Origin: an uncultured Acidobacteriota bacterium
GTDB lineage: Bacteria > Acidobacteriota > Terriglobia > UBA7540
Length of the DNA: 64,000 bases
Assembly: GCA_963804995.1 (NCBI GenBank)
Contig: CAWDSK010000002.1
Location: 416,001-480,000 of the forward strand
Direction of reading: 5' to 3'
Shown: in pieces, positions 1 through 64,000 of the stretch
How positions within the stretch are numbered: position 1 is the first letter of the stretch
How the letters are laid out: the number at the start of each line of letters is the position of its first letter
Notes under the pieces: model-generated
Databases searched by the model: none
Told to the model about the DNA's origin: nothing
Seen by the model: only the letters and a program-made list of their open reading frames with translations
Made by a program: the position numbers and the translations under genes

Positions 1-22
1 GCTTTCCCCCAGCCCCTAGCAC

Positions 23-913
23 CTAAATCGGCACTACGCGAAAATTAATATCCACGGCGGCGGCGGAATGCGTGAGGGCGCCGACGGAAATATAATCCAC
101 GCCCGTTTCCGCATAGGCGCGAATGTTGCTCGCGTCGATGCCGCCGGAGACTTCCAGGCGCACGCGGCCGCCGGCGCGAATCACGCACTCGCGGACCAAT
201 TCCGGCGTCATGTTATCAAGCAGCACGCCGTCCGCCCCGGCAGCAATGGCTTCTTCCAGTTCCGGGAGGGTGTTGATTTCAACCTCCACGTGGTAACCGG
301 CGGGGCGCTGTTGGCGGGCGCGCTCGATGGCGGTGCGAACGCCACCTACCAGCCGCAGGTGATTCCCTTTGATCAGGATGCCATCATCCAGCCGCAGCCG
401 ATGATTGCGCCCGCCGCCCACGCGCACCGCGTATTTTTGCAGGCTGCGCAGGCCCGGCGTGGTCTTGCGTGTGTCGAGAAATTCCGCGCGCGTTCCCGCC
501 AACTCTTCCTTCAAGCGGGCCGCAAAAGTGGCAATGCCGCTCAGGTGTTGGAGAAAATTCAGAGCCACGCGCTCGCCGGATAGCAGCGATCCCGCCGTGC
601 CGCGAACTGAGGCGAGCGCCGTGCCCGGCTCTACTTCCACGCCGTCGGCCACAATATCCTCCCATTCCAGTGAGGAATCGAGAATCTCAAAAACCTTCTG
701 GGCGATGGGCAACCCCGCCACCACCAGGCGTTGCTTGCTCTGAAAGGTTCCGCGGGCCCGGGCCTCCTGCGGGATGGTCAGGCGAGTCGTCAAGTCGCCC
801 TGCCCCAGGTCCTCGGCCAGCGCATGGAAGATCAGGTCGCGAAGCTCCTCGGAAGAAAAATCCAGGGCTTCGGAGGAGGCGTCTGCGGCCGGTGGACTGA
901 GGTATCCCCCCAC
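23..913 (-). CDS. nadC: Nicotinate-nucleotide pyrophosphorylase (carboxylating)
   Basis: Motifs EDLGQGDLT, ERVALNFLQHLSGIAT, DTRKTTPGLR, LLDNM, SGGI and ISVGALTHSA. Start codon uncertain. Confidence 0.95.
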   Translation of the reverse strand: MGGYLSPPAADASSEALDFSSEELRDLIFHALAEDLGQGDLTTRLTIPQEARARGTFQSKQRLVVAGLPIAQKVFEILDSSLEWEDIVADGVEVEPGTALASVRGTAGSLLSGERVALNFLQHLSGIATFAARLKEELAGTRAEFLDTRKTTPGLRSLQKYAVRVGGGRNHRLRLDDGILIKGNHLRLVGGVRTAIERARQQRPAGYHVEVEINTLPELEEAIAAGADGVLLDNMTPELVRECVIRAGGRVRLEVSGGIDASNIRAYAETGVDYISVGALTHSAAAVDINFRVVPI

Positions 914-916
914 GTT

Positions 917-3673
917 TCAACCCAACCTTTCGAGGGAATCGAGGACTTTGCGGAGATGCTCCTCGAGTTCCCTGGACTGATGCTCGGCGCCGCGCACCAC
1001 TTCCTGCGGGGCGCGCGCCAGGAATTCCTGATTGCTCAGTTGCGTGCGGACCCGCGCCAGTTGCTGCTCAAGCTTCTGCTTATCCTTCAGCAGGCGCGCC
1101 CGCTCCGCCTCGTGGTCAACCTTCTCCTCATGCAGAATGCGCAAGTCGAACGACACGCCCGCCCGCACATCCGATAGGTCCGCCGCCAGATGGCCGCGCG
1201 TGAGGTGCAGGGCTTCCAGGCCGGCCAGGCGCAGAATCGTTTCCTGATGGGTGCGGAAGATCTCCAGCAGCCGCAAATCCTCAGAGGCAACATGCAGGCT
1301 GGGCTTCTGCTTCTGCAGACCCATCTCCGCCTTGGCGTTGCGCGTCGCAACCACCAACTCCTGGATCATTTCAAACTGCTTCTCTGAAACCGGGTCGGAC
1401 ACGCGCTCGCCCACCAGGCTGAAATCCGTCAGTGAAATTGACGGTCCGGGATTCCCGTGCGGCAGGAGGTGCCAGAGCTCCTCGGTGATGAAGGGCATGA
1501 AGGGGTGGAGCAGGTGCAGCGCGGCTTCGAAGCTCCGCGCCAGGTTGATCCACGCGGGCGGCGCCTTATCACCCTCCACGGGACGCGTAATCTCCGGCTT
1601 GACCCATTCCACGTACCAGTCACAGAGCTCGTGCCAGAAAAAGTGATACACCTTGAAGGCCGCTTCGTGGAAACGGTAATTTTCGAGTGCTTCACCCATT
1701 TCCCTGGTCACGGTCGCGAGACGCGAGAACATCCAGCGATCCGCCAGCGCCAGGTGCTCCGGCCCCGCCACCGGCTCAAAACCTACGCCCGGGATCGGTT
1801 CCAGTGCCTGGGCAAGCTGGCGGCGTGGATCTTCCGGCAGTTTCTGCAAGTTCATCAGGATGAATCTGCCCGCATTCCAGATCTTGTTGGCGAAGGCGCG
1901 ATAGGAATCGACTTTCTCTTCCGAGAACGCGATGTCCGTGCCGGGCGCGGCGCTGATGGCGAGTGCGAAGCGCACCGCGTCCGTCCCATACTTCTCCGTC
2001 ACTTCCAGCGGATCGAGCACGTTGCCCTTGGTCTTCGACATCTTCTGGCGCTCCGCGTCACGCACCAGAGCGTGGATGTAGAGTTCGCGGAAGGGCACGG
2101 CCTTCATGAACTTCAGACCCAGCATGATCATGCGCGCGCCCCAGAAAAAGAGGATGTCGAAGCCCATGATCATCAGATTGTTGGGATAGAAACGCGCGAG
2201 ATCGGCGGTCTCATCCGGCCATCCCAACGTGGCGAAAGGCCACAGGGCGGAACTGAACCAGGTGTCAAGCGTGTCCAGGTCCTCACGCAGGGAGGCGCTG
2301 GAGCACTTCGGACAATGTGTCGGCGTCTGGCGAGCCACAATTGCCTCACCGCACCCGTCGCAATACCAGGCCGGAATGCGATGTCCCCACCAGATCTGCC
2401 GCGAGATGCACCAATCGTGGATCTTGTACATCCAGTCGAGATAAATCTTCTTGTAGTTGTCCGGAGTGATGGGGATTAGCCCTTTATCCACCACGCGAAT
2501 GGCGGGCTCGGCCAGCGACTGCATTTTCAAGAACCATTGGGTCGAGAGCAGCGGCTCAACAACGGTTTTGCAGCGCTGGCAGGTTCCCACGCTGAGCGGA
2601 TAGTCTTCAATCTTCTCGAGCAACCCCTGCGCGCGCAGGTCCTGAACCACGGCCTCCCGCGCCTGGTAACGATCCTTACCCTGGTAAGCCGGGCCCGCGT
2701 CAGCAGTCATGCGCGCGTGCTCGTCAATCACCACCACGCGCGGCAGGTTGTGGCGCTGCGAAATGGCATAGTCATTCGGGTCGTGCGCAGGCGTCACCTT
2801 CACGGCCCCGGTGCCAAACTTCGGGTCCACAAACTCATCGCCGATAACGGGAATAATTCGGCCGAGCAGAGGCAGAACGATCTTGCGGCCCAAGGCGGCG
2901 CGGTAACGGTCGTCGGTGGGATTCACGGCGACGGCCGTGTCACCCAACATCGTCTCCGGCCGCGTGGTGGCCACGGTCAAATGGCCCTGACCGTCCTCAA
3001 AGGGATAACGAATGTACCAGAGGTGTCCCGGGCGATCCTCATGCACGACCTCCAAATCCGAAACTGCCGTGCCACAGCGCGGGCACCAGTTGACAATGTA
3101 TTGGCCGCGATAAATCAGCCCTTCTTCGTAGAGCCGGATGAAAACTTCCTGTACGGCGCGCGAGTAGGCGGGGTCCATGGTGAAGCGGTCGCGCGTCCAA
3201 TCGACCGACGTGCCCAGGCGTTCCATCTGCCGGCGGATGGTGCCGCCGTTTTCTTCCTTCCACTTCCAGCAGCGCTCGAGGAATTTCTCCCGCCCCATTT
3301 CGGTGCGCAGGCGTTGCCCTTCGCGCTGCCAGGCGCTCTTCGCTTGTGACCCTTCAAGGTCAGGCAGCGCTTCGCGCCCCAGTTCCCGCTCCACGATCAT
3401 CTGCGTGGCGATGGCGGCGTGATCAGTGCCCGGCAGCCACAGCACGTTTGCGCCGCGCATGCGATGCCAGCGCATCAGGATGTCAATTTCCGTGTGCTCC
3501 AGCATGTGCCCCATATGGAGCATCCCGGTGATGTTGGGCGGAGGAATCACCAGGCAGAAGCCCGGAGCGGCGCTCAAGTCCGAGGGCCGATAGAGGTTCG
3601 CGGCCACCCACTGGCGCGCCCAGCGAGGTTCGATGTTCTCCGGTAGATAGACCTTGGAGATCTCAGTTTCCAA
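917..3673 (-). CDS. valS: Valine--tRNA ligase
   Basis: PPPNITGMLHMGH (HIGH), ATTRPET, DWCISRQIWWGHRIP, KMSKT and a C-terminal coiled coil; 918 aa. Confidence 0.97.
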   Translation of the reverse strand: METEISKVYLPENIEPRWARQWVAANLYRPSDLSAAPGFCLVIPPPNITGMLHMGHMLEHTEIDILMRWHRMRGANVLWLPGTDHAAIATQMIVERELGREALPDLEGSQAKSAWQREGQRLRTEMGREKFLERCWKWKEENGGTIRRQMERLGTSVDWTRDRFTMDPAYSRAVQEVFIRLYEEGLIYRGQYIVNWCPRCGTAVSDLEVVHEDRPGHLWYIRYPFEDGQGHLTVATTRPETMLGDTAVAVNPTDDRYRAALGRKIVLPLLGRIIPVIGDEFVDPKFGTGAVKVTPAHDPNDYAISQRHNLPRVVVIDEHARMTADAGPAYQGKDRYQAREAVVQDLRAQGLLEKIEDYPLSVGTCQRCKTVVEPLLSTQWFLKMQSLAEPAIRVVDKGLIPITPDNYKKIYLDWMYKIHDWCISRQIWWGHRIPAWYCDGCGEAIVARQTPTHCPKCSSASLREDLDTLDTWFSSALWPFATLGWPDETADLARFYPNNLMIMGFDILFFWGARMIMLGLKFMKAVPFRELYIHALVRDAERQKMSKTKGNVLDPLEVTEKYGTDAVRFALAISAAPGTDIAFSEEKVDSYRAFANKIWNAGRFILMNLQKLPEDPRRQLAQALEPIPGVGFEPVAGPEHLALADRWMFSRLATVTREMGEALENYRFHEAAFKVYHFFWHELCDWYVEWVKPEITRPVEGDKAPPAWINLARSFEAALHLLHPFMPFITEELWHLLPHGNPGPSISLTDFSLVGERVSDPVSEKQFEMIQELVVATRNAKAEMGLQKQKPSLHVASEDLRLLEIFRTHQETILRLAGLEALHLTRGHLAADLSDVRAGVSFDLRILHEEKVDHEAERARLLKDKQKLEQQLARVRTQLSNQEFLARAPQEVVRGAEHQSRELEEHLRKVLDSLERLG

Positions 3674-3804
3674 AGCGACCTTCCCCTAAAAGATTCCAGC
3701 TATGCAATGAAATCAAAATACTATAACGGCTGCGTAAAAGTGAGTCAAACCATCACGCGGCACGCGTTCCCCGTGTTACAAAACAGGAATCGCAGGCGTA
3801 AGGC

Positions 3805-5374
3805 TTAGACTTGAGGTGGGGGTGATACGACGCCGAATTCGGGGGCGATTTCGTCGGCAACCCTCCGGGCCATCTCCTCCATGGCGTCGGCGTGCAGGGC
3901 GTGCGGCGACATTTCCACAACTACTTTGTGGACGATCGAAAAGAACGTGCTCCAATCGAGTACCGCAGGAGGTGCGGGAACCTCGGCAGGAGCCTCAGCC
4001 GGTGTCTCAGTTGGAGTCTCGGCAGCCGCAGCCTCGGCAGGAGCCTCGGCCGAAATCTCGTTGGCGGTAATCTCAGCGGGAGCTTCAGCCGCCATTTCGG
4101 AAGCTGCAACCTCGGCGGGAGCTGCAGCGGGAATCTCAGGCGCCGCAACCTCAACGGAGGACTCAGTAGCCGCAACCTCGCTGGAAGCCTCGGGCGGCCC
4201 AGCCTCGGCAGGCACAGCTTCGGCTAAAACCTCAGGTGAGACAGTCTCAGCAGCTTGCTCGGCAGGCACGGTTTCCGTCGAGGCAACTTCCGCTTCCTCA
4301 GAAGCAAAGGTTACCTGGCCGGCGGCGGCATCGTCCAGCGAGAAGCTATCCAGGCTCGTGGCAGTTACCACCGGACCTTCGATCAGCTCCTCGGCGGGGG
4401 AAGGCTCCACAGACGTCTCTGGGGAGGCTGGGGGCGCTTCTGCTTCGAGTTGCGGCTCGAGTGCGGGCGCGCTAGAGGTTTCCGGAGGCGGCGGGGAGGG
4501 AACGGTCTCATCTCTCCACACCGGCTCGGCAATCTCCACCGGAGCGCGGAAAATCATCGTTCCCGTTCCCGCCTGAATATTCGGAAGCAAGGTCATGGGC
4601 ACGGTCTTTTCTTCGATGAAGACGGGCTCGGATGAGGACGTTTGGGGTTCGTCAACAAGCACGGGACTTTCCCCGCTGGGGGGTGGCTGGGGGGCAGCAA
4701 CCGTGTCGCCGGCTTCGGCCGCCGGTTCCGCCACCTGCGCAACCTCCGGCTCAGGGTAAGGAAGAGTCTCTCCGGTCTCTACGGTTAGCAACTCTGGTGA
4801 ATGGGCTTGCTCCGGTTCGGCGGCGGGCTCACTCTCAAAGGCCACACCTTCGGGGACCACGGAGAAATCCGCGGGGGCGACATCTGCCGCCGGTGGCAAC
4901 TCTTCCGGTTCTTCACTCGTAAGGAAAAATTCCCGAGTCGGCGCAGGAAGTGGCACGGGCGTAACCTGCAAAGTTTCCGTGTTCCCGGCCTTCAGTGATG
5001 CCTCAAACTGCGCGGCGAACCTCTCAACCATGGAGATTAATTCGTGCGGTTCAAAAGGCTTCTTGATTCTTCCATCCGCCTGGACCTGCGCGCCCCGCGC
5101 TGCGTCGTAAGGTTCCATGTCGCTGGCTACCAGCAACACGGGCACGCGTGAAAGTTGCGCTGACTTCTTAACGAAGTCGCACACTTCGTAACCGTCTCTG
5201 CCTGGCATGGAAACGTCGGCGAGAATAACCACGGGTTGCATCGTCGCCAGACGCTTGATGGCAGCAACACCGTTGGAAACGGTTTCGACGTTCAAACCCC
5301 TCACCCTTCAGAATTCCGACCGCCTTCTTCTGAATAGTGGGACTGTCGTCGGCGACCAACACCATACGAGCCAC
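3805..5374 (-). CDS. Response regulator: receiver domain, long acidic Pro/Ala/Glu linker and C-terminal helical region (RomR-like); +1 frameshift near 5290-5300
   Basis: VLVADDSPTIQK (5168..5422 frame) joins VETVSNG...ADVSMPGRDGYEVC...KKPF (3805..5304 frame). GTG at 5374 follows an AGGAG RBS. Confidence 0.8.
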
Positions 5375-5573
5375 GGGGATTCTCCTGTGTAGCGCTAGAC
5401 CCGGTTGCTTCACCAATACCATGACACTGCGCCGAAGTCAAGGCGCAACCGGTTGGGAATCTTAAGGTTGCAGGGTCGCGACGGACCCAGGGCCGACCCC
5501 TGCTCTTCCGCCGCCGGGAATTCTCGCGTCCCGCCTAAACACCAACTAGTCGCGATCGGGGGTTGGCACTGAT

Positions 5574-6764
5574 TTAGATGGGTTTAATGATCTTCTTCAA
5601 GATATGGAAGCGGCTCTTTTTCTTGGCCGGCTCGTCTGGAGTCGTAGAATTGGGTGAGCTTTTATCGGGCGCAGTTTCCTTGGGTTTCGCGGTAGCGTCG
5701 TTGGGCGCCGCTTTGGGGTCGGTGGGCTTCGCCGGGGCCAAGCTGGATTCTCCCACGGGCTGGACCACGATGCTCCCCACGGGGGGTTGGACGCCACCTG
5801 CCGGTCGGGTCTTGACTACTTGGACTTCCCCGGGCGGCGGGCCGATGTGCACCGGCCCGTGAAGCGTGGCGCTGGTGTCGGGAGCGCTCGAGATGCCCCC
5901 TACGAATTTGCTCAAGAAGTCTTTGTGGACCTGGTGCGCGGCATCTGCTTGGGCTCGCGCCATCATGGCACGGGTCGGCTTGGGAATGGGTTGCTTCATC
6001 GCCGTCAGCCGGTCTTTGGCCTCCGCCACATGCGGGCTCAAGGGGAAGTCGGTGATGAGGCGCGAGTAATAAGGTACCGCATCATTTGCCTTCTTCAAGT
6101 GTTCCAGGCTCTGCCCCAGATAAAAGAGCGCGTCGGCGCCTTCACTGAAGTTCGGGTACTTGTCGACAATCTCCTGAAAGCGTGAGCGCGCGGCCAGGAA
6201 GGCGTTGTGGGTGAAATAGAAGTTGGCCGTATAGTATTCACCCTCCGCCAGCACCTGTTGGGCTTCCCGCATGCGCGCCTTGACGCGAGGCATCACCGGG
6301 CTATCCGGATACTTCAGGAGGAATTCCTTGAACTCAGCTTCCGCCAGACGAGCTTCGGTTTGGTCGCGGTCAGACTTCGCCATTAATCGGAAATGCGCCA
6401 TGCCTACCCGATACTGTGCCTGCGGCGCCTCCGGAGCGGTGGGAAAGAAAGTGATGAAATCCTTGTACTCTGCTTCCGCCTGGGTCAACCCGGAAACCCC
6501 TCCTTCATCGTAATAGGAGTCCGCTATTGCCAGCTTGGCTCGGGAAAGATACTCACTGTCCGGATAGGTGTTGATCAGGGTTTGAAGGGTTAGCCGCCCC
6601 ACGTCGAACCGATTATGCTTGATCTCGTTGGTGGCTTTTTCGAAAAGAATCTTGTCGGGCTGATCGCCGGGGCCAAATTGCAAGGCGAGCTCCGGGCGCC
6701 GGTGCCGCCGAACAAACGCGCATCCCGGAAGGAAGGCTACGAGCAGCCCCAGCAGCATCGCCAA
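5574..6764 (-). CDS. bamD: Outer membrane protein assembly factor BamD (TPR lipoprotein)
   Basis: Lipobox-like LPGC, TPR helices (LQTLINTYPDSEY...AKLAIADSYY, YKDFITFFP) and a Pro-rich tail. Confidence 0.85.
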   Translation of the reverse strand: MAMLLGLLVAFLPGCAFVRRHRRPELALQFGPGDQPDKILFEKATNEIKHNRFDVGRLTLQTLINTYPDSEYLSRAKLAIADSYYDEGGVSGLTQAEAEYKDFITFFPTAPEAPQAQYRVGMAHFRLMAKSDRDQTEARLAEAEFKEFLLKYPDSPVMPRVKARMREAQQVLAEGEYYTANFYFTHNAFLAARSRFQEIVDKYPNFSEGADALFYLGQSLEHLKKANDAVPYYSRLITDFPLSPHVAEAKDRLTAMKQPIPKPTRAMMARAQADAAHQVHKDFLSKFVGGISSAPDTSATLHGPVHIGPPPGEVQVVKTRPAGGVQPPVGSIVVQPVGESSLAPAKPTDPKAAPNDATAKPKETAPDKSSPNSTTPDEPAKKKSRFHILKKIIKPI

Positions 6765-6830
6765 GGCGAAAGCGTTTCGGGTTGCGGGCTGGGTTAATCC
6801 TTTGAACAGAAAGCTAACTCCCCCTCAATA

Positions 6831-7517
6831 TCACACGCTGGTAATTCGGCCTGATGCCGCGGCGAGACGCATCATCTTCTGGAGGCGCGCGCGTGGGTCA
6901 CCGTCTTGAAAGATGTCAGAACCCACCACCAGGATGTCTGCGCCAGCGCTAACAAGTTCGTCCAGGTTCTCGAATCCTACGCCGCCCCCCTCAACCTGGA
7001 GCGCGAAATTGTGCCGGCCCTCTTCCCTGGCTCGATACGCCTGTTGAAGCTTGACGACCGTACGCGGCCGATAATCCTGCGAGCTTGCATTGAGCAAGGG
7101 CTCAGAAGTCATCAGGGTGAGGAAGTCGATATCCCCCAAGACCTCTGAAACCGCTTCTATAGGAGTCGCAGGGTTGAGGGCGACTCCTGCCTTGGCGCCG
7201 CGCGCACGAATCAGTCCTAGCAACTGGGGCAAATGCAGCGTGGATTCTACCTGCACGGCAAGCCGGTCAGCGCCGGCATCCAGAAAGTCTGCCACGAATC
7301 GTTCCGGCCGCTCAACCAGTAGGTGGATATCCAGGACAAGGTCGGTGGCCTTGCGCAAGCTTCGAATGACCGGTTGGCCCACGCTGAGGTCGGGAACAAA
7401 GTGCCCGTCCATGACATCCACGTGAACCATGGATGCGCCCGCCTCTTTGATCCGCTGGAGTGCCTCCCCCAACCGAGCAAAATCCGCTGCCAGCAGAGAG
7501 GGCGAAATCAAGGCCAT
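6831..7517 (-). CDS. rpe: Ribulose-phosphate 3-epimerase
   Basis: ISPSLLAADF, HVDVMDGHFVP, GVALNPATP and GADILVVGS. ATG at 7517. Some metal-ligand positions look divergent (LQVEGG). Confidence 0.85.
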   Translation of the reverse strand: MALISPSLLAADFARLGEALQRIKEAGASMVHVDVMDGHFVPDLSVGQPVIRSLRKATDLVLDIHLLVERPERFVADFLDAGADRLAVQVESTLHLPQLLGLIRARGAKAGVALNPATPIEAVSEVLGDIDFLTLMTSEPLLNASSQDYRPRTVVKLQQAYRAREEGRHNFALQVEGGGVGFENLDELVSAGADILVVGSDIFQDGDPRARLQKMMRLAAASGRITSV

Positions 7518-7768
7518 AATCGCAGTCCCACGGTGAAGCTTATTTCCGTGAGCAACGCCTCCTAGAGTAGCACAAAGTCTTCGGATTCGGGAAGTACACG
7601 GCAACACCTTTTACGGTCCCGCTTCTGCTTCTATCCCCCAAAGGTCAAAATGACCTGCCTCGCATGGTGAATCATGCCGGCCAGCCCGGGCCTGAGTTCG
7701 TACTGCGAGCTGCGGCAGTTCCCCCCAGCAAGACCTCGCGAAAAGTCTCAAAGACACCCCGAAATCAC

Positions 7769-7795
7769 TTATGTCTAATGAATCAACCGCCGATG
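7769..7795 (+). promoter_or_regulatory. Possible sigma28-like promoter (TTATG-N15-GCCGATG) upstream of the TonB receptor
   Basis: GCCGAT -10-like box with the same spacing as the site at 17582. The -35 match is weak. Confidence 0.25.
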
Positions 7796-7953
7796 TTCTT
7801 AATTGTTAGCAGGCGGGATAGCCCGCGTTGAGAGGCTCTGTTTGCGCGCCCGACGATCGCCGCCAGGGCACGTTCGCACCCGCCTGGTCACGGGGCGCTG
7901 CGGTTGAGCCAAAGCCTTCTGCCGCGATCCCGGTTGACCGACTGCGTTTGCCT

Positions 7954-9994
7954 ATGGTTAAACGAACGCTCTTATTATTACTCTCCTCCCTTCTGGTGAT
8001 CGGTGCTGACGGGGCCCGGTTGTGGGCCCAGAGCACCCCATCACCTCCCGACCTCATGGATATGAATCTGGAAGACTTGATGAAGGTTGAGATCGATTCC
8101 GTTTATGGCGCTTCTGGGTACAAGCAGAAAGTGGCTGACGCGCCGGCCTCGATCACCATCATCACTGCCGACGAGATCAGGCGATATGGTTACCGCACTT
8201 TGGCCGATATCCTGCGCAGCGTGCCGGGCTTTTATGTGACCTACGACCGCGTATACGATTACCTAGGCGAACGGGGCTTTGGCCCCCCGGGAGACTACAA
8301 CAGTCGCTATTTGCTTCAGGTGGACGGCCACCGGGTGAACGACAACATTTTTGACCAGGCTTTTATAGGCACCGATTTTCCGGTGGATGTCGACCTGATC
8401 GACCGGGTTGAGGTCATCCGCGGCCCGAACTCCTCGCTGTATGTGGCGAGTGCCCTCCTGGGAATCATCAACATTGTCACCAAGCCGGGGCGCGACGCCC
8501 AAGGCCTGACCGTCTCGGGTGAGCTGGCGAGTTACGGGACTTATAAATCGCAACTTACCTATGGCCACCATTTCCGTAACGGCCTGGAAATGCTCCTTTC
8601 CGGTTCCTATTACCACAGCCACGGACAAGACCTCCTCTATTTCAAAGAGTTTGACAACCCCGCTACCAACTATGGCCTGGCGCAAAACGCTGACTACGAT
8701 GAATACGCTCATCTCTTCGCGGATCTCTCCTACGGCCATTTCCGATTGGAGGGGGCGTACGGGTCGCGGGAAAAGGGGATTCCCACCGGCGCCTTCGGGA
8801 GCGTCTTCGATGATTCCGCGAACCACGCGATCGACACCCGGGAATACTTCGACCTAAAGTATGACCGCAACTTCGGGAGCGATTGGGGCATCATGGGCCG
8901 CGTATACATCGACCGCTACCCGTATAGCGAGAATCTTATCTATCGATCTTTCGTCCTTTGGCGGCCCTTCCCGCGCGGTAATCAATGCCCACGGTCCCGG
9001 GGAATGGTGGGGTGCGGAGGGCGCAGTCTCTAAGAAACTCTTTGGCAACCAGACGCTGGTCGTGGGCTCGGAATTCCGCGACAATTTCCAGCAGGACATG
9101 GTGGAGAATCTTCTGCAACCTTCTATGACGGTCGCGAACGTTCGCACCAGCTCGACCATTGCGGGAGTTTACGCCCAGGATGAAATTTCCCTGCACCACA
9201 ATCTCACCTTGGACTTAGGCCTCCGCTATGACCAGTACTCCACTTTTGGCGGCACCGCCAATCCCCGTGCCGCCTTGATCTATCAACCCTTCGAGAAGAC
9301 GACCCTCAAGCTCCTCTACGGCCAGTCGTTCCGCGCCCCCAACGCTTATGAGCTGTACTTTCAATCGACCAATCCCTATTTCCAAGCGTTGCTCCCCAAC
9401 GGTAACCCGAATCTTAAGCCCGAAACCGCTAGGACCACGGAGCTGGTGGTCGAACAGGGTGTTGGCCATCAATTCCTGTTCGTCGTCTCAGGCTACTACT
9501 ACCCGGTCCGAGGGCTGATCAGTGCAGAATCGGATCCCGCCACCGGGGCGTACGAATACCAGAATGGCCACCATGTAAATCTGCTGGGCACTGAGATCAC
9601 CCTGAAAAGACAATCGCGCTCGGGGTTGGAGGCGGGTGTGAGTCTTAGTCTTCAGGATGCCCAGACCGGCACTGCCGGACCCCCACTTACCAATTCGCCC
9701 CACACCTTGGTCCAGGGGAATCTAAGTGTGCCCTTATTTCACAGGAAGCTCTATGCCAGTACTGACATCAACTACGTCAGCCGCAGGAGCACCCTGCAAG
9801 GTAATTTTGCCGACGCTTACGCCGTTCCCAACTTCACCCTTTTCAGCAACGCCTTCAAGCATTGGGATGTATCGGTGAGCCTTTATAATGCCTTCAACCA
9901 AAGATTCGGTGACCCAGCCGGTCCTGAGAATCCGCAAGACATCATTTTTCAGGATGGGCGAAATTTCCGGGTAAGGTTTGCGTACCACTTTTGA
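7954..9994 (+). CDS. TonB-dependent receptor; +1 frameshift near 8944
   Basis: Signal peptide and plug (APASITIITADEI, IDRVEVIRGPNSSLY). The barrel continues in frame 8861..9994 (GQSFRAPNAYELY, NPNLKPE) and ends in F. Confidence 0.9.
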
Positions 9995-10000
9995 GCTGCG

Positions 10001-10618
10001 ATGAAGACACCTAGGCGCAAACACGACGATCTGAAGCCGGGGTGCGAGGGCCATTTCGGTGCCAGGCCTGCCTGGAAGACGTGGGCCTTCCTCTGGCCCG
10101 TGGTTTGCTGTGTTTTGATTGCTGCCCCTCCCCATGCCTTTGCGCAGGGCAATGATGAGGGTGAATATCGCGTGAAGTTGGCGTTCCTTTACAACTTTGC
10201 CCAGTTCGTGCAATGGCCCGAGGACACATTTCGCGACGCGGAGGCGCCACTCGCCATCTGTGTGGCGGGGGATAATCCCTTCCAGGGGGAGATTGAGAAG
10301 AGCTTGCGTGGCCGGACGGTCGGGGGCCGCTCCGTGGAAGTCAGGAAACTCAATCCGGACGAGGATCCCCACGCCTGTCAGATGATCTTCGTGAGAGCGA
10401 CGGAAAAGAAGGTGACCCCACGGATTCTTGCCAGCTCCAAGGGTTCGAGTACGCTGACGGTGGGCGAAGCCGAGGGATTCGCCGAGCGCGGCGGCATTAT
10501 CAACTTGACGAGGGAGCAGAATAAGCTCCACTTCGAAATCAACCTCGATGCCGCCACCCAAACCCGGCTGAAGATAAGTTCAAAGCTGCTCGCCCTCGCC
10601 AAGATCGTCAAGGAGTAG
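10001..10618 (+). CDS. YfiR/DUF4154-family periplasmic regulator
   Basis: EYRVKLAFLYNFAQFVQWP, LTVGE, GGIINL, FEINLDAA and ISSKLLALA. Starts 6 bp after the receptor stop. Confidence 0.9.
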   Translation: MKTPRRKHDDLKPGCEGHFGARPAWKTWAFLWPVVCCVLIAAPPHAFAQGNDEGEYRVKLAFLYNFAQFVQWPEDTFRDAEAPLAICVAGDNPFQGEIEKSLRGRTVGGRSVEVRKLNPDEDPHACQMIFVRATEKKVTPRILASSKGSSTLTVGEAEGFAERGGIINLTREQNKLHFEINLDAATQTRLKISSKLLALAKIVKE

Positions 10619-10654
10619 CGGGACCCGGGAACAACCATACCGGCCTTGCATCAG

Positions 10655-10785
10655 CGGGGCTAAAGAGCTTTCGGAAAAACCCGTTGGCGCTGCGCTCATC
10701 AACCCCGCCCCTTTATCCCCTTACCAGCACCTCCGACGGGGTGGTTATCCGCGCTGGGGTGTTTTTTGAACCCTCTAAAGCCCGG
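10655..10785. repeat. MITE-like insert (10665-10775) inside a GGGCTAAAGCCC palindrome, with TAAA duplicated
   Basis: gggc-TAAA-gagctttcggaaaaac...gttttttgaaccctc-TAAA-gccc. Confidence 0.55.
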
Positions 10786-10830
10786 CGTCGTGCAGTCAAC
10801 AACCGCTTTCTGCTTTCCGCCTTCTCCCTT

Positions 10831-10870
10831 TCCCGACTCTATCGGGACTCGCACAAAGCGCTCGCTGCCT
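10831..10870 (+). repeat. 40-bp direct repeat, copy 1
   Basis: tcccgactctatcgggactcgcacaaagcgctcgctgcct; 37/40 identical to 17458-17497. Confidence 0.85.
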
Positions 10871-10917
10871 TATGCTCTCCCGCCCCGCCCTTCCAGACCC
10901 TTGGTGAGAAATCCGCA

Positions 10918-12978
10918 TTAGTACCTCACGGTCATGGAATCGACTGCTTGTTCGGCGCCTTTCCGGCCTATGGCGCGCAGTTGGTTGTCGCCGGATCGAA
11001 ACTCCACCTCCCACGCCGTGGCTGGGCTTTTGATCCCGAGACTCTTGCCGTTCAGGAACAACTCGACACGATCGCAATTGCTGTACAACTTGATGCTTTT
11101 CTTCTCACCGGGCGCTCCGTGGCGTTCCGTCCAGGTGTGCGACACGATGTAGACCATGGGCTTGCGCGTCCACTGGCTGGCATAAAAATAGAACACGTCT
11201 TTGGGCCGACGGTAGTAGTCATACATCCCCTTCTGATTGAGGTGAGGTTGCGTTACAAAAATCCGCTCCTGAACGGCCGCGTCGAACGCCACCCAGATCG
11301 AGCTTCCGGCGAGGAAGGGCCGCTCGTTGATCTGCTTCAGGTACGACTCATGGAACTGCAAGCCCCATTCCTCGGAGAAGTCGTAGCGCTGCGGATGTTC
11401 AGTATGCAACCCCAGTTCGATACCAGCGCCGTATTCGCTGATCATCAGCGGTTTGTTCGGGTGTCTGCGGTGCAGGTTGTCAACTATTTCGCCAAAGTCT
11501 TCGAACTTGCCGGAGTACCAGCCCTGGTAGATGTTGCATCCCACCACGTCGACCAGATCCATCAGGCCCACCTGGTCAGCGCGGTCGAAGAGGTTGATTG
11601 CCACAGCGGTGGGGCGCGTCGCGTCTTCGGCTTTTACCACGGCGGCCAGTTCCTTGGTCATGCTGGCCACGGCTCTCCATTCCGTGATGGTGGCGCCGTT
11701 CATGTTCTCATTACCCAGGCTCCACAAAATGATGGAGGGGTGGTTCCGGTCGCGCTGGATCATCTCCCGCGCCATTTGCTTGATTGTCTCGGCATAGTCG
11801 GTGGCGCCCTCGTACGGAGCCAATTGCCGGCCCTCGCCGTCCAAGGGAACTTCTTCCCAGACCATTAAACCCAACCGATCGCAGGCCTCCAGTACGGACG
11901 GATCCTGAGGGTAGACCGAGAGCCGCACAAAGTTGGCTCCCATTTGCTTGATCAGTTCCATGTCCTTGATATGGAGTGCGGCCGGTACGGCCCACCCCAT
12001 TCCTGGGTAGTCCTGTTCACGGTTGGTTCCCCGCAGCTTCAGCGCCTGTCCGTTAAGGAATAAGCCCTTGTCAGGATCAAAACGGTACCAACGCAAGCCG
12101 AGCGGGGCCGCCTCGTCATCCAGAAGGGCGCCGTTTTCACGCAAGCTGAACGAGGCATGGTACAGGTTCGGATCGTCTGGTGACCAGAGTCGCGGATGGG
12201 GGATCTTGCATTGTTGTCGCACCACGGTGCTCGCGCCCGGCTTGAGTTGGGCGGCGGACGATAGCGCTGGCAGCTTCGTTCCATCGGGGGCGAGCACATC
12301 GGCCGCGACCTCGAGGGTTCTCTCCCGGTCGCTACCATTGTGAATCTCGACCTCAAATTCGACGGCTGCTTCCGAATCCGAGACTTGGGGCGTGGTCACT
12401 CGCGTGGAGACAATGTGCGATGGATCGGTCGCGATGAGCCAGGCTTCGCGATACAGGCCTCCCGTCATGTTGAAGTCGCCGTTCTGGGGACCGACGTCCC
12501 GGCGCCAGCGATTGTCCACCTGGACGGCGACGAAGTTTGCGCCGCCCGGCCGAACCACGCTCGTGATGTCGAACTGGAAAGGTGTGAAGGCGCCTTTGTG
12601 TGCGCCCATGAGTACGTTGTTGACCCAAACGGTCGCCACTTGGCAGGCCGCATCAAACCGAAGCAAGATGCGCTTGCCGGCCCACGCCGTAGGCACGGCG
12701 AAATTCTTGCGGTACCAGCCAATCCCGCGGTAGTAGCCCTTCTCGTCGGAGAAAGTATCTGTGGTATTCCAGGTGTGGGGCAAGCGAACGACGGTCATGC
12801 CGCCGCCATCCTCATAGTCAGAGCTTTCGAGGCCAGCGGCATTGACCAAACTGAACTGCCAGCCCTCGGAGAAATTCACCTTCTCGCGCCCCGCGGCCTG
12901 CAGGGTTGGAACGAAGCACAAGAACGCCAACCCTGCCGCCACCTTTGATAACTGCGTCATGAAGTTTCTACCGTTCAT
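10918..12978 (-). CDS. Secreted glycoside hydrolase family 2 (beta-galactosidase/glucuronidase-like)
   Basis: LPHTWN, GIGWYRK, GGLYR, RDRNHPSIILWSLGNE (acid/base) and ISEYGA (nucleophile); signal peptide. Confidence 0.92.
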   Translation of the reverse strand: MNGRNFMTQLSKVAAGLAFLCFVPTLQAAGREKVNFSEGWQFSLVNAAGLESSDYEDGGGMTVVRLPHTWNTTDTFSDEKGYYRGIGWYRKNFAVPTAWAGKRILLRFDAACQVATVWVNNVLMGAHKGAFTPFQFDITSVVRPGGANFVAVQVDNRWRRDVGPQNGDFNMTGGLYREAWLIATDPSHIVSTRVTTPQVSDSEAAVEFEVEIHNGSDRERTLEVAADVLAPDGTKLPALSSAAQLKPGASTVVRQQCKIPHPRLWSPDDPNLYHASFSLRENGALLDDEAAPLGLRWYRFDPDKGLFLNGQALKLRGTNREQDYPGMGWAVPAALHIKDMELIKQMGANFVRLSVYPQDPSVLEACDRLGLMVWEEVPLDGEGRQLAPYEGATDYAETIKQMAREMIQRDRNHPSIILWSLGNENMNGATITEWRAVASMTKELAAVVKAEDATRPTAVAINLFDRADQVGLMDLVDVVGCNIYQGWYSGKFEDFGEIVDNLHRRHPNKPLMISEYGAGIELGLHTEHPQRYDFSEEWGLQFHESYLKQINERPFLAGSSIWVAFDAAVQERIFVTQPHLNQKGMYDYYRRPKDVFYFYASQWTRKPMVYIVSHTWTERHGAPGEKKSIKLYSNCDRVELFLNGKSLGIKSPATAWEVEFRSGDNQLRAIGRKGAEQAVDSMTVRY

Positions 12979-13246
12979 GATCCACTCCCTTCTGGTTTCA
13001 TGACCTTCAACGCAAAACTCTTGCAGCCTTTCGACCGGTACATTTGTGGAGACGGATTCTACGAGTCCCGAAGTTGCCGGATGACTTCTGCATCGAGTTC
13101 AATCCGGAATTCATTTCTTGCGGTTCGGGCGCCGCAGAGTATACACCCGGTTTTCTCCGACCCAGCCCTTTCGTGGCACTTTCACTACGACATGCGAGAC
13201 CGCGCCGCAGAGGACAAATTCGGGGGGCGAAAACCGCGTGCAGTTA

Positions 13247-13372
13247 GGGAATTTAGTGGGACCTCGCTCGCTACGCCCCGCGGAGAGCAACTTGTGGGAC
13301 AAGTCCCACCATGACAAAATGTCATGTGTCTGCAGAGACAGAGTCGCAGAGCACGTGTTGCCGAGCCCGACC
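13247..13372 (+). repeat. Dispersed GTCCCAC-type repeat, partial copy, inverted relative to the others
   Basis: gggaatttagtgggacctcgctcgctacgccccgcggagagcaac matches the reverse complement of about 62945-63070. Confidence 0.85.
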
Positions 13373-13790
13373 TCCACGCCCCGCGTTCGAGCCGGACGTA
13401 CGGCAAGCGTAGCGCCCGATGCACCGGGGCGGTTCTTGCTGCGACATTTGAGTGAACCTATCGTGGCGAAGACGCTGCCCAGATTCGAAACTTGTGGGTT
13501 TTGCCAATGAAGAACCGCGGACCCCAACAACGGGGGACCGCGCTACGCTTGCTTCACCCAGGAGCACCCACGTCTCGCAAGTGGCGCCACCAACCGCCAC
13601 CAATTGCCCAATCCGCGGATCTCATGCTATATTTGTCTCAGGGAAATAACATTTAAATCAGGCTTGTGGGGCTATTGGCAGGTGCTCGTAGGTGCGTAGT
13701 CCAGCTCCTGGGATATCTGACTGATCGCGATGGATCTGGTTCTGCTTTTCTGACCTGGCCGACTCAACCTGACACAGCGTGGAGAAAACC

Positions 13791-16365
13791 ATGAGGATTT
13801 CGCACTTTCGTTCGAGCCGCCCGATGGTGGTCAATCGTCTCGTCCGCGTGGCCGGCATAAAATCTTGCCTGCTGGTGGTTCTAGTTCTATCCGCGCTCCC
13901 GTGGGCAGTGGCGCAAGATGTCCTGACCTATCACAATGACAATGGCCGCACCGGCCAAGACCTGAATGAAACGATCTTAAACCCCACCAACGTCAACGTG
14001 AACACCTTTGGGAAACTTTTCATCCTTGCGGCGGACGGCAAGGTGGACGCCGAGCCGCTTTACGTCTCGAACCTCACGGTAAATGGCGCGCAGCACAACG
14101 TTGTCTACGTCGTGACTGAGAACGATAGCGTTTACGCCTACGACGCGGACACGGGCGCGCTGCTTTGGCAGGTCTCCGTGCTGGGGTCGGGCGAGACTCC
14201 TTCTGACAATCGCGGCTGCGGCCAGGTCACGCCGACCATCGGCGTCACCTCGACGCCCGTCATCGATCGTTTGAGCGGGCCGAATGGCACCATTTATTTG
14301 GTCGCCATGACCAAGGATTCCTCCAACAACTATCATCAACGCATCCACGCCCTGGACCTTTCGACCAGCGCGGAACAGGTCACCTTCAACTCGCCCAGGG
14401 AAATCACCGCGACTTATCCCGGCACGGGTTCAGAAGGGAACGGCACAACCCTCACCTTTAACCCAGCGCAGCACAAGGAACGCGCCGGCCTTCTCCTGCT
14501 GAACAACGTAGTTTACCTGGGCTGGTCTTCCCATTGCGATATCAGTCCCTACAATGCCTGGATCATGGGCTACGCCGAAGGCACCTTGGTCCAGACGCAA
14601 TTGCTGAACATCACTCCCAATGGCAGTGAGGGCTCCGTCTGGCAGAGCGGCGCGGGAATGGCCGCCGATTTGAGCGGCAACATTTACTTCCTCACCGCCA
14701 ATGGGACCGCGGATACCACGCTCAACGCGAGCGGCTTTCCGATCAATGGCGATTACGGAAATGCTTTCATGAAACTTTCCACCAGCCCCTCGCTCGCGGT
14801 GGCGGATTATTTCAACGAGTACAATACCGTGTCGGAATCGAACGCTGACGAAGATCTGGGCTCAGGGGGAGCGCTGGTTGTGCCCGACTTTATCGTGGGC
14901 AACACGACGTATCAGCTCGCCGTAGGGGCGGGCAAGGACCGCAACATTTACGTCGTCAATCGGAATAACATGGGAAAGTTTAATTCCACCTCCAACAATA
15001 TCTATCAACAGCTCACGACCCCCTTGGCCGGCGGTGAGTTTGGCATGGCGACCTACTTCAACAACGCGATCTACTACGGGTCGGTGGGCGATAACCTGAA
15101 GATGTTTCCCATTTCCAATTCCACCGCCCTGCTACAGACCACCCCTTCTTCGAAGACCAGCATCACCTTCACGTCTCCCGGCACCACACCCAGCATGTCC
15201 GCGAACGGCACTGCGAATGCCATCGTGTGGGCCACGGAGAACACCAACCCGGCAGTCTTGCACGCTTACGAGGCCTCGAATCTTGCCACCGAATACTACA
15301 ACAGCAATCAAGCCCCCAACGGCCGCGACCAATTCGGGACCGGCAATAAGTTCATTACTCCTATGATTGCGAACGGCAAAGTCTACGTGGGCACGACCAC
15401 CGGCGTGGGGGTCTTTGGGTTAATATCGACAACTACGGCTCAGTTGTCACCCACCGGCCTCACCTTCGGCCCCCAGTTGGTGGGGACGTTCGAGCGCTTC
15501 GCAGCCCCTCACCCTGACGAACGAAACGGCCAATGCCCTCGCCAACCTCAGCGTTGCCGCCAGTGGCGACTTCAGCCAGACCAACAACTGCGGAACGGGC
15601 CTCGCCGGCAATGGGACCTGCACCATCAATGTGACCTTTACTCCTACGGCCTCGGGGACCCGCAACGGCTCGCTGACCGTCACTGACAGTGCGACCAACA
15701 GTCCCCAGACCGCTACCCTGACGGGGACAGGCACCGGCCCCGCCGTAACCCTCTCAACCAATAGCCTGACGTTTCCGGCGGAAATTGTGAAAACCACCGG
15801 TTCCGCGCTTTCCGTAACCGTGAAGAATACGGGAACGGCCTCGCTCAGCTTTTCCAGTTTCACCACCACCGGTGACTTTGCCGTGAGTACGGGCTCGACC
15901 CCTTGCAGTACGACCACCAGTCTGGGAGCGACATTGAGTTGCTATATCTATGTGACGTTCACTCCTACGGCGAGCGGCACGCGCAGCGGAACCCTGTCTA
16001 TCGCCGACAATGCCAGTGGCAGCCCGCAGTCGGTAACGCTTTCCGGCACGGGCATGGACTTCTCCGTCACCGCCTCACCCACCTCGCGACAGATTGCAGC
16101 CACGGCCTCCACAACCTTCACCCTGACTGTGGCGCCCTTGAGCGGATTTACGGGAACCGTGGGAGTCAGTTGCTCCAGCCCCAATGCCACCGTGACTTGC
16201 ACCTTCTCGCCAACCTCGGTGATTCTGGGCTCAAGCAAGACGTCCACTGCCACTGTCAAGACGGGAGTCGGAGGACATACGCCGAGAGGTACTTACAAAC
16301 TGACCATGACGGGTGCAGATGGCGCGTTGAGTCACAGCACCACGGTTTCGCTGAAGGTGAAGTAA
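13791..16365 (+). CDS. Secreted PQQ-like beta-propeller protein with C-terminal Ig-like (choice-of-anchor D/ASH) domains; +1 frameshift near 15490
   Basis: DVLTYHNDNGRTG, DLGSGG and TPMIANGKVYVGT. Removing one T gives GTSSASQPLTLTN, which runs into VTFTPTASGTR repeats. Confidence 0.8.
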
Positions 16366-16430
16366 GAGGCTAAGGGCGCGTTGCTATCGCGGATTTTCCA
16401 CCGCGGATTCGGAAGGGCGCGGCGGAACCT

Positions 16431-16474
16431 CAAAAGCAAGTCAAAAGGCAAATTGCAAAAGGCAAAAGTCAAAA
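16431..16474. repeat. Degenerate heptamer tandem repeat (caaaagg-like)
   Basis: caaaagcaagtcaaaaggcaaattgcaaaaggcaaaagtcaaaa. Confidence 0.6.
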
Positions 16475-16609
16475 TTAAAGGCCTGACCTTCGCAAATCCT
16501 CTCTAAAAAACAAGGATTTGGAGCGGCGTAGCGCAGAGTCTCGTGCTTTCCGAGACTCTGCGGCTTTAGCTAATTTGACTTCTCAGGTAGGAATCAATAC
16601 GATGTGAGT

Positions 16610-16843
16610 ATGAAAACAACCGTATCGGAAAAGGGACAAATTACCATTCCGAAGCCCCTACGGGTCCGCTTGGGAATCCACGTCGGCCAGGTCCTGGAGG
16701 TCAAGGAGGAGCGCGGCCGCCTGGTCATGTCCAAGCAGGCAAGGCCCCACGACGCGATCGACAAGCTGTACGGAATCCTGAAGCTGGGCCGTTCCACGGA
16801 TGAAATTATGGAAGAACTTCGCGGTAGTGAGAAGCCCAGATGA
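16610..16843 (+). CDS. vapB: AbrB/MazE/SpoVT-family antitoxin
   Basis: MKTTVSEKGQITIPKPLRVRLGI; ATGA overlap with the PIN gene. Confidence 0.88.
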   Translation: MKTTVSEKGQITIPKPLRVRLGIHVGQVLEVKEERGRLVMSKQARPHDAIDKLYGILKLGRSTDEIMEELRGSEKPR

Positions 16844-17253
16844 TCACCGCCGTGGATAGCAATGTCCTGTTGGATGTCTTGGGCCCCGATCCCACTTTTG
16901 GACCGCCTTCCGCCCACGCCCTGCGCACCGTCCTTCGTGAAGGCCAGTTGCTGGCTTGCGAGGTCGTGTGGGCGGAGGTTGCTGGTGCGTTCGCCTCTGC
17001 CGCGGCGGCCGAAAAAGCCCTGACACTCCTGGGCCTGGAGTTCAGCGCTCTGACCCTGGAAGCGGCTCTGGAAGCAGGCCTCGCCTGGAAAGCCTTTCGG
17101 AAGCAGGGCGGACAGCGAACCCGTGTGGCCGCTGATTTCCTGATCGGCGCCCACGCCCTGTGCCAGGCCGATCGCCTGCTGACCCGCGACCGCAGTTTCT
17201 ATCGATCCTGCTTCAAGCGCCTGAAGATTGTGGATCCCACTTCAGTTCGGTAA
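16840..17253 (+). CDS. vapC: PIN-domain toxin
   Basis: AVDSNVLLD, VVWAE, ADFLIGAHA and LLTRD. Confidence 0.9.
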   Translation: MITAVDSNVLLDVLGPDPTFGPPSAHALRTVLREGQLLACEVVWAEVAGAFASAAAAEKALTLLGLEFSALTLEAALEAGLAWKAFRKQGGQRTRVAADFLIGAHALCQADRLLTRDRSFYRSCFKRLKIVDPTSVR

Positions 17254-17336
17254 CCCTCGAAATCGAGGCACGTGATGGCCTTTCAAGGGAACAAGTCTAT
17301 TTTCGGAACGTTTCGTCCATCTTGACCAGGGACCCG

Positions 17337-17404
17337 TTGTAGCGCGGGTGTCCCCACCCGCGTCTTCGCAAGAACCATCGCGGGTGGGGACACCCGCGCT
17401 ACAA
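17337..17404. repeat. REP doublet (REPIN): two inverted GTAG-type palindromes
   Basis: ttgtagcgcgggtgtccccacccgcg...cgcgggtggggacacccgcgctacaa. Confidence 0.85.
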
Positions 17405-17457
17405 AAGCAGAGATGAACTCGCTCTAATGCGCGAGCCTGCTGCCCGCCTATCGCTTA

Positions 17458-17497
17458 TCCCAACTCTGTCGGGACTCGCACCAAGCGCTCGCTGCCT
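17458..17497 (+). repeat. 40-bp direct repeat, copy 2, followed by tgccttc-type heptamers
   Basis: tcccaactctgtcgggactcgcaccaagcgctcgctgcct. Confidence 0.85.
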
Positions 17498-17581
17498 ACC
17501 GCCTTCTGCCTTCTGCCTACGGCCCTCCGCCCCCCGGACATTTCGCCCGCCACAAAATCCTCCCAACAGGCAGATGTACCC

Positions 17582-17609
17582 TCAAGTGATGGTCCGTTAA
17601 TGCCGAAGA
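17582..17609 (+). promoter_or_regulatory. Possible sigma28 (FliA)-like promoter, TCAAG-N15-GCCGAAGA
   Basis: Resembles the TCAAG...GCCGATA consensus and lies upstream of the hybrid kinase. Confidence 0.35.
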
Positions 17610-17678
17610 TAAAGATGGGGTTATGTCCCTAGGTCGCTACCCCTCCGTCCACTTTAGCTTTGAAGTGGTGAGGGGCAA

Positions 17679-20135
17679 GTGCCACACAGGAGATTTGCGC
17701 GCATGTTCTTGTTCCGTCGGTTCTCGATCCTGCGCAAGATGCAGCTCATCACCATCGTGGTGGTTGCGGCCGCCCTGATCCTCTCTTGCGCGGCCTTTGT
17801 CAGCTACGACCTGGTGATGTTCCGCAGCTCATTACGGCGGGATTTGGAGACGCTCGCGGAAATCGTGGACTCCAACAGTACGGCCGCTTTGGGCTTTGGT
17901 GACCAGAACGCCGCCGCGGAGCTCCTTTCGACGCTTCGCGCTAAACCGCACATCACCACTGCCCTCCTCTATTCCACCGACGGGAAACTGTTCGCCGGAT
18001 ACTACCGCACCGGCACGCCCCGGGTTTCGAGCGCACCCAAGCTGTCGGCCGAAGGGGCCCGGTTCGAAGCGGACCGCCTGGTCCTCTATCGTCAAATCCG
18101 GCTCGATGACCAGCCCATCGGGGCGCTGTACCTGGAGTCTGATATTGACGAAATGCATGAGCGGCTAGCGGACTTTGCCTGGACCATTGCCCTCGTCCTG
18201 GTGTCAGCCCTGCTTGCCGCGCTGGTGTTGGCGCACAAATTGCAAGGCGCCATCACCACTCCCCTGCTTGATCTCGCGGGGGCAGCTCAGCGCGTTTCGT
18301 CCCAGCGTGATTACGCCATTCGAGCTGTGCGGCAAAACGACGATGAACTGGGCGACCTGGTGGACAATTTCAACGAGATGCTGGCGCAGATCGAGCAACA
18401 GGACGCGGAGCTTAAGCAGCGCCGTGCTCACCTGGAGGAACAAGTCGCCGCGCGCACCACGGAATTGGTGGTGGCGCGCGACCGGGCCCAGGCCGCCAGC
18501 CGCGCCAAGAGCGAGTTCCTGGCCAACATGAGTCACGAAATCCGGACTCCCATGAACGGCGTGATCGGGATGACGGAACTTGCCCTCAACACGCCCTTAA
18601 CCACCGAACAACGCGAGTATCTTGAAACCGCGCAGTCTTCGGCAGGGTCCATGATGACGGTGATCAACGACATCCTGGATTTCTCCAAGATCGAGGCGCA
18701 GAAACTCGCCCTGGAGAACATCGATTTCGATCTTCGCGACTGCGTGGGCGAAGCCACCAAAACCCTGGCGGCGGGCGCCCATCAAAAGGGATTGGAGCTG
18801 GCTAGCGACATTGCCCCAGAAGTGCCGGAGAGGGTTTCCGGCGACCCCTTCCGATTGCGGCAGGTGCTTTTGAATCTGATTGGCAATGCCGTCAAGTTTA
18901 CCCAACAGGGTGAAGTGACGGTGCGGGTCGAATCGGAAGCCGCGACTGGTAATGAAGTGACCCTCCACTTTCAAGTCATCGATACCGGGATTGGAATCCC
19001 CAGGGAGAAACAGGCCTTGATCTTTGAGGCCTTTGCCCAGGCGGATGGCTCCTCCACACGGCATTACGGTGGAACCGGGCTGGGGCTTTCCATTTCGGAA
19101 AAGCTCGTGGGATTGATGGGGGGGCGGATTTGGGTGGAAAGCGAGCCGGACCAAGGCAGCAAATTCCACTTTACCACACGCTTGGGGCAGGTCATCGGGG
19201 AGGGTAGCGAAATCTCCCATTTCCCGGGCCTCAACGAGCTGCGGGATTTGCGGGTGTTGGTGGTCGATGATAATCAGACCAACCGGCGCATTTTTAAGGG
19301 AATCCTCGACAATTGGGGCATGCATCCTACGCTTGCCAGCAGCGGGCCGGAGGCGCTCCGCATCCTCGACGCGGAATCGCCCTTCTCCCTGATTCTGCTC
19401 GACTATCAGATGCCGGACATGGATGGCATCGCCGTGGCTCAGCAGATCAGAAGAAATCCTCGATTCGCCACCGCCACGATTTTGATGCTCAGCTCCGGGG
19501 GCGGCCCCGAAGAGGCAGTGCGGGCTCGCAAGTCCGGGATCTCGATCTGTATCTTCAAACCCTTCAAACAATCTGAACTTCTCGCTGCTGTCCTTGAGGC
19601 GTTGGGTAAGACCTCGCCCCCGGAGGATCTCGCGAGAGCCCCCGCCCACCCCGAGCCGCGCGAAGCGCTCCCGCCTCTGCGTATTCTCCTGGCTGAGGAT
19701 AATGCCGTGAACCGTGCCGTGGCGACCCGGCTGATCGAAAAGCGGGGACACACGGTGGTGCCAGTTGAAAATGGCCGCGACGCCGTGGCGGCCGTTGAAC
19801 ACCAGAGATTCGATTTGGCGTTGATCGACGTGCAGATGCCGGTGATGGACGGCCTTCAGGCGGTTGGCCTCATGCGCCGGATTGAGGAAGAAACACGACG
19901 AAACCACCTTCCTACCATCGCCCTCACCGCTTACGCCATGAGCGGAGACCGCGAACGCTGTCTCGAGGCCGGCATGGATGGCTATCTTGCCAAACCCATT
20001 AACGCCGATGAGCTTTTCACTGTCATCGAGACCGTACTACAAAAATATGGCCCGGCGGGTATACCCTTCCCGCCTCCCACCGCGGGAGAATCGCCCGCAG
20101 ACCTGCTTAATCTGAGCGACTTTGGCCCGGAATAA
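17679..20135 (+). CDS. Hybrid sensor histidine kinase (periplasmic CHASE8-like, HAMP, HisKA, HATPase, two receivers)
   Basis: Two TM segments, [43 protein letters not shown] and ILLAEDN. Confidence 0.95.
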
Positions 20136-20136
20136 C

Positions 20137-20376
20137 GTAGTGACTCATTTTGGCGTGGCACGGCTGACCTGCCCCGATCCATCGGGGTCTTGGCCGTGAT
20201 TGGACACGGGCGGGAGAAGCTGTGAAAAAATCCCATCAAACCTTTCACCGCGGAGACGCGGAGGCGCAGAGGCTTGAAAACAAAGGGTCATTTCTCTGCG
20301 TCTCAGCGTCTCAGCGGTGAAAATGGTATTTTTTCACAGATTCGGACGCCCGTGCCACCTCAAAATGAGTCACTAC
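20137..20376. repeat. Four-layer nested inverted-repeat composite
   Basis: IR pairs gtagtgactcattttg/caaaatgagtcactac, gtggcacgg/ccgtgccac, ctgtgaaaaaatcccat/atggtattttttcacag and tcaccgcggagacgc/gcgtctcagcggtga. Confidence 0.85.
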
Positions 20377-20434
20377 CCGGGATAACGGTCGATCGGCTTT
20401 CGGCGTATTCCAGACACCATGTTTTGAGTTGCGC

Positions 20435-21418
20435 CTACTCGACCCGGATATTCCCCGAGACGGTGCTTACATCTAACGGAAGTCCGCCGTTGCCGACTTT
20501 CCCCTCCAGTTCATGGGGGCCGACGGTTCCCTGTACGGTCATCTCGCGCGCGGTGTGAATGCTGCCGGAGACCGTGTGAGCGTGGAGCGTGTATCCCTGT
20601 TGGCTGGGCAGGCGCACGGTGACATTGCCGGAAGCAGTGGAGAGCCGCCAGGAGCCTTCGCCCTCGCCCTCAACCAGGATGTTGCCGCTGGCGGTTGAGG
20701 CGTGTAAGGCCCCGTGGACACCCTCAAGTCGCAGCGAGCCGGAGCCCGTGCTGACGTCAACGTCCCCCGGCGCGGTTTCGAGGAGCGTGACGCTGCCGCT
20801 GCCGGTTGAGGCATGCAGGCCGCCTGCCACGCCGGTTGCATGGATTTCGCCGCTGCCGGTCGAGGCATGCACCCTTCCCTTCACGTCATCCAGGGAGATG
20901 CGCCCGGACCCGGCCGTGACTCTGACCGTATCCCCGATCTTGGAGAGCGTGATGCTGCCTGAACCCGAAGACACCTCCACCGGCCCGTGCAGGCCACTCA
21001 CATTCTGTTCGCCGGACCCGGTGTTCGAACGCAAGCGGGTCTCCACCGGAACTATGATGTCGTAGCTAATGGAGATGTTGCGCTGCAATTCCTCGTCTTC
21101 CATGTGGCCGATCTTGATCACGTTGCCGTGCTGCTCGATAGGCGGGTTGGCTTCGAGTCGGTGGATCCTCTGATCCGCGCCAGTGTTGTCGGACCAGCCG
21201 CCGCTAGCCCGGATGGCGCCGGTGACCCGCACGGTGGAGCTCTCACCCGCGCGTACGGTGATGCTTCCTGAACCCGTATCAACATTGAGGTCCACAGGCC
21301 CAGTGACCTGCAAAGTGCGGTCGAAGTGCCCTTCCGCGGCGCGTGCGGGCGCGGCGACACATAAAGAAATGGCAGCTAACATCAAAAACCCAAGGGGAAG
21401 AAGGCGGTGGGATTTCAT
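20435..21418 (-). CDS. DUF4097-family beta-strand repeat secreted protein
   Basis: Signal peptide and repeated hxAxTGSGxI motifs. Confidence 0.85.
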   Translation of the reverse strand: MKSHRLLPLGFLMLAAISLCVAAPARAAEGHFDRTLQVTGPVDLNVDTGSGSITVRAGESSTVRVTGAIRASGGWSDNTGADQRIHRLEANPPIEQHGNVIKIGHMEDEELQRNISISYDIIVPVETRLRSNTGSGEQNVSGLHGPVEVSSGSGSITLSKIGDTVRVTAGSGRISLDDVKGRVHASTGSGEIHATGVAGGLHASTGSGSVTLLETAPGDVDVSTGSGSLRLEGVHGALHASTASGNILVEGEGEGSWRLSTASGNVTVRLPSQQGYTLHAHTVSGSIHTAREMTVQGTVGPHELEGKVGNGGLPLDVSTVSGNIRVE

Positions 21419-21446
21419 ACAGGCTTTCTCCTTTCGACGTTGTTTC

Positions 21447-21556
21447 GGTAGTGTCTCAGTCTGATGCAGCGGCGGCGGCATTCATCCCGATCTGATCGGG
21501 ACGCCGCCATATGGCGAGGTAAACTCGCCGCTACATCATCAAACTGAGACACTTCC
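21447..21556. repeat. REPIN-like element, family copy 1 (others at 31927 and 45453)
   Basis: Outer IR ggtagtgtctcagt/actgagacacttcc; core ggcgaggtaaactcgccgctaca plus tcccgatctgatcggga. Confidence 0.85.
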
Positions 21557-21810
21557 GTCGTCTCGTAAGGGTATACGCAAACTATGGCCTGGAAGTTTAG
21601 ACGAAAGATGTTCTGCAGGGTGAGCAACGGCGGGTTGTCTGGTGGCGAGGCGTCAGGACGGGGGTTGTAGGGCCCCACCGTAGGAGGGCGCCGCAGCTCC
21701 CACTTCGTCATTGGTCCTTGACACGAAGCCTCCCCTGGAGGAAGCTGTGACCCTTTGTAGAGGGGAGAGCTCTGCCCTCACGCGGCAGCGCTTCCCAGAT
21801 GGGAGGATTG

Positions 21811-22458
21811 ATGACGCGTATTTCTGAAGTGATGCCCTCATACGGCGGCAAGATCATTAGAGTGACCCTGGCCGCGCTGGGTCTCGCGATTTTTAGTTTC
21901 TTTGGCTTCCTGAATTTGTCCTTTTCGCAACTGCCTCCTTCTACCAATGCACCGCACGTGGGGCAGAAGGCGCCGGACTTTACCCTGCCTGACCAGAACG
22001 GCAAGCCCGTCTCACTCCCAAGCCTGCTTAAACCATCGGGTAGTACGGCGGGAAAAAGTGGTGGGGTCATCCTGATTTTCTACCGGGGCTATTGGTGACC
22101 GTTCTGCGTCTCCGAGTTACGGAGCTTCCAAGAACAATTGAGCGAGTATGGCAAGCGAAACATTCGTGTGGTGGCGGTGAGTGTTGACCCTGTGGAGGTT
22201 AACCTGGCGCTTAGTAAGAAAGTAGGTCTTACGTTTCCACTGCTTGCGGATCCCAGCGCCCAAGTTGTCCGCCGCTACGATCTGCTGCACGCTGGGGCCG
22301 GCCCGGGCGGTCATGACATGTCGCGGCCGGCGGAGTTTCTGATCGATACCACCGGTACAGTCCGCTGGGTGAACTTGACGGAGAATTTCCGCGTCCGCGT
22401 GCACGGCGAGGAAGTTCTCAAGGTGTCGGACCAACTGGGAGTGGGCGCTCGGCCGTAA
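21811..22458 (+). CDS. AhpC/TSA peroxiredoxin-like selenoprotein (UxxC; TGA at 22096-22098 read as Sec)
   Basis: ORFs 21799..22098 and 22138..22458 share a frame and read APDFTLPDQNG...FYRGYW[TGA]PFCVSEL...VAVSVD...RPAEFLID. Start codon uncertain. Confidence 0.85.
22096..22124 (+). promoter_or_regulatory. Putative bacterial SECIS hairpin
   Basis: ctccg-agtta-cggag stem-loop begins 11 nt after the TGA, with G at the second loop position. Confidence 0.65.
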
Positions 22459-22474
22459 AGTTGGCCGTGGCGCG

Positions 22475-24088
22475 TCACCCACGCTTCAGCTTTTTCCAGT
22501 CCTTCAGGATTTCACGCGCGGCGTTGTGGCCGGGGGCGCCCATTACGCCGCCGCCCGGGTGTGTGCCGGAGCCGCATAGATAAAGACCGCGCAGGGGCGT
22601 GCGGTACTTGGCCCAGCCCGGCACGGGCCGCAGGAAGTAGAGCTGGTCCACGCTCATCTCGCCGTGAAAGATGTTCCCGCCCGTCATACCGTATTCCTCT
22701 TCCAGGTCGAGCGGCGAAAGCACGTGGCGGTGCAGCACGGTGCTTTTGAAACCCGGCGCGTACTCTTCGATCATGTCCATCACACGGTCGGCGTAACTTT
22801 CCTTGATCGCATGCCAGTTCGGCGCCACCTCGGGCGACAGGGTATAAGGCGTGTATTGCAGGAAGATGTTCATCACGTGTTTGCCCGCCGGCGCGAGCGT
22901 GGTGTCGTACGTGGTGGGAATCGTGATTTCGAGCATGGGCCGGGCGCTGGGGCGGCCGTATTTGGAATCATCGTAGGCACGCTCGATGTATTCCAGCGTC
23001 GGGCAGATGTGGATAGTGGTCTTGTGATGCGGCGCAACCTCCGCGCCAGGCAAGCACGTAAAGTTGGGCAGACCGTTGAGCGCCAGGTTGATCTTCATTG
23101 AAACGCCTTCGATCTTAAGGGCGCGAATCGCGGAATAGAAATCCGCGGGAAGTTCGCGCTCTTCGAGGAGCTTCAGGAAAGTCACCTTGGGGTCAGCGTT
23201 CGAGGCGATGACGCGGGCGCGAATCTCTTCGCCGCTTGCGAGCGCCACACCCTGGGCGCGGCCGTCCTTCGCGAGGATACGCATCACGCGCGCGCCAGTG
23301 CGAATCTCCGCACCTTGAGATTCCGCCGACGCGGCCATGGCTTGGGTAACGCCACCCATGCCGCCGCGCACGAATCCCCACAGACCGCGTTTGCCGCCTA
23401 CGCCGCCCATGCAGTGATGGAGCAGCACATAGGCCGTGCCGGGCGTGTAAGGGCCGCCCTTGGTGCCGATCACACCGTCCGTGGCAAGCGCCACCTTCAG
23501 CTCCTCCGACTCAAACCAGGGATCGAGAAAATCCCTCACGCTTTCGGAAAGGATGCGCAGGTGGCCCACCAGTTCTTCCGCCGGCATCTTCGCGACGCGA
23601 CGGCCCAGGCCCGCGAGGGTTTGCCAGTCGGCAAGGCTGCGGCGGGTGATGTCCGGCGGAGTTTCGAGCAACAACGGTTCGATGAAGCGCGCCAGGCGGT
23701 CGACGAATTCCTCGTACTGCGGGTAGCGCTCGGCATCCCGCGCGGAGAATTTGCGGATCTCGTCGCAGGTCTTCGCGGTGTCGGACCACATGATCAGGTG
23801 GCGGCCGTCGGGCAGAGGGCTGAAGAAGGCAGGGTCTTTGGGATAAACGTAGAACCCGAACTTTTCGAGCTCCAGGTCCCGCGTGACTTTCTCCTGCATC
23901 AGGCTACACAGATAGGAGGTGGTCGAAAATTTGAAGCCGGGAAAAATTTCTTCCGTCACACACACGCCGCCCACCACCGGGCGGCTTTCGAGCACCAGCG
24001 TCTGCAACCCCGCACGCGCCAGATATCCGGCAGTGACCAGGCCGTTGTGGCCGGCGCCGATGATGACGACATCGTATTCTTTGGGCAT
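22475..24088 (-). CDS. Phytoene desaturase-like NAD(P)/FAD oxidoreductase
   Basis: IIGAGHNGL, GGNIFHG and LYLCGSGTHPGGGV. Confidence 0.9.
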   Translation of the reverse strand: MPKEYDVVIIGAGHNGLVTAGYLARAGLQTLVLESRPVVGGVCVTEEIFPGFKFSTTSYLCSLMQEKVTRDLELEKFGFYVYPKDPAFFSPLPDGRHLIMWSDTAKTCDEIRKFSARDAERYPQYEEFVDRLARFIEPLLLETPPDITRRSLADWQTLAGLGRRVAKMPAEELVGHLRILSESVRDFLDPWFESEELKVALATDGVIGTKGGPYTPGTAYVLLHHCMGGVGGKRGLWGFVRGGMGGVTQAMAASAESQGAEIRTGARVMRILAKDGRAQGVALASGEEIRARVIASNADPKVTFLKLLEERELPADFYSAIRALKIEGVSMKINLALNGLPNFTCLPGAEVAPHHKTTIHICPTLEYIERAYDDSKYGRPSARPMLEITIPTTYDTTLAPAGKHVMNIFLQYTPYTLSPEVAPNWHAIKESYADRVMDMIEEYAPGFKSTVLHRHVLSPLDLEEEYGMTGGNIFHGEMSVDQLYFLRPVPGWAKYRTPLRGLYLCGSGTHPGGGVMGAPGHNAAREILKDWKKLKRG

Positions 24089-24239
24089 AGGTGACCAGAG
24101 CGTTGGATTATAATCCGGGAGCGAGCTTATCCGAGCATGCACCGTGGACGCAAGCGTTCTGCTGGACGGGTGGAACCCAAGTTTGCGAATGGGAATTCGG
24201 ATGTGCTCCGGCTAGCGAGGCACTCCACTGGAGGTGCGT

Positions 24240-24461
24240 ATGATTATGCTGAAGTTGGCCGTTGTCACATGCTCCTTTTACCTTGCGGCAACAGTGTTAA
24301 TGTGGGCAGCGACCGTAGTGTTAGCCCACTTGTTAGGTGGCTTTGGGTATTCTGTAACCCGTTGGGGATGGGCTGCCCTTTTTGGAACCGTCTGGCTCAT
24401 CTCGTTTCTTTTGTCATGGCGTATCGTTGTGACGCCCATTATCGCAAAGATTCCAAAATGA
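24240..24461 (+). CDS. Small hypothetical membrane protein (2 TM)
   Basis: GGAGG RBS before the ATG and two hydrophobic segments. Confidence 0.45.
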   Translation: MIMLKLAVVTCSFYLAATVLMWAATVVLAHLLGGFGYSVTRWGWAALFGTVWLISFLLSWRIVVTPIIAKIPK

Positions 24462-24486
24462 ATTACTGGCGGACGGAGATGATCCG

Positions 24487-25005
24487 ATGGGAAGGACACA
24501 AGTGTTGGCAGTGGCGATTTTGGGCGCGTGGTTGATGACGACATTGTGCATGTGGTTTGCGGCCACCAAGAGCTTTGCGACCGTTGAGCGCGTGATGAAG
24601 CGGGCTGACCCGCAATTCATCGAGGCTACCAAACCCCTGAGCGAAGCTTCCACACGCGTGGTGCTGCGTTATATGGCTTCCGAAATCAATCGCACCCTTT
24701 TCTGGGGTTACGGGGCATTGCAGATTGCGTTGGGAGTGATTCTGTTCCTGCTACTCTGGCGGCAGACGCCGCGTAATGGGGTGGATATCGGGGTGGTGGC
24801 GACGATGCTGGCCTTGTCGGTGATCCTGACCTTTGTGATTACGCCTTTGATTATCTCCCTCGGCCGAAGCATCGATTTCGTTCCGCGCAATCCTCCTCCG
24901 CCTGTCATGCCACGCTTCTGGGCGCTGCACGGGTCGTTCACGGGACTGGACGGCGTGAAACTCCTCGCCGGGCTCAGCCTGCTCATCCGCTGGATCTTCC
25001 GGTAA
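24487..25005 (+). CDS. Four-TM membrane protein (DUF4149-like)
   Basis: Four hydrophobic helices and an RFWALHGS motif. Confidence 0.7.
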   Translation: MGRTQVLAVAILGAWLMTTLCMWFAATKSFATVERVMKRADPQFIEATKPLSEASTRVVLRYMASEINRTLFWGYGALQIALGVILFLLLWRQTPRNGVDIGVVATMLALSVILTFVITPLIISLGRSIDFVPRNPPPPVMPRFWALHGSFTGLDGVKLLAGLSLLIRWIFR

Positions 25006-25110
25006 GCCTATTGACATTTACCTTTTGGTTTTCTCTTGCGGCCCAGCCACTCTGCAGTGCAATAGCACAAATTCTTGTTTTTCGAGCGGGCAATTTCGCG
25101 AAGTGGGACT

Positions 25111-25202
25111 GTCCCACTTGTTGCTCTCCGCGCGCTCTAGCGCGCGTTGTCCCACCAAATTCCCAACCTTCTTGCGTTTTGCGCATGGACTTTTCACTTG
25201 CG
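25111..25202. repeat. Dispersed GTCCCAC-type repeat, diverged partial copy
   Basis: gtcccacttgttgctctccgcg...gtcccaccaaattccc...gacttttcacttgcg aligns with 63016-63108. Confidence 0.75.
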
Positions 25203-25240
25203 TCTCCGTCACGCTAAGCTGCTTCGGGCAGCGTGATACT

Positions 25241-27436
25241 TCACTTCCCGCTCACCTCATTCCACAAGAATGCCAACTCGTCGGCGGTGTCTTTGATGGC
25301 CTGCGTAATCGAAACGCCTGCGCTATGGCCGCTGACGGTTTGGTAGCGCAACAGGATGGGCCGGCCGCTCGAGTTATCGGCTTGGACGAGGGCGGTCATT
25401 TTGCGGGCGTGCAGAGGATCAACGCGCGTATCGCTATCGCCGGTGTTGAACATGATGGCGGGAAACTTCGTGCCCGGCTTCACATTTTGATAGGGCGAAT
25501 ATTTCCGCAGGTAGACGAACTGGTCCGGATTATCGGCTGATCCATATTCGGTAGTCCACCACTTGCCAATGAGGAAGTTCTGGAAGCGCAGCATGTCGAG
25601 CAGTGGAAACCCGCACCAGATGGCGCCGAACATCTCCGGGTGTTGGGTCATGGCCGCGCCCATCAAGAGGCCGCCATTGGAGCGCCCACGTATGGCCAGC
25701 CGCCGGGGCGACGTGTACTTCTCGTCGACTAGATACTGAGCCGCGGCGAAGAAATCGTCGAAGACGTTCTGCTTGTGTTCGAACATTCCTGCCTGGTGCC
25801 ATTTCTCGCCGTACTCACCCCCGCCGCGCAGATTGGGCTGCGCATAGAAGCCACCCTGCTCCATCCACCAGGCATATTCGGGGTTCCACGCGGGGTCCAG
25901 GCTGACCATGAATCCGCCATAGCCGAACATCAGCGTGGGGGTTTTGCCATCGCGCTTGACGCCTTTCTTGGAGGAGATGAACATGGGCACGCGCGTGCCG
26001 TCCTTCGATTTGTAGAACACCTGCTTCACTTCATACTGATCGGAGGCAAAGGGGACCTCCGGTTTGGCAAAGATTTCGGTTTTCCCGGTGTTGACGTTGT
26101 AGTGATAGATGGTCGGCGGGATGATGAAGGACTCGAAGCTGTAGAATCCCTCCGGGGCGTCAGCGCGGCCGGACAGCGCGCTTGCCGCGCCCAGGGTGGG
26201 GTACTCGATCCTTCCGGTCTCGTTCCCCTCCAGCGTAAAGATGCGGGTTTCCGTCACCACATCGCGCAGTCCGGTGACGAAGAGTTTTCCACCGACAATC
26301 GAAATGTCGGAGATGACGTCCTTCCCCTCGGGCACGAGGTTGGTCCAGTGCTGCGGTTCCGGGTCCGCAATGGGCACCTTCACCACGCGATAGTTCGGCG
26401 CCTGGTAGTCGGTCAGCACATAGAGATCGTCGCCGTAGTTCTCAGCGGTGAAGCGGCTGTCGATTCCATGAATGATCCAGCGCATCGGCGAGCCCGGCTG
26501 GCGCAGATTTTTCGCGGCAATATCGACGCGCGTGGCCGGAACGCCGTGCGCTACCTCGATTATCAAATAGCGCCCGTTCTCTGTGATCGAGGCGCTCATG
26601 AGCTGCATGGGGCCCAAACTCTCGCCTTCGAAGCTCTTGCCGAACACCAGTTCATCGCTCGCCGCGGGTGATCCGAACCGGTGGTAGAAGACGAGCGAAC
26701 CCGCCGGATTGGCGCGCGCGTAGTAGAGTCCTTGTTTATCGGGGCTAAGCTGGATGCCATCATAACGCGCGGCGGGCAGAGAGTCAGGGAGGTCCGCCCT
26801 CGTCGCCACATCGAAAATGTGGACCGACATCTCATCGGCGCCGCCGGAACGAATTCCGTAAACCAGCCGCGTGCCATCCTTCGAGATGTCCTCGATCTGT
26901 ACGGAGGTGTTTTGGTCGGCGCTCAGTTTCGTTGCGTCGACCAGCCGTTCCTCCTTTCCGTGCAATCCGCGCCGCAGATAGATTGATCCCTGGTTCTCGT
27001 CGGCCAGCCGCTTCTTGAAGAAATAATTCCCGCCGCGCTCAACTGGAATGCCGTAACTCTCCACGCGTTCGAGCCTGGTGAGTTCCTTGACGATCGCGGG
27101 CCGGATCTTTACCTGCGAGAGATATTGTTCAGTGTATTTCATCTGCTCGCCGATCCAGGCGCGAGTCGCCGGACTCTTCCCATCCTCCAGCCAGCGATAG
27201 GGATCAGTCAGTGTGGTTCCATGAAGGTTCTCGGTCACAGGCTGGGCCTCGGTGGGAGGCGGAGGAGGAAGGATGATTCCGTTGCCACCCTTTACCTGGG
27301 GAGACTTGTCGGCGGCGAGAGTAAAGAGTCCGAACAGGAGGCAGATAATCAATCCGGGAATTCCTTTGGGACGTCGAAATCGGCCGTGGGGCGCGACCCT
27401 CTTGCCCATCCGCGGCATGGTAAAGCAATTTCTCAT
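25241..27436 (-). CDS. Prolyl oligopeptidase (S9A), secreted
   Basis: DPYRWLE, NLRGGGEYG, GRSNGGLL, DTRVDP and GH catalytic motifs. Confidence 0.95.
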   Translation of the reverse strand: MRNCFTMPRMGKRVAPHGRFRRPKGIPGLIICLLFGLFTLAADKSPQVKGGNGIILPPPPPTEAQPVTENLHGTTLTDPYRWLEDGKSPATRAWIGEQMKYTEQYLSQVKIRPAIVKELTRLERVESYGIPVERGGNYFFKKRLADENQGSIYLRRGLHGKEERLVDATKLSADQNTSVQIEDISKDGTRLVYGIRSGGADEMSVHIFDVATRADLPDSLPAARYDGIQLSPDKQGLYYARANPAGSLVFYHRFGSPAASDELVFGKSFEGESLGPMQLMSASITENGRYLIIEVAHGVPATRVDIAAKNLRQPGSPMRWIIHGIDSRFTAENYGDDLYVLTDYQAPNYRVVKVPIADPEPQHWTNLVPEGKDVISDISIVGGKLFVTGLRDVVTETRIFTLEGNETGRIEYPTLGAASALSGRADAPEGFYSFESFIIPPTIYHYNVNTGKTEIFAKPEVPFASDQYEVKQVFYKSKDGTRVPMFISSKKGVKRDGKTPTLMFGYGGFMVSLDPAWNPEYAWWMEQGGFYAQPNLRGGGEYGEKWHQAGMFEHKQNVFDDFFAAAQYLVDEKYTSPRRLAIRGRSNGGLLMGAAMTQHPEMFGAIWCGFPLLDMLRFQNFLIGKWWTTEYGSADNPDQFVYLRKYSPYQNVKPGTKFPAIMFNTGDSDTRVDPLHARKMTALVQADNSSGRPILLRYQTVSGHSAGVSITQAIKDTADELAFLWNEVSGK

Positions 27437-27751
27437 GGGAGCACTCCCGGTCGTGCGTCATCTGCACCGGCACGCCCGAAGTCGTCGCCATTTGCGACCG
27501 GTTATGGCAACACCCTCACTCCTCCGGACTCAGGTGAGCGCGATTCCCGAATGCAGACCCCACCACCTTATCTTTCCATACGCCGCTACTGGCATGATTT
27601 CTATCACAACATTCCGCAGAAGTCCTGATAAGCCGCCAATACGGGTGTATACTAGCACTCCCCGACGGTCTCCCTCGCCCGTCCCGTCCATATCGTGGCG
27701 GCGCTGTGCCATGCTTATAGTACAACTGCCGCCAATCTCAAGGAGCCAATC

Positions 27752-28222
27752 ATGAAGGGTAAACCTGAAGTGTTGCAAATCCTGCAGGAAGCGTTAACCG
27801 ATGAATTGGGCGCGGTGCACGGATACATCCTCCACGCCGAGATGTGCGAGGCCTGGGGTTACAAAGGTCTCGCGGGCCTGACCACCAAGCGGGCGATTGA
27901 AGAAATGAAGCACGCCGAAAAGTTGATGGCGCGGATTCTTTATCTCGAAGGCGCGCCCGACGTGCAGTCGCTGCCCAAAATCGTGGTGGGAAAAACCGTG
28001 GAAGCGCAGTTGGCGGATGGCCTGAAAAGTGAGCAAGGGGCCATGGTGAGCTACAACCAGGGAATTGCCGCATGCGCCAAAGCCGGGGACAATGGCTCCG
28101 CGGACCTGCTGCGCTCAAACCTGCTCAACGAGGAGCGGCACGCCGATTATCTGGAGACGCAACTCAGCCTCATTAAAGAAATCGGCTTGGCGAATTACCT
28201 GGCCAGGAACTTGACGGAATAA
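27752..28222 (+). CDS. bfr: Bacterioferritin
   Basis: MKG start, EEMKHA, RILYLEG, EERHADYLETQL and IGLANYL; AAGGAG RBS. Confidence 0.92.
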   Translation: MKGKPEVLQILQEALTDELGAVHGYILHAEMCEAWGYKGLAGLTTKRAIEEMKHAEKLMARILYLEGAPDVQSLPKIVVGKTVEAQLADGLKSEQGAMVSYNQGIAACAKAGDNGSADLLRSNLLNEERHADYLETQLSLIKEIGLANYLARNLTE

Positions 28223-28250
28223 ATGTAGGTGGAAAGCAAGGCGTGAGGAT

Positions 28251-28306
28251 GCGAAGCTTTGGAGTGCGGTCCGCCGCGGCGAACCGCACTTCAAAGCGGA
28301 CTTCGC
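28251..28306. repeat. Palindromic REP-like hairpin between convergent genes; possible terminator
   Basis: gctttggagtgcggt...accgcacttcaaagc. Confidence 0.6.
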
Positions 28307-28332
28307 CACTCAACCCGTAGTGGCCCGCGCCT

Positions 28333-28831
28333 CTAAGCTTTCACAAACCGCTGTCCTTTGGCGCCGCAGATAGGGCATGCCTCAGGAGCTTGGCCCATTT
28401 TAATAAATCCGCAGACGGGGCACAGATAGAAATCGACGCCCTCCAAATCTTTCCCGTTGGCCACAGCATCCAGCGCCATTTGGTAAAGTTGCGCGTGCAC
28501 GGCTTCCGCTCTCATGGCGTAGTCGAACATGCGCTTCGCCCGATGGCCATCCCCCGTCGCTTGCTCAGAGCATGGGCGGATACATTTCCTTGTACTCGTA
28601 CGTCTCGCCTGCCACGGCCGCGCGCAGGTTGTCTACCGTCGACCCCACGCCATCCAGGGCCCCGAAGTGCCCCAGTGCGTGAATGGTTTCCGCCTCGGGC
28701 GCGGTTCGAAACAGTCGCGCCACGTTGGCGAAACCCTCCTGTTCCGCCTTTCTGGCAAACGCCACGTACTTGCGGTTCGCCTGACTCTCGCCCGCGAACG
28801 CGTCCTAAAGATTGCTTTCCATTGTGGCCAT
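28333..28831 (-). pseudogene. rbr: Rubrerythrin with an in-frame TAG (28805-28807) and a +1 frameshift (~28567)
   Basis: NL*DAFAGESQANRKY, EAETIHA, ETYEYKEMYP, AEAVHA and CPVCG...CPICG. Confidence 0.85.
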
Positions 28832-29080
28832 TAATCGACTCCTTATATCTATGATTGCTACGAGATTTCGGACCCTTAGGATTGTGGCAACTTCGTTTTC
28901 AACCGTCGACATACACAATGTCAGACAACGCACAACCGCAAAATCTCTAGGGTGCAGAGGGCCTCGGGTCGTGACGCAGGGTTCAGGGAAAAGATTCTCA
29001 TCTTGGGTATCGCGCGGGTTTTGACATCTTGGTGGGCTGCACATATCTTAGGAGAATCGTAAATCCCTGGGAGGTTACTG

Positions 29081-30067
29081 ATGGCTGCGAAGCGCTGGTG
29101 GCACTCTGTGCTGGGAGCTTCGACGCGCGGCATGCTGTGGATTCTTTTGCTTCTGTCTCCGGCCGAGGTCTGGCCATGGGGGTGCGACGGGCACCAGGCA
29201 GTCGCCATAATCGCAGAGAAGCATTTGAACGGGCACGCGCTGGAGATGGCGAACCAGTTGTTGAAGAGCGCGCCGATTGATCCTGCGCTTCGCCGTTTTT
29301 GCAGTGGTCAGGGGCTCGATCTATTCGCGGATGTATCTACCTGGGCGGACGACGAGAGAAGCGTGCGACCGGAGACAGGTCCGTGGCATTACATTGACAT
29401 CCCCCGGGGGGCACCGCGCAGCACCGTGGCGGACTCTTGCCCGTCTGCCACGGGTTGTGTGACCAGCGCGATAACCCATCAACTCGAACTGCTCCGCAAC
29501 AGCGCAACTGATGCCAGAACGCGCGCCGACGCTCTGCGTTATGTCATTCACTTTGTGGGGGACCTTCATCAACCCCTGCACTGCACAACGAACAACGACC
29601 TGGGGGGTAACTGCGTGCCCATCGTCTTCTTTGGAGTTCCCCCCACCCTAACGAACCCGCAAACGGAATCCTATCGGCCGAATCTGCATGCGGTCTGGGA
29701 TTCTCAAATTATTCAGCGTATGAGGGGGAGCGCTTCAGTGGAGCAGTGGGCGGCCTCTCTTGAGCGCAAGTTCCACTCGCAAACCAGCGCTTGGCAGAAA
29801 GAGGGCGTAAACCTGGAGGCATGGGCCTGGGATAGCCATCAGTTGGCCGAATCGGCTGCGTACGGGCGGCTGCCGGCCTCCATCCCCACGGAGAAACCTG
29901 AGACAGTGATTTCGTGCAGTGCGGACAACCATGTTTCCCAGCGTATGCTAAAGCTCGATGAACAAGTGTCGCAGCAGTATCAGAACGCGGTGGCGCCGGT
30001 CATTGACGAGCAAATCGCGAAGGCGGGGATCCGGCTGGCAATGATCTTGAACCAACTGTGGCCCTGA
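29081..30067 (+). CDS. S1/P1 nuclease, secreted
   Basis: WGCDGH, TWADD, WHYID, HFVGDLHQPLH and NLHAVWD. Confidence 0.93.
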   Translation: MAAKRWWHSVLGASTRGMLWILLLLSPAEVWPWGCDGHQAVAIIAEKHLNGHALEMANQLLKSAPIDPALRRFCSGQGLDLFADVSTWADDERSVRPETGPWHYIDIPRGAPRSTVADSCPSATGCVTSAITHQLELLRNSATDARTRADALRYVIHFVGDLHQPLHCTTNNDLGGNCVPIVFFGVPPTLTNPQTESYRPNLHAVWDSQIIQRMRGSASVEQWAASLERKFHSQTSAWQKEGVNLEAWAWDSHQLAESAAYGRLPASIPTEKPETVISCSADNHVSQRMLKLDEQVSQQYQNAVAPVIDEQIAKAGIRLAMILNQLWP

Positions 30068-30100
30068 GGCGGGAGTCGACCAAGTAGCGAGATTTCGTCA

Positions 30101-31852
30101 CTAAGCGTTCAACTCCGCCGTCGGCAAGAACGTTGGCGGGCGGCGGTGTTGGGTGGCTTGTTCAAATGCGTAGGCGATTTTGATGAGGGTTGGCTCGCTC
30201 CAGGCGCGGCCGAAGAACGAGATTCCCACCGGCAAGCCGAAGATGAATCCCAGTGGAACGCTGATATGCGGATAGCCGGCGACGGCTGCGGCGGTGGAAC
30301 TGCCGCCCAGATCGTGGTCGCCATCGATGTGGTCGGTCACCCACGCAGGCGCGCCGGTGGGGGCCACCAGCGCGTCGAGCTTGAACTTGTCCATCACCGC
30401 GTCGATTCCTTCGGCGCGCATCAGACGTTTGCTCTTCTCCAGCGCATCCAGATATTCCTTCCGGAAAATCGAACCCGTGGCTTGCGCTTTGATAAAAAGG
30501 TCCTGGCCAAAGAAGGGCATTTCCGTTTCGCGGTGCTGCTCGTTGAAGGCGATAACTTCTTCGAGCGAATGCACCGGCGCGGTGGGCCCGAGGCCCGCCA
30601 GGTAAGCGTTAAGATCCGCCTTGAGCTCGTAAAGCATCACCCGGAGTTCCGAGTCGCCGAGTTGATCCAGTGTCGGGATGTCCGCGGGATCCGTGATCTC
30701 CGCACCCTGGCGCTTTATCTCTTCGATCGCCTCGTTCATCAACTTGTCAACAGCATCGCTGAAGCCAAAAATCTTGCGCACCACGCCGATCCGCGCGCCG
30801 CTCAATCCCTTGCGGTCCAGGAACGTTGTGTAGTCGGGCAGGAGCGCCTTATTGTGAGCGCTTCCCGCCACCCGAAGGCGTGTACCGCCGAGGTCAATAT
30901 TCGCCTTGTCTGGGAAAATGTAAGCGCGGTCACTCTGCTGCGTCGCGGGATCGTCAGGGTCGATTCCGACCAGCGCGCCCAGCAGAATCGCGGCATCGGT
31001 AACGGTGCGAGCCAGGGGGCCTGCGGTGTCCTGGCTGTGCGCGATGGGGATGATGCCGGCGCGGCTTACCAATCCCACGGTGGGCTTGATACCCACAAGG
31101 CCGTTGGCGTTCGCCGGGCACACGATGGAGCCATCGGTCTCGGTGCCAATGGCCACGGCCGCAAGGTTGGCCGCCACGGCGGCGCCGGACCCTGAACTCG
31201 AACCGCAAGGATTGCGGTCAAGTACGTAAGGATTGCGCGTCTGGCCGCCGCGCCCGCTCCAGCCGCTGGTCGAGTGTGACGACCGGATGTTCGCCCACTC
31301 GCTCAGGTTGGTCTTGCCGAGAATCACCGCACCCGCGTCACGCAGCTTTTTTGCGAAGAAGGAATCTTTGGGTGGCACGGATCCCACCAGCGCCAACGAA
31401 CCTGCCGTGGTCTGCATGCGGTCGTGGGTGGCAATGTTGTCTTTGATGAGAATGGGAATGCCATGCAGCGGACCGCGCGGCCCCCGGGCTTTGCGCTCGC
31501 GGTCGAGATCGTCGGCAATGGAGAGCGCGTCGGGATTCAGTTCGATCACCGAATTGACGTTGGGCCCGTGCTTGTCAATTTCGTCGATGCGTGCGAGATA
31601 TTTTTCGGCCAGAGAGCGCGCCGTAAATTTGGCGGACTTCATACTGTCCTGTAGGGTCGTGATGGTGATTTCGTCGAGCTCGAAGGGCGCGACAGCCGAT
31701 GCCCTGGGAGTTGCCTCCCCGGCGGTTGGGCCGGCTTCCGCCGGCCGCGCTTCGAGTGATGGCATTGCTGCCGTGGCGCTCACTATCCCGGCTTTCAAAA
31801 AGCCGCGGCGATTCAGATTCAATAGGGAAGAGGGCTTCAGGGTGGGTCCCAA
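30101..31852 (-). CDS. Amidase-signature family enzyme with Tat signal
   Basis: RRGFLK, IKDNI, GSSSGS and GTETDGSI. Confidence 0.93.
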   Translation of the reverse strand: MGPTLKPSSLLNLNRRGFLKAGIVSATAAMPSLEARPAEAGPTAGEATPRASAVAPFELDEITITTLQDSMKSAKFTARSLAEKYLARIDEIDKHGPNVNSVIELNPDALSIADDLDRERKARGPRGPLHGIPILIKDNIATHDRMQTTAGSLALVGSVPPKDSFFAKKLRDAGAVILGKTNLSEWANIRSSHSTSGWSGRGGQTRNPYVLDRNPCGSSSGSGAAVAANLAAVAIGTETDGSIVCPANANGLVGIKPTVGLVSRAGIIPIAHSQDTAGPLARTVTDAAILLGALVGIDPDDPATQQSDRAYIFPDKANIDLGGTRLRVAGSAHNKALLPDYTTFLDRKGLSGARIGVVRKIFGFSDAVDKLMNEAIEEIKRQGAEITDPADIPTLDQLGDSELRVMLYELKADLNAYLAGLGPTAPVHSLEEVIAFNEQHRETEMPFFGQDLFIKAQATGSIFRKEYLDALEKSKRLMRAEGIDAVMDKFKLDALVAPTGAPAWVTDHIDGDHDLGGSSTAAAVAGYPHISVPLGFIFGLPVGISFFGRAWSEPTLIKIAYAFEQATQHRRPPTFLPTAELNA

Positions 31853-31926
31853 GGTTTCTGACCTCCTGTTAGGTCGCCATCACGAGGCGTCGCGTTCCCG
31901 GATCGCAGGACGGTGGCTCGATCTGC

Positions 31927-31997
31927 TGTAGCGGCGGCGGAACCTGTCCCGATCTTATCGGGACGCCGCCATATGGCGAGGTAAACTCGCCGCTACA
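31927..31997. repeat. REPIN-like element, copy 2 (inner part only)
   Basis: tgtagcggcggcggaacctgtcccgatcttatcgggacgccgccatatggcgaggtaaactcgccgctaca. Confidence 0.85.
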
Positions 31998-32023
31998 AGA
32001 AAACCAAAACGACCCACCACGTG

Positions 32024-33643
32024 TTACAGGCTCGAAAGGGCCGCGAGGGCGCTTTCGATTTCTGGCGGATTCCACCACACCGGCACACTGAGGTCCGTCG
32101 CGACGGCGTGGGCGGAATTATACCCGCAAAGTCCCGTAACGTTGCCCCCAGGATGAGTCGAGCCACCGCACAAATAAAGCCCGCCGATCGGCGTGCGGTA
32201 CTGGCCCGCCCCCAGAAACGGCCGGTTGTACCCTACCTGGTTATTATCAAAGGATCCGACCAGCAAATCGCCACTCTGCATGTTGGGTAGAGTTCGTTCC
32301 GTGTCGAGCGGGGAACGCGTAAAGGAATCGATAATGGTCTTGCCTTGCAAGTTGGGTGCGAATCGCGACCAGAGGCGGAGCATCATTTCTCCATGGCGAT
32401 CCTTTATTGAATCCCACTTTTGGGCCGAGCCTTGTACCGCGTAGGGCAGCTTCTCCCACATAAAAGCCGTGTGTTTGCCGGGAGGCGCCTGGGTGGGATC
32501 GAACAGCGTGGGACAGGCTCCCCACATCACGGTGGGGGGAATCTGGCCCTCTTGGTGCGCCGCTGCTATCTCCTCAAACTGCATAAACCTTTCGAGCCCC
32601 AGGATAACCATGAAAGCCTTATTCAACTCTGGCCGCTGTTTGGCAGCCTTGTATTGAGGGGGCTCTGCCAGCGCGACGTTCAAGGCGAAGAGGGGGGCGA
32701 GCAGGTTGTATTGAAATCCCGCCGCCTGCTTGAGAACCTGACGCGGGACAACCTCAGCATTCATCAACTGCGCGAACGTCTGTTGCGGATTCAGTCCGGA
32801 GGCCACAAATCCGGAGGCCATGATCCTCTCGCCGCTCTTCAGTTCTACGCCCACGGCTTTCCCCTGGCGGACCAGGATGGCTTTGGGCTCAACCTTGGTC
32901 ACGATTTCGCCGCCGTGCTCCTGGATATCGGCCACGAGGGCCTGAGCGAGTTTTACGGAGCCGCCCTTGCACATCTGCGCCATATGCTGTCCGGCGAGCA
33001 GCGCGGGAATGCTGTGGCCAAAGCCCTGGAGGTTCAGGTCGACTTCCCGCAGGCCATTGAAGAAGAGCAGCCCTGCGCGGATCACGTCGTTTTGGAATTT
33101 CTGCTCGACGAACTCCAAAGGCGAGAGCGCCGATACCGCCAGGAGCTTCTGCCCCAGGGGAGACCGGTTGAGAAGTTCGCGCCGGCGCTCCGGAGGAAGC
33201 GGGAAGGATTGCGCTTCGGGCAAAAGGATTTTTTCCACTATGGGCCGGAAGTCCTCCACCCACTGGCGCAAAGTAGCCGCATCTTTCTTTGAAAACTCCG
33301 CAAAGGATTCAAACGTCCTTTCGATCGTTGTCCACCATTCCAGCACGCGCCCGTCGGCCAGAATCAAAGCCACGTTCAATTCCGGCTCAAGATAGTCCGC
33401 GCCGTGCCGGGCGAGCTCTAAATCCCGATACCAGGGCATGGCGGTGAGAGCCCGGTGAAAAAAGGAGTGGGTGTTGTGCCAAAATCCCGGGAAACGAGGA
33501 TTCTCGATGGTCGCCAAGCCACCCCCGGGGACATCAGCCCGGTCGAGAGCGAGAACCCGCAAGCCGCTGCGACACAGGTAGGCCTGCATCACCAGCGCGT
33601 TGTGACCGGTGCCTAGAATAATTCCATCGTATTGTTCTTGCAT
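32024..33643 (-). CDS. Phytoene desaturase-like NAD(P)/FAD oxidoreductase, second paralog
   Basis: ILGTGHNAL and YRTPIGGLYLCGGSTHPGG. Confidence 0.88.
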   Translation of the reverse strand: MQEQYDGIILGTGHNALVMQAYLCRSGLRVLALDRADVPGGGLATIENPRFPGFWHNTHSFFHRALTAMPWYRDLELARHGADYLEPELNVALILADGRVLEWWTTIERTFESFAEFSKKDAATLRQWVEDFRPIVEKILLPEAQSFPLPPERRRELLNRSPLGQKLLAVSALSPLEFVEQKFQNDVIRAGLLFFNGLREVDLNLQGFGHSIPALLAGQHMAQMCKGGSVKLAQALVADIQEHGGEIVTKVEPKAILVRQGKAVGVELKSGERIMASGFVASGLNPQQTFAQLMNAEVVPRQVLKQAAGFQYNLLAPLFALNVALAEPPQYKAAKQRPELNKAFMVILGLERFMQFEEIAAAHQEGQIPPTVMWGACPTLFDPTQAPPGKHTAFMWEKLPYAVQGSAQKWDSIKDRHGEMMLRLWSRFAPNLQGKTIIDSFTRSPLDTERTLPNMQSGDLLVGSFDNNQVGYNRPFLGAGQYRTPIGGLYLCGGSTHPGGNVTGLCGYNSAHAVATDLSVPVWWNPPEIESALAALSSL

Positions 33644-33893
33644 GGCGTCTCCAGTCGGACCGGAAGGCTGCCGGAAGAAATTCCCTTGCCCCCTCTCCCC
33701 AGCAGCTCCGTTTTCAGGGGTGAAGAGCACCGACCGATTGAGGAGGGACGCTCACCTGCCTTGCCTCTGGCGTACCACCCCGGCTAAACGGGTGCATAAT
33801 AACACTTCTTGCACCTGCAACCTATGGCAACATGCCCTGCGTACAACACCTCCGAAACGTGGCGCATCTCAACAGAAGGTGTGAGGGTTATCC

Positions 33894-34880
33894 ATGAAGC
33901 AGGTCTTGACGCCCGGAGTTCTTCTGCTGCTGACGCTGGCCGCGTGTTCCTGCCTCGGAGCGCAAGCCACCGCTCCGCCCAAGGTGCGCACTAATCCGGC
34001 AGCGCCGGCCACAGGTGCTGCGACGTTTAAGGTGGACGTCAACCTAGTGCTCGTCGAGGTGGGCGTCCACGATGAACAGGGTCACGCCGTTGGAGATTTG
34101 AAGCAGGAAAACTTCAGGGTCTTTGAGGACGGGGCAGAGCAGCAAATTCGCGTCTTCTCCCACGAGGAATTGCCACTGGCGGTAGCGCTGGTCGTCGACA
34201 ACAGCAGCAGCGTCGCCGCGGCAATCAATGAGCTGCGCAGAGGCGTTCTGGATACCCTCGCCCTGCTGAAGCCCCGGGACGAGATGGCCCTGTTCAGCTT
34301 CACGGAAAAACCTGAGATGGAGGAAGGTCTGACGGGGAATCGCGCGGCCATCGCCGAAGACCTTTGGGCCCTCAGCCCCGGCGGCGGAACCAACATCAAC
34401 GATGCCCTGTACGCAGCCGCGGTCTACCTGGGCGGCACGGCGCGCGACCGGCGCCACGCTATCATTATGGTTTCTGACAATGAACCCTCGGAGGAAGGCT
34501 CGCACGATCTGCACCAGGTGGTGCGAGCCTCCCTGGATTCCGGGACTCCGATTTACAGCATCAAGGTGGGATACCTGCAACACACTCATCGGTTCTTTCT
34601 GACGCATTCGGAAGCGGCCCTGCGGGATGTGGAGAAGATCTGCCGGGAAAGCGGCGGCACGGTGGTCGAACCGGCGCGCGGAAGCTCTGTGACCGTATCG
34701 ATGAAAACCATCCTCACCTGGCTCCAGCAAGGCTACACGCTCGGCTATAGCAGCACCAATCCGCACCAGGACGGCGCCTACAGGACCATCGAGGTCCGCC
34801 TCACTGAACACGGCAAGACCTCCACGAAGAATCACACCGTCTACGCGCGGCAGGGCTATTACGCGCCCGTGGCGCAGTAA
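33894..34880 (+). CDS. VWA-domain protein (acidobacterial VWFA type)
   Basis: FKVDVNLVLV, DNSSS MIDAS, YTLGY and YARQGYYAP. Confidence 0.88.
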   Translation: MKQVLTPGVLLLLTLAACSCLGAQATAPPKVRTNPAAPATGAATFKVDVNLVLVEVGVHDEQGHAVGDLKQENFRVFEDGAEQQIRVFSHEELPLAVALVVDNSSSVAAAINELRRGVLDTLALLKPRDEMALFSFTEKPEMEEGLTGNRAAIAEDLWALSPGGGTNINDALYAAAVYLGGTARDRRHAIIMVSDNEPSEEGSHDLHQVVRASLDSGTPIYSIKVGYLQHTHRFFLTHSEAALRDVEKICRESGGTVVEPARGSSVTVSMKTILTWLQQGYTLGYSSTNPHQDGAYRTIEVRLTEHGKTSTKNHTVYARQGYYAPVAQ

Positions 34881-35120
34881 GACACAGCCTCGGCTTGGAA
34901 GTGCGCGACGAAGTTCCGGACGGTCCGTGCTCAAGAACGTTCCTGCCGCAGGCGCCGGCCGTGAACCTGAACAAACAGGGCATCCTTGATGGATTATTGA
35001 ACGTCAGATATTATTAGGATGCAGGGGTGAAACCAAATTTGAAGTGTGTGCGACTGGGCGCGGGTTGAGGGACCGTCGAACCAAATGCCGAACCGCTTCC
35101 GGGACTGGCGAAGGTGAACC

Positions 35121-36083
35121 ATGTTGATTAAGAAGAGCGAGCAGATTCGTTCATCGGAGGTCACTCCGCAATGGCTTTATGTGAACCGGCGCAAATTCCT
35201 GACGGGCGCGCTGGGACTGACGGCGGGGGCGCTGGTGGGGCGGGCTTTGAAAGAGGTGGCGTGGCCTGCTGAGAGTGTCAGGGCAGAAGGCAAACTGAAC
35301 GTGGCCCTGAAGAGTCCTTTCAGCACGAACGAGCCGATGACGTCCTTTAACAACGTCACTCATTACAACAACTTTTACGAGTTTGGCGTGCAGAAGGAAG
35401 ACCCCGCCAAAAACGCGCAAAAGTTTCGCACTTCCCCCTGGACCGTCAAAGTAGGTGGGTTGGTGGAGAAGCCTCGTACCTTCTCCGTCGAGGAGCTCCA
35501 AAAACTGGCCCCGCTCGAGGAGCGCATTTACCGTCACCGGTGTGTTGAGGCCTGGTCGATCGTGGTACCGTGGATCGGCTTCTCCTTCAACGCGCTGCTG
35601 AAAGAGGTAGTGCCCAAGCCCGACGCAAAATTTGTGGCGTTTCAAAGTTATTACGACATGGGGCAAATGCCCCTGGGGCGGTACGCGGGCATAGAGCTCC
35701 CTTACGTCGAGGGCCTGCGGCTGGACGAAGCCATGCACCCGCTGGCGCTACTTTGCTTCGGCATGTACGGGCAGACGCTGCCCAACCAGGATGGCGCGCC
35801 CGTGCGCATGGTGCTGCCATGGAAGTACGGGTTCAAAAGCATCAAGTCGCTGGTGAAGATTGAGTTGGTAAAGAAGCAGCCTCCCGCCACCTGGAACATC
35901 ACTAATTCCCAGGAGTACGGATTTTATTCAAACGTCAATCCCAACGTTGACCACCCCCGTTGGAGCCAGGCCAAGGAGCGCCGCCTGGGTGAGTTTTTGC
36001 GGCGCCCCACACTGATGTTCAACGGGTATGCCGACCAGGTGGCATCCTTATACGCCGGCATGGACCTAAAGAAAAACTTCTGA
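35121..36083 (+). CDS. msrP: Methionine sulfoxide reductase catalytic subunit MsrP
   Basis: RRKFL Tat motif, YNNFYEFG, RCVEAWS, PWKYGFKSIKS and HPRWSQA. Confidence 0.96.
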   Translation: MLIKKSEQIRSSEVTPQWLYVNRRKFLTGALGLTAGALVGRALKEVAWPAESVRAEGKLNVALKSPFSTNEPMTSFNNVTHYNNFYEFGVQKEDPAKNAQKFRTSPWTVKVGGLVEKPRTFSVEELQKLAPLEERIYRHRCVEAWSIVVPWIGFSFNALLKEVVPKPDAKFVAFQSYYDMGQMPLGRYAGIELPYVEGLRLDEAMHPLALLCFGMYGQTLPNQDGAPVRMVLPWKYGFKSIKSLVKIELVKKQPPATWNITNSQEYGFYSNVNPNVDHPRWSQAKERRLGEFLRRPTLMFNGYADQVASLYAGMDLKKNF

Positions 36084-36088
36084 ACGGG

Positions 36089-36745
36089 GTGCGCTTGAGA
36101 AAAGTTCTCGCCAGCAAGTGGACCAAGCTGCCGGTCTTCCTATTGTGCCTGGGCCCGGTGGGCGAGCTTGCCTGGCGGGCGTTCCACCACGATCTGACCG
36201 CTAATCCCATCGAGTTCATCACGCACCTGACAGGGGATTGGACGCTGATCTTCGTCGTCATCACACTGGCGGTGACCCCGGCGCGCAAGCTGCTCCGCCT
36301 GCCGGAGCTCATTCGCTTTCGCCGCATGCTGGGCCTGTTCGCATTTTTCTACGGGCTGCTGCACTTCAGCACCTGGATTGGGCTCGACAAATTCTTCGAT
36401 TGGACGGAAATGCTGCACGACGTGCGCAAGCGGCCATTCATCACGGCGGGCTTCACTGGTTTTGCGTTGATGATTCCCCTCGCCTTTACTTCCACTGCAG
36501 GCTGGATTCGCCGCCTGGGAGGCAAGCGCTGGCTGGCTTTGCACCGGCTCATCTATGTCACGGCCATGGCGGGCGTGGTCCACTACTACTGGCTGGTCAA
36601 GTCGGATGTTCGCAAGCCGCTGTTCTACGGTGCGCTGGTGGCGCTGCTCTTCGCCCTGCGAATTGGATTCTGGTTGGTCGCGCGGCGCGCGAGGCCGGCG
36701 GGCAAGGCGATTCAATCAAATCTCATCACGGCCGAGACCGCTTGA
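36089..36745 (+). CDS. msrQ: Heme-binding membrane subunit MsrQ
   Basis: RRMLGLFAFFY and WLALHRLIY; follows msrP. Confidence 0.94.
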   Translation: MRLRKVLASKWTKLPVFLLCLGPVGELAWRAFHHDLTANPIEFITHLTGDWTLIFVVITLAVTPARKLLRLPELIRFRRMLGLFAFFYGLLHFSTWIGLDKFFDWTEMLHDVRKRPFITAGFTGFALMIPLAFTSTAGWIRRLGGKRWLALHRLIYVTAMAGVVHYYWLVKSDVRKPLFYGALVALLFALRIGFWLVARRARPAGKAIQSNLITAETA

Positions 36746-36759
36746 CGCGAGTAGCGCAG

Positions 36760-37362
36760 CTAAACCGTAGATTGTGGCGCGGCCACTTTCCGCGCCTCCT
36801 GGCGGGTGAAGAGGATGCGGTGAATGACGGTGACGTTCGAGAGCACGGCGATCAACCAGAGCACGGGAGCCATGCGATCAAAGAGCGCCCCAATGATGAT
36901 CAGCACCACGCGCTCCGGGCGCTCCAGGAAACCTACTTTGCAGGTAGGGATCAGATTTTCGGCACGGGCGCGCGTGTAACTGACCATGACGGAGCCAATC
37001 ATGGCGACGGCGACCAGTGACACATAGAAGTAGCGGTTGATGCGGCCGTAATAAGTGAGCAGCCCGATCAGGAGGCAGAGGTCGGAGTAGCGGTCCATGA
37101 CCGAATCGTAGAAGCCGCCGAAGGGAGTGACGCGGTTGATCAGGCGGGCCACGCGGCCGTCGGTCATATCAAAAATGCCGGCCAGGACAATCGTGGCGCC
37201 GGCCCATCGGAAATAACCGTACGCGAACAGGTACGCCGCCAGGCAATTGATGGTGAAACCGATGAAGGTGAGGAAATTGGGGTTGATGCCCGTTGCGGCA
37301 AATCCCCGAACAATGGCGTCCAGGACGGATCGAAGTGTGTCGCCGATCTTTCGGGTCACCAT
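36760..37362 (-). CDS. CDP-alcohol phosphatidyltransferase
   Basis: DMTDGRVAR...GGFYDSVMD and SYTRARAE. Confidence 0.92.
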   Translation of the reverse strand: MVTRKIGDTLRSVLDAIVRGFAATGINPNFLTFIGFTINCLAAYLFAYGYFRWAGATIVLAGIFDMTDGRVARLINRVTPFGGFYDSVMDRYSDLCLLIGLLTYYGRINRYFYVSLVAVAMIGSVMVSYTRARAENLIPTCKVGFLERPERVVLIIIGALFDRMAPVLWLIAVLSNVTVIHRILFTRQEARKVAAPQSTV

Positions 37363-37414
37363 GAGGAATCACCGCGCGCGCGGGCGGCGGGCGCTCGCAC
37401 TCGAGGAGACCATT

Positions 37415-37885
37415 CTACACCTGTTCGTGGATGGTTTGGACGGTGCGGATTTCGAATTCGCGGGAGCCGTTGGGCGTCGTCACTTTGACCGTGTCACCCA
37501 TTTTCTTGCCCATCAGACTGCGGCCAATGGGTGAGGTTGTAGAAATCAGCCCCTTGCTGACGTCAGTTTCTTCACTGGTCACCAATCGGTATTCCACCTG
37601 CGCATCGCGGTCGACGTCGTAAAGGACCACTCTGGATCCGAAGGCGATGCGGTCCTTGGGAATGTTGTTCATGTTGATCAGGGAAAGGTCCGCGAGGCGC
37701 TTCTTGAGCTGTGCCAGGCGCGCGCCCACGATATCCTGGCGCTGCTTGGCCATGATGAATTCGGCGTTTTCACTCAAGTCACCCATGGCCCGCGCACGTT
37801 TCAATTCCTTCGGGAGTTCGTGATTGAGCTCGTGCTCGAGCGCTTGGATTTCTTCTTGCAGTTTTTGGACGACGGATGACGCCAT
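37415..37885 (-). CDS. greA: Transcription elongation factor GreA
   Basis: GDLSENAE and ISTTSPIGRSLMGK. Confidence 0.92.
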   Translation of the reverse strand: MASSVVQKLQEEIQALEHELNHELPKELKRARAMGDLSENAEFIMAKQRQDIVGARLAQLKKRLADLSLINMNNIPKDRIAFGSRVVLYDVDRDAQVEYRLVTSEETDVSKGLISTTSPIGRSLMGKKMGDTVKVTTPNGSREFEIRTVQTIHEQV

Positions 37886-38059
37886 AGCGTTGATCCTTAC
37901 TTTTGTGAGCCCTCGACCATTATAGGTGAAACGGACAGATTGGTGCAACGGAAGGAAGGCCAGGGGGTGCGCGACATAAATGTAACGCTCTGGGCTGGCT
38001 CTTTTTTTGTCGCTTATATCCTAACGTATATGATACGTTAGGATAGAGGAGGCCTTAAC

Positions 38060-38464
38060 ATGCCCCAATCCCTTGACGTCCTGGAGAACCAACGGGCGGA
38101 GTTGATCCGCCAGATCGCCCAACTGGGTGACCTCCGCAGTGGTTCGATCACCAGCATTACCGCCCGCTGCGGCAAGTCCAACTGTCACTGTCATCAGCCC
38201 CATCATCCCGGCCACGGCCCTAACTTCCGGCTCACTTACAAGGTGCAGGGCCGGACCGTCAGCGAAACCTTCCCCAGCCCTGCCGCCCGGCACCAGGCGG
38301 AACGACAGATTGCCGAGTTCCGCAGGTTTCAACAACTGCGCCGGGCCTTCGTGGAGGTGAACGAAAAAATCTGCCGTCAGCGCCCCCTCCCCCAGGAGGC
38401 CGAAGCGGCGGAGCAGGAAAAAAAACGGCGGAAGCCATTCAGCGGGAAGTGGCGCGAGAAGTAG
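38060..38464 (+). CDS. IS orfA (DUF6788-like, CGKxxCxC...H)
   Basis: LRSGSI...CGKSNCHC...HGP; ends past an A8 tract and overlaps the transposase in the -1 frame. Confidence 0.8.
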   Translation: MPQSLDVLENQRAELIRQIAQLGDLRSGSITSITARCGKSNCHCHQPHHPGHGPNFRLTYKVQGRTVSETFPSPAARHQAERQIAEFRRFQQLRRAFVEVNEKICRQRPLPQEAEAAEQEKKRRKPFSGKWREK

Positions 38465-39777
38465 AGTCCCTGCTGGCGGTGATCTTTGCTGGGCGGCGCA
38501 AGTCCGGGACGCTGGATTTGGAAGCCGTCGAGATGGCCACACGCGCGGCCATGCACCGGGCGGGGGCGGCGGTGCTGGAGGAGTTGCTGGCCGCCCCGGA
38601 CGAGTGCCCTCGCCAAGTTCCCTGCGGCTGTGGTCGGGGGGCCCCCTACCGCGGCAGGCGTCGGAAGCAACTGCTGACCGTGCTGGGGCGGGTCGAGACC
38701 GAGCGTCCCTATTACGTTTGTCCGGCCTGTCACCGGGGACAGAGTCCCCGCGATCAGGAACTGGATGTGGAGGGCACGGAATATTCTCCTGGGGTGCGAC
38801 GGATGATGGCGGTGGTGGGCAGCGAAACCTCCTTTGCGCTCGGTTGAGAACAACTGCAACTGCTGGCCGGGTTGGAGGTGACCACCAAGGCCGTGGAACG
38901 GCAGGCAGAGGCTCTGGGCGCCGAGATTGCTGCCCAGGAACAAGCCTCGATCCAGCAAGGCCTGCAACGGAACTTGCCGCAGGTGAGGGGACCGGAAATT
39001 CCGGTACTCTATGTGGAGATGGATGGGACGGGAGTACCGGTGGTGAGTTCGGAAACCGAGGGTCGAGCGGGGAAACAGAGCGAGCAAGCGCGCCCGCGGG
39101 AAGTGAAATTAGGTTGTGTCTTCGCCCAGACGACACGGGATGCCCGGGGCCGACCGGCGCGCGAAGAAGGCTCCACCACCTACACGGGAGGCATCGAAAC
39201 GGCCGAGGTTTTTGGGCGACGCATCTACCTCGAAGCATATCGTCGGGGCTGGAACCGGGCCCAAAAGAAAGTGGTGATCGGCGATGGTGCTCCTTGGATT
39301 TGGAACCTCACCGCCGAGCACTTTCCGGGAGCCATTCAGATTGTGGATCTTTATCATGCCCGACAGCACTTATGGGAGCTGTCGGGCCAGCTCTGGCCCA
39401 CCGACGAGCGCCACCGCCGAAGGTGGACCAGAAAACGGGAGGAGAAGTTGGAGAGCGGGCGGATCGAATCCCTAGTGCGCGATTTGCGCTCGCTGTTCCC
39501 AGCCACGCCCGAAGCCGCCGAACTCTTGCGCCACGCGGCAGATTATTTTACCGTCAACGCCCAACGGATGCGCTATCCGACCTTTCGGCGTCAGCATCTG
39601 TTCGTAGGTTCCGGGGTCGTCGAAGCCGGCTGCAAAACCCTCATCGGCACTCGGCTGAAGCGCTCCGGTATGTTCTGGAGGGTCCGCGGGGCCAATGCCA
39701 TCATCGCCCTTCGCTGCCATCGCTTGAGCGGCAAATTCGAGGATTACTGGGAGAACCGTCGCCCCCGCGCGGCCTGA
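38449..39777 (+). pseudogene. ISKra4-family DDE transposase with in-frame TGA at 38845-38847
   Basis: YVEMDGTG, IGDGAPWIW, VDLYHA, GSGVVEAGCK and RLKRSGMFW; both ORF halves share a frame. Confidence 0.85.
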
Positions 39778-39812
39778 CCCACACAGATTTGTCGCACACC
39801 CAAGGCCAGGGT

Positions 39813-41057
39813 CTAAGTTGAACTCTTGCCTTGCCGCGGAGGGGAAACCGCATAAATGGCAATGGCGCCGAGGATTCCTGCCGTAGTGATGATGCCCCAG
39901 GCAAGATTATAACTGTGGGTGGCTTCGAAAATCCGGCCCGCCAGCATGGGCCCAAACCACTGGCCCAGCGAATCAGCCATGATGATAAGGCCCAGGAGTT
40001 TCCCGAGCGCCACGAGTCCAAAGCAATCCGCCGTGACCAGCGGTATCAGCATGTAATCGGCGCCCATGGCGAAGCCGAATATCACCGCGAAAGACCAGAG
40101 CGCTACGGGCTTGCTCGCCAGGAAAAGCAGAGGAATCGAGCAAGCGAGAACCATGTAGAAGAGCGCCATCAGATTCTTCTTGCTGAAGCGATCGGCGAAA
40201 TATCCCACCGCGATCCTTCCTGCCAGTCCCGCAAATAGCAGGCCACTGGCCACGCGCGAGGCCTCAATCGTGGTATACCCGGTGTCGCGAAGGAAGAGCA
40301 CGAATTGTTGAATCACGGTTCCGATGGCGCCGATAATCAGCGTGCTGCCCGTAAGGATGAGCCAGAAATTTGCCGTACGCACCGCGCCGCCCAAGCCGAC
40401 CGAGGGCAACACGGCCGTGGCCGCCTGGGTGGCCGCAGAATCACCGCCGTCCGGGGTGAGCCCCATGTCGCCGGGCGTCGAGCGCGTCAACCACTTGGCC
40501 ACAGGGAAGAGAACCGCCAGAATCATGACCCCGGTAATCATGAAGGCGTGCCGCCAGCCGAACCATTTCACCAGGTGGGCGGCCAGCACCGGCGCCGCCA
40601 CCCCTCCGAGGCCGAGGCCCAGGTAGGAGTAGCCCATGGCGCGGCCACGCTTGGCTCGAAACCAGTTTGCAACCAGCACCTGATTGGGGACTGGCCCGGT
40701 GAGGATGTAGCCAAAGACCTCCAGGATGCACAGCACGTAGTAGTGAGAGAGCCGTGTCATCCAGCCCATCAAGATCAACGGCAGCGACACGAGAAAAATC
40801 CCCAGTAGTAGGACGCGACGCGCTCCAAAGCGGTCAATGACCGCGCCCATCAGCGCGAAAACGGGGGAGAGCAGTACATAGCCGAAAAGGATTCCCTCCG
40901 TCACCTGGCTGCGCGTGAAATGCAGGGAATCCACCAGCGATGGGTAGTAGACGGGCAATCCATAGAAAACGATTCCTACGGCGAAGAACAGGTTCAGGAA
41001 GGTTGCGAGAACAACCCACCAGCCATAGAAAACCCGGGTTGGTTCAGTTTGGTTCAT
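39813..41057 (-). CDS. MFS transporter
   Basis: About 12 TM segments; GAVIDRFGARR and WFRAKRGRAMG. Confidence 0.92.
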   Translation of the reverse strand: MNQTEPTRVFYGWWVVLATFLNLFFAVGIVFYGLPVYYPSLVDSLHFTRSQVTEGILFGYVLLSPVFALMGAVIDRFGARRVLLLGIFLVSLPLILMGWMTRLSHYYVLCILEVFGYILTGPVPNQVLVANWFRAKRGRAMGYSYLGLGLGGVAAPVLAAHLVKWFGWRHAFMITGVMILAVLFPVAKWLTRSTPGDMGLTPDGGDSAATQAATAVLPSVGLGGAVRTANFWLILTGSTLIIGAIGTVIQQFVLFLRDTGYTTIEASRVASGLLFAGLAGRIAVGYFADRFSKKNLMALFYMVLACSIPLLFLASKPVALWSFAVIFGFAMGADYMLIPLVTADCFGLVALGKLLGLIIMADSLGQWFGPMLAGRIFEATHSYNLAWGIITTAGILGAIAIYAVSPPRQGKSST

Positions 41058-41106
41058 GTGAGAAATTTCTGCCCCGATATCTTAGTGCGCGGCCGGGAAC
41101 GACCCC

Positions 41107-41949
41107 CTAACCGAACTCGGGGCCCAGGATCGCACACTGGAGTTCCGGCCGCCCCGGAAAATCATTACGACCGCGATACATGCGAGTCAGGGGGCGCGCG
41201 TACTCAAACCCATACTCGGCGAGCAGATTCATGGCCCAGGGACTTGGCCTCATGCCATCAACAAATACCAGCTCCCGGCGCGATCGCCGCAGAAACTCGT
41301 CGAGCATGCTGCGCGCTGCGGCTCCATCCTGCGCTACCCAGGGGCCCAAATGGTCCGCCCGCGAACCCTTGCGTCCGAAGGCATACCCAGTAAGCCTTCC
41401 CTGGCTGCGCGCCTCGAGCACGAACTCCGGAGCGTCTTGAGCCACCGACCGCAACAGCTCACGACGGTCCGCGCCGAAAATCTCATGGTCGAGCGCCAAG
41501 GCGTCTTCCAGATGCATCGCGCCAGTTTCTGCCACAGCCTCCGGAGCCGCTGGCCTCTTGAGCAACCAGCGTTCAATTTCGTATTCGCTCACGAACCCGA
41601 GCTTCTCGTAAATCGGCTTGCCTTGCGGGGTCGCGTCGAGCTTCATGCTGGGGATGCCGCAGGCGTCCAAATACTCAATGGTCTTCTCCAGCAGTTTCGT
41701 GCCGATGCCCTGACCGCGCGTCACGGAGTCCACCAGCACCATTCCAATCCAGGCAAAGCGGGCTTCATAAACAATGGTCGTCGCCGTCCCCATGACCCGG
41801 CCCTCCACCTCTGCAACAAAGCAACCCTCGGGGCCGGCGCGAAGAAACCTTTCCCAGTCTCCCCGGGTCTGATTCCACCCGGCAATTTCCTTAAGGCGCA
41901 TGCCGTCGGGAATGTCGGCGGCGGTCATCACACGGAGGTGGCAGGTCAT
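41107..41949 (-). CDS. GNAT N-acetyltransferase (tandem GNAT, YitH-like)
   Basis: GWNQT, RGQGIG and LDATPQGKPIYEKLGF. Confidence 0.88.
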   Translation of the reverse strand: MTCHLRVMTAADIPDGMRLKEIAGWNQTRGDWERFLRAGPEGCFVAEVEGRVMGTATTIVYEARFAWIGMVLVDSVTRGQGIGTKLLEKTIEYLDACGIPSMKLDATPQGKPIYEKLGFVSEYEIERWLLKRPAAPEAVAETGAMHLEDALALDHEIFGADRRELLRSVAQDAPEFVLEARSQGRLTGYAFGRKGSRADHLGPWVAQDGAAARSMLDEFLRRSRRELVFVDGMRPSPWAMNLLAEYGFEYARPLTRMYRGRNDFPGRPELQCAILGPEFG

Positions 41950-42112
41950 CCTTAGGGTTCCTTGCAACTCGCGGGAACGGCAGAGTGACGGGTGAGTCTA
42001 CTCGATTTGACTGAAGGTGAGAATAGCGAAGTTTTAGGGGGCACAACGAGTTTTTTGGTGGGATATTGCGAGCGCAGAGGCCCTGCGGTAAACTTTCCTG
42101 CTGGAGGTCAAA

Positions 42113-43015
42113 ATGTCACTTCGCCCCATTAAACGCGTCGTTAAAGCCAAACCCACTCTCGAAGGCGCAGGCGTGCATCTGCGTCGCGCCTTCGGCTTCG
42201 GCAATACATCCGACTTCGACCCCTTCCTCCTTCTTGACGACTTTCGCAATGACATTCCAGATGATTATCTGGCGGGCTTCCCGTGGCATCCCCATCGCGG
42301 GATTGAAACCATCACCTACGTCCTGGCCGGGACCGTGGAGCATGGCGACAGTATGGGGAACCAGGGCGCCATCGCTGCCGGCGACGTGCAATGGATGACG
42401 GCGGGCAGCGGCATCATCCACCAGGAGATGCCCAAGGGCGACGCGGCGGGCCGGATGCATGGATTTCAGTTGTGGGCGAACTTGCCGTCCGCGCTCAAGA
42501 TGACCGATCCGCGTTACCAGGAGGTGAAAGCGGTCGATATCCCTGAGGTCAAGGATGACAACGGGACGCGGGTGCGCATCGTGTGCGGAAAGTTTTGGGG
42601 AAAAACCGGCCCAGTGGACGGCATCGCGGCTGATCCGATCTACCTTGACGTGTCGGTTCCGCCGGGCAAGAGGAAGACCCTCCCTATCGAGACCACTCGC
42701 CACGCCTTCGCCTACGTTTTCTCCGGGGCGGGTAAGTTCTGCAACGCGTCGGGTCCCTTGGCGGTGCCGACCGAAGCGGTGGGCTGGGCTGATACGGCAC
42801 CTCCCGCCGAAGCTGACAATCGCTCGTTGATCCTCTTTGACCGCGGCGATGAACTGATGGTCCAGGCCGGGGACGACGGCATCCGGTTCCTGCTGGTCTC
42901 GGGCAAGCCGCTGGAGGAGCCTGTGGCGTGGTACGGTCCGATCGTGATGAATACGCAGGAGCAGCTCCGGCAGGCCTTCCAGGAACTCCAGGAAGGTACG
43001 TTCCTTAAGCGGTGA
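42113..43015 (+). CDS. Pirin-family protein
   Basis: DPFLLLD, HPHRGIETITY, QWMTAGSGIIHQE and GPIVMNT. Confidence 0.95.
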   Translation: MSLRPIKRVVKAKPTLEGAGVHLRRAFGFGNTSDFDPFLLLDDFRNDIPDDYLAGFPWHPHRGIETITYVLAGTVEHGDSMGNQGAIAAGDVQWMTAGSGIIHQEMPKGDAAGRMHGFQLWANLPSALKMTDPRYQEVKAVDIPEVKDDNGTRVRIVCGKFWGKTGPVDGIAADPIYLDVSVPPGKRKTLPIETTRHAFAYVFSGAGKFCNASGPLAVPTEAVGWADTAPPAEADNRSLILFDRGDELMVQAGDDGIRFLLVSGKPLEEPVAWYGPIVMNTQEQLRQAFQELQEGTFLKR

Positions 43016-43028
43016 ACTGGATGCTTTT

Positions 43029-43120
43029 TGTAGAGGCCGGCTTCAAGGCGGCAAATGGCTTTCAACAGACCATGCCCGCCTGACCTGTCCCGATGTTCTG
43101 GATCGGGAAGGCGGCCTCAC
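43029..43120. repeat. GTAG REP-like element carrying an acctgtcccgat..atcggga insert
   Basis: tgtagaggccggc...ccgcctgacctgtcccgatgttctggatcgggaaggcggcctc. Confidence 0.6.
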
Positions 43121-43165
43121 TATTAGTTGAACGCGTACTTCTTCCAACTACTTTCCCTGGCAACT

Positions 43166-44101
43166 ATGGACAAGCCATCGTTTGACCCCGGCTTCACGGA
43201 AAAATATCGCGGCGACTTGCGGCGCATCATCAACCCCAGCGGGCAATTCAATGTTCGCCGGCGCGGAACCACCTGGCGCGACATCCATCCTTATCTTTTC
43301 ATGATCAACGCCTCGTGGCCGGTTTTCTCGGCGCTGATTTTTGCCGGATACGTCATCGCCAACGTGACCTTTGCCTTGATCTACTTGAAGATTGGCGTCG
43401 AGCACCTCCAGGGCGCGGACACCAGCACGGTGCTCGGCCGCTTTATGAGCGCCTTCTTTTTTAGCGCGCAAACCTTTACGACGGTGGGGTACGGCCACCT
43501 CTCTCCGGACGGCGCTCTGGCCAACTTGGTCGCGTCGCTTCAGGCCCTTCTGGGATTGATGGCGTTGGCCATTGCCACGGGTCTGCTCTTTGGGCGATTC
43601 TCGCGGCCTGCGGCGCGCCTGGCCTTCAGCAAACAGATGGTGGTGGCGCCCTATCAGTCCGGAACCAGCCTGCAATTCCGCCTCGCCAACCGGCGCAGCA
43701 ACAATCTGATGGAAATTGAAGCACGCATCCTCCTGATGACCGTGGAACCCTCAAATGGCGGTCGGCAGCGCAAGTACAAGTCTCTCGCGCTCGAACGCTC
43801 CAACGTCCAGTTCCTGCCGCTCACCTGGACAGTGGTTCATCCCATCGACGAAGCCAGCCCGCTCTGGCGCCAAACGGCCGAAGACCTGGCCAGGCAGCAG
43901 GCCGAGTTTCTGATTCTGATTAAGGCCTTCGACGACACCTTTTTCCAGACGGTGCACGTTCGCCACTCCTACCGCCACGAGGAGATGGTCTGGGGAGCCC
44001 GCTTCGTCCCCGCTTTTGACGCCGACGAGCGAGGCGAAATGGTTCTCGACCTCAAGCGGCTCAGCGAAATCGCTCCCACCGAAAAAGCCCTTAAGGCGTG
44101 A
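43166..44101 (+). CDS. Inward-rectifier potassium channel (KirBac-like)
   Basis: FFFSAQTFTTVGYG filter, RFSRP and WTVVHPIDEASPL. Confidence 0.93.
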   Translation: MDKPSFDPGFTEKYRGDLRRIINPSGQFNVRRRGTTWRDIHPYLFMINASWPVFSALIFAGYVIANVTFALIYLKIGVEHLQGADTSTVLGRFMSAFFFSAQTFTTVGYGHLSPDGALANLVASLQALLGLMALAIATGLLFGRFSRPAARLAFSKQMVVAPYQSGTSLQFRLANRRSNNLMEIEARILLMTVEPSNGGRQRKYKSLALERSNVQFLPLTWTVVHPIDEASPLWRQTAEDLARQQAEFLILIKAFDDTFFQTVHVRHSYRHEEMVWGARFVPAFDADERGEMVLDLKRLSEIAPTEKALKA

Positions 44102-44196
44102 TTGGTGCGGCTGCTGTGGCAGTGCGCCTCCCCGGTCCCTGCAACATTCGTGCAGTTTGGATTGGCGTCTTTCTCAGATCATCTTTCGGGATTACA

Positions 44197-44305
44197 AACC
44201 ACCCCGTCGCCAGGGGCGCCACCCCTCCTAAACTTAGGAGGGGAGTTCCTCACAATGCTCCTCTCCTGATTCAGGAGGGGTGGCGCACCGAGCGCCAGGG
44301 TGATC
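44197..44305. repeat. Palindromic CCCCTCCT...AGGAGGGG doublet
   Basis: gccacccctcctaaacttaggaggggag...ctcctctcctgattcaggaggggtggc. Confidence 0.7.
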
Positions 44306-44425
44306 ACCCACTCAACCGAAATGACACCACTAGTTAGCCGCCGTTGCTTTGCGCTGCGGCTCATAGTAGAGTTGCAACTTCAGACAGGGCTCCTCATTCA
44401 CCATATCCCGGCAAGGAGTTTGGCC

Positions 44426-45445
44426 ATGGGCATACCCCATTCTTCCCTTCGGGCTATGATTGCCGGCGCGACGCTGCTCGTCTGTACCACCTTTACCGCT
44501 CCCTCGCCGGGTCTTGCCGACCAGAGCGTTACCCTCAAGGGTCAGATTACGACCAAGGATGGTCAGGCCATTACTTCTGGTCTGACGGTTTCCCTGGAGA
44601 CAACCGGAGGGGAGATGATGGGAAACCGTCCTGCGGATGCTTTCGGGAATTACACATTTGAGGGGATCCCCGCTGGCAGGTATCAGTTAACGGTTACGTC
44701 TGACAAATTCCAGATCTTCCAGCAATCCCTGGACCTCACCTTCCGCGATCAGACGTACTCGGTCAATGTCATCCTCACCCCCAACAACAAATCTGAGGTC
44801 AAGGTACCGCCGGCGCTGACGGATGATGCAGCGCCTAAAGCCGTCCGCAAGGAATTTGAAAAAGGGGAGCACGCCCTGGAGGCGAACAACCTGCCGGAGG
44901 CTCGCCGCTACCTGGAAAAAGCTGTGGCGGACTACCCGTGTTACGCGCGGGCCCAGGATGCTCTGGCGCAAGTCGATCTTCACGAGCGCAAATTGGATAC
45001 CGCCGAGGCCTGTTTCAAAAAGGCCATTCAATGCGACGGGAGCTTTCTGGATTCCTTTTCTGAACTCGCCCAGCTCTACATCGTCGAGAAGAAGTTTAAC
45101 GAGAGTGAGAGCACTCTGAATGAAGGCCTGCGGCTCTCGCCGAAGGCCTGGCTTTTCCGTTATCAGATGGGACTGGTTCATTACGGAATGCAAAAATATC
45201 CGGAGGCCGTCGAGGACTATCTCCAGGCGCGGTCCCTCCATGCTGAGGTGCCCGCGGAGTTTCATATCAAGCTCGGCAATGCTTACCTTAAGACCAGCGC
45301 CTATGACAAGGCTTTGGCGGAATTTGATACTTATCTGCGTATCGAGCCGAATGGGAAATTCGCCCCCGGTGCCCGTAAGATGTCCGACATGATGCACAAG
45401 GACGGCATAACCGCTGCCACCACGTCCCCCGCTCCCAAGCCTTAG
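44426..45445 (+). CDS. Secreted carboxypeptidase-regulatory-like domain plus TPR protein
   Basis: GNYTFEGIPAGRYQLTV followed by TPR helices. Start codon uncertain. Confidence 0.8.
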   Translation: MGIPHSSLRAMIAGATLLVCTTFTAPSPGLADQSVTLKGQITTKDGQAITSGLTVSLETTGGEMMGNRPADAFGNYTFEGIPAGRYQLTVTSDKFQIFQQSLDLTFRDQTYSVNVILTPNNKSEVKVPPALTDDAAPKAVRKEFEKGEHALEANNLPEARRYLEKAVADYPCYARAQDALAQVDLHERKLDTAEACFKKAIQCDGSFLDSFSELAQLYIVEKKFNESESTLNEGLRLSPKAWLFRYQMGLVHYGMQKYPEAVEDYLQARSLHAEVPAEFHIKLGNAYLKTSAYDKALAEFDTYLRIEPNGKFAPGARKMSDMMHKDGITAATTSPAPKP

Positions 45446-45452
45446 GAATATC

Positions 45453-45564
45453 CGGTAGTGGTGCAGTTTGATCTTGTAGCGGCGAGTTTACCTCGCCATC
45501 TGGCGGCGTCCCGATCAGATCGGGATGAATGCCGCCGCCTCTACATCAAACTGCACCAGTACCG
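45453..45564. repeat. REPIN-like element, copy 3 (inverted relative to 21447)
   Basis: cggtagtggtgcagtttgat...atcaaactgcaccagtaccg; the core is nearly the reverse complement of 21462-21535. Confidence 0.85.
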
Positions 45565-45678
45565 AACATCCCGGTGCTTAACGAAAAGCCGTGAAGTGTA
45601 TAATGCTGCGTCGAACCATGTGCGGATCTGCGCGGGTACAAAAACCAGCAAGGACCGCCAAACCAAAGGACAAAACTC

Positions 45679-47791
45679 ATGCCTAAGAAACCGACAACGA
45701 TAACCCTTCTGTTCATGTGCGCAGCTTTTCTCGGGCCCTTGTCTCTTCCGGCTCAAGGGCCCACCGAGGATCCGGTTTTGCAGTGGATGGACCAGATCGC
45801 GCAGCGGGAACTCGATCAACGGGATCTCGCCATTGGGAAGATTCACACTTTGGCTGAGGCGCAAAGCCGCCAAAAATGGGTGCGTGAAAAACTCCTCGAA
45901 GTTGATTGGCGGTCTGCCGGACTACAAGGGGCCGCTGAATGCCAAAATCACCGGGCACATCCAGGCGGAGGGCTACGTCATCGAGAAAGTGATTTTTGAG
46001 AGCCTGCCGGGCATCTTCGTCACGGGAAATGTTTACCGGCCCAATCAACCCGGCCATTATCCGGCAGTGCTGTTCCAGGCCGGGCACACGCAGGAGGGAA
46101 AGGCTGAGCCGCAATTCGCCGCTGCCAATCTGGCTCTCAAGGGTTTCGTGGTGCTGTGCTTTGATCCCATCGGGCAGGGTGAAAGATTGCAATCCTACGA
46201 CCGCCAACTGGGCCGGTCGGCGTCGGATTACGGCGGGTCCGGCAACGACCACGTGCAGGTGAGCGCCCAGGCCGTGCTCATCGGCCAGGGTGGGGCGCGC
46301 TACTTCATTTGGGATTCCATCCGCGCCCTCAACTATCTGGTGGGCCGGCCGGATGTGGACGCGAACCGCGTGGGAGCCCTGGGATGCTCGGGCGGCGGGT
46401 CATCGACAACCTTCATCGCCGCCCTGGACCGCCGAATCAAAGCGGCCGCGCCCGCCTGCTTTACCAATTCCTATCGCCTGTTGTTTGCAGGCCCTGACCC
46501 TGATCCGGAGATGGAGTTCCCCAGATTCCTCTCCAGTGGTTTGGATCATGCCGATTTCGCGGAGTTGGCCGCCCCCACGCCCTGGCTCATCATGGCGACC
46601 GAGCATGACTATTACTTGCCCGAAGGCGCGAAGCTTGTCTATGACGAAGCTCGAAAATGGTACAAGTTGTTCGGCGCCGAGGACAACGTGCGCTTTTTCG
46701 TGGGCTCGGGGCAACACGGCACTCCTCCGGAATCTCGCGAGGCCATGTATGAATGGATGATCCGCTGGCTTAAAGACGGCAAAGGCGATTTTCTCGAGCA
46801 CCATGTTAAGCAGTACAACAACCACGAACTTCAGGTAACCCGCACCGGCCAGGTTGAGGATGAACCGAACAGCCGGAAAGTGTATCAAGCGATCCTCGAT
46901 GAGTATCATGCCAGGAAGCGGCCCGGATCCCTCGATGAACTCCAGGCCGAATTGCGCCGACTGCAAATCCCCTCGGATGGCTCCGCACCTCCCACCAAAG
47001 TCCTGGACGTGAAGAATTCCTTCGAGGGGCAAGTCGAGAGCATTCAGTACGAAAGTGAACCCGGAATCGAAATCAAGGGCAAGCTCTACATCCCCAACCT
47101 CCCAGAGGGACGGAAGCCTGCGGTGCTTCTGGTAGCGGATCGGACGGGCAACCGGTGGATCATGTCCAGCACCCAGTTCGCGGAGAAGCTGGAGAAGTCC
47201 GGATACGTGGTGCTGGAGATGGACCCGCGCGACTCACCCTTTCCCCTGGAGCCTTACAGCTCTGCGACCTCCGCCGCGGCCGCGGCAGCCCGGGCCCAAC
47301 AGTCATTCGTCGGCAATTGGCTGGCTGACACGCGGGCGGATCTGATTGGGCGCAACCTGCCCGCCCTGCGGGCGCACGATATCGTGAGAGGGGTTGATGT
47401 GCTCGCCGCGCGCAGTGACGTTGACCCGGCCTCGATTCGCGCCACGGCCCGCGGTATACCGGGATTCTGGCTGTTGTTGGCTGCCGCGGCGGACCCGCGC
47501 ATCGTCAAGCTCTGGTTGGATCATACTCCTTACAATCTGCGGTCAGCGCTTGAGAACTCCATAAACATTCACTTGTATGATGTGGCCATCAGCGGCTTTG
47601 CGCTGCATTGGGACGTGGAGGACCTGATGAAGGCCATGGGGAACCACTCGGTCGTCTGGAGTGACGCGACGAATTGGAATGGCCAGATTGCTTATATCGG
47701 CCCGCCCGACCACTACCGGTGGGTCCTCGGCGATAACAACGATATCCGCGATGAGATGGACCAGCCGTATATCGATGAGTTTCTCAAGTGA
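45679..47791 (+). CDS. Secreted alpha/beta hydrolase (acetylxylan esterase-like, two domains); +1 frameshift near 45900
   Basis: The signal-peptide frame (MPKK...VREKLLE) joins LIGGLP...FDPIGQGER...GCSGGG. Confidence 0.85.
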
Positions 47792-47872
47792 TGCGGGCTC
47801 GCGCCGGTCGCGGTGATTTCTCACCAGGCCGCGATCATCTCATCGAGCGTCTGAAAGGGATTGAATTCATAG

Positions 47873-47945
47873 CCCTCGCCCCTTTGGGGGAGAGGGTGGA
47901 CCGCCGCCGGCGTTTTCATCAGCCGGGGCGGGACGGGTGAGGGGG
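47873..47945 (+). repeat. CCCTC...GGGAGAGGG repeat, copy 1
   Basis: ggggagagggtggaccgccgccggcgttttcatcagccggggcgggacgggtgagggg, nearly identical to 48993-49050. Confidence 0.85.
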
Positions 47946-48123
47946 TCGTCCAGGGACCCCTTGAGAAACTTGGAACCTGCACGCCACTCCACTCCTGAAA
48001 ACACAGGGCTGGACACGCACCGGATAATTTCGCAGAATACTCCCGGGCCTCGTAGCCGTTGCCCTAGTGGTCTGGCATTTGGGATGGTGTAACTTGGGAA
48101 CTTCGCAGCCGCCGATAAGGGAA

Positions 48124-48840
48124 ATGGTTTCAGTCGCCGAGTACGTCGAGAGCAACTTTGTTCCGCTGTCGCACCTCGCGCATGAGTGGGAATACCACGC
48201 CGGACTTACCCTGAGCCCCGCGGAAGAGCGCACCATGGTACGTGAGCCGGCGCAGGCCGTGCCCGCCGCCATGGCCGAGCGTCTCGGCAAGGTGCGGGTG
48301 TTGGCGGTCCCTTACATCGCCTGCCTGGAATCCGGTGACATCATCACCCGGTTGAAGCCCAAAGGCGAGGCGCACACCGCCGCCTGGGTGGAAACCGAGG
48401 GCCGGATCAACGTCCTGCTCGCCTGCCGGGAGCTTGATGCGCATGACACGGGGTTCGAATTCCTGGGCAGCGTGGCGGAGTTGCTGCGGCCGCGCCTGAC
48501 CGGTTCGGAATTGGCCGCTTACAACCGCCTGCTGGAGGAAGAAATCCGCACCGGGGTGCGCGGCGAAATTGATGAGGATGCTTTGAACGCCAAACAGGCC
48601 TACCTGGCCAGCCGCACGGCGCGCCGGCATCGCCCCCAATTCGACCAGTACCGCGATATCTCTTTCGTAAGCACCGCCGCCGAGTATATTCACGGCTTGT
48701 GGCACGACGTGCAGATTCGAGTGGGCCCGGAGCACCTTCCCGTGGCCCAATTGCGGCGGCGCATGGACCTGCTGGCCGAACAGTTCCCCCCCAACCCCGG
48801 CTACCACGTGTTTGACGAGGCCATCGAAAAGACGGAGTAG
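48124..48840 (+). CDS. Hypothetical protein (238 aa)
   Basis: Long ORF with strong GC3 bias and an AAGGG RBS; no family recognised. Confidence 0.75.
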   Translation: MVSVAEYVESNFVPLSHLAHEWEYHAGLTLSPAEERTMVREPAQAVPAAMAERLGKVRVLAVPYIACLESGDIITRLKPKGEAHTAAWVETEGRINVLLACRELDAHDTGFEFLGSVAELLRPRLTGSELAAYNRLLEEEIRTGVRGEIDEDALNAKQAYLASRTARRHRPQFDQYRDISFVSTAAEYIHGLWHDVQIRVGPEHLPVAQLRRRMDLLAEQFPPNPGYHVFDEAIEKTE

Positions 48841-48913
48841 TCACCGCGTAGCGCTGACCTTATGGTTTTTTTTATAAGTTGTAAATTGTTCTGACGGCCC
48901 GTCCGTGGAGGTA

Positions 48914-49050
48914 ACCCCTCATCCGTCCTCCTACGTCGGCCACCTTCTCCCCTGGGAGAAGGCAGGGACTTACGGTCCCTAGCCCTCTCCGAGGGGAGAG
49001 GGTGGACCGCAGCCGGCGTCTTCATCAGCCGGGGCGGGACGGGTGAGGGG
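48914..49050 (+). repeat. CCCTC...GGGAGAGGG repeat doublet, copy 2
   Basis: ccttctcccctgggagaagg followed by ccctctccgaggggagagggtggaccgc...gggtgagggg. Confidence 0.8.
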
Positions 49051-49156
49051 TCACGTGGGCGTTTGAGAATTCTACAAGTTAAAAATTCAAAAACCTTCAG
49101 GTCAGCACAAATTCGAACCACCCCGCACCGTAAAAAGCTACAAAGAATAGCGGCCA

Positions 49157-49229
49157 TCACCGCAGAGGCGCGGAGACGCAGAAAGCGCCCGTTGGTCTTT
49201 AACTCTGCGTCTCCGCGCCTCTGCGGTGA
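49157..49229. repeat. TCACCGCAGAG inverted-repeat doublet (same family as 20245-20320; half copies near 54530 and 63128)
   Basis: tcaccgcagaggcgcggagacgcaga...tctgcgtctccgcgcctctgcggtga. Confidence 0.85.
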
Positions 49230-49230
49230 G

Positions 49231-49320
49231 GAGCCGGTAGCGCAAAGGTAGGCGCAGTTTGCTTTCCTTTGCGCCTCGTAGAATCGGAAATTCAACGTCT
49301 TCAATGCCGGGCAATGAGAA
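49231..49320 (+). repeat. 90-bp block A, copy 1
   Basis: Close match to 54707-54796. Confidence 0.85.
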
Positions 49321-49326
49321 AACGCT

Positions 49327-49542
49327 TCAGGCTACCTCAACCGCGTCATGATGAAGAACCATTAGTTGGTCAGAGCGTAAGGCGAGCGTGGCGTAGGTGT
49401 GTCCTTCATTGTCGCAGAATTCGACCTCGAATACGCCGGGCGCCAGCGGTTCCACCACGGTTCCCACTTGGCCACGCCGCAAGCCGCGCTCCAGCTTGTC
49501 TTCCAAAAGTGCGACCACGGCAAAGGGCTTTACATTTTCCAT
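49327..49542 (-). CDS. DUF4926-family protein (putative antitoxin/immunity)
   Basis: VVALLED...GLRRGQVGTVVE...FEVEFCDNEGHTYA. Confidence 0.85.
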   Translation of the reverse strand: MENVKPFAVVALLEDKLERGLRRGQVGTVVEPLAPGVFEVEFCDNEGHTYATLALRSDQLMVLHHDAVEVA

Positions 49543-49553
49543 GTTGGTCTCAC

Positions 49554-49619
49554 TCACAATACATAGCAACTGGTCAGGCGGGGGAAATTCTCTCCGTGCA
49601 GGATGATCCAACTGCTCCT
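49554..49619 (-). pseudogene. 3' stub of a DUF6883-like toxin gene (usual DUF4926 partner)
   Basis: The minus strand reads RSSWIILHGENFPRLTSCYVL* directly upstream of DUF4926; the rest of the gene is absent. Confidence 0.6.
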
Positions 49620-49690
49620 TTCAACAAGAATTTTATCCCATTTGCGGTATTACGAAAATAAGAAGGCCCGATCGTTCGGCGCCAGCCCTA

Positions 49691-49752
49691 CGCACTTGTA
49701 CGGGTCCGCCGTTATAGAACCATGTGGCGCCCACTTGACGGGAAGGCGACTT
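49691..49752 (+). repeat. 62-bp block B, copy 1
   Basis: Aligns with 54923-54984. Confidence 0.75.
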
Positions 49753-49948
49753 TTCAGTCCGGATCCCCAGTAGCGGCGGAACCTCCTGCATGGCAGCAAC
49801 TTGCAGTGAGACGAGCGAATAGATTCTTCGGCGACCTTACGACAGTATTTCCCGAGTGCGCGACGAGAGTTGAGCGACATCGCTCTACCCTACGCGATCA
49901 ATTCCGCGAGTGCTGTACCAGCACAAACTTCCTCGAAGCAAACTTCGA

Positions 49949-50971
49949 TTAATGACGCCCGCCGCCGCGCGATCCGCCGCCCGCTGGCTGCTGTTTCTGC
50001 TGCATCTTCTGCGTCTGCTGCGTGTGGGTTTGCTGCAATTTCTGCGTCTGTTGCTGGTGTCGCTGCTCCACCTGCTGCGTTCTTTCGGGAGCAGCATGTT
50101 GTTTCGTCAATTGCTGATGCTCATTTTCCTGCTTCTGCTGGAGTTTCTGCCGATCCTGGGTCTGCCTTGCGACCAGCTTTTCCTGTTGCTGCTGGTATTT
50201 CTGGTCCACCCTCGCGTTCCCTGTCTTGGAAGCAGCGGCATGTTCGACGGGCGGCAGTTCCCTGGGATGGACGGAAAGGTTGGGGTGAGCGGTCGCAGCA
50301 ACTGCCGGCATGCCGTGGTTCGCAGAAAACTTTTGCTGGGGGTTACTGCGGGCAGCGTACGTATGTTGAGTCTGAGCGCCTACAGGCCTGGCATGTGTCT
50401 CATGAGCAGCAGCCTCTTCCCGGGCGCTGGCGCGCGCGTTGATTCCGCCGTTACCGCCGTTGAAGCTGACGCGGTTCCTCTCGCCCTCGTTCACCCTGGT
50501 GTTGTAAACGTTGTGGAAGTTACGGTCGTCCACGCGATTATACGCCGTGTTGTAGAAAAAATGCCCGTGGTCCCAGCGTCCGCCTTCATAACCATTACCG
50601 AAGTAACCGAAGCCATAGTTGATCCCACCATAGAAACCTACGGACGGGCCCCAGTAGCCTTCATTGAAAAAATATCCGCCGTCGCCCCAACCCCAATAGC
50701 CTGGAGTCCAGAGGTACCCGACATCCGGAGGCTCCACCCATGTGCCCGGTACCCAATAGTACTCGCTGCCGTCCCAATCCCAGTATCCCGGCGTCCAGAT
50801 ATAGCCGTCGCCCGGGCAGATCGGTTGCTCATACTCGGGCAGCGGCGGCGGAGCTATGCCGACCCTCACTCCCACGGAGATTTGCGCGGAAGAAGGTAGC
50901 GGTATCGCCAGGTACACTGCGAGTACGAAAAATAGCGGCAGAATCACACGAATCATCTTTGTCGTTCGCAT
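49949..50971 (-). CDS. Secreted YXWGXW-repeat protein with Gln-rich tail
   Basis: APPPLPEYEQP, WTPGYWDW, WTPGYWGW and GYWGP; CAGGAGG RBS. Confidence 0.88.
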   Translation of the reverse strand: MRTTKMIRVILPLFFVLAVYLAIPLPSSAQISVGVRVGIAPPPLPEYEQPICPGDGYIWTPGYWDWDGSEYYWVPGTWVEPPDVGYLWTPGYWGWGDGGYFFNEGYWGPSVGFYGGINYGFGYFGNGYEGGRWDHGHFFYNTAYNRVDDRNFHNVYNTRVNEGERNRVSFNGGNGGINARASAREEAAAHETHARPVGAQTQHTYAARSNPQQKFSANHGMPAVAATAHPNLSVHPRELPPVEHAAASKTGNARVDQKYQQQQEKLVARQTQDRQKLQQKQENEHQQLTKQHAAPERTQQVEQRHQQQTQKLQQTHTQQTQKMQQKQQPAGGGSRGGGRH

Positions 50972-51279
50972 TTTGGTTCACCTCCTGAGGTTTTAATTCC
51001 CGCGCCATTCATGCGCGCGGATGCAGGGACTGCACGCCGGACATGCAAATCCCAGGTGTTCAGATCGTTGAGCATCCAGTCAGCCAGGAACTCCATTTTG
51101 ATTCCAAGGCAACTGAAGATCACGGAGAATCAGAATCTGCGACTAGGGTAATTGAGTCGAGAATAAGGTGTCTGTATAAAAGGGAACACCGCTACTCGTG
51201 TGCGCATCAGGCCGGAATTCGCGATTGGGGCCTGTGGCTCGCAGGAGGGGAGACTCATACCGACGGTGGTTACAGTATG

Positions 51280-51378
51280 CTATTCGCTCAGGATCACGCT
51301 CAAGAGGCCATTGTTAACCGTCAACCCGCCGTTGCCCGCGTAATCGATAAAGCCCAGCAACCGGAATTTGTTCATGAG
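51280..51378 (-). pseudogene. 3' stub of a Crp/Fnr-family regulator
   Basis: The minus strand reads LMNKFRLLGFIDYAGNGGLTVNNGLLSVILSE*, like a Crp HTH C-terminus; it is cut off next to the RAYT left REP. Confidence 0.6.
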
Positions 51379-51411
51379 CAGACGCACCATCAGCGCCTTC
51401 TCGATTCGGCA

Positions 51412-52070
51412 GGCTGGCGCAGAGCGAGCTCAGCTCTGCGATTCACCTCTCCGCCCATACCCGCCGATATAGATAATATGCCGATCTATGGACGCCATTT
51501 CGAGCCTGGCCAGTTGCAGTTCATCACCACCAGCACTTACCGCCGCAGCCGGCTCTTTACCTGTCAGCGCTTCTGCTGGACCTTCGTCGAGACTCTACGC
51601 CAACTCCGCCAGGAAACCAAATTCCTCCTGATCGGCTGGGTGTTAATGCCCGAGCACTTTCACCTGCTCATTAAACCCCAACCCGCCGAGCAAATCGTCC
51701 ACTTCATGCAGGAGCTGAAGAAGCGATCCGCGCAACAGATTATCGCCGCTCTTGCCAGGAATCAACACCAGCTCACCTGCCGCACCACGCTGGCCCGGTT
51801 GCAACTGCCCCCCACCGTCCACAGCGATTCGCACTATCGACTCTGGCAGAGGCGCTATGTCCCGTTTAACGTTTTCACGGAGAAAAAGCGCTTGGAGAAG
51901 CTCAACTACATGCATGGCAATCCGGTAAAGAGAAGGCTGGTGAGCTCTCCCGATCAATGGCCCTGGTCAAGCTTTCGATTCTATTATCTGAATGATTCGT
52001 CCGTCTTGAGCATGGACCGGATTACTTGATTCGCTCTAAATCGCAGGGCTGCGCTCGCCCTGCGCCAGCC
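51412..52070 (+). mobile_element. RAYT unit: transposase flanked by inverted palindromic REPs
   Basis: ggctggcgcagagcgagctcagctctgcgatt (51412-51443) versus the reverse complement of 52039-52070, 29/32 identical. Confidence 0.8.
51478..52029 (+). CDS. REP-associated tyrosine transposase (RAYT, Y1 HUH)
   Basis: FITTST, VLMPEHFHLL (HUH), LWQRRY, YMHGNPV and WPWSS. The likely start is ATG 51478. Confidence 0.92.
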   Translation: MPIYGRHFEPGQLQFITTSTYRRSRLFTCQRFCWTFVETLRQLRQETKFLLIGWVLMPEHFHLLIKPQPAEQIVHFMQELKKRSAQQIIAALARNQHQLTCRTTLARLQLPPTVHSDSHYRLWQRRYVPFNVFTEKKRLEKLNYMHGNPVKRRLVSSPDQWPWSSFRFYYLNDSSVLSMDRIT

Positions 52071-52280
52071 CGCCACGTGTTTACTGCATATGCTTTGATA
52101 AAACTCATCAACTCGGATGACTCCGAGCGGGTAGCCACGGTCACCGCTTTTGTGACCGTGCGTCCTTCCTTCGATGCCGAACGCCCCCTGGATTGTCTCC
52201 GTGACTGCGGCCAGTAGCGATGGTCACACTGGGTATGAGAAAAGCCCACGGTCAAGAAATCATTGACCGTGGCTACCACC

Positions 52281-52578
52281 GATCACCTGGACCGTTTTTC
52301 ACCTTATCGCGGACGTGGGCCGAACCGGTGGGGTGGGGCGCTTTGTTCAAACCCGGCATGCGGCGCCGGCGCTGGCCTCGCCTATGGCGCTCGACGGATT
52401 CAGGGTGGGACTGCCGGTGCTGGCGGGGATAATCGGGATTTTGGCTGCGCCATTTTTGCTGGCTGTCCCGGCAGCCCTGGTCGTACTCGGTATCGCGTGC
52501 TCGCCGACTCTACTCGTGTAGGTCCACGACTTTTTGTCATGTGGCGAAACGTCCCACATGTTGCTCTCCGCGGGGCAT
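52281..52578. repeat. Dispersed GTCCCAC-type repeat, left part of a split copy
   Basis: Direct repeat of 62746-63043. Confidence 0.9.
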
Positions 52579-52649
52579 CGTCAGGTCGGATTTGTAGTCG
52601 GAAGGTTTTCTCCTAACCAATTGTAATTAAACACAGTATTAAGTCATAT

Positions 52650-52745
52650 GCATGATATACTTGCATTTGAACGGCGTAATTGACTTGCATTGACACGGCA
52701 TAATATACTTGTATTCGCACAACACAATAAACTTGTTTTCGCACG
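52650..52745 (+). promoter_or_regulatory. Four imperfect 24-bp tandem repeats upstream of the Fic gene (putative operator array)
   Basis: gcatgatatacttgcatttgaacg / gcgtaattgacttgcattgacacg / gcataatatacttgtattcgcaca / acacaataaacttgttttcgcacg. Confidence 0.7.
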
Positions 52746-52761
52746 AAACGAGAGAGGTTAT

Positions 52762-54312
52762 ATGGCGACGCCGAATGAGAAACTGGCGGAATCCCTGGAG
52801 GTGCTCAAAGCGCTTCAACTGGGTGGGAGACGTGTGTTCCGTTCGGACGACCTGACCCGCGTCCACCGGGAACGGCTGGTTGCGAACGGCTTTCTTCAGG
52901 AGGTCATGAAAGGCTGGCTGATCTCCTCCAACCCAACCGCACGCGAGGGCGAAAGCACACCCTGGTACGCTTCGTTCTGGGAATTTTGCGCGCGCTACTG
53001 CAACCACCGTTTCGACGAGGAGTGGCACCTCTCGCCAGAGCAATCGCTTTTGCTCCATGGCGAAAGAACGGTCATCCCCGATCAGGTCGTGGTCAACAGC
53101 CCGAAAGGCACGAACAACGCCATCGAGCTTCTGTTCGGCACGTCGCTGTACGACCTGAAGGTACCCGCGATGCCGGCCGCGGCGGATCTCGTGTTGAGGG
53201 ACGGCTTGCGGCTTTTCTCGCCGCCGGCGGCGCTGGTGAGGGTGGTGGAATCCTTTTTCCGGCGAAATCCGGTCGAAACGCAGGTATTGCTGGCAAGCCT
53301 CGTCGATGCGTCGGACCTGCTGCGGCTGTTGCTGAATGGCGGCCACTCGGCGAAAGCGGGTTACTTGGCGGGAGCGTTCCGGCAGGCAGGCCGACCCGAT
53401 TTGGCAGGTGAAATCATTAGCGCGATGAAGAGCGCCGGCTACGACGTGCGGGAGAGCAACCCCTTCGAGGCCGGGCAGATATTCGGCACGCTGCGCCGGG
53501 CTCGGCCACCCATCGTGGGGCGCGTGGAGATGCTCTGGGAGTCGATGCGCGGAGCCGTCGTGGTGACATTCCCGAAGGAACCGGGACTTCCGCAAGACCG
53601 GGATGCCTATCTTCGTTTCATCGACGGAATTTATCAAAGCGACGCCTACCATTCTCTCTCCATTGAGGGATATTCGGTCACACCGGAGGTCATTGAGAGG
53701 GTACGGCAAGGGGACTGGGACCCGGAACATCACGAGGATGACCGCAAGAACCGCGACGCCCTGGCGGCGCGCGGATACTGGCAAGCGTTCCAGCTCGTGA
53801 AAGGATCAGTGGAGAAAGTGATCGCCGGAGAGAATGCCGGCGTGTGCGCGCGCGCCGCACACAAGGATTGGTATCGCGAATTATTCCAACCCTGTGTCAC
53901 TGCTGGCCTGATCGAACCAGGCGCACTCGCCGGATACCGCAACATTCCGGTCTATCTGCGGACGTTGCGCTATGTGCCGCCACGGTGGGAGGCGGTTCGC
54001 GACGCCATGCCTGTGCTTTTTGATCTTCTTGAAAGGGAGCCCGAGCCTTCGGTGCGCGCCGTGCTCGGTCACTGGCTGTTCGGGTATATCCATCCCTATC
54101 CGGACGGCAACGGGCGCATGGCACGCTTTCTGATGAACGTGATGCTGGCATCGGGCGGCTATCCTTGGACGGTCATCCGGGTCGAGGATCGCAATGCTTA
54201 TTTGGGTGCGCTGGACCATGCCAGCATCGACATGGACATAAGACCCTTCTCCACATTTGTGGCGCAACGGGTGCGATGGTCTCTTGACCGACGGGATCAT
54301 TCGGACTCTTGA
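52762..54312 (+). CDS. Fic-domain protein with large N-terminal region
   Basis: HPYPDGNGRMAR Fic motif and YHSLSIEG; GAGAGG RBS. Confidence 0.93.
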   Translation: MATPNEKLAESLEVLKALQLGGRRVFRSDDLTRVHRERLVANGFLQEVMKGWLISSNPTAREGESTPWYASFWEFCARYCNHRFDEEWHLSPEQSLLLHGERTVIPDQVVVNSPKGTNNAIELLFGTSLYDLKVPAMPAAADLVLRDGLRLFSPPAALVRVVESFFRRNPVETQVLLASLVDASDLLRLLLNGGHSAKAGYLAGAFRQAGRPDLAGEIISAMKSAGYDVRESNPFEAGQIFGTLRRARPPIVGRVEMLWESMRGAVVVTFPKEPGLPQDRDAYLRFIDGIYQSDAYHSLSIEGYSVTPEVIERVRQGDWDPEHHEDDRKNRDALAARGYWQAFQLVKGSVEKVIAGENAGVCARAAHKDWYRELFQPCVTAGLIEPGALAGYRNIPVYLRTLRYVPPRWEAVRDAMPVLFDLLEREPEPSVRAVLGHWLFGYIHPYPDGNGRMARFLMNVMLASGGYPWTVIRVEDRNAYLGALDHASIDMDIRPFSTFVAQRVRWSLDRRDHSDS

Positions 54313-54468
54313 TATTAGGAGTTGATACATCAGGTGGTCGGAATTCCCCACTGGGTTAGCCAATAGACCGAGTAAGCGGTCAGATGAACAAGTGAGAACC
54401 CCCGGTAATTCTTCTTTTCCTTGGCATCGGCTTTGAGCAAATCGCGTGCGGTTTCTGGTTGCAATGTA

Positions 54469-54551
54469 CCCATCCTCATGCGTTTTCTTCCTATGACTTT
54501 TCACTTGCGGATTTGCCGCCTGATACGTCCGCGTCTCTGCGGTGAGAAGGC
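54469..54551. repeat. Dispersed GTCCCAC-type repeat, right part of the split copy
   Basis: Two mismatches versus 63068-63150. Confidence 0.9.
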
Positions 54552-54619
54552 TATTGGTTTTTTTCGCGGGTGGCGCCCCGATGCATCGGGGCGGCCTTCG
54601 AAGGTTGTAAGATGACCGG

Positions 54620-54710
54620 GTGCCCCGGCAGAAACATTTTTACGGTCTCAATTACCTGCCTGACATCGCCCGCAGCACCTATCGTCGGGCCCGCCTGTTC
54701 GACTCGGAGC
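54620..54710 (+). pseudogene. 5' stub of a second RAYT
   Basis: GTG start then PRQKHFYGLNYLPDIARSTYRRARLFDSE (compare STYRRSRLF in the intact RAYT); preceded by the palindrome gccccgatgcatcggggc. Confidence 0.65.
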
Positions 54711-54984
54711 CGGTAGCGCAAATGTAGGCGCAGTTCGCTTTCCTTTGCGGCTCGTAGAATCGGAATTTCGACGTGTTCAATGCCGGGCAATGAGAAGAGG
54801 CCGCGGAGGAATTCGGCTCGAAGCCAAATACCTCCACCCTACCCCGCTGGTTCTTCTGAGGCCTGCGCAGGGTCTCGCCTCAGCCGTCCCAAGACCCCCT
54901 ATTCCCGCCGGTTGCAGCACTTCGCACTTGTACCGGTCGGGCGTTTTACGACCAAGTGGCGACCACTGGACGGGAAGGCGACTT
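54707..54984 (+). repeat. Blocks A (54707-54796) and B (54923-54984), copy 2
   Basis: Same order and orientation as 49231-49752 but with a different interior. Confidence 0.8.
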
Positions 54985-55090
54985 CCTAGGCGGAATCGAT
55001 AACTTCGATCGCGAGCCGATCTGATGGTGGTTGCACTCTTGATGTGTCGTGGATAGGATGAACTTCGTGATCTACCTCGACCCCAGGAAA

Positions 55091-55177
55091 GAAAGTTCAT
55101 AGTTGACAGTCGACAGTTAACAGGCAGGGCGTTCTCGATTTTTACTATGAACTGTAAACTGTGGACTGTGAACTTTC
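55091..55177. repeat. Inverted pair of heptamer arrays
   Basis: gaaagttcatagttgacagtcgacagttaacag ... ctatgaactgtaaactgtggactgtgaactttc. Confidence 0.75.
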
Positions 55178-55181
55178 TCAG

Positions 55182-55356
55182 GGCAATCCGTTCGAGCGCT
55201 TACAAGTTCGGCGCGAAATTGAAGTCGGTTATCGAAACGGCTCGCGAACAGGTGGCGGAGTTGATTGGGGCGCACCCGCTGGATGTGATTTTTACTTCCT
55301 GCGCAACGGAGAGCAACAACGCTGCCATCGCGGCCACACAGAAGCGTTCGCCCTAA
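55182..55356 (+). pseudogene. Internal stub of a cysteine desulfurase (IscS/NifS/DndA family)
   Basis: GNP(+1)SSAYKFG...IETAREQVAELIGA...VIFTSCATESNNAAI; both ends are missing. Confidence 0.8.
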
Positions 55357-55363
55357 CAACCCA

Positions 55364-58300
55364 CTAAGGCAGTTGGAGGCAGGGGAACCTGTCGAGTTCC
55401 GGCCAATCGTGACAAGTCAGGTAAATGACCTGGCCGGAGTTCGCGTGCTCTTCCAGAATCTGAATTATCCGGCCCCGGCGTTGGGGATCGCAAGAAACAA
55501 GCGGGTCATCGAGTATCAAGGGGGGAAGGTCGTCAGCAAAGATGGAGCGAATTGCTTCAAGCCGCAGAGCCAAGTAAAACTGGTCCACAGACCCGCTGGA
55601 CATTTCATTTTGTTCCAGCTTATCACCTTTCTCGTCGGACCAGACTTGCAGGTTGAATCCATCCCCCTCTACGCGATGATAGCGGTCAGCCGTGATTCGC
55701 TTCAACAGACTTCCGACCCTGTCGGGAATGGCCTCAAGCAATTCCGCGAGCGCCTTGTTCCTTGCTTGTTGCAGTAGGTTGAGTACCGCGTTGTCTATTT
55801 CAAGCCGGTGTTCAAGCCTTGCGATTCGGCGTTCACGGTCGGCGATGTTCTCTTTTAGTTCGGAAATACGCTCCTGGTTTTGCCCGGCGGAGTCAGACTT
55901 TACCTTCAGTTCTGCTCGGGAATTGCGCAGCTTCTCCAGTTTGTCCTTGAGGGCCTTCACCGCGCGACCAAACTCGATCCTTTCGCCGGGGTTCGCGAAG
56001 GCGTACGAAAGATTTGCTTGTCTGGTCTGGTCAGCCACGGCGGCCTTGGTCACAGCCTGATTGAATTTCTGGTCGAGCTCTTCCGCCAGAAGCATCTCCC
56101 TTTCTTTTTGAAGGCGCGATAGCTGATCGCGCTTCTTTCCCAGTGTCCCTTCCGACTCCATGATTTCATTCCCAAGCTCGATCAATTCCTTGTCGCTAAG
56201 AGCAAATGGCCGGAGTGACTCAAGCTCTTCAGTGAGTTTTGCGATGGTCTCCGTCTTCGCCTTATGCCCGGCATACATAGCACTTTCGTGTCTTTCCTTC
56301 AGGATGCCCGCCTTGGATTCTTGAATCTGTGCCACCCAATTCGCGTATTGGTTGTATTCATCTTCCAGAGCTTTCAGGCCGGCCGCGGTTTCACGCTTTG
56401 TGCGCGAAATAAGAGTGGTCATCTCCTCCTGGGTATTGCGCATCTTCTCTTGCTGAGCCTGGACGGCCTTTTGGCTCTTGGCCAAACTGTGGACTAACAT
56501 TTGCACGCGGGTTTCGGCTTGAGCGCGATCTCTAGCGAGCTCTTTAAGTCTTTGCCGGTGGTCCGACAAATCCTTTTCGACAATTGACAATTCGCGAACC
56601 GAAGCGAGCTTCTCAAGCTCGGCGGCAACGGCTGACACTTTTCCGCCCAGTTCCGCGAATTCCTCGTCCCAGCTTTCCTTGGAACGAGACTCCAGCGCCG
56701 CCTCAAGACTTAGCTTATTGCTTTTTGCCTCCGCTGCCAGTTGATCGCGTTCTTCAATCCGTCGCGCCAGATCGTCCGCGTCCCTAGTCGCAGCCCTGGA
56801 GAGAATGGCGGAGATTTCGCTTTGCCGCTGCTGCAATTGTTGTGCGGTTTGGCTTTCATTCGTCAGCCGGATTGTTCCCACGCCTGGAATGTAGGCATTA
56901 ATCTCCCTTCGTCCGGTAAACTTCTGAGGCGTCTCCAGTCGGATTTCTCTTTCAGGCTCGCTGTCGATTTGAATTCTGATTGGGAGTGGATGGTCAGGGT
57001 TTAACTCGAAACCCAAACCTTCACCCTGGAGCGCATTTTCAAAGTGGTTAACGGAGGCAACAGCTTCGTGAAACGCTCTGGGATCAATGTCACTCAAACT
57101 TCTGAATGGCTCGAGTTTCGAAGTAAGGCTGAGCCGCTCCGACACGAGGGTTGTGAGCCGTGCCACCTTCTGGGAGACCCTGCGGTGATCGACTAATAGC
57201 TGCTGGTGCCTGGCCTTCGACTGCCGGGCTTGCTCCGCCAAACCGCGCTCGGATTCAAGTGTGGCAATTGCCAGCTCCTGTGCCGCTTCCTGGTGACCGA
57301 GCAGCGCCAATCGACCCCGGCTTTCCTCGATGTCCTTGACGAGGCGGGATTCCTCGTCGCGGGCTCGATCAAGCTCCGTGTTGCCGTCCCCCAGTTTCTG
57401 CTCCAAGGCATGGAACTGGTGAAAATCTTCGGGAGTAAGGCCCAAATTGGTCAACGGGTTCGCCAAATCTCTTAATTGCTGATTGAAGGCTTCCAAATTT
57501 TGAATGTCGGTGGCCAGCTGCCTGGCTTCGTCCTCCGCGTTTTTCAGATCGGCGGTCCTCTGCTTGTAACTTAGTGCCTGCTCGCGCTTTGCCTTTTGCT
57601 TTTGAAGCAGGTCCGCGATCCTTCGTAATTCAGCATCTGTAGATTCCAGAAGCTGTGGTAACTGCCCTATACGTGTTTTCTTGGCCGTGAGCTCTCCAAC
57701 CTCTAATTCCTTTTGTTTGTAAAGACTTTCGGCTTCCACATATTTCCGATCCAGGTCCTCCCTTTCTTCTGCCTGACTAATATCTCGTGTCAATTTCTCG
57801 ATCTCCGCATCGGCCACTTCAAAGTCGGCCACCGCGGCCCCCGCTTGCACTTCCCTAGCCTCCCTCTCGGCCAAGTCGTCCCGCAGATTTTGCAGCTCAT
57901 CCAACAACACCTTGACGGGCCCAGGATTCCTGGGGGCCGTCGTGAGCCAGCCCTTGCGTAGGTCAGTGTTGTGGTTATCGAGCTCCTTCTGTAGGCTTGC
58001 TAAATCGCGTCCCGTAGAACTGAGCGAGCGGTTTTCCAATTGGCTCTTCAATTGGCTCGGGTTAATGTCACTCTTGATCTCATCCTGTCTCACGCAAGCA
58101 GTCTGCCGAAATGACTCTTCAACCGCGATGGGGAGGTGTTCAGCCAAGAAATTGCGAACCTTGTCCTTTGCTTGAACTGTCTTACCCGCAAAGGTGAATC
58201 GATTCTTACCGTTTTCGAAGTCGCGCTCAAGCTTGATTTGGCCCGCCTTCAGCGCAAGATTCAGCGCCACATAAATGTGCTCGGCTGAGTTCCAGCGGCG

Positions 58301-58483
58301 GTAGCCCTTATATCTTTTGTCGCTCGATGCTGCGTCCGCATAGAGGCCGGCCAGGATCGCTTCCAGAAGGCTGGACTTGCCGGCTTCGTTTGGGCCCCTG
58401 ACTACCTGAAATCTAGTATCGAACTTCCATTCGCGGTCCGTCAGGTTCCGAAAATTCCGTGTCTCCAACGATAAAATCTTCAC
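55364..58483 (-). CDS. Rad50/SbcC-like (YhaN/AAA_27-type) coiled-coil ATPase, 1039 aa
   Basis: Walker A GPNEAGKS, long coiled coil, MSSG signature, LILDDP and YLTCH; no CxxC hook. GTGA overlap with the upstream nuclease. Confidence 0.9.
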   Translation of the reverse strand: MKILSLETRNFRNLTDREWKFDTRFQVVRGPNEAGKSSLLEAILAGLYADAASSDKRYKGYRRWNSAEHIYVALNLALKAGQIKLERDFENGKNRFTFAGKTVQAKDKVRNFLAEHLPIAVEESFRQTACVRQDEIKSDINPSQLKSQLENRSLSSTGRDLASLQKELDNHNTDLRKGWLTTAPRNPGPVKVLLDELQNLRDDLAEREAREVQAGAAVADFEVADAEIEKLTRDISQAEEREDLDRKYVEAESLYKQKELEVGELTAKKTRIGQLPQLLESTDAELRRIADLLQKQKAKREQALSYKQRTADLKNAEDEARQLATDIQNLEAFNQQLRDLANPLTNLGLTPEDFHQFHALEQKLGDGNTELDRARDEESRLVKDIEESRGRLALLGHQEAAQELAIATLESERGLAEQARQSKARHQQLLVDHRRVSQKVARLTTLVSERLSLTSKLEPFRSLSDIDPRAFHEAVASVNHFENALQGEGLGFELNPDHPLPIRIQIDSEPEREIRLETPQKFTGRREINAYIPGVGTIRLTNESQTAQQLQQRQSEISAILSRAATRDADDLARRIEERDQLAAEAKSNKLSLEAALESRSKESWDEEFAELGGKVSAVAAELEKLASVRELSIVEKDLSDHRQRLKELARDRAQAETRVQMLVHSLAKSQKAVQAQQEKMRNTQEEMTTLISRTKRETAAGLKALEDEYNQYANWVAQIQESKAGILKERHESAMYAGHKAKTETIAKLTEELESLRPFALSDKELIELGNEIMESEGTLGKKRDQLSRLQKEREMLLAEELDQKFNQAVTKAAVADQTRQANLSYAFANPGERIEFGRAVKALKDKLEKLRNSRAELKVKSDSAGQNQERISELKENIADRERRIARLEHRLEIDNAVLNLLQQARNKALAELLEAIPDRVGSLLKRITADRYHRVEGDGFNLQVWSDEKGDKLEQNEMSSGSVDQFYLALRLEAIRSIFADDLPPLILDDPLVSCDPQRRGRIIQILEEHANSGQVIYLTCHDWPELDRFPCLQLP

Positions 58484-59625
58484 TCTGTCACCCCTTCGAT
58501 CCCCTGAAAGAGAGCGTGCCCACGACGCAGTACCTCACTCAACCGTCGCTTGGCCTCCGGGTCCCCAGTAGCTTCAAGTTCCGCCCGCACTAAGTTGACG
58601 AAGGCGTGTTCTACGGTCTTCTCCCGGTAATCCTGCTCAAGTGCTTCTAGCCGGGTCTCATACTGCAACACGTGCGTATCAATTTCGAGGTAGGCGAACC
58701 CTGGAGCAAGCTCTTCGGTGAGGCGTACCGCATCAACGGATTCGTCGTTTGAGATCGTACCTGCCAACTTAACCCTCAGCACGCGATGGGGGTCTGCCAT
58801 GCTGTCAATTTTCTCATTTAGCGCCTCGGCCGAACCGACTTTCTCCCAAGAAAGGTCTAATTCGGTCCATTGATAATGTCCGGTGCTAATTTTCTCAACG
58901 GTGACCCCACTTTCGTCCAAACTCACCAGTGCCACAAATCCGGACTCTCCTTTGTCGTTGAATTGGAGCGTTTCTGGTGAGCCGGAATATTGAACAACCG
59001 TTTTGGTATTGTCGTAACATCGCGTAAAGGTGTGCCGGTCTCCCATCGCAAGGTACGTAAAGCCGCAGTGTTCCACATGCTCCCTCTTCAGGAGTGATCC
59101 GTGACTCTCCTCTGGAATCTGAGGCAATGCGATGCCCGTGTGCAGTAAAAGAACATTGAAGTCGGCGCGCGGGTCAGGCGTGATCCCCTCTAGCGGGTTG
59201 TCCGAGTCTGGCAATAACGCGCGACCGTGAATAGCCAATCGACCCGAAGCCAATTTAGTGGTCTCGACTGTCTCCTTAGTGAATATGTGGAGGTTCTCGG
59301 GTTTGTTTAGCTGAAAATGCCGGGAGCGGAAAATGGCTCTTTGATTGATGCTATCGTGGGTCCACGTACCGGGGAGAAAGAACACGGGAGTCGGCTGGAT
59401 TGAGCTAACAGTGTCCATGAAAAATTTAATGTCCAGCGGCGAAATCCTTTCGGAGTCGAAGACATCGCCTGACAAGAGTACTGCATCCACCCGCCGCTCT
59501 GAAGCAACCGCAAACACCTTTGCGAATGTTTCTTTGATTTGTGATCGCAGTATTTTACCAAACGCTCCGAACTGCTCGAACGCTTTACCGAGATGAACGT
59601 CAGCTGTGTGGATAATCTTGAGCAT
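58480..59625 (-). CDS. Mre11/SbcD-like (YhaO-type) metallophosphoesterase DNA nuclease
   Basis: HTADVHLG, SGDVFD, PGTWTHD, LLLHTG, MGDRH and YSGSPE. Confidence 0.9.
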   Translation of the reverse strand: MLKIIHTADVHLGKAFEQFGAFGKILRSQIKETFAKVFAVASERRVDAVLLSGDVFDSERISPLDIKFFMDTVSSIQPTPVFFLPGTWTHDSINQRAIFRSRHFQLNKPENLHIFTKETVETTKLASGRLAIHGRALLPDSDNPLEGITPDPRADFNVLLLHTGIALPQIPEESHGSLLKREHVEHCGFTYLAMGDRHTFTRCYDNTKTVVQYSGSPETLQFNDKGESGFVALVSLDESGVTVEKISTGHYQWTELDLSWEKVGSAEALNEKIDSMADPHRVLRVKLAGTISNDESVDAVRLTEELAPGFAYLEIDTHVLQYETRLEALEQDYREKTVEHAFVNLVRAELEATGDPEAKRRLSEVLRRGHALFQGIEGVTE

Positions 59626-59675
59626 TCCGCACCCTTAATAAACAATTTCCATGGGGAAGCGCCACCTACGCGCTC

Positions 59676-61968
59676 TCATGCCCCGGAGACGAATTTCAAA
59701 GCTTTGTTGGCGTACGCCTGGAGTTGAACGTCATCCACTTGCTCAGAGTCACTTCCGCTCTGGCTCGGGTCGTGGTGATACTTCTTCGAGTAATCATTGA
59801 TGGCCTCGAGCTCGCTTAGCTTCGGCTGGAGCGAGTATAAGATATCGTTCGCAGGAGCGCCCCTTATTTTGCCTATGAACTCACCAAGCCATTCGGTTCT
59901 AGTGAAGTGTTTTGGGAATCTCAATCTTAGGTTTCTTTCAACCAGCGGTCGGATGCACCGTGCAATATGTCGCAGGTCTCCCGTTACTCCCTTTTCCAAG
60001 TACTCGTCTAGGGTGAAATAGTCTTGGAGATAGGCATCCCGGGTCGCCTTTTCTATGTCCCATGCGTCTAGGGCACTATCCTGACCGGTTCTTACGATCT
60101 GAAGATTCTTGACCGTCGATTTAGTCTCTTCACTCCAAATGGACAATAGAAAATAAGGATCGTGCGAGAGCACCACAGCTTGCTTGACCTTTTGGGTTAG
60201 GCCGCGAATTACCTGTTGGGTACATGCGCGGCGGTTTGAGTCCAGGCTCGAAACTGGATCGTCAAAAATAATTATCCTGTCCGAGAGATTGGGATCGCCT
60301 TCCAGCCTCGCAATGAAGAAGGCCAACGCGAGCGTGCTTTTGTCACCCGCACTTAACGTGTTCTTGAAGCAAGGACCACTCACTGCTGACTTTGAATCGC
60401 CCAAGTTTACGGGGGTATCGTTTATAAAAAGTTGATAGTCAATCGCCGGTTTGCCTCCCGTAAGTTTCGTGGCCGAATTACCAATCTTGAAGGTCGCCCC
60501 AAAATTCGCCAGGTGGGTGTCGATACTGGTTTCGTACCTCCCGAGAACCTGTTCTGAGTAGCGCTTGAGATCCTTGTTGGCTTTCTGTTTCTCGTTGCTA
60601 AGAGTTTCCTTCTCCTCAAGCAACTTATTGTACTCGTCGCAGAGTTTCTTCACCTTCGCGTCGGTGTGACGCTTCCTCGCATTCTTCAGGTCCTCCAGAT
60701 CTTTGTCCACGAGACGTTGATCGGCACCTGTTGTCCTTTTTTTCTTTTCGTCGATTAAACCATTTGCGGCTTCGACTTTGTTGTTATAAATCGAGGCGCT
60801 ACGGGAGAAGCCGTCGAAGGCTGTAATGGCCTGCTTCAAGTCGTCACCTATTTCGATTGTTTCCAGTGGCGACGCTTCCTTGCGCCTGAGATGTTGTTCG
60901 AGTCGGCTGTGAAGCTCCGCCCAGGCGCTTTGGAGCTTGTCGAATTCGATGATCGGGTAGTCTGCCTTGACGTGCCCCTTCCAGAATTCGATGTTCGAGT
61001 TGTTCGCATCAATTGTGCGCTGCAACTTCAGAATTGCTTGCTGAGAGAATTCCGCCCCAACTTCCGAGATCATTTGGCGGATCTCAGCCTTTAACCCCGC
61101 ATATGCCTTGCTGAAAAATGCTCGATACGCTCTGATGAGTTCTAGTCCGGTAAGTGGCTGACCGCAGAACGGGCAGCGATCTGCCTTTATGTACTCGAGT
61201 CCACTGTTTATCCACGTCTCGCCCTGCTCGTTCATGCAGCTCGCCACGTGTTGTCTTATCAACTTCTCCGCAGTCTCAGCAACGTCGGCGATTGTCTTGC
61301 CTAAAAGCGACTGGACGCCGGCCAAGGCGAGTTGGGGGAGCGAAAGCTTTGTCAATGCGGGTTTATTGGCAATAACTGTCGCCTGTTTGATAGCTTCGAT
61401 TTCGGCTTCCTTTTCTGCAATCTGTCTATCCACATCAGTAATAAATGGCAAGTTGACAAATTGTTCAACGCCCAAACCACCCAAAATGTTCTGTTGAATC
61501 TCTTTTCCCTTGGACTTAATCTCCTCACTCTTGTCCCTGCTTTTGCTGTCGAGGTCATCGACGGCGTTCGCTAATTGCACTCCCTTCTTGCCCACTATGA
61601 ATCGGTAGAGATTTTTCCTGTGTTCGTGATCCACGTAAACACCAGAGTAAACATTTTCGTTGATGAATGTGGTATCGAAAACCTTCGAGTTCGGGGACTG
61701 GATTGTCCCAATTGCCGTTTTTGAAAGTGTGGCTGGCGCTGTTCACTCGGATACAGGCTTCCGGTTCCTTGGACGATTTGATTGACTTTCTTTCAAGCAG
61801 GCATTGCGCATCTCCGGTGCCGAGTGACCGCAGAATCGCAGAAAGCATTGTCTTCCCGCGCCCGTTCTCGCCGAAGATCAATGTCAATTTCTGAAACTCG
61901 ACGTCACCGTGGCAAGAGTAATCCACGAACCTCCCAACATTTTTAATGAAGAGGATCTTATTAATCAT
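59676..61968 (-). CDS. RloC-like (AAA_13) zinc-hook ABC ATPase with probable C-terminal HEPN-like domain; +1 frameshift near 61682
   Basis: GENGRGKT, VFDTTFINENVY after frame repair, CPFCGQ hook, LSAGDK, IFDDPVSSLD, LSHD, and C-terminal RPLVE...NDYSKKYHH; GGAGG RBS. Confidence 0.8.
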
Positions 61969-61993
61969 GGCTTGCACCTCCAGTCACAACGAG

Positions 61994-62560
61994 CTACGCG
62001 CTAAGAATGGGCTGGTTGGAAACCGAGACGCGGGGCAAGTCAGGATGCCGCCGCAATCCGTTACGCGTTTGGCGTGCCGCCATGGTTTGGGCGCGGGTGG
62101 AGCTTTCAGCACGGCGCGCGCCGAAGTGCAGGATGGCCTCTCCCCAATGGCCAACACGCTGCTTCACCAAGGCGTTTACCGGATCAATCTTCATCCGCTG
62201 TGTGCACCAGCGGAAGGTGCGGTTGGGGGGAGGGTAGCCCCGTCCAATGATGTTGACCCAAAAGGATTCTTCGAGGAGGGGCTTGAACAGGTTGGCGTCG
62301 ATATTCAGGTTGTTCTGCTCGGAGCACTTCCGCATGCGGTCCAGTGTGCCTTCGATCATCTCGGCAATGGCGGGAATCTCCACGCGCGTGTCCGTGCAAA
62401 GGACCGAGATGGGCTTTTTTCGCTGCTCGGCGGGAATGGACAGTACGGCGTCGAAAATCAGCGACGCCAGCATCGTGCTGTCCTTGCCGCCGCTAAATCC
62501 GACCAGCCAGGGCCGCTCGTCTTCCAGGTAGAGTTGGCGGAGGGAAGTCTTGAAAAACAT
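61994..62560 (-). pseudogene. dndC: Truncated DNA phosphorothioation sulfurtransferase DndC (N-terminal ~190 aa)
   Basis: RPWLVGFSGGKDS, DTRVEIP, FWVNIIGRGYPPP, FRWCTQRMKIDP and GARRAESSTR; it stops before the C-terminal Fe-S half. Confidence 0.85.
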
Positions 62561-62745
62561 CGTCACTCCCGTCGCGGGGAGTATACACCCCCCCCTTTTA
62601 TTTTCAAGTAATGGCTTTAAGATAGCATTAACGGCGGCTGGGGGAAAAGGGCTGCGCTTGCCCGGGAGCAATGCTGACTGGGTACGTAGTCGAATTGGGA
62701 ACGAAAACGCCCTTCTATGACAGTGGGGAACTGCATCATCACGTG

Positions 62746-63150
62746 GATCAGTTTGACGGTTTGTCGCCTTATCGCGGACGTGGGCCGAACCGGCAGTGTT
62801 GGGCGCTTTGTTTAAACCCGACATGCGGCGCCGGCGCCGGCCTCGCCGCTGGCGCTCCACGGATTCAGGGTGGGGCTGCCGGTGCTGGCGGGGATAATCG
62901 GGATTTCGGCTGCGCCATTTTTGCTGGCTGTCCCGGCAGCCCTGGTCGTACTCGGCATCGCGTGCTCACCGACTCTACTCGCGCAGGTCCACGACTTTTT
63001 GTCATGTGGGGAAACGTCCCACTTGTTGCTCTCCGCGGGGCATAGCGAGCGAGGTCCCACTTAATTCCCCATCTTCATGCGTTTTCTTCCTATGACTTTT
63101 CACTTGCGGATTCGCCGCCTGATACGTCCGCGTCTCTGCGGTGAGAAGGC
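62746..63150. repeat. Dispersed GTCCCAC-type repeat, longest contiguous copy (~400 bp)
   Basis: Contains the segments seen at 13247, 25111, 52281 and 54469. Confidence 0.9.
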
Positions 63151-63190
63151 ACCCGCGGGTATTCGTCTCAGAGAAGGCGGAGATGTGACC

Positions 63191-64000
63191 TTAGTTCACG
63201 GCGAGTGAGGCCCGCTTGGGGGATTCGTCTTCGAGATGAAAGATGGTGCGGACAACGTCGATGAATTCCGAGCGGTCCGGCCGCAACGCAGCCTGTTTAA
63301 GTTCGGTGAAGGGTGTGTGGAGGATCTTGTTGACGAGCCCATGCGTCAAGGCCTCGAGCGCCCGCTCCTGCTCCGGCGTTAACTCGCCAAAGAGGCGACG
63401 CGTGCGCTTCATTTCAGCCTGACGTATCTCCTCGACACGCTGCCGCAAGGAGACGATGGTGGGCACGACGTTCAACTGCTCCTGGCGCTCGCGGAAGAGA
63501 GTGATTTCTTCGTCTAAAATCTGACCGGCAGCCGCAAAAGCCTTTTGCCGCTCCTGCAGATTGTGGTTCGTCACTTCCTCAAGGCCGTCGATGTTGACCA
63601 GCGTGCAGCCCGGCACTTCCCGGATCGCTGGGTCAATGTCGCGGGGCACGGCAATATCGATCAGAAAGATCGGGCGGCCCTCGCGTTCTTGCATCAGGCG
63701 CACCATGTCGTCACGAGTGATGATGAAGTGCGGGCAGCCGGTGGAACTGAGGACGATGTCGGCGCCGCGCATCGCTTCCCAAATCTGGCTGAAATGAACG
63801 GCCAAGCCGTGCAGCTCTTCTGCCAGGGCTACGGCGTGCGCGTGGGTCCGATTGCTGACCAGAACCGTGGCGGCGCCCTTTGAAACCAGGTGCCGCGCAG
63901 CTAACTCGCCCATCTGCCCGGCCCCGATAATCATCACCGTCTTATCCTGCAGGCTGCCCAAGGTCTGCTCCGCAAGCTCCACGGCCGCAGAGCTGATTGA
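63191..64000 (-). CDS. hemA: Glutamyl-tRNA reductase (5' end outside the window)
   Basis: AAVELA, IGAGQMG, NRT, DIAVPRDI and NKILHTP. Confidence 0.95.
   Translation of the reverse strand, partial: SISSAAVELAEQTLGSLQDKTVMIIGAGQMGELAARHLVSKGAATVLVSNRTHAHAVALAEELHGLAVHFSQIWEAMRGADIVLSSTGCPHFIITRDDMVRLMQEREGRPIFLIDIAVPRDIDPAIREVPGCTLVNIDGLEEVTNHNLQERQKAFAAAGQILDEEITLFRERQEQLNVVPTIVSLRQRVEEIRQAEMKRTRRLFGELTPEQERALEALTHGLVNKILHTPFTELKQAALRPDRSEFIDVVRTIFHLEDESPKRASLAVN

Follow-up and report, generated by a model that had tools for sequence, protein, structure and literature searches.

RloC, common in defence surveys, is known from Geobacillus kaustophilus and Acinetobacter baylyi as an ABC ATPase split by a coiled coil, with a CxxC hook and a C-terminal R-x3-E...H motif (PMC2610378, PMC3458546, PMC3874168). 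As characterised, it is switched on by linear DNA, which it requires (PMC3874168), has an internal switch (PMC3458546) and is active only while bound (PMC3458546, PMC3874168). The questions at stake are how RloC is silenced and which cues activate it during infection; a natural and repeatedly formed pairing of RloC with a DNA-end nuclease would allow a direct test of whether enzymes that clear ends set its threshold. A comparable case is the OLD tRNase, an ABC ATPase that senses ends or hairpins and is described as counteracted by SbcCD and RecBCD, end-processing nucleases that remove its trigger (PMC13648713; bioRxiv 10.64898/2026.07.10.737580). Two other systems are close in parts: SbcE-SbcF (YhaN-YhaO) of B. 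subtilis, described as a hook-less SbcC-like ATPase with a central domain of its own and an adjoining SbcD-like gene (PMC2811018), and Lamassu/DdmABC, in which DNA-end sensing derived from SbcCD is reported to be used in defence (PMC12663957).

The window analysed here, 64,000 nucleotides of DNA from an uncultured Acidobacteriota bacterium, carries on its minus strand an RloC-like gene, then an sbcD-like and then an sbcC-like gene (55364-61968; Table 1). The layout given in the original prediction holds in full: the three genes are co-oriented, 50 bp lie between the RloC stop and the sbcD start, the sbcC start overlaps the sbcD stop as GTGA, and GC content is low (0.521 versus 0.585 +/- 0.015 for the genome, where 1 of 1140 windows of 6.6 kb is equally low). 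The family calls made there, RloC-like, Mre11-like and Rad50-like, are backed by Pfam, PADLOC, profile and structure matches. A tRNA scan gave 0 genes, and sigma-70-like sites are not above chance (five found versus 3.8 +/- 1.9 in shuffled sequence).

Table 1. Features in and around the three-gene block (positions in the window)
Feature	Position	Strand	Basis
Accessory region, 14.3 kb, from a 257-aa conserved gene to hemA	48841..63190		congener comparison
298-nt direct repeat	left 52281-52578, right 62746-63043		92% identity
83-nt direct repeat	left 54469-54551, right 63068-63150		98% identity
dndA/iscS fragment, 54 codons, convergent on sbcC	55183..55344	+	PADLOC SspA and DndA, E ~1e-16
Hook-less SbcC/Rad50-like ATPase, 1039 aa, intact	55364..58483	-	Pfam AAA_23 and AAA_27
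Beta-sheet apex domain of the SbcC-like protein, residues 490-542, predicted homodimer interface	56858..57016	-	model
SbcD/Mre11-like metallophosphoesterase, 381 aa, intact	58480..59625	-	Pfam Metallophos
RloC-like C-terminal piece in the other frame: coiled coil, CPFC hook, LSAGD signature, FDDP Walker B, HEPN-like domain	59676..61685	-	
HEPN-like C-terminal domain with R-x3-E...H triad (R673, E677, H732; 763-aa numbering)	59676..60080	-	
CPFC zinc-hook motif of the RloC-like protein	61164..61175	-	both Cys invariant, 18/18 rows of alignment A2
RloC-like N-terminal piece with Walker A GENGRGKT, ~94 codons up to the frameshift	61686..61968	-	
GGAGG ribosome-binding site 5' of the RloC ATG	61977..61981	-	sequence
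Truncated dndC relic, first ~185 codons, immediately 5' of the RloC gene	61994..62560	-	PADLOC DndC
Sigma-70-like site TTGAAA-16-TATACT, 5' of dndC; possible promoter for the entire run	62580..62607	-	10/12 matches

By its sequence the first gene encodes a protein of RloC type (PADLOC PDC-S06) that combines a zinc-hook ATPase with a HEPN-like domain and has a predicted tRNase role, and JGI names its relatives 'wobble nucleotide-excising tRNase'. It extends from an ATG at 61968 to a stop ending at 59676. One additional base near 61685 breaks the reading frame of the window copy, which shows one gap when aligned to the DNA of an intact relative (L018). The relatives' gene is intact at 763 aa, inside the published RloC range of 658-897. 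The N-terminal piece, into which the Walker A motif falls, aligns at 87-99% identity with residues 1-93 of P0062-P0064, relatives whose gene is intact, and matches PDC-S06 with E 1e-17, and the C-terminal piece matches PDC-S06 with E 5.6e-59 and Pfam AAA_13 with 114 bits (cut-off 36). Alignment A2 keeps the ABC ATPase motifs (GENGRGKT, LSAGD, DD569-570 and H602, that is Walker A, signature, Walker B and H-switch) as well as the R, E and H of the HEPN-like triad, which are invariant in 18/18 rows. Unlike published RloC, the family has an E-to-H spacing of 53-54, as against 36-52, the window copy is frameshifted, and the gene's neighbours are a dndC relic and the SbcCD-like pair, in place of a type I or type III restriction locus. 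A model of one relative (P0062) consists of long helices (pLDDT 64), and Foldseek, with the HEPN part searched within the full model, returned SMC-like heads only. As a proxy for assembly error, 16 loci were aligned to relatives' proteins (7222 aa), and the frame was split only in this RloC and in a dndC pseudogene; in this small sample the evidence leans towards real decay.

The second and third genes share with SbcCD/Mre11-Rad50 the order of nuclease, then ATPase, with an overlap, and both score below every NCBIfam cut-off. The SbcD-like profile matches the structures of E. coli SbcD and Mre11 (E 5.5e-15), and of the five phosphoesterase motifs, for which GNHD and GHxH are the reference forms, I, II and IV are intact. 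Motif III is the variant PGTWTHD, in the window as in 44/46 rows of the alignment, and motif V, MGDRH in the window, reads GHWH in 18/46 rows and GD[RWF]H in 26/46. Since the Asn of motif III is missing and the first His of motif V often so, nuclease activity is not certain.

The original prediction of a Rad50-type ATPase stands for the head of the SbcC-like protein, which in an AlphaFold2 model (pLDDT 83) superposes on Rad50 with Z 25.7, rmsd 3.4 and 325 residues aligned, but not for the remainder: no CxxC occurs at residues 250-800 in 20/20 rows. Because the zinc hook is absent, the architecture is SbcE-like and not that of a plain Rad50, and the Pfam AAA_27 match is a further likeness to SbcE. 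Where the coiled coil turns, the model places an apex of six strands, and two copies of this apex were modelled together with a score of 0.52, the best control reaching 0.01; the ATPase is thus predicted to dimerise via a beta-sheet apex in place of a zinc hook, an interface that would be neither hinge nor hook. By description, the central domain of SbcE is hydrophobic and its gene is conserved in Gram-positives (PMC2811018), as against a predicted beta-sheet apex and a patchy pair here. No solved structure resembling the apex was among the matches listed for the SbcC-like protein, searched with the apex as part of a larger model, and the Atlas matches were unnamed clusters (0.96-0.97). A count of CxxC in outgroup ATPases (23/37) was discarded, because a motif in the head also fits CxxC.

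The block is cargo of a decayed dndC...dndA hotspot inside the accessory region, which also contains DUF4926, WXXGXW, a REP-associated transposase and Fic. The dndC relic covers positions 16-190 of the 481 in the PADLOC DndC profile (E 7.8e-66), scores below the TIGR03183 cut-off and ends 25 bp from the RloC start. A functional Dnd system was ruled out, the locus holding dndC and dndA fragments only; loci bearing dndD are present in relatives. In four of five congeners the site is empty, with 2, 83, 646 and 1758 bp between the genes that flank the accessory region, and the fifth has no close hemA match. The island had been described as repeat-bounded, and the 298-nt and 83-nt pairs do bracket the block, with full-length copies nowhere else in the genome, but genome-wide blastn gave 65 matches to the former and 36 to the latter, so that both are built of dispersed repeat types. 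An att-site island was for this reason rejected.

Whether the pair might be the core repair copy, a point on which the original prediction hung, is answered by its distribution: it is accessory, found in 3/133 family genomes and among defence genes, and its site is empty in four congeners, so the core-copy reading was rejected. Residence in defence islands is itself a departure from SbcCD/Mre11-Rad50. A core SbcCD was matched in 3/29 genomes of the genus, none over the cut-off, and the genus is taken to be without one. When the class and the phylum were each sampled with 400 genomes (4 candidates scored per genome), only G000 matched; 16 loci on viral contigs were all at <=30% identity, none with partner genes, and plasmids gave one record at 26% identity. 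At other loci the pair's neighbours are Mrr, type II/IIG restriction-modification, DruE-like helicases, pAgo-SIR2, GajB and OLD, and its relatives at 28-32% identity adjoin the housekeeping genes leuA, leuB, pfkA and hisB. These last neighbours, the lack of a core SbcCD in the genus and the reported action of B. subtilis SbcE, which has no CxxC, in break repair (PMC2811018) would suit a mobile repair module of the SbcE/SbcF type with no immune role, mending breaks made by neighbouring nucleases or aiding recombination of the island. Such a module is very doubtful, given the patchiness of the pair, the recurrence of defence neighbours, and the lack of integrase or conjugation genes among the window ORFs scanned.

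Recurrence of the trio, which the original prediction left to be surveyed, extends to further genera within the family and to metagenome contigs, down to 49-60% identity, but no RloC-pair link was found outside one Terriglobia family in the genomes searched. All three family genomes with the pair have RloC just upstream, an observation that counts for a functional cassette, as do the lack of a core SbcCD in the genus and the co-varying identities and spread of links given below. HMD83757.1 and HMD83758.1, linking RloC and SbcD, are consecutive accessions; 11/44 close RloC records, as against 0/218 distant ones, are on a contig of exactly the same size as that of an SbcD-clade record, and by the same measure at least 9/52 SbcD contigs of >=5 kb pair with a close RloC. 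In a quick tree, links to the 763-aa RloC lineage spread over all four SbcD subclades. RloC and SbcD identities co-vary (r=0.93, 12 pairs, 0/5000 permutations as high), a correlation in which 8/12 pairs are linked through equal contig size alone, kin are non-independent, six close pairs carry much of r and Spearman is just 0.53. An 857-aa RloC lineage gave 0/120 equal-size matches, and its one occurrence beside the pair (L022) is therefore regarded as a single event.

Twelve close pair loci, taken among the matches listed (further close loci exist), were read as DNA. Their upstream slot holds RloC in five (four intact), a remnant in one and none in five, with one ambiguous; the upstream tail at L019, HEPN-like in look (best E 0.025, not significant), was counted neither way. 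The RloCs found in this slot, among the matches listed, belong to three lineages mutually 27-36% identical. A broken RloC or C-terminal remnant stands beside an intact sbcD at two loci (the window and L020), and no intact RloC beside a broken sbcD was met among the loci read. The five loci without RloC, the many other defence neighbours and the small share of SbcD contigs with an equal-size RloC record count against a functional cassette. Those five loci, together with the solitary RloCs, the three lineages and 0/80 GTDB RloC loci with this pair among the matches listed, also leave the obligate three-gene system originally envisaged without support.

The same loose linkage would follow if an independent accessory pair had been placed behind RloC, a common defence gene, in an ancestor, the two being co-copied since and later RloCs arriving by chance. 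The range of other defence systems beside the pair, the changing cargo of the dndC...dndA frame, and the occurrence of each module alone all fit such hitch-hiking, which we regard as a possible but rather unlikely account: linkage has persisted over 49-60% identity and four subclades despite the fast turnover of defence slots, two independent refills came from RloCs too divergent for homologous exchange, and RloC is upstream wherever the pair occurs in the family genomes.

The explanation preferred here, though tentatively and at somewhat less than even confidence, is a non-obligate two-tier defence cassette of two autonomous modules coupled via DNA ends and not by protein contact, for which we infer both the activities and the direction of coupling. 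The first module, intact in the window, would be a hook-less SbcCD-type complex whose ATPase dimerises through its heads and the predicted apex, is loaded onto DNA in linear or hairpin form and, as in its family, lets the Mre11-like nuclease trim it, probably clearing the ends of invaders along with stray ends of the host. The second, frameshifted here and intact in relatives, would be a tRNase of the RloC type, governed by a hook/ATPase switch of its own. Ends that outlast the first module, through a flood of phage ends or a blocked nuclease, would lead RloC to cut anticodons and translation to stop. The pair would thereby set the RloC threshold and lower the cost of keeping RloC, and for that reason could have been co-inherited for long with one RloC lineage while two others refilled the slot. 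In the window genome, to judge from the reading frames, only the first module is likely to be active.

The original prediction ran the coupling the other way, with the nuclease making the ends that trigger RloC. In this form, clean ends that activate RloC would arise when the pair opens invader DNA that is replicating, hairpinned or blocked by protein, and full protection would need both the pair and RloC. The cutting of hairpins and blocked ends by SbcCD-type enzymes (PMC12663957), the reported need of RloC for linear DNA (PMC3874168) and the tight operon spacing make this possible. It is nonetheless improbable: RloC is described as self-sufficient (PMC3458546) and is mostly solitary among the matches listed, exchange among three RloC lineages speaks against a tuned hand-over, and in the sole published tRNase-SbcCD case SbcCD suppresses activation, a precedent for removal of the trigger.

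The two-tier cassette differs from the OLD case, as described, in having a dedicated pair within the run and a HEPN effector, as against host housekeeping nucleases and a TOPRIM effector. It differs from Lamassu/DdmABC in that a full SbcD is retained and the effector forms part of a second SMC-like ATPase. Lamassu was rejected by PADLOC (no LmuA or LmuC among six window proteins scanned, LmuB weak at E 2.7e-14), as was Wadjet (no JetA/B/D match), in keeping with the prediction that the layout would match neither these nor DdmABC. As an SbcCD-type machine that is intact among defence genes, the pair would correspond to the step proposed to precede Lamassu. The looseness of the linkage, its restriction to one Terriglobia family in the genomes searched and the broken window RloC lessen the overall value of the case. 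More speculatively, and on balance unlikely, a hook-less Mre11-Rad50-like clade with a beta-sheet apex may have moved from housekeeping repair to defence islands and repeatedly recruited RloC as a back-up, the nuclease being guarded so that phage end-binding inhibitors unleash tRNA cleavage. If true, this would be a self-contained, operon-encoded guard logic, otherwise known only from host RecBCD/SbcCD, and a living intermediate on the route from SbcCD to immunity.

RloC matches occur in 7/133 family genomes, four of them without the pair (G092, G083, G088, G017). At its locus L096, G092, a 99% complete genome, has an intact close RloC of the 763-aa lineage and no match to the pair, which is therefore no required antidote. 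The host lineage of G092 has an AddA-like helicase-nuclease (shown for G000) that could clear ends.

The trio is a real feature of the window that joins two known kinds of module, one of them in an uncharacterised hook-less form. The original prediction of three co-oriented genes with a 50-bp gap and a GTGA overlap was confirmed by ORF reading of the minus strand, and the block is AT-rich as claimed (GC 0.521 versus 0.585 ± 0.015; equally low in 1 of 1140 genome windows). No description of an RloC-sbcD-sbcC operon was found in the full texts searched (main text, mostly outside subscription journals), though Table S1 of PMC2610378 or the neighbourhood tables of comparative papers may contain such links. 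Within the parts consulted, PMC2610378, PMC3710099, PMC10586767 and PMC12663957 hold no report of it, PMC10853773 mentions neither RloC nor SbcC, PMC12322248 enters RloC as not tested and reports no such operon, and bioRxiv 10.64898/2026.07.06.735840 has sbcD insertions among hits lifting a conjugation barrier, likewise with no such operon.

Genes of the trio, further broken dndC loci of the same genome (G000), and RloC at loci of the pair
Feature	Position	Strand	Remarks
RloC-like gene	ATG 61968 to 59676	minus	ORF reading, split frame
SbcD-like gene	59625-58480	minus	381 aa; 50-bp spacer after RloC-like gene
SbcC-like gene	58483-55364	minus	1039 aa; GTGA overlap with SbcD-like gene
L215	G000:C1:430294-440225		broken dndC; HNH, HTH-ImmA/IrrE, Pycsar-type membrane effector, YhcG, iscS fragment
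L216	G000:C6:375856-383183		broken dndC; MORC-like ATPase, two D12 adenine methylases
Window			RloC upstream, broken
L018, L196			RloC upstream; 763-aa lineage
L017			RloC upstream, 771 aa; 33% to 763-aa lineage
L022			RloC upstream, 857 aa; 27-36% over short stretches
L020			last codons only of 763-type RloC, behind insertion; by eye

The first gene matches Pfam AAA_13 and PADLOC PDC-S06, and its relatives are labelled 'wobble nucleotide-excising tRNase' by JGI. The Walker motifs, CPFC and R673-x3-E677...H732 (numbered after 763-aa relatives) are conserved in an alignment of 18 RloC-like sequences. By all sequence tests the gene is RloC-like except for the E-to-H spacing, which is 53-54 in its lineage versus 36-52 in the motif R-x3-E-x36-52-H (PMC2610378, part consulted). 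A single extra base near 61685 splits it; over residues 1-93 its N piece shares 87-99% identity with intact 763-aa relatives, while the DNA alignment to L018 has one gap. Since only two of the 16 loci compared with relatives' proteins have a split reading frame, namely this gene and a dndC pseudogene, the evidence leans to real decay. The N piece (61690-61968) is 99% identical to the intact relative P0063, and the C piece (59676-61685) is 78% identical to P0063 and 86% to P0062, so that recombination between RloC alleles is possible. Split or interrupted RloC-like genes are frequent in other genomes (L140, L149, L155, L161, L164, L165, L205, L206), with 6 of 80 GTDB loci affected, and G017 and G083 too.

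The profile of the second gene matches E. coli SbcD and Mre11 structures. Among 46 rows of its close relatives, the SbcD clade, motif III is PGTWTHD in 44 and motif V is GHWH or GD[RWF]H. Because housekeeping SbcD relatives likewise have Thr in place of Asn (PGTHD in 56/66), the motif III change need not inactivate the putative nuclease. The modelled head of the third protein resembles Rad50 (Z 25.7, rmsd 3.4, 325 aligned), CxxC is absent from the coiled-coil region of its family (20/20 rows), and a six-strand apex is predicted at residues 490-542 (pLDDT 83). A two-copy model of residues 430-630 scored 0.52 (best control 0.01), with at least 89% of contacts shared between runs and pLDDT of at least 80; among reference cases, 20 of 30 solved pairs and 1 of 23 single chains attained that score. 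This modelling supports a putative apex dimer that would form by pairing of strands 490-497 and 535-542. The hook-less architecture can be likened, by description, to SbcE-SbcF (PMC2811018, part consulted). Many housekeeping ATPase relatives of ~720 aa are located in a leucine biosynthesis cluster, and in one sequence (L032:11116-13257) a hydrophobic, membrane-like apex stretch replaces the beta-sheet domain. G000 also has a second, unrelated hook-less sbcD-sbcC pair (L213, G000:C6:6200-9556; 380 + 714 aa), which follows a SNF2-like helicase and a sigma-70-like gene and converges on a 1053-aa SIR2-domain protein, with AbiEii nearby; a similar sbcD occurs in just one congener, G002.

That the pair might be the core repair copy, a weakness foreseen in the original prediction, was checked and rejected, since matches to the SbcD-clade profile occur in 3 of 133 family genomes and clade loci lie beside defence genes: Mrr, type II/IIG restriction-modification, DruE-like helicases and pAgo-SIR2. 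The profile has no match besides G000 in the class and phylum samples (401 genomes each), and TIGR00619 has matches in 3 of 29 genus genomes, none over cut-off. The sister group (34-38% identity) neighbours OLD and GajB, and relatives at 28-32% sit among leuA, leuB, pfkA, hisB, dnaX and uvrA (20 of 66 loci inspected; nine neighbours confirmed by Pfam). A role of the pair in repair only is very improbable. A stand-alone KTSC gene (L016:157-387) lies directly upstream of a clade sbcD. Downstream of another pair, an SMC-like ATPase of 1286 aa (L021:16996-20853), which ends in a Peptidase_S24-like domain, lies beside an Mrr-type nuclease.

A truncated dndC (PADLOC DndC, E 7.8e-66) stops 25 bp ahead of the RloC start, and a 54-codon dndA/iscS fragment converges on the sbcC end. 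In four relatives' loci with dndC and convergent dndA, the frame encloses dndD and DGQHR-type genes in L209 and L211, and other cargo in L210 and L212. There are dndC matches in 24 of 133 family genomes. G000 carries two further broken dndC loci with other defence cargo, and this frame acts as a defence hotspot within the family. The conserved flanking genes are 14.3 kb apart in the window and 2 to 1758 bp apart in four of five congeners. The repeats said to bound an island are real, yet they are composed of dispersed elements. From the dnd fragments, the varying cargo, the near-empty site and the dispersed repeats, it follows that a decayed Dnd-framed hotspot carries the trio block as cargo. 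In L209 and L211, the genes after dndD encode a protein of 493 aa (L209:12908-14386, L211:13620-15098), whose C-terminal region is ATPase-like (weak matches to DndH and mad8), and DGQHR-type proteins. The accessory region around the trio also encodes, at 51043-54312 of the window, a REP-associated tyrosine transposase with inverted repeats on its flanks (51408/52074) and a Fic protein of 540 aa.

The association of RloC with the pair is recurrent but non-obligate, and the copy in the window is broken. Among the matches listed, 12 distinct loci with SbcD identity of at least 54% were read as DNA (the window, L016-L025, with L017 = L195/G070 counted once, and L196/G075). The predicted recurrence was borne out at five, where RloC is the next gene upstream or the next but one, and failed at five others (L016, L021, L023, L024, L025), where none was found; the slot at L019 could be counted neither way. 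The fixed three-gene system once proposed is not supported, as both modules also occur alone. All three family genomes carrying the pair have an adjacent RloC, four of seven with RloC matches lack the pair, and one of these, G092 (99% complete), has an intact 60%-identical RloC. No RloC was found at four sister-group loci, and no SbcD-clade pair at 80 mostly distant GTDB RloC loci; at L172 there is a distantly related nuclease-ATPase pair. As indirect evidence, 11 of 44 close RloC records lie on contigs exactly as long as that of an SbcD-clade record, compared with 0/98 distant and 0/120 857-type records, and HMD83757.1/HMD83758.1 are consecutive accessions. On the SbcD side, of the 52 contigs no shorter than 5 kb only 9 agree in length with a close RloC record, a lower bound because the lists give just the longest contigs and some cluster members. 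Each of the four subclades of a quick SbcD tree contains RloC-763 links, and RloC and SbcD identities correlate over 12 pairs (r=0.93, Spearman 0.53, 0/5000 permutations), three linked by DNA, one by accession and eight by length. Because related loci do not count as independent cases and every named host belongs to Terriglobia, what these data show is prolonged co-inheritance rather than co-evolution. Hitch-hiking of pair and RloC is rather unlikely. At L196:11516-12181 a 222-aa gene without Pfam, PADLOC or NCBIfam match separates RloC from sbcD.

That three RloC lineages are exchangeable and that both modules occur alone speaks against a dedicated protein interface; the DNA end would be the common currency. 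According to the parts consulted, RloC has an internal switch (PMC3458546), requires linear DNA and is active only while bound (PMC3874168), and for the tRNase OLD, self ends are cleared by RecBCD and hairpin triggers removed by SbcCD (PMC13648713; bioRxiv 10.64898/2026.07.10.737580). On these grounds we tentatively favour the pair as a first tier that would set a threshold and RloC as a second tier. The intact RloC without the pair in G092 counts against this, as does an AddA-like helicase-nuclease encoded by G000, by which clearing is possible. The feeder role first proposed, with the nuclease making ends that trigger RloC, would also draw on the linear-DNA requirement, and beside the OLD precedent for removal of triggers it appears improbable. 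At L196:3542-6937 and L022:11141-12682, two loci whose RloC lineages differ, a TM0106-family RecB-like nuclease (TIGR03491 above cut-off) fused to a helicase comes after sbcC; in G092 (L096:8035-9468) such a nuclease precedes the solitary RloC.
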